From an uncultured bacterium (GTDB lineage: Bacteria; Hydrogenedentota; Hydrogenedentia; Hydrogenedentales; JAEUWI01): a stretch of DNA of 18,894 nt. The stretch is taken from positions 1-18,894 of the forward strand of contig CAXBPH010000128.1 of the NCBI GenBank assembly GCA_963977445.1, read 5' to 3'. Position 1 is the first letter of the stretch. Each line of letters opens with the position of its first letter. The notes beneath the pieces were generated by a model that saw nothing but the letters and a program-made list of their open reading frames with translations, was not told the origin of the DNA and ran no database searches. The translations under genes were made by a program, and so were the position numbers. Of the stretch, positions 1 through 18,894 are shown in pieces.

Positions 1-2
1 CC

Positions 3-1274
3 CAGCTTCGCGAACTGACCCGGCAGGCCTATGCGAATTGTCCTTACAATGATGAGCAATTGGCGACGGCGAAAAAACTGGAGGCGGAACCGAATATCGT
101 ACCCAGCACGGTCGGCGCGGGCTCGGTCATTAAACATGTCGTCTATATCATCAAAGAAAATCGCACCTACGATCAGGTACTCGGTGATATGCCCCAGGGC
201 AACGGCGACCCACGCATTTGTATCTTTGGCCGGGAGATTACGCCCAACCACCATGCCCTCGCCGAGCAATTCGTGTTGCTCGACAATCTGTACTGTGACG
301 CGGAAGTCAGCGTCGATGGACACCAATGGAGCAACGCGGCCTACGCCACCGACTTTACGGAAAAGATTTGGCCGGCCTCGTATGGCGGCAAGGGCAACGG
401 TCCCTTCACCGATGCGGGGACGCCGGCCTCGGGATACATGTGGGATCTCTGCAAGCGCAAGGGCCTCACCTATCGCAGCTACGGCGAGTTCGCCCGGCGC
501 TTGAGTGAAGGGGAACCCATGACTACCCTGGCCGCTGGCCTGGTGGGCCACGTGGCACCGAACTACCTGAGTTGGGGTGCCCGCGACACGGAGAATGCCG
601 CCGAGTTTATTCGCGAATTTAACGACTACGTGACGCACTACGACAGCGCCGACCCCGAAAAGCGCCTGCCCAGCTATACGGTCCTCGCCCTGCCCGAAGA
701 TCACACCAAAGGGGGGAGCCCCGGCCAGCCTACCATTCAGGCGGCCGTCGCCAGCAACGATCTCGGCCTCGGTATGATCGTGGAGGCCATCAGCCACAGT
801 CCCTATTGGCCCGAGACCGCCATCTTCGTCATCGAAGACGATGCCCAGAACGGCTCCGACCATGTGGATGCCCGACGGACGATTGGTTTCGTCATCAGCC
901 CCTACACACGGCGGGCGTCGGTCGATAGCACCTTCTACACGACCAGTTCCATGTTGCGGACCATGCAGCTCCTCCTGGGATTGCCGCCCATGAGCCAATT
1001 CGACGCCTCTGCCAACCCCATGTACCGCAGTTTCACCAACGTGGCCGACAACACGCCCTACACCAAGTTGGATGCCAACATCGACATCAACGCCCTGAAC
1101 GAAAAGACGGCCCTCGGTGCGCAGGAATCGCTGGAGATGGATTTCAGCACCTTCGACGAAATGCCCATGGACGAGTTTAACCGCATAATCTGGGCCCTCG
1201 CCAAAGGGCCGGATAGTGAGATGCCCTTGCCCGTGCACCGCTTTGTGGCCGCCAGTATCGTCGGTGGAGAATAA
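3..1274 (+). CDS. Phosphoesterase / alkaline-phosphatase-superfamily domain protein (C-terminal part of a probable YncE beta-propeller-phosphoesterase fusion), 5'-truncated
   Basis: Frame is open from position 3 (QLRELTRQAYANCPYNDEQL...), so the TTG at 60 is probably not the true start. Family motifs: IKENRTYDQVLGD, PNHHALAEQFVLLDNLY, VSVDGHQW, LPEDHT, EDDAQNGSDHVDARR. Confidence 0.85.
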   Translation, partial: QLRELTRQAYANCPYNDEQLATAKKLEAEPNIVPSTVGAGSVIKHVVYIIKENRTYDQVLGDMPQGNGDPRICIFGREITPNHHALAEQFVLLDNLYCDAEVSVDGHQWSNAAYATDFTEKIWPASYGGKGNGPFTDAGTPASGYMWDLCKRKGLTYRSYGEFARRLSEGEPMTTLAAGLVGHVAPNYLSWGARDTENAAEFIREFNDYVTHYDSADPEKRLPSYTVLALPEDHTKGGSPGQPTIQAAVASNDLGLGMIVEAISHSPYWPETAIFVIEDDAQNGSDHVDARRTIGFVISPYTRRASVDSTFYTTSSMLRTMQLLLGLPPMSQFDASANPMYRSFTNVADNTPYTKLDANIDINALNEKTALGAQESLEMDFSTFDEMPMDEFNRIIWALAKGPDSEMPLPVHRFVAASIVGGE

Positions 1275-1353
1275 AGAACACTTCCTTTTTCTCCACGACT
1301 CGCGTTTGCGGGGGCCCAGTTAGCGTGGCATTGTTGGCTACCTGGGTGCGGTT

Positions 1354-2757
1354 CTACTCCTTCAGCCCCCAACCGACATCTAGCCGGTCGGTGCCAAGTC
1401 CCCCGTCGTCGACGTAATTGGTCCCCACGCTGTAAACGCGAATTCCAGCGTCATCATACGAATAAAGATAGGGCTTGCCGGAAAAGGGGTCATTGTGCAG
1501 GACGTCGAGGTAGTCCGGCACCAGTGCCTCCAAGGTGTCTGGATAGCGGTCATGGTCTTGGTGGTATAGCTTGGTTGCCAGGGCGATTTGGGCGGTCCTC
1601 AGTGAGATTTCAGTGTCTATTACTTGCAGGAGTGAGCGCATCCCATTGGGAAGCATCATGCTCGCATAGGGCCCCATGCTGGAATCGGTGTCTTTGCTCA
1701 GTGTCTTTAATTTGTCGAGCAACGCTTTGTGTTCGTATGCGGGTACCGTTGTTGCGGTGACCATCAAGTTCATAACCCGAATATAATTGGTCGCGTAGTA
1801 GTCACGCAGGAAATAGGCAGTCAATCTTGATAGCGGATCTTCGATAACCACGACCACCGGACGAAGACGCCAGAGTGAATCAATCCCCGCAAGACGCTCC
1901 CATTCAAAGGCTCTGGTCAAATACTCGGGGTGAACGGCCTCCTCCAGCGCGCCACAAAATTCTCGTATTCCCTGCTCGGAATAATGGGCGTCTTCCTCCA
2001 CGAGTTGCGCCGTTTGCACGGCAATATTCCTGATCGCAGTCGCTATCATTTCATTGATCAAGGTATGCCCGGAATTGCTGACGTGATGGGCGATCTTCAG
2101 GATAGTCGCGGCGGTATGGAGCACCTCGTCGTCGTGTCCGTCCTTGTGCCACAGGATCGCCCGCAGGCCCAGTAGATTGGCGCCACCACGAAGCGCCAGA
2201 AGATTTGGAACCGCATACATGACGAAGAATTCGTTGGGGTCGTAGTTGTTGGCAATCCAGGTGCCGAGCCTCGGTACAGGTGCATTGCCTATGGCTATCA
2301 ATTCTTCGATGAGGGCGGCATTTCGAGCGCAGGCATCCCGAACACCCGCTTCTACCTCCGGGTTCCAGTTTTCCAGAATCCGGGGCGGGTTAATAATTAA
2401 CGCCTCCCCTAGAATTTCCATACCACCGGCCAAGACGGGGGCATCAAAGTCATCCGGCGTCAAGCCCATGAAGAAATCAACAACCCGTTGGCCTTCCACA
2501 TCTTCTTCGGCCCCACCGACGTCGGCGCTCTCCAGAAAGTCATCCACCGTGACGAAAGCACTTTCCGCCTTCAGATTCGCCAATTCCGTCTCCAGCATAT
2601 GTGCGAAATGAACCGTCAGGTAACCGAATGCCGCGAGCAGGACCAGGGCAGCGCTAACGACGAACGTCCCGAGACGTAGCCACATTCGTTTCAAATTGAT
2701 GCTACGTTTTCCCCCGGTGCTGGCAGACTTTTGGAAGAGTTTTGGTATCATTGGCAA
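1354..2757 (-). CDS. Hypothetical membrane-anchored alpha-helical protein with GspG/pseudopilin-like C-terminal motif
   Basis: 467-aa ORF (alternative ATG at 2751). Basic N-terminus, one TM segment (LGTFVVSAALVLLAAFGYL), C-terminus ALATKLYHQDHDRYPDTLEALVPDYL..DPFSGKPYLY..YSVGTNYVDDGG resembling the T2SS G C-terminal signature. Confidence 0.75.
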   Translation of the reverse strand: MPMIPKLFQKSASTGGKRSINLKRMWLRLGTFVVSAALVLLAAFGYLTVHFAHMLETELANLKAESAFVTVDDFLESADVGGAEEDVEGQRVVDFFMGLTPDDFDAPVLAGGMEILGEALIINPPRILENWNPEVEAGVRDACARNAALIEELIAIGNAPVPRLGTWIANNYDPNEFFVMYAVPNLLALRGGANLLGLRAILWHKDGHDDEVLHTAATILKIAHHVSNSGHTLINEMIATAIRNIAVQTAQLVEEDAHYSEQGIREFCGALEEAVHPEYLTRAFEWERLAGIDSLWRLRPVVVVIEDPLSRLTAYFLRDYYATNYIRVMNLMVTATTVPAYEHKALLDKLKTLSKDTDSSMGPYASMMLPNGMRSLLQVIDTEISLRTAQIALATKLYHQDHDRYPDTLEALVPDYLDVLHNDPFSGKPYLYSYDDAGIRVYSVGTNYVDDGGLGTDRLDVGWGLKE

Positions 2758-2861
2758 TGCCCCATGGTGAAAATGCCAATCCAGTTTCCTGGATATTTGA
2801 TAACGTCATGATAATAGCAATCCCAACCCAGTTCAATGTGCCCACCTTGCAATGAGCACCA

Positions 2862-2888
2862 GCCCATGCCGTCCATGCCGTCCATGTC
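2862..2888. repeat. Three tandem 9-bp units (gcccatgcc-gtccatgcc-gtccatgtc)
   Basis: Read directly; intergenic. Confidence 0.7.
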
Positions 2889-2948
2889 GACGTTCCAACA
2901 ACGATGTCCGTCCAGGCCGGACCACTTGGTATCTCATCGCGGGCGAAA

Positions 2949-2975
2949 GTGGGTTAGGCATCTTGCCTGACATAC
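2949..2975. repeat. Solo REP-like motif (gtgggttaggcatcttgcctgacatac)
   Basis: Small hairpin aggca-tct-tgcct; resembles both arms of the 9838-10032 inverted pair. Confidence 0.4.
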
Positions 2976-3240
2976 ATATCCGCAGCATGTAGAGACACCA
3001 TTGTCCGGCGTCGTTTCCTTGGGATTTCAAGGGAAACGCCCCGGTTCAAGTCCACGTTGAAGCGTTGCGTGTGCATTGCCTCAGCCTGGAAGGCCAAGCC
3101 ACTTTGGTGGGCATTGCAGATACACGGCAGAACTACCTGCAACCGAATCGTGAAAGCCTCGCACGCCCAACGACATGCGTTAGTTCGCACCTATGTTTCA
3201 TCTCCATCCCGCGCCACCAGATGGATTTCGCCTGTGAATC

Positions 3241-4668
3241 TCAAGCCAATACCTTTTCCACGACATTCCCCGCCACGTCGGTGAGTCGGATATCACGGCC
3301 CTGATGGCGGTAGGTCAAGCGTTCGTGGTTGATGCCGAGGCAATGTAGAATGGTCGCCTGCAAGTCGTGGACGTGGATGGGGTCTTCGGTAATCTGAAAT
3401 CCCAGTTCGTCGGTGGCGCCTACCACGGTGCCGGGCTTGATGCCGCCGCCGGCCATCCACAGGCTGAAGGCGAAGGGGTGGTGGTCGCGCCCTTCTTGTC
3501 CCGGTGTGTTGCCACGGCGAATCTCGTTCATGGGGGTGCGGCCGAATTCGCCGCCCCAGATGACCAGGGTTTCGTCGAGCAGGCCCCGTTGCTTGAGGTC
3601 CTTAATCAGGGCGGCGCAGGGCTGGTCGGTCATGGCGCAGTTAATCTTCAGGTTCTTGTTCAATTCCGAATGGTCGTCCCACGTGGAGTGGTAGAGCTGG
3701 ACGAAGCGTACACCCCGCTCCACCATGCGCCGTGCCATGAGGCAGTTGGTGCCGAAGGGCGTGGTCGTGTCCTTGTCGAGTCCATACATGGTTTTTGTGG
3801 CCTCGCTCTCATCGGAAAAATCCATGAGCCCCGGCACAGAAAGCTGCATATTGAAGGCCATTTCATAGGATGCAATGCGCGACGCGATTTCCAGGTCTCC
3901 CGTTTGCTCCAGGTGGTGGGCATTGAGGTCGCCGAGGGCGTCGATGCGGGCCCGCTGTGACTCGGCGTTTACGCCCTTGGGATTGTCGAGGTAGAGAACG
4001 CCCTCGCCGTCGCTGCGGAAGGTGACACCCCGGTGGGAGGCAGGCAGGAAGCCGTTGGACCAGTTGGAGGAGCCGCCGTCGATGCCCTTGCCCGAGTCGG
4101 AAGTGAGGACGACAAAGCCGGGCAGGTTGTCACATTCACTGCCGAGGCCATAGCTCACCCAGCTTCCCATGGCGGGGTGTCCGAATCGGGGCACGCCGCA
4201 GTTCATGAGTAGCTGAGCCGGGTGATGGTTGCTCACGTCGGTGTGCATGGAATGGATCATGCAAATTTCATCCGCGATGGAACCGGTGTGGGGCAGAAAG
4301 TCGGAAAACTCCATGCCGCTCTCCCCGTAAGGCTGGAAGGTGCGGGGGCTGGCGAATACCTGGGCCGTGCTCTTCATGAGCTGATCCTGGAGGCCCTTCA
4401 TGAAGTGTTCGGGCACGGGCGTGCCGTGCCATTTCGTCATGATGGGCTTGGGCGCGATGAGATCGTATTGGGAAGGCGCACCAGCCATGAAAAGGTAGAT
4501 CACATTCTTCGCCCGGGGCGCAATATGGGGCACGAGGGACTCCAGCGCCTGGGCCGCCCGCCCTTCCCGGGAGAGGAGGCCGTGGAGCGCGATGGTGCCG
4601 ATGCCGCCCGCGCAGGAGCGGAAGAAATCTCGGCGGCCTTGAATATCTCGGTAATGAGCGTGGTCCAT
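3241..4668 (-). CDS. DUF1501 domain-containing protein with Tat-like signal
   Basis: N-terminal GRRDFF twin-arginine motif; AKNVIYLFMAGAPSQYD, CLMARRMVERGVRFVQL, WDDH, LLDETLVIWGGEFGRTP, GRDHHP, HVHDLQATILHCLG are typical DUF1501 motifs. 4 bp downstream of the PSD1 gene. Confidence 0.93.
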   Translation of the reverse strand: MDHAHYRDIQGRRDFFRSCAGGIGTIALHGLLSREGRAAQALESLVPHIAPRAKNVIYLFMAGAPSQYDLIAPKPIMTKWHGTPVPEHFMKGLQDQLMKSTAQVFASPRTFQPYGESGMEFSDFLPHTGSIADEICMIHSMHTDVSNHHPAQLLMNCGVPRFGHPAMGSWVSYGLGSECDNLPGFVVLTSDSGKGIDGGSSNWSNGFLPASHRGVTFRSDGEGVLYLDNPKGVNAESQRARIDALGDLNAHHLEQTGDLEIASRIASYEMAFNMQLSVPGLMDFSDESEATKTMYGLDKDTTTPFGTNCLMARRMVERGVRFVQLYHSTWDDHSELNKNLKINCAMTDQPCAALIKDLKQRGLLDETLVIWGGEFGRTPMNEIRRGNTPGQEGRDHHPFAFSLWMAGGGIKPGTVVGATDELGFQITEDPIHVHDLQATILHCLGINHERLTYRHQGRDIRLTDVAGNVVEKVLA

Positions 4669-4672
4669 GGGG

Positions 4673-7237
4673 CTATTCCTTGGTATTAAACTCGTCCAAA
4701 TTCAAAATGACACTGCACACCATGACCCACGCGGCGCTATCGCTATCGGCGGGCAGGGATTCGAAGTTGCCCACGATGTCGGGCACCCGTTCCGACTGGT
4801 GGATCAGCCGTTCTTTTTCCTCCCCATGGAACTGATGCAGTCGCGCCCGTTCTGTTTCATCAGGCAGGCGCGCGACGCAGCGCAGGAAGGCCTGGTCCAA
4901 TCGCTGGTCCAAGGTGACTTGGCCCAGCGTTTCCTGGGCGAGACTCCGGGCCGCGTCGAAAAAGGTGACATCATTCAAGAGGTTGAGGGCCTGGAGGGGC
5001 GTGTTGGATCGCTCCCGCCGGGTGCAGGCCCGGTTGGTGTCGGGGAAATCGAAATTGACGGACTGGCCAAAAGGCGACGTGCGCTGTATGAAGGTGTAGA
5101 GTCCCCGGCGATAGCGGTCCGGCCCTTCTTCCGCCACCCAGGTCTGGTCGAAGGCTTCCTTCGTCACACTGTCGGGTTGAGGGGGGCGCACGCTGGGTCC
5201 GCCGATGGCCCGATGGAGGAGGCCGCTCGCCGCGAGGGCATTGTCCCGTGTGATTTCCGCGGACAGGCGCATGCGGTTCTGGCGCGCAAGGAGGATGTTG
5301 GCGGGATCGCGCTGGCGCAGCTCGGGCCGTGCGTCGGAAGACTGGCGGTAAGTGGCGGAAAGGACCATGGTCTTGAGGAGGGCCTTTATGTCCCAGCCGC
5401 TATCCACGAAAGTGACAGCAAGCCAATCGAGCAAGTCCGGATGGCTGGGTCGCGCACCCCGGACTCCGAAATCGTCGGACGTGACGACAATGCCCCGGCC
5501 AAACAATTCTTGCCAGAGCCGGTTCACCGTGACCCGGGCCGTGAGGGGGTTCTGGCGGTCCACGATCCAACGGGCCAGGTCGAGGCGGTCGGGCGTACCG
5601 TCCGATTCGAAGGCGTGGAGTATTTCCGGCGTGCCGAGATCGACGGCCTCGCCCGGGACGCGGAAGTCACCTCGGTGCATGATGGTGGTGGGCCTGAGTT
5701 CCCGACTGGCGCGCATGGTGGGCGCGCGGCTCATGGGCGGCAGGGCCTTCTTCAGTTCGTCAATTTGCGCGACCAGTTCACGGACTTTCAGCTCAGAGAA
5801 GCGGGTCTCGTTGACGAGACTCCCCCGGGCGAAGAAATAGTCCTGCAATCGAATGCGCTCTTCCACCGTCCGCTCCGCGATGGGCTTGCGCGAAATGTAG
5901 GTACCCTCCAGTTGGCCTTCGCCATAGCTCTGGCCCCAGACCAGGCCGAGCACTTCCCAGGCACGGTCCCAGTGATAATTCCCCTCGCCAGGATGATCGG
6001 CAGCCCACTGGGCCTTTTCTTCCCATTGGGCCTGGAGATCGGCGAGTTCTGTCGCGACCGGTTCGAGGAGCGCTTCCCGGGCCGCCACATAAGTCGCCCA
6101 GGCGGCCTCATAGGCTTCGCGCTGACCGGGGAGGGGCGCATCGATATTTACTTCGTCGGCATTGTTGAAAAAGGCGTAAAACTGATAGAACTCGCGCTGA
6201 GAGATGGGGTCATACTTATGATCGTGGCATCGGGCGCATTCCAGCGTTTCGCCGAGCCATACCGTGCCCACCGATATGACCCGCTCCGTGGTCTGCATGA
6301 CGCGATACTCTTCGAGGTCGGCACCGCCCTCGCGATTGGCCAGCGTATTGCGAAGGAATCCCGGACCCATCTTTTCCTTGATGGTGCCATCGGGCACCAG
6401 GTCGCCCGCGATTTGTGCGATGGAAAACCCATCGAAAGGCATGTTTTCATTCAGCGCGTCCACCACCCATTGGCGATAGCGCCACGCCTGGGGCCGATGA
6501 AAGTCAGACAGGAAGCCATCGCTGTCCGCGTAACCCGCGAGGTCGAGCCACCACCGGGCCCACTTTTCGCCAAAGTGGGGCGAAGCCAGGAGCCCATCCA
6601 CGGCGCGGTCATAGGCATCGGGGCGATTGTCGAGCACGAAGGCTTCGACGGCCTCCGGCGATGGGGGCAAGCCCGTAAGGTCGAGGGACACACGCCGCAG
6701 CAAGGTGCGCCGATCCGTTTCAGGAGATGGCCCGGTGCCCGCCTCTTCCAATCGGGCCAGGGTAAAAGCATCAATTGGATTTCGGACCCAGGCGGCATCC
6801 GATATCTGGGGCGTGGCAGGTAGTTTCGGCGCCACATAGGCCCAATGGGTTTCCCACGTGGCCCCGCCATCGATCCACGCGCCGAGACGTTCGATCGCTT
6901 CCAACGAAAGTTCATCGCCCGTCTCCTCCGGGGGCATGCGGTCATCGCCCGTGGCGGTGATGCGCTGGAAAAGAGCGCTCGTGTCGCGATTTCCTGGCAC
7001 GATTGCGGCGACGCCCGATTTCAACAGACTTCGGGCACCTTCTTCCGTATCCAGCCGAAGGCCGCCTTTTCGCGTGGCGCTGTCGGCCGCGTGGCACTTA
7101 AAACAGTGGTCGGCGAGTAGGGGGAGGATGTCGCGGTTGAAGCGAAGTGGCGGAGATGGGGTATCCGCCATGGCCAGCGGATATTGGACCGTCGCCAGAA
7201 AAAGGATAAAAGCCAAGATTCCCGTTGTTTTTCTCAC
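4673..7237 (-). CDS. PSD1 and planctomycete cytochrome c domain-containing protein (PSCyt1-DUF1549-DUF1553)
   Basis: GTG start with GAGGT RBS; signal peptide; FNRDILPLLADHCFKCH, NPIDAF, LLRRVSLDLTGLPP, WWLDLAGYADSDG, ECARCHDHKYDPI, NPLTARVTVNRLWQELFGRGIV, HPDLLDWLA, SNTPLQALNLLN; two CxxCH motifs. Confidence 0.93.
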   Translation of the reverse strand: MRKTTGILAFILFLATVQYPLAMADTPSPPLRFNRDILPLLADHCFKCHAADSATRKGGLRLDTEEGARSLLKSGVAAIVPGNRDTSALFQRITATGDDRMPPEETGDELSLEAIERLGAWIDGGATWETHWAYVAPKLPATPQISDAAWVRNPIDAFTLARLEEAGTGPSPETDRRTLLRRVSLDLTGLPPSPEAVEAFVLDNRPDAYDRAVDGLLASPHFGEKWARWWLDLAGYADSDGFLSDFHRPQAWRYRQWVVDALNENMPFDGFSIAQIAGDLVPDGTIKEKMGPGFLRNTLANREGGADLEEYRVMQTTERVISVGTVWLGETLECARCHDHKYDPISQREFYQFYAFFNNADEVNIDAPLPGQREAYEAAWATYVAAREALLEPVATELADLQAQWEEKAQWAADHPGEGNYHWDRAWEVLGLVWGQSYGEGQLEGTYISRKPIAERTVEERIRLQDYFFARGSLVNETRFSELKVRELVAQIDELKKALPPMSRAPTMRASRELRPTTIMHRGDFRVPGEAVDLGTPEILHAFESDGTPDRLDLARWIVDRQNPLTARVTVNRLWQELFGRGIVVTSDDFGVRGARPSHPDLLDWLAVTFVDSGWDIKALLKTMVLSATYRQSSDARPELRQRDPANILLARQNRMRLSAEITRDNALAASGLLHRAIGGPSVRPPQPDSVTKEAFDQTWVAEEGPDRYRRGLYTFIQRTSPFGQSVNFDFPDTNRACTRRERSNTPLQALNLLNDVTFFDAARSLAQETLGQVTLDQRLDQAFLRCVARLPDETERARLHQFHGEEKERLIHQSERVPDIVGNFESLPADSDSAAWVMVCSVILNLDEFNTKE

Positions 7238-7342
7238 ACGCTTACCTCGTGGATACGATCACGCCGCCCATAAATATCACTACCCCATACGGTACAGGGC
7301 GCATTGTGGAAACACAACTCTTCAATCTGCATTTTCAGGGGC

Positions 7343-7377
7343 TTGTAAAATCAGTAAAATCAGTATACACTGATTTT
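7343..7377 (+). promoter_or_regulatory. Sigma70-type promoter with overlapping palindromic operator upstream of the hgcC-like/arsM operon
   Basis: TTGTAA (7343-7348) N17 TACACT (7366-7371). Perfect inverted repeat AAAATCAGT-atac-ACTGATTTT (7356-7377) plus direct repeat GTAAAATCA x2 (7345-7362), in an AT-rich patch. Confidence 0.7.
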
Positions 7378-7403
7378 GTGATGATATTGGAAAGGATAGA
7401 ACA

Positions 7404-7679
7404 ATGAAAAAAGATGGTTGTTGCGGCGGGGAATCAGATTGTTCCATGGGTGGATTCAAGGTGGAGGCCATCGTCAGTGTGGATGAGCGTGGCCAGATGA
7501 TCCTCCCGAAGGAATTCCGGGCCCGGGCCAACATTGAAGCCGGTGAAAAGCTGGCCTTGGTCAGCTTTGAAAACAACGGGGCTTTCTGCTGCATGTGTCT
7601 GATAAAGACCGAGGCCCTCGCGGGTATGGTCCGCGAGCATCTCGGTCCCATGATGAACGAACTCGGCCAGACTTCCTGA
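7404..7679 (+). CDS. hgcC: Cys-rich AbrB/MazE/SpoVT-fold protein resembling HgcAB-associated protein HgcC
   Basis: AAGGA RBS; AbrB signature VSVDERGQMILPKEFRARANIEAGEKL; N-terminal CC...C and internal CCMC; KVEAIVSVDERGQM..CC..LIK..L.GMV...LGP matches the HgcC family as I recall it. hgcAB is not in the window. Confidence 0.78.
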   Translation: MKKDGCCGGESDCSMGGFKVEAIVSVDERGQMILPKEFRARANIEAGEKLALVSFENNGAFCCMCLIKTEALAGMVREHLGPMMNELGQTS

Positions 7680-7709
7680 ACCCGTCTGTCCGCTAAAGGA
7701 GCCAACCCA

Positions 7710-8540
7710 ATGGAAGCGACGAAGATACACGAAGAAGTCCAGAAGCAATACGGGAAAATTGCGAAAGCGGGCAGCAGTTGTTGTGGCGGCTGCGGATGTG
7801 CCCCACCGGACGAGGCGGCCCGAAACGTGGGGGCCAACATCGGGTATAGCGATGCGGAGATGGATGCCGTACCCAAAGGGGCCAACCTGGGTTTGGGCTG
7901 TGGAAATCCCACGGCACTGGCCTCCCTGAAGGAAGGCGACACGGTGCTGGATCTTGGCTCCGGGGCGGGCTTTGATTGTTTTCTGGCGGCGCGGGAAGTG
8001 GGCGAAACAGGGCGTGTTATCGGTGTGGACATGACGCCCGCCATGGTTGCGCGCGCCCGGGCCAATGCGGACAAAGGCGGTTACGGAAACGTGGAATTTC
8101 GTGAGGGCCATATCGAAGCCCTGCCGGTGGAAGACAATAGCATCGACGTAATCATTTCCAATTGTGTAATCAACCTCTCACCGGACAAGCCACAAGTCTT
8201 TCGTGAAGCCTACCGCGTCCTGAAACCCGGGGGCCGCATCTTTGTCTCCGATCTGGTGTTGTTGAAGCCACTACCAGGGCTGCTTCGACGTTCTGTGGCG
8301 CTCTATGCGGCCTGCATCGGTGGCGCACTTCCCAAGGGAGCCTATCTTGATGCCATGGGGCAGGGAGGCTTCGAGACGGTGGAGATTCTTGGCGAATCTG
8401 CCTACGCCATAGACAATCTAGTGGCAGACCCCAGCGTGGGGCACGTCGCCCGCCTGGTGGCGCGGGTGCCCTACGTCAAGCGACTGGTGGCCTCTGTGGT
8501 GAGCCTGAAAGTTAGTGCGACCAAGACATCGTGCCCGTGA
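7710..8540 (+). CDS. arsM: Arsenite S-adenosylmethionine methyltransferase
   Basis: AAAGGAG RBS; N-terminal CCGGCGC, ANLGLGCGNP, SAM motif VLDLGSGAGFD, GVDMT, VIISNCVINLSPDK, AACIGGAL (conserved ArsM cysteines). Confidence 0.92.
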   Translation: MEATKIHEEVQKQYGKIAKAGSSCCGGCGCAPPDEAARNVGANIGYSDAEMDAVPKGANLGLGCGNPTALASLKEGDTVLDLGSGAGFDCFLAAREVGETGRVIGVDMTPAMVARARANADKGGYGNVEFREGHIEALPVEDNSIDVIISNCVINLSPDKPQVFREAYRVLKPGGRIFVSDLVLLKPLPGLLRRSVALYAACIGGALPKGAYLDAMGQGGFETVEILGESAYAIDNLVADPSVGHVARLVARVPYVKRLVASVVSLKVSATKTSCP

Positions 8541-8716
8541 TTTGGCCTGAGCGATTAGTGCGTGTCCGGTTCGTCATATGTTTTTGAGATGAGAGAGGAG
8601 AAACCCCGCTGCCCGGAGGGGATCCATCAGAGGTATGTATCGAGTGCCCATAGCGAAAGCCATCGCCCGAAGCGTACAATGGCTCCTTTCTACAGGTTCG
8701 TCACGGAAGGATAGTT

Positions 8717-9574
8717 ATGAAATCATGTATTAGTTATTGGACACTTGGCGGCTTTGGGGGCGAGGTGCCCGTGGTCGAAGCGGCCCAGGCAGCCCACGAT
8801 TTGGGCTTTGATGCGATCGAACTTTGTTACGGTGCGGGCGAGTTGGTGCCAGAGGCCGACCCGGCCGTGTTTGCGGAGATGCGTTCGGCGTGCGAGAAAA
8901 TCGGCATTGCCCTGCCCTCCCTGTGCTCGGGCAACTATTGGATTCAATCCCTGAGTGCCGACGATGAAGCCGAACGTGCGGAAGCCCTGAAATTTTCCGA
9001 GGCTTACATTGCGTGCGCCGCGGCCCTCGGTGCCGATACGGTTCTCATGTTGCCCGGCACGGTGGAAGTGCCCTGGAATCCAGAGCGGCCCATCGTCCCG
9101 GCGAAAGTTGCCTGGGAACAATCCCAGCGGTCGCTGGCAGCGTTGATTCCCGTGGCGGAAAAGCACGGTATCACGATTGCCCTGGAAAATGTCTGGGGTA
9201 AGTTTCTCACCGGACCCTTCGAATTTGCGGCCTTTCTGGATGCCGTCGATTCTCCCTGGGTGAAGTGCTACTTCGATGTGGGCAACGTAGCGATCACGGG
9301 CTATCCCGAGCACTGGATAGAAATCCTGGGCGATCGCATCGCCCGGGTCCACGTGAAGGGCTTTAAAGGCCGCAATGGTGGGGGAACGATGGATGATTTC
9401 ACCGAGAGTCATTTCGACAGCACCATCAATTGGACGGCGGTGCTGGGGGCCCTCCGTGGGATTGGCTACGACAGCTACCTCACGGCCGAGCTCATCGTGA
9501 GTGCCAAGGGCCTGCCCGACGCAGACTTGGCGGCGAAGGCGGCGAAGGAACTGAAGGAATTGATGGCGATGTAG
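8717..9574 (+). CDS. Sugar phosphate isomerase/epimerase (xylose-isomerase-like TIM barrel, AP endonuclease 2 family)
   Basis: GAAGGA RBS; GFDAIEL, metal-ligand motifs IALENVW, YFDVGN, RVHVK, LTAE. Confidence 0.88.
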   Translation: MKSCISYWTLGGFGGEVPVVEAAQAAHDLGFDAIELCYGAGELVPEADPAVFAEMRSACEKIGIALPSLCSGNYWIQSLSADDEAERAEALKFSEAYIACAAALGADTVLMLPGTVEVPWNPERPIVPAKVAWEQSQRSLAALIPVAEKHGITIALENVWGKFLTGPFEFAAFLDAVDSPWVKCYFDVGNVAITGYPEHWIEILGDRIARVHVKGFKGRNGGGTMDDFTESHFDSTINWTAVLGALRGIGYDSYLTAELIVSAKGLPDADLAAKAAKELKELMAM

Positions 9575-9636
9575 GGGGTGGGTTTAACCGCAGAGAACAC
9601 AGAGCAGCCATTGGCCGCAACTGAAAAAATTCTTAC

Positions 9637-9802
9637 CACGAAGGGCACGAAGAGCACGAAGAAAAAAGAGAGAGACGGGCGGAGTTTCCGAAACAAATTT
9701 CCTGCCTGTGCGTGAAAGACAGACTTTACCTGCGCTGAACACAATCTTATGAGACCTCTTCTTCCTATCACTTTTTTCTTCGTGCTCTTCGTGTCCTTCG
9801 TG
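9637..9802. repeat. 32-bp inverted repeat built of 9-bp units (cacgaagRg) around a 102-bp non-coding spacer
   Basis: 9637-9668 cacgaagggcacgaagagcacgaagaaaaaag versus 9771-9802 cttttttcttcgtgctcttcgtgtccttcgtg: 31/32 complementary. Confidence 0.9.
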
Positions 9803-9837
9803 CTAGAACGGAAAAAGAAGTCTTTCGTTCAGGTTGT

Positions 9838-10032
9838 CCAACAGGGGGTTGGCCATACCTGGCCGACATACGGCCCACTTCAGGTTCCACAGGGCCCGTG
9901 ATGTTGTAAGGCGAGCCACAAGTTTCTCCCCCTATTCTCTTTGGCGTCCGACGTTTACTGGACAAGGTTTGGTGGGGCGTTGACTATCTCCGTACCCGTT
10001 GTGTCAGGCAGGAATGCCCGCCCCCCTGTTGG
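9838..10032. repeat. Degenerate inverted REP-like pair (REPIN/MITE-like), 31-bp arms
   Basis: 9838-9868 versus 10002-10032: outer 11 bp perfect (ccaacaggggg / ccccctgttgg), 25/31 overall by manual alignment. Confidence 0.65.
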
Positions 10033-10129
10033 TCTTGTCGGGTAGGATTATGACACGGCCTACGACTTGTCGTGTCCTTGCTTGGGTACCACCCCAGAGA
10101 TATCTATTTGTGGCCAGAAAATAGGTTGT

Positions 10130-11380
10130 TTATCGGGTCACTTCCACCAGGAACATCTGCCGCGTGCGCGTCTTATCGTCGGCGATGGTGGGGAAGACGA
10201 TCTGATTGCTTGCCCGATTCCAACAGGGGGCGGCGTCGATGCGTAGCTCGCCCGAGGTCCAATGGTCCACGGGGAAGGGGCCCGCGCGAAGCACGTCGCT
10301 GGTCTTGCGGTTGAGGAAGACATAGGCGTTTGCTTTGCCAATACGGTGGCCGTTGGCGAGCCAGGTGCCATCGGGAGAAAGGGCCACGTCGCCGCCGGGG
10401 TTCGCGAATATGCTGGGGTCCTCCAGCACCTCGACCACTTGTTGCGTATCGGTGTCGTAAATAATCTGTTCGTCGCCCCGTTTGCCAATCATGCGGTGAC
10501 CGTCCGCCCATTCCGGGTGGCCGCCGATGTGTTGGGGGTGCAGGGTGAGGCCCGTTCCATCGGTGTTGATGGTGAAGGGCACATCCAGCCGCTTCTCTCG
10601 GTCTTCAAAATCGCCCCGGACGAAGAAATAGACCCGGTCTCCATCGCGATTGTTCAGGGTATGGTTGATGAACAATTCCTTCTCATCCACATCCGGTCGG
10701 GTGGGGCGCAGGGCGTCTGCGAGTTGCTCGAAAGAGACCAGCAAAGATTTTTCACCCGTCGCGATAGCCACCTTGAAGATGCCATCGTCTTTCGGATGGC
10801 GAACCCCGACGGTCCAGTCATAAACCTCTGGATAACCCGTCACAGGACGCAAGCGGGCGAGTCGTCCATAGTTTAAGCCGAGGAAGAATTCACCACGCTG
10901 TGCAACGCCTCCATTGGCGAAAGGGGTATCCTCAAATCGGAATTCCCGAATGCGTTTTCCCGTCGTGATATCCAGCAACACCGTGAAAATACGATTGGTC
11001 TCGGGGTCACGGTCGTTAAAGATGAGTTCCCGGTCGGGGGCGGCGGGATTCCAATAGAACATGGTGCCCTGCTGAAAATTCCAGGCACCCGTAGTGTCTA
11101 TCTGGCGTACCGCGAAATTATTTTGCGCATCCAACAAGACAATGTCCGCACGCTCTTTTGCCGTAGGCATATGGTCCTGAAAGTTCGTGCGCAGGGCCAC
11201 CAGATAGCGACCGTCGCCATTCCACGGAGTGTTTTGCACATGGCCGATGTACCCGAAGAAATGATGCTGGGGCCCAAAGGTAATTTGTCGACCTTTCAGC
11301 GGCTCGGCAACGAGGCTTGACGCGTGTAACAGGACCAACGCGATCAGCGCCTGCCCAACACGGCGATACAGGCTCCTCAT
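10130..11380 (-). CDS. Secreted beta-propeller protein (TolB-like / oligogalacturonate-lyase-like), function uncertain
   Basis: Signal peptide; HHFFGY, PWNGDGRY, AWNFQQG, FINHTLNNRDGDRVYF, GHPEWADG, LSPDGTWLA, RIDAAPCWNR propeller-blade motifs. ATGA overlap with the upstream gene's stop. Confidence 0.75.
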   Translation of the reverse strand: MRSLYRRVGQALIALVLLHASSLVAEPLKGRQITFGPQHHFFGYIGHVQNTPWNGDGRYLVALRTNFQDHMPTAKERADIVLLDAQNNFAVRQIDTTGAWNFQQGTMFYWNPAAPDRELIFNDRDPETNRIFTVLLDITTGKRIREFRFEDTPFANGGVAQRGEFFLGLNYGRLARLRPVTGYPEVYDWTVGVRHPKDDGIFKVAIATGEKSLLVSFEQLADALRPTRPDVDEKELFINHTLNNRDGDRVYFFVRGDFEDREKRLDVPFTINTDGTGLTLHPQHIGGHPEWADGHRMIGKRGDEQIIYDTDTQQVVEVLEDPSIFANPGGDVALSPDGTWLANGHRIGKANAYVFLNRKTSDVLRAGPFPVDHWTSGELRIDAAPCWNRASNQIVFPTIADDKTRTRQMFLVEVTR

Positions 11381-13620
11381 TGTTCCGCCTCCATCACGAT
11401 GCGCAAGCCAAAGCCCACGCCAGGCGCGTAACCGTAGCGGGCAGCGCTTCGGATGAACTCCGCCTTACTCTTGGCCTGCCCACCCCTGAGGACCTTCGCG
11501 CCATTACCCGAAGGGCCCATGGGGTCGATGATCGGGTCCGTACTGTATTTACGACCCACGTTGTCCAGACAATACTGGGCCTGATTCCCATGCATATCAT
11601 AGAGGCCCCAGGGATTGGGCGGATACTGGGCCACGGGCACGTTTTTACCGATGTAGTCCCCTCCGGGATTGAAGCGGGTGGGTTCGTGCCCATCAAAATT
11701 AGCTTGGTCCGTCGAGATGGTCTCGCCCGTGTAGAAAGCCGTTGTGGTGCCGGCGCGGCAGGCATATTCCCATTCGGCTTCCGTGGGCAATCGAAACGTA
11801 CGGCCTGTCTTCTGGCTGAGTAACTTACAAAACTCCTCGCCCTCAAACCAGGTGACTTCGTGGGCTGGAAAATTTTCCTCGCCTTCCCGGGTGCGCCGTT
11901 CGGTGGGGCCCATGACGGTGACGTACTGGTGGTTCGTGATGAGGGTCGTGCCCATGAAGAAATCGCGACTGATGGTTACCGGTTGCTGGGGGTGTTCGTC
12001 CCTTTCTCCACCCTCGCGCTCGGGGGAACCCATGAGAAACGTGCCCGCCGGGATGGGGGCGAGATCGAGATGGGCGATGTCGCCGAGGTGGACCCGTTGC
12101 ACCGCACCGTGTGATTCAAGACGGACCTCCATGGCGGCCATGGCTGCGTCCCGTGCGGCCACCTGCTCCTCTGCCTCTGCCTTTATCCGGGTATCGTATT
12201 CCGACTTTTGCGTGGCGCAGCGGGTCAGGGCATCCTCCTGTAATTGTCGGAAAACGGCCGCGTCTATCTGCACGTCCGCTTCCGCCACGTTGGGATCGGT
12301 GCCGTTGAGGAATTCCTCCAGGTTGGGATAGCCATCCCCATCGGGGTCCGCCAGGTAATCCTCCATCGCAACCGTGTCGAGGTCGTGCTCCAACTCCCAG
12401 GTGTCGGGCATTCCATCCAAATCCGTATCCGTTGGTGGGACTTCGGCCATGAGGACGGGCCAGCCACCTACATCCGTTGGGGAGTCGATGATGCGGCCTG
12501 TCCCGGTCCGAATCTCTTCCATGAGTCGCCGGTCGGCACTGTCCTGTTTCGGTAGCGTGGCCCCGGCAAACGCGAGGACGCGATCCCGTGCTTCCACGGC
12601 GGACTCGGTCGCGACCGCCACTGTCGTAAAGGGAAGGTCTACCATGACGGTATCCTGTAAGGTGTCCGCATCCGAATCTCGGGCGGGCTTGAGTAAGAGG
12701 CGGTTGTTCTCGGTCTGGGCTGCCTCCCCTTCCAACACGTTGCCATCGAAATAGAGACGGGGGGCATCATCGCCCGCCTCAAAGACGTAGGTACGCATCG
12801 ATTTCCTGGTGGAGGGGCCTGCTTTGAAATAATTGTTAATGTAATTAATGGAACCCGGGCCTTCGGTGGTGTAGCCGCCCCGATAGCCCCAGTTGTAGAC
12901 GATGTTATTGCGGAAATCGAGGAGTATGTTGTTGACCCGGGCGTTGCGCGCTGCGTTGTGGGCGTAGATGTTGTGATGGAGCGAAAAGCCACCCTTGCCA
13001 TCGAGGATGGAACCCTTGCTGTGTTCCCCCTTGGGGTGGAAGGAACGGGATAGGCCCTCGGCAATGATGCTCCACTGGACCGTCAAATTCGACGCGCCAA
13101 AGGTGCTAAATACTTCGTCTACCGCCCAGGACATGGAGCAATGGTCGATGATGCTATTGGAGCCGCCAAAGACGCCGACGGTCAACTGTTCTTCCTGTGG
13201 GCGGTCGCCCGCGCGGAAACGAAGATGGCGGAGGATGATATCGTGGGTGCTGATGACGACCATGTGGTCACGGAAGGCGATACCGTCACCCGGAGCGCTC
13301 TGCCCAGCCACGGTGAGGAAAGGATTCTGTATGTAGAGGTCGGCCTTCAGGTCGATGGTGCCACTTGTGCGAAAGAGGATGTAGCGGGGGCCTGTGGCAT
13401 CCACGGCCGCGCGGAAACTGCCAGCGATAGGGTCCTCTTTTCCCGGAACGTAATCCTCCAGGGCAGTAACGAAATGAACCGTGCCGCCCCGTCCTCCCGG
13501 TGTGGTCGCCCCATAGCCTTCGGCTTCAGGAAAAGACCGGAGCAAGGTCTCTTGTCCTGCTACTGGAAGTTCAAATAGAAGGGCGACAATGAGGGCCCCG
13601 ACCCAAATCTTGATTGACAT
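11377..13620 (-). CDS. PL1-type pectate lyase fused to a C-terminal FGE-sulfatase (SUMF1/EgtB/PvdO) fold domain
   Basis: Likely start ATG 13620 (MSIKIW.., signal peptide, CAGGA RBS). SFPEAEGYGATTPGGRGG, GSFRAAV, TVAGQSAPGDG, IIDHCSMSWAVDE, HHNIYAHN..RNAR; Ca-binding-like DTDLDGMPDTWE / DPDGDGYPNLEEFLN; then PAGTFLMGS, RLPTEAEWEYACRAGT, NPWGLYDMHGN, VLRGG. Confidence 0.85.
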   Translation of the reverse strand: MSIKIWVGALIVALLFELPVAGQETLLRSFPEAEGYGATTPGGRGGTVHFVTALEDYVPGKEDPIAGSFRAAVDATGPRYILFRTSGTIDLKADLYIQNPFLTVAGQSAPGDGIAFRDHMVVISTHDIILRHLRFRAGDRPQEEQLTVGVFGGSNSIIDHCSMSWAVDEVFSTFGASNLTVQWSIIAEGLSRSFHPKGEHSKGSILDGKGGFSLHHNIYAHNAARNARVNNILLDFRNNIVYNWGYRGGYTTEGPGSINYINNYFKAGPSTRKSMRTYVFEAGDDAPRLYFDGNVLEGEAAQTENNRLLLKPARDSDADTLQDTVMVDLPFTTVAVATESAVEARDRVLAFAGATLPKQDSADRRLMEEIRTGTGRIIDSPTDVGGWPVLMAEVPPTDTDLDGMPDTWELEHDLDTVAMEDYLADPDGDGYPNLEEFLNGTDPNVAEADVQIDAAVFRQLQEDALTRCATQKSEYDTRIKAEAEEQVAARDAAMAAMEVRLESHGAVQRVHLGDIAHLDLAPIPAGTFLMGSPEREGGERDEHPQQPVTISRDFFMGTTLITNHQYVTVMGPTERRTREGEENFPAHEVTWFEGEEFCKLLSQKTGRTFRLPTEAEWEYACRAGTTTAFYTGETISTDQANFDGHEPTRFNPGGDYIGKNVPVAQYPPNPWGLYDMHGNQAQYCLDNVGRKYSTDPIIDPMGPSGNGAKVLRGGQAKSKAEFIRSAARYGYAPGVGFGLRIVMEAEQ

Positions 13621-13697
13621 GTGTGCCGTGTCCTGACCGTAACATAGAAAGACCCATTTGAAAACAACGGCCATTGTGCCGTTGGAGGGGCCTTGAT

Positions 13698-14693
13698 TCA
13701 ACCCTCCGGGGCGGCACGCAGAACGATGAGTAGCATATAGAGCAAATAGCCGGCGAAGAGCACCGCACCTTCCCGTCGGGAAAGCACGCCACCAGAGCGC
13801 ACAAAGGGGATCAGTGCCACCGAAAAGAGGATCATGAGCGGGACGCCCACGTAGGCGGCCTCCCACCCGATAGGCTGTGGCCCTACGATGGCGCAGCCCC
13901 CCAGGATGGCAAGTATATTGAAGATGTTGGATCCGATGACGTTGCCCACGGCCACGTCCGCATTGCCCCGCCACGCGGCGACAATGGAAGTCACCAGTTC
14001 CGGCAGAGAGGTTCCCACGGCGACAATGGTGAGTCCGATAATTAACTCGCTAACCCCGAGCGAAAGGGCGAGGTCCGTGGCGCTGGTAACAAAATACCGA
14101 GCGCCGAAAATCAGGAGAACCAGCCCCATCAGCCCCAGAAAAAGTTGGAACAGAAAGGAACCCATCGTCATCGTGCGCGGCGTTTCGGTGAGGAGGGAGG
14201 AGACAACTTCGGCTTCCGCCCGTGTCTGAACTTCTTGTTGCGCTGCCCGGTCTTTGAAATAGGCCGCAGTGAGATACACAGCGAGCAAGAGCAGACAGCC
14301 GACACCCAGGGGGCGAGTCACGGCACCGACAGTCCAAAAACCAATCAGGGGAATTACACAGATGGCCAGGGCGACGAAGAGGTCTCGTCGCACCGCCGAA
14401 AAGGCAATCCGGATCGGACGAATCATGGCCGTGAGCCCGAGGATAAAGGCGATATTGAAGATATTGGAGCCAATGACATTGCCGATACTGATACCCGCGT
14501 TGCCCGAGAGCGTGGCCGACATACTCGCGCCCAGCTCCGGCGAGGAGGTGCCAAAGCCCACCACGGTCAGTCCGACAAAAAGGGGGGAGACGCCCGCACG
14601 TAAGGCCAGGGTCGAAGCGCCCCGCACAAAGAGTTCCGCGCCCAGGGTGAGCACCGCCACGGAAACACCAAGGATAACCAGCGAAATCAGCAT
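13698..14693 (-). CDS. Calcium/sodium antiporter (CaCA family, YrbG-like)
   Basis: Likely start ATG 14693 after GGAG; highly hydrophobic; two alpha repeats GFGTSSPEL..GNVIGSNIFN and AVGTSLPEL..GNVIGSNIFN. Confidence 0.92.
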   Translation of the reverse strand: MLISLVILGVSVAVLTLGAELFVRGASTLALRAGVSPLFVGLTVVGFGTSSPELGASMSATLSGNAGISIGNVIGSNIFNIAFILGLTAMIRPIRIAFSAVRRDLFVALAICVIPLIGFWTVGAVTRPLGVGCLLLLAVYLTAAYFKDRAAQQEVQTRAEAEVVSSLLTETPRTMTMGSFLFQLFLGLMGLVLLIFGARYFVTSATDLALSLGVSELIIGLTIVAVGTSLPELVTSIVAAWRGNADVAVGNVIGSNIFNILAILGGCAIVGPQPIGWEAAYVGVPLMILFSVALIPFVRSGGVLSRREGAVLFAGYLLYMLLIVLRAAPEG

Positions 14694-14715
14694 TCCGAAC
14701 CACGCTCCAAAAAGA

Positions 14716-14823
14716 CGCCCATCCAAATTTCGGGTTCGCCCGATCACGCCGCTACGGAGTGGACGTGGTCAGAGAACCCAAAGGTGGGTGACGCAGGCCG
14801 AGAGCCTGCGTCCCTTTATACCA
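14716..14823. other. Densely base-paired intergenic segment (candidate structured RNA or leader) upstream of the antiporter
   Basis: Stems 14716-23/14783-90, 14730-43 (TTCG loop), 14744-68, 14790-14812 (9-bp perfect stem); minus-strand TGgTATAAA at 14823-14815. Confidence 0.35.
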
Positions 14824-15039
14824 TATGGGCGCGCAGTTTATTCGTTTTCGGCGGCGGAAAGGGAAAATAAATAGGTGGCGTCTTTGGTGCCCACCCGTCG
14901 ACCATGAAGGGCCTGTCTTCCGCGCGGGAGGCTGCTGTCTCATCAGGCGTGGCAAATACGCGGAAATAGCCTTGGTCTGACGCGAAATCAAGATCAGGTA
15001 CTACGCCCTGGGAGGGCAGGATTTATATGTCGCCTGACT

Positions 15040-15069
15040 TTGACAAAATAACCAGGTTCCGTGCATCAT
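15040..15069 (+). promoter_or_regulatory. Putative sigma70 promoter of the protease gene
   Basis: TTGACA (15040-15045) N18 CATCAT (15064-15069); the -10 box is weak. Confidence 0.35.
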
Positions 15070-15098
15070 GAGGGGCGGAACACGCGAACAAACTGGGG

Positions 15099-17159
15099 AT
15101 GGACGTAGTAATGCAACCGGATTCCAAGGCGCTGGCGGAAGCAAAAGCGCTTATCAACTGCATCCAGGTAACCGATGATCCCACCGAGCAAAATCGGCTG
15201 TGGAATCGGTATTACCGGTTGTCGGATCGTGTCTTTCCCGAGACGGCCGCGCTGCATCAACGATACAAGAGCCTTAGCGGGGCCGAGCGCCAGCGGTTCA
15301 AGCAAGAATATATGGAGCTCGTCCGCCGTATGTGGGCGGCTACCCATCCCGAAGCCGCGCTCAGTTTTTCCATTGGGAATTCGCCCCCGCCTCGTCCGAC
15401 TGCGGCCGCACCGCGCCGAGCGGCGTCCCGGAAGGCACAAGCATCAAAGCGGCGTTCCTTCAGTCCCCTGGCCCTGGTTATAGTTGTCGTATTTTTGGCC
15501 GTTTGTGGCACCTACTGGTGGCGCACGTACCAAGGGAAAGAATCCCCTGCCTTCGTCAACGAGCCCCCGGTAGCCCAGGTCGAGCGGACCGCACCGATGG
15601 AAACCTCGGTGGAAGCGGTCGCTAACCGGGCGGAAATTACCCTCCCTGTAGAGGATGAAAAGGAAAAAGAGGCCGCCATCGATGCGGAACTTGCCCGCAC
15701 GATTCTTCCTGAATTCAAATCCTTGCCCAATGCCTTGCGGGGCAAGGGTGATCGCGTCGTTGCCGGTTCTCAGGTTTACGACGATGTCTACGTAATCGAA
15801 AGTGCCTCCCAATACTTTGTCCGCATTCCTGAGGAGGCGTCGGTGGAAACCTTCGACAAGACGGAAGCCACCGTCGTGTTGGGCAGTGATCCCGAAGATC
15901 GTAAGGCTGTATTGGCACTATGGTACGACAACCAGGGTGCCATCGAAGCGGCCCAGGCGCGGCGCGAAACGGAAAAAAATGTTCGCCTGGCGTCCTATTA
16001 CAAGGCCCAGGAAAAACTCCGCGAGGAGCGGAAGCTTGCCCAGGATCGGGAGCGCTGGCGGGTTAAAGGGCAGGATTGGCGAAACCTCACCGTGGAGCAA
16101 CGTCAGACGGCCCGCCTTGAGGCCTATTCCAACTGGCAGGGCGTGCAAATCGAGGTGCGGACTCTGGAAGAGCTCTACTACAACATTTCCAAAGCATACG
16201 AACTTATCGGAATTTCCGATTCGCGACTGAGTCGTCTCGCGAAAGCAAACCGCCAGTTGGCGCGGGAGCGGGGAGCGAGTCTGGAGCTCGAAGGGGCGCT
16301 CATTTCTTACGAATTCGACCGAGATGAGATACTGCGAGAAGTGGGAAGCTGGGAAGAAGAATATTACCGGCTCCTCGATGAAGTGAATGAGGTTTATGAC
16401 GACTACGCCGCCCGGGTCGAAGAAATAAAGCAACTCGACAATCTGCTTCCCTCGGCGATGCGCGACGCGGAAGCCATCACCGATTGGGATAAGCCCCTGG
16501 ATAATGAACAAGGGGCCATCGGTTCCAGCGGTGGCGTCGGTACGGGCTTTGTCGTGTCGGAAGGCTATGTCATGACCTGTGCCCACGTCGTGCGGGGCGG
16601 CACCAGCATAACGGCAACGTCCACGGCGGGGATTGATTACACCGCCGAGGTGGTTACGATGGATACCGCCAACGACTGGGCCCTGTTGAAGGTCGAGGGA
16701 CTCACCGGTGCCCCCATTCCCGTGGCGACAGGAAAGCCCAATGTGGGTGCCACAATCTACTGCCTGGGCTATCCCTTGGGCGGCATCAAGGACAGCGCAG
16801 ACCCTATCGTGGGCAGCGGTAATATCGCCGCCCTGCAGCGCCTCGATGGGGACCGGCGTTTCATGCAGATTACGGCCCCCGTCAATCCAGGTAACTCCGG
16901 CGGCCCCGTCCTGGACCAGAAGGGGCGATGGGTGGGCATGGTGTCCCAGAAAATGAACGACCAGAAAACGCTGGATGCCGCCCAGACCGTGGCCCAAGGC
17001 ATCAATTTCGCCGTGAAGGCGTCGGTTATTCAACCCATAATCGACCCGCGCAAAGGCGTCAAATTGGCGACCTTTAAAGGCGATGCGAAGGTTCCCATGT
17101 CCCTCGAAAAAATCGCCGCGACCCTGGCACCCTCCATCGTCCGTATTACGGTGCAGTAG
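15099..17159 (+). CDS. Membrane-anchored trypsin-like (S1) serine protease with long coiled-coil region
   Basis: TM ALVIVVVFLAVCGTYWW; charged helical middle; GTGFVV, TCAHVV (His), NDWALLKV (Asp), LGYP, VNPGNSGGP (Ser); no PDZ domain. Confidence 0.88.
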   Translation: MDVVMQPDSKALAEAKALINCIQVTDDPTEQNRLWNRYYRLSDRVFPETAALHQRYKSLSGAERQRFKQEYMELVRRMWAATHPEAALSFSIGNSPPPRPTAAAPRRAASRKAQASKRRSFSPLALVIVVVFLAVCGTYWWRTYQGKESPAFVNEPPVAQVERTAPMETSVEAVANRAEITLPVEDEKEKEAAIDAELARTILPEFKSLPNALRGKGDRVVAGSQVYDDVYVIESASQYFVRIPEEASVETFDKTEATVVLGSDPEDRKAVLALWYDNQGAIEAAQARRETEKNVRLASYYKAQEKLREERKLAQDRERWRVKGQDWRNLTVEQRQTARLEAYSNWQGVQIEVRTLEELYYNISKAYELIGISDSRLSRLAKANRQLARERGASLELEGALISYEFDRDEILREVGSWEEEYYRLLDEVNEVYDDYAARVEEIKQLDNLLPSAMRDAEAITDWDKPLDNEQGAIGSSGGVGTGFVVSEGYVMTCAHVVRGGTSITATSTAGIDYTAEVVTMDTANDWALLKVEGLTGAPIPVATGKPNVGATIYCLGYPLGGIKDSADPIVGSGNIAALQRLDGDRRFMQITAPVNPGNSGGPVLDQKGRWVGMVSQKMNDQKTLDAAQTVAQGINFAVKASVIQPIIDPRKGVKLATFKGDAKVPMSLEKIAATLAPSIVRITVQ

Positions 17160-17340
17160 AACCATTCGCGGGCCATTCGATTCCCCACGGTGTCCGTCGG
17201 TATAATTGCGCCACCCAAACGTATCACCCGGTACGGGCGGTGATCTCTCCCGAAAGCCTTCCAAGGGTCTTGATAGTTGGACCAATCCGATTTCGGGTGT
17301 ATATATTCGCCCCACCGTTCCTCATTTAAAGGAGTTTTCT

Positions 17341-18306
17341 GTGAAAAAGAAACAGCTGGTTCTGCTGCTTGCCCTGATTGCACTGGGCGTCGTTTTTTAT
17401 CTTCAAGGTGCCGTTGCGGGCGTCATTGTATTCGTAATGTTCCTGCTGGGCCTCGGGGTGGTCCAAACGGGCAAACTGGTGGCCTCACGCCGGGGCGTCG
17501 AGGAACTGAAAACGCTCTGTCCCAAATATGGCTACGAAACCATGATCGAAAAATCCCGGTCCCGTATGCCCGAAGGCGATAGCTTTTCCTTCGTTGTGCT
17601 CGGGGATACCCGAAAGCGCATGAAAGTCGCCACCAAGGTTTTTGCCGGGGCCAAAGAAGAAAATCCCGTGGTCATCTTTCACACTGGCGATATTGTCCGC
17701 GGTGGCACGCCCCCCGAATACTACGAGAGCCTGACACCCCTCATTGACCAGGTGGACCCGGTGCCCGTGCTTTCCGTGCCGGGCAATCATGAGCGCGGGG
17801 CCTGGCGGGACTATGCGGCCTTCAAGGCGCTCCATGGTGGCGATGAGTTTTGCTTTGAGCTCGGAGATTGCCTCTTTGTGGGCATCAACAACAGCACCCA
17901 GAAAGGCGTGACCGATGCGGGCATGGCCTACCTGGAAAAGGCACTGAGTAATTCGACGGCCACCCACAAGTTTGTCTTTTACCATATTCCGCCGCTGTTT
18001 TTTGAAGCCACCTTCGTCAATGACCGCCCCCGTCGCGGCTACAAAAATAACGAACAGGAATCCCATGCGCTTTTTGTTAAGCACGGGGTTACGGAAGTCT
18101 ATATGGCCCATATCCATGGCTACGCGACCCACGTCAAAGACGGCGTGCGCTATACCCTCACGGCAGGAGGCGGTGCGAAACTCAGTCCCCGCATCGACGA
18201 ATCGGGACGTTTTCACCACTACCTCGTGCGCCATGTGAAGGGCGGCGAAGTGGGGCGTGAGTTGATTAAACTGGATGGAAGCGAGTTTGTGCGCCTCGAG
18301 GGGTAG
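17341..18306 (+). CDS. Calcineurin-like metallophosphoesterase with N-terminal membrane anchor
   Basis: GTG 17341 with AAGGAG RBS; two hydrophobic segments; LGDTR, HTGDIV, PGNHE, FYHIPP, MAHIH motifs. Confidence 0.88.
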   Translation: MKKKQLVLLLALIALGVVFYLQGAVAGVIVFVMFLLGLGVVQTGKLVASRRGVEELKTLCPKYGYETMIEKSRSRMPEGDSFSFVVLGDTRKRMKVATKVFAGAKEENPVVIFHTGDIVRGGTPPEYYESLTPLIDQVDPVPVLSVPGNHERGAWRDYAAFKALHGGDEFCFELGDCLFVGINNSTQKGVTDAGMAYLEKALSNSTATHKFVFYHIPPLFFEATFVNDRPRRGYKNNEQESHALFVKHGVTEVYMAHIHGYATHVKDGVRYTLTAGGGAKLSPRIDESGRFHHYLVRHVKGGEVGRELIKLDGSEFVRLEG

Positions 18307-18316
18307 GGCAGGTTTT

Positions 18317-18343
18317 TATGGGACCTATTGGACGAATGAGACT
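18317..18343. repeat. Three degenerate 9-bp units, inverse of the terminal array
   Basis: tatgggacc-tattggacg-aatgagact; the first unit is the exact reverse complement of ggtcccata. Confidence 0.6.
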
Positions 18344-18358
18344 TAGGGCCGATAAATC

Positions 18359-18559
18359 GGCCTGAAAGGCCAAAGCATCATAGTCCGCCGCGGCGGACTA
18401 CGCCCTGGGTTTAAATGACTACGATATAATATAGCCCTGAAAGGGCGGCGCAGTACCATCGATACTACACCTGCGCTGCCCTTTCAGGGCGAATGGATAT
18501 CCCAATAAACGAATACCCAGGGCGTTGCCCTGGGCTAAGCTGCCGAGCCCCTTCGGGGC
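18359..18559. repeat. Composite palindromic REP/REPIN-like element
   Basis: ggcctgaaaggcc (18359-71); perfect 20-bp palindrome (18381-400); cgccctgggt (18401-10) / acccagggcg (18515-24); 19/20 IR 18434-53 / 18471-90; cccagggcgttgccctggg; gccccttcggggc (18547-59). Confidence 0.85.
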
Positions 18560-18600
18560 GGAATCAATTCGCAACCTGCGGTTACCCACCGGAATATAAC

Positions 18601-18894
18601 GACCCACGAGTCCCACGAGTCCCACGAGTCCTACGAGTCCTACGAGTCCTACGAGTCCTACGAGTCCTACGAGTTCCACGAGTTCCACGAGTTCCACGAG
18701 TTCCACGAGCTCCACGAGTTCCACGAGTTCCACGAGTTCCACGAGTCCTACAGGTCCTACAGGTCCCACAGGTCCCACAGGTCCCACAGGTCCCACAGGT
18801 CCCACAGGTCCCATAGGTCCCATAGGTCCCACAGGTCCCATAGGTCCCATAGGTCCCATAGGTCCCATAGGTCCCATAGGTCCCATAGGTCCCA
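18601..18894. repeat. 9-bp tandem repeat array, 32 full units plus a partial unit, truncated by the window end
   Basis: Units gtcccacga, gtcctacga, gttccacga, gtcctacag, gtcccacag, gtcccatag in blocks; no indels. Confidence 0.97.

Follow-up and report, generated by a model that had tools for sequence, protein, structure and literature searches.

A candidate metal(loid)-responsive autorepressor of the HgcC family, with an AbrB-type fold, at the head of an arsM operon

The DNA analysed here, referred to as the window, is a stretch of 18,894 nucleotides from an uncultured bacterium. Two forward-strand genes, recognised as open reading frames with profile matches, form a compact unit within it. 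The first (7404–7679) belongs to the hgcC family and encodes a 91-aa, Cys-rich protein of the AbrB/SpoVT fold (P0001); the second (7710–8540) is arsM, encoding an arsenite S-adenosylmethionine methyltransferase of 276 aa (P0002). By sequence reading, each is preceded on the same strand by a purine-rich, ribosome-binding motif: GAAAGGA (7390–7396) before hgcC, and AAAGGAG (7695–7701), in the 30-nt gap between the genes, before arsM. This confirms the two-gene unit of a preliminary description, in which P0001 carries CC, C and CCMC clusters (Cys 6, 7, 13, 62, 63 and 65) and arsM follows 30 nt on. P0002 scores 345.7 bits against the arsenite methyltransferase model NF008823 (cut-off 263). In 48 co-located homologs, C64, C152 and C202 of ArsM are invariant and the N-terminal Cys is near-invariant; we take these to be the catalytic cysteines of studied ArsM enzymes. 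The upstream neighbour, on the opposite strand (4673–7237), encodes a planctomycete-type PSCyt/PSD1 protein, and the downstream neighbour (8717–9574), which begins 176 nt past arsM, a xylose-isomerase-like TIM-barrel protein. Pfam scans of the other large open reading frames in the window gave unrelated families, and arsR, acr3, arsC and hgcAB are absent from it, as had been stated. No Rfam family was found in the window; hence, there is no riboswitch or leader ahead of arsM. A terminator 3ʹ of arsM was looked for in the window and none was detected, so the end of the operon is not fixed.

By its sequence, P0001 is a typical member of NF040962, a family that has been catalogued but not characterised. 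It scores 113.4 bits against this NCBIfam model (HgcAB-associated protein HgcC; cut-off 70), covering model positions 2–70 of 70. It also scores 27.4 bits against Pfam MazE_antitoxin (PF04014; cut-off 24.7) and 29.4 bits against TIGR01439, the AbrB looped-hinge model (cut-off 28.3). The HgcC annotation given in the preliminary description is therefore correct. MazE_antitoxin is the sole Pfam match at E ≤ 0.01, with no winged helix of the HTH_5 or HTH_20 type, and no ArsD family is found among the matches at E ≤ 0.1.

Comparison of a profile of 111 family members with the PDB returned only AbrB-family DNA-binding proteins (5itj, SpoVT, Sso7c4 and AbrB), with a best E-value of 3.6e-4. The stretch that aligns with these structures includes the invariant residues D27, R29, G30, Q31, P35 and K36. 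An AF2 model of the monomer (pLDDT 78.9) has a disordered tail (residues 1–13), a strand (17–25), a helix (36–41), two further strands (49–57 and 60–68) and a second helix (69–88). The order of strand, loop, helix and two strands is that expected of AbrB, MazE and SpoVT. In the model, C62, C63 and C65 lie on the last strand; the C-terminal helix is conserved in the family and carries a near-invariant LGP motif. A Foldseek search of the PDB with the monomer model found nothing at E ≤ 0.001, with AbrB (1yfb) at rank 13 and SpoVT at rank 21. A wide VIA-align search with the same model gave a best Z of 4.8, for COMM domains, and 3.3 for MraZ (1n0e); it was uninformative, probably because the monomer of a domain-swapped fold was searched. 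Prediction of an ArsM–HgcC complex from alignments scored 0.00, which has no bearing on binding either way.

Which genes accompany this family? For a first set of loci, a scan of one genome per species identified at least 572 relatives, of which the 80 closest to P0001 were examined. For a second set, a scan was seeded with HgcA-linked members, and the best 80 of more than 540 matches contributed 68 new, non-duplicate loci. Since the loci are the best 80 of more than 540 matches per scan, they are not random samples. In set 1 (best 80 of at least 572), the next gene on the same strand encodes ArsM in 59 and HgcA in 18 of 79 scored loci; of the remaining two, one is followed by an ArsA/GET3-family ATPase and the other by the end of the contig. 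In the 80th locus (L024), ArsM was located downstream by tblastn. An HgcB-like ferredoxin usually comes after HgcA at the HgcA-linked loci of set 1, and the identity of one HgcA was confirmed by a score of 456 bits against NF040863. In set 2, the next gene encodes HgcA in 59 loci and ArsM in eight, and one locus stops at a contig end. When these best matches of the two scans are combined, 68 of 149 loci have arsM after hgcC and 77 have hgcA, so that one or the other follows in 145 of 149. The gap between hgcC and the methyltransferase gene is mostly shorter than 40 nt in set 1, where upstream neighbours are unconserved and fall into many unrelated clusters. Some loci have arsC after hgcAB, and one (L040) has arsR-arsD-arsA beside the module. 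Judged by record titles, the hosts in both sets span many bacterial phyla and several archaeal orders.

A quick maximum-likelihood tree of these proteins, itself short and poorly resolved, interleaves the ArsM and HgcA labels. On its well-supported branches the HgcA label must have changed at least three times, and an ArsM-linked protein is sister to an HgcA-linked one with 95% support. Together with the neighbour counts, this bears out the earlier proposal that the family is common to arsenic- and mercury-methylation loci. A profile search of 1.84 billion representatives found 371 clusters at E ≤ 1e-10, the best 150 of which are all 65–160 aa long; no fused form was scored among longer relatives, which is weak evidence. 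A metagenome scan for close relatives yielded only two loci, and one of these has the same sequence as the window.

Several cysteines of P0001 are conserved in the family. In set 1 (best 80 of at least 572), C63 is present in 100% and C62 in 93% of members. Cys is found at tail position 6 in 73%, at position 7 in 81%, at position 17 in 56% and at position 18 in 81%. P0001 itself is without the second N-terminal pair, having G and F at positions 17 and 18, and its C13 and C65 are rare in set 1 (2% and 10%). Across both sets, 129 ArsM- or HgcA-linked members were scored for tail cysteines, with 17 proteins skipped by the motif rule. Two or more are present in 64 of 67 ArsM-linked and 62 of 62 HgcA-linked members, that is, in 126 of 129, so conservation of the cysteines among homologs holds. 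A vicinal CC occurs in the tail of 63 of 67 ArsM-linked members but of only 17 of 62 HgcA-linked members, a difference confounded with phylogeny because most sampled HgcA-linked members are from Methanomicrobiales. Many HgcA-linked tails, among the sequences printed, show CxC...C. The closest solved relative, 5itj, has no Cys at the aligned positions.

Upstream of hgcC, a -35-like hexamer, TTGTAA (7343–7348, forward strand), aligns with TTGACA/TTGCAA of two close relatives (L007 and L087). It is followed after 17 nt by a -10-like hexamer, TACACT (7366–7371, forward strand), where the same two relatives have TATACT. A putative operator array of three exact AAAATCAGT boxes (7347–7377, no strand assigned), recognised by the repeats and by conservation in relatives, lies over this promoter. 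Two copies are direct (7347–7355 and 7356–7364) and the third is inverted (7369–7377) and overlaps the -10-like hexamer. The TCAG/CTGA cores of the boxes are centred at 7353, 7362 and 7371, which places them at +10, +19 and +28 relative to the first base of the -35 element. The second and third boxes make up a 9+9 palindrome with a 4-nt spacer that spans TACACT. Hence, the operator-like palindrome reported over the -10 box is present, and our analysis refines it to one part of a three-box array. The AAAATCAGT 9-mer has 54 occurrences in the 7.1-Mb genome, counting both strands, and two or more copies within 60 nt are found only at 7347–7377 in the whole genome. Given that the 54 copies cluster only here, the upstream repeats are not due to chance. 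A consensus scan offers an alternative promoter pair, TTTTCA (7332–7337) with TAAAAT (7355–7360); the array covers that pair too.

The array is conserved well beyond the window. In L087, a metagenome contig with 78% protein identity, the box region is almost unchanged whereas the flanks on both sides have diverged, and it is still recognisable in a more distant relative (L006; 64%). In set 1, the same short boxes, in a context of roughly AAnAATCAGAATA and an A/T-rich setting, are found at almost every locus within the 110 nt upstream of the predicted start. The 80 regions of this set (best 80 of at least 572) contain a mean of 3.6 TCAG/CTGA cores per 120 nt upstream, with at least two in every region and at least three in 68 of 80. 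By contrast, 135 control intergenic regions of the same loci contain 0.93 (7.4% with at least three) and shuffled sequences 0.94; the enrichment upstream of hgcC relative to control intergenic regions is highly significant (Mann-Whitney p = 2e-30). Spacing is equally distinctive. With box positions measured from the pentamer centre, which removes the orientation offset, adjacent boxes in the 80 regions are exactly 9 bp apart in 141 of 208 pairs and 18 bp apart in 24; only one pair is 10 bp apart and none is 8 bp apart. A phased pair is present in 54 of 59 ArsM-linked and 18 of 18 HgcA-linked promoters of set 1 (best 80 of at least 572). It is missing in 6 of 80 set-1 and 12 of 68 set-2 regions, some of which probably have misplaced start codons. 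The family-wide rule is therefore one of phased boxes in any orientation, and the suggestion that a palindrome is the operator does not extend beyond the window in that form.

Where do the boxes lie relative to promoter elements? A TTGAC element is found within the upstream 120 nt in 47 of 59 bacterial regions of set 1. The boxes take one of two bacterial placements: +10/+19/+28 from the start of the -35 element, covering the spacer and the -10 element (the arrangement of the window and of the relatives closest to it), or +30/+39/+48 and sometimes +57, extending from the -10 element past the transcription start. The 21 archaeal regions have two or three boxes that end ~7–8 nt upstream of a TATA-like element, and one more box is often found downstream of it. 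A conserved putative operator that overlaps its own promoter, as first suggested for the window, is thus found across relatives in both Bacteria and Archaea. Since the boxes cover core elements of the promoter, the operon is likely to be autorepressed.

Two comparisons indicate that the boxes go with hgcC rather than with the enzyme. Across the 678 kb of locus DNA in set 1, 55 arrays of at least three boxes are located at hgcC promoters and only one elsewhere, in front of a second hgcC that is decayed and carries an internal deletion. Among loci seeded with ArsM (best 80 of more than 540 matches, 75 of them judgeable), phased boxes are present in 18 of 21 with hgcC directly upstream versus 1 of 54 without hgcC.

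ArsR is rarely a neighbour of hgcC. At hgcC loci, ArsR is found at positions -2 to +3 in 1 of 79 (L081), among 101 small neighbours, versus 10 of 50 scanned arsM loci without adjacent hgcC, where it is at -2, -1 or +1. Of the same 50 loci, one has hgcC one gene away and three have a PRK04217-like small protein. HgcC and ArsR therefore alternate in one genomic slot, which fits the earlier view that arsM is controlled here by HgcC instead of ArsR.

The source genome (7.1 Mb in 464 contigs, 94% complete) has a single HgcC, the sole match above the cut-off, at 113.2 bits in the genome search. No HgcA match was found in this 94%-complete genome, a check proposed in the preliminary description. The context for which HgcC is named, adjacency to hgcAB, is thus replaced here by arsM as the next gene in a genome with no HgcA. 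Arsenic genes of the classical type are located on other contigs: there are four ArsR-family genes by genome-wide search, none on the contig of the window, an arsR-arsC-acr3 unit with Acr3 on one contig (C182), and an ArsR-led operon on another (C152) with an ArsM-like paralog that scores below the ArsM cut-off. It is possible that these distal ArsR-family genes act on the hgcC-arsM promoter. Arrays of at least three phased cores number six in the genome, versus 0–5 in shuffles, and the hgcC array alone is A/T-rich; no extra target of a wider regulon is evident from this array search.

Together, these observations suggest a model for the hgcC-arsM operon. We propose that the HgcC-family protein is a dimeric or higher-order DNA-binding protein of the AbrB/SpoVT type that would bind short, A/T-rich boxes with a TCAG/CTGA core, exactly 9 bp apart, over its own promoter, and that this binding would repress the two-gene operon. 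The family-specific cysteines, namely the pairs of the disordered N-terminal tail and the CC on the last β-strand, would have a thiophilic metal(loid) as their most likely ligand. For P0001 this would be As(III) or MAs(III), and for members linked to hgcAB it may be Hg(II). Once the ligand is bound, the protein would leave the DNA and methylation would be switched on, such that HgcC would replace ArsR in the role of regulator. The parts of this model differ in strength. DNA binding by the family is well supported, and we have high confidence in autoregulation. Since no other gene is constant at these loci, we infer that HgcC itself is the protein that binds the boxes. Judging from the geometry of the boxes over the promoter, binding likely represses transcription. 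The identity of the partner enzymes and of the conserved thiols suggests a metal(loid) as the ligand, and P0001 is probably a kind of metal(loid)-sensing switch. As a whole, an autoregulated HgcC-family repressor of hgcC-arsM with metal(loid)-sensing thiols is the explanation we favour, with moderate confidence.

An alternative explanation is that HgcC is a DNA-binding autorepressor whose cysteines sense something other than arsenic or mercury. Candidate signals include thiol oxidation or persulfide, an iron-sulfur cluster, another soft metal, or a metabolite of the methyl cycle such as S-adenosylhomocysteine (SAH). With four to six Cys per monomer, the protein could ligate a cluster or form disulfides, and most hosts are, by their record titles, anaerobes. 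Moreover, the ArsR that regulates hgcAB in strain ND132, the only hgcAB regulator known to have been tested, is reported to respond both to arsenic and to SAH (10.1101/2022.10.17.512643); because of this precedent, a non-metal effector for HgcC is possible. Nonetheless, hgcC has no conserved partners other than enzymes whose substrates are the thiophilic As(III) or Hg(II), along with one ArsA-like ATPase, some modules are located among ars genes (arsC after hgcAB, or arsR-arsD-arsA in L040), and a protein of 91 aa has no evident pocket for SAH. We consider such a signal, of whichever kind, to be unlikely.

A second alternative is that the main role of HgcC, or an additional one, is to act as a metal(loid) chaperone or accessory subunit and pass As(III) or Hg(II) to ArsM or HgcAB, similar to ArsD, which is both a chaperone and a weak repressor. 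Its vicinal Cys pairs resemble those of ArsD, its gene is tightly and translationally close to that of the methyltransferase (gaps mostly below 40 nt), and the conserved C-terminal helix with its LGP motif would be available for such a function. However, the conserved boxes track the hgcC gene and not the enzyme, which requires a DNA-binding role, and one type of protein serves two unrelated enzymes. The lack of fusions among longer proteins, with the top 150 of 371 clusters all at 65–160 aa, also argues, weakly, against a subunit. We regard a chaperone function as quite improbable.

A role as the MazE/PrlF-type antitoxin of a type II toxin-antitoxin pair, despite the match to Pfam MazE_antitoxin, the name "antitoxin PrlF" given to some relatives in their sources and the use of the term toxin-antitoxin gene in the accessible text of one article (PMC10349881), is rejected as extremely improbable, since the next gene encodes ArsM or HgcA in 145 of 149 loci with no adjacent toxin gene, and the 101 small neighbours include no toxin family above the cut-off and only one weak PemK match, below the cut-off and three genes away.

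Regulators upstream of hgcAB have been described before. McDaniel et al. (2020, PMC7438021) report a putative transcriptional regulator immediately upstream of hgcAB that is conserved in 112 genomes; it is probably of the NF040962 family. Zhang et al. (2023, PMC10349881) found that a gene annotated as prlF, mazE or abrB directly precedes hgcA in 14 of 35 contigs and in 8 of 31 confirmed methylators, and proposed this gene as a mainly archaeal regulator, in the toxin-antitoxin framing mentioned above. In the accessible text of these two articles we found no operator, no Cys analysis and no placement ahead of arsM. Likewise, a full-text search of the openly accessible literature found no link to arsM and no operator for an HgcC-type protein. 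Hence, the novelty originally claimed for this module does not apply to a regulator upstream of hgcAB, which is already in print, but stands for the link to arsM, as far as the accessible text of these sources goes.

What would be the significance of such a regulator? One small regulator family and one recognisable operator head both gene sets across many phyla. This bears on the control of hgcAB and the native function of HgcAB, which matter for mercury biogeochemistry, and on the control of arsM in anaerobes. More tentatively, and with the balance somewhat against so broad a claim, HgcC may be the founder of a structurally new class of metal(loid) sensors that rely on thiols and use the AbrB swapped-hairpin fold, reading a 9-bp phased array in Bacteria and Archaea. 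On this reading, since arsM and hgcAB are preceded in different genomes by near-identical regulators and operators, genes for mercury methylation in many anaerobes would answer to the same, arsenic-type signal as arsenic methylation, suggesting that the native role of HgcAB is linked to arsenic. Binding of As(III) or Hg(II) by the cysteines, if it occurs, would bring an additional fold into the small group of metalloregulator families and provide biosensors with a very small sensor module. The loci offer a handle on these questions: the putative binding site can be mutated, the cysteines substituted and candidate ligands assayed. The box array is also a possible sequence marker for regulated arsM or hgcAB in metagenomes.

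How does P0001 compare with known systems? It belongs with HgcC (NF040962) by score, and has the same size, Cys pattern and first-gene position. It differs from HgcC as named in that its partner, here and in 68 of 149 loci, is arsM and not hgcAB, and its genome is without hgcA. ArsD is likewise a small protein of ars operons, an arsenic metallochaperone and weak repressor with vicinal Cys pairs. Unlike ArsD, P0001 has no match to the ArsD family, whereas the true ArsD in L040 scores 93 bits on NF033727. With AbrB, SpoVT, MraZ and the archaeal Sso7c4 and 5itj, P0001 has in common, by sequence profile, the DNA-binding domain, and MraZ also binds several short repeated boxes. However, the cysteines are absent from those proteins. 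Only HgcC has a Cys-bearing N-terminal tail, a CC pair on its last strand and a C-terminal helix with LGP, and we know of no AbrB-fold regulator that senses a metal(loid). In its proposed job, P0001 is like ArsR/SmtB: a small, autoregulated repressor, encoded by the first gene of an ars unit, that would sense As(III) through cysteine thiolates. Indeed, the P0001 family holds the same genomic slot as ArsR, in near-exclusive alternation. In contrast to the winged helix of ArsR, the fold predicted for P0001 is of the AbrB swapped-hairpin type, with no match to HTH_5, and in place of the single dyad of ArsR its putative operator is an array of short boxes phased at 9 bp.

The N-terminal cysteines of the hgcC-family proteins differ according to the gene that follows. 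Across both locus sets, a vicinal CC is present among these cysteines in 63 of the 67 ArsM-linked proteins, whereas only 17 of the 62 HgcA-linked proteins have one; in the HgcA-linked examples displayed, a CxC...C pattern takes its place. The difference may reflect a preference for different ligands, or merely phylogeny.

The family also has a third, arsenic-related partner: at locus L027 (4968-6177), an ArsA/GET3-family ATPase (210 bits) follows the hgcC-family gene in place of ArsM or HgcA. At L203 (1215-3325), the pair is split by an interposed nitroreductase/BluB-like gene, which lies between hgcC (125 bits) and arsM.

Two hgcC modules occur on a single MAG contig (L040, 3736-9038, and L270, 100-700). 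An intact hgcC-hgcA-hgcB set comes first, followed by an arsR-arsD-arsA operon on the opposite strand, and then by an additional array of the putative operator boxes, ahead of a shortened hgcC. This hgcC (~50 aa) has an internal deletion, and the arsM after it is likewise internally deleted. Hence, a decayed arsenic module adjoins a live mercury module. In Methanoregula-type loci (L038, L044 and L069), a low-molecular-weight phosphatase-type, ArsC-like protein (Pfam LMWPc) is encoded directly 3ʹ of hgcAB, and a divergent CxxCxxCC-domain gene lies upstream.

In three arsM loci with neither hgcC nor ArsR, a PRK04217-like small protein is encoded one to two genes upstream of arsM (L206, 1002-1304; L221, 2057-2380; L231, 803-1240), and may be a further alternative regulator.

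Elsewhere in the window, a planctomycete-type gene pair on the minus strand (3241-7237), DUF1501 (527 bits) and PSCyt1/PSCyt2/PSD1, is oriented divergently from hgcC. A minus-strand ORF running off the window end (18419-18893; Pfam Collagen, 33.8 bits) is built of 9-nt repeats encoding collagen-like GPM/GPV triplets, then LVE/LVG runs.

The window's own genome has two more ArsM-like paralogs, on contigs C12 and C51. An ArsR-led operon on C152 (3658-6056) includes an ArsM-like methyltransferase that scores 185 bits, under the ArsM cut-off of 263, and C182 (10-1912) carries a canonical arsR-arsC-acr3 unit.
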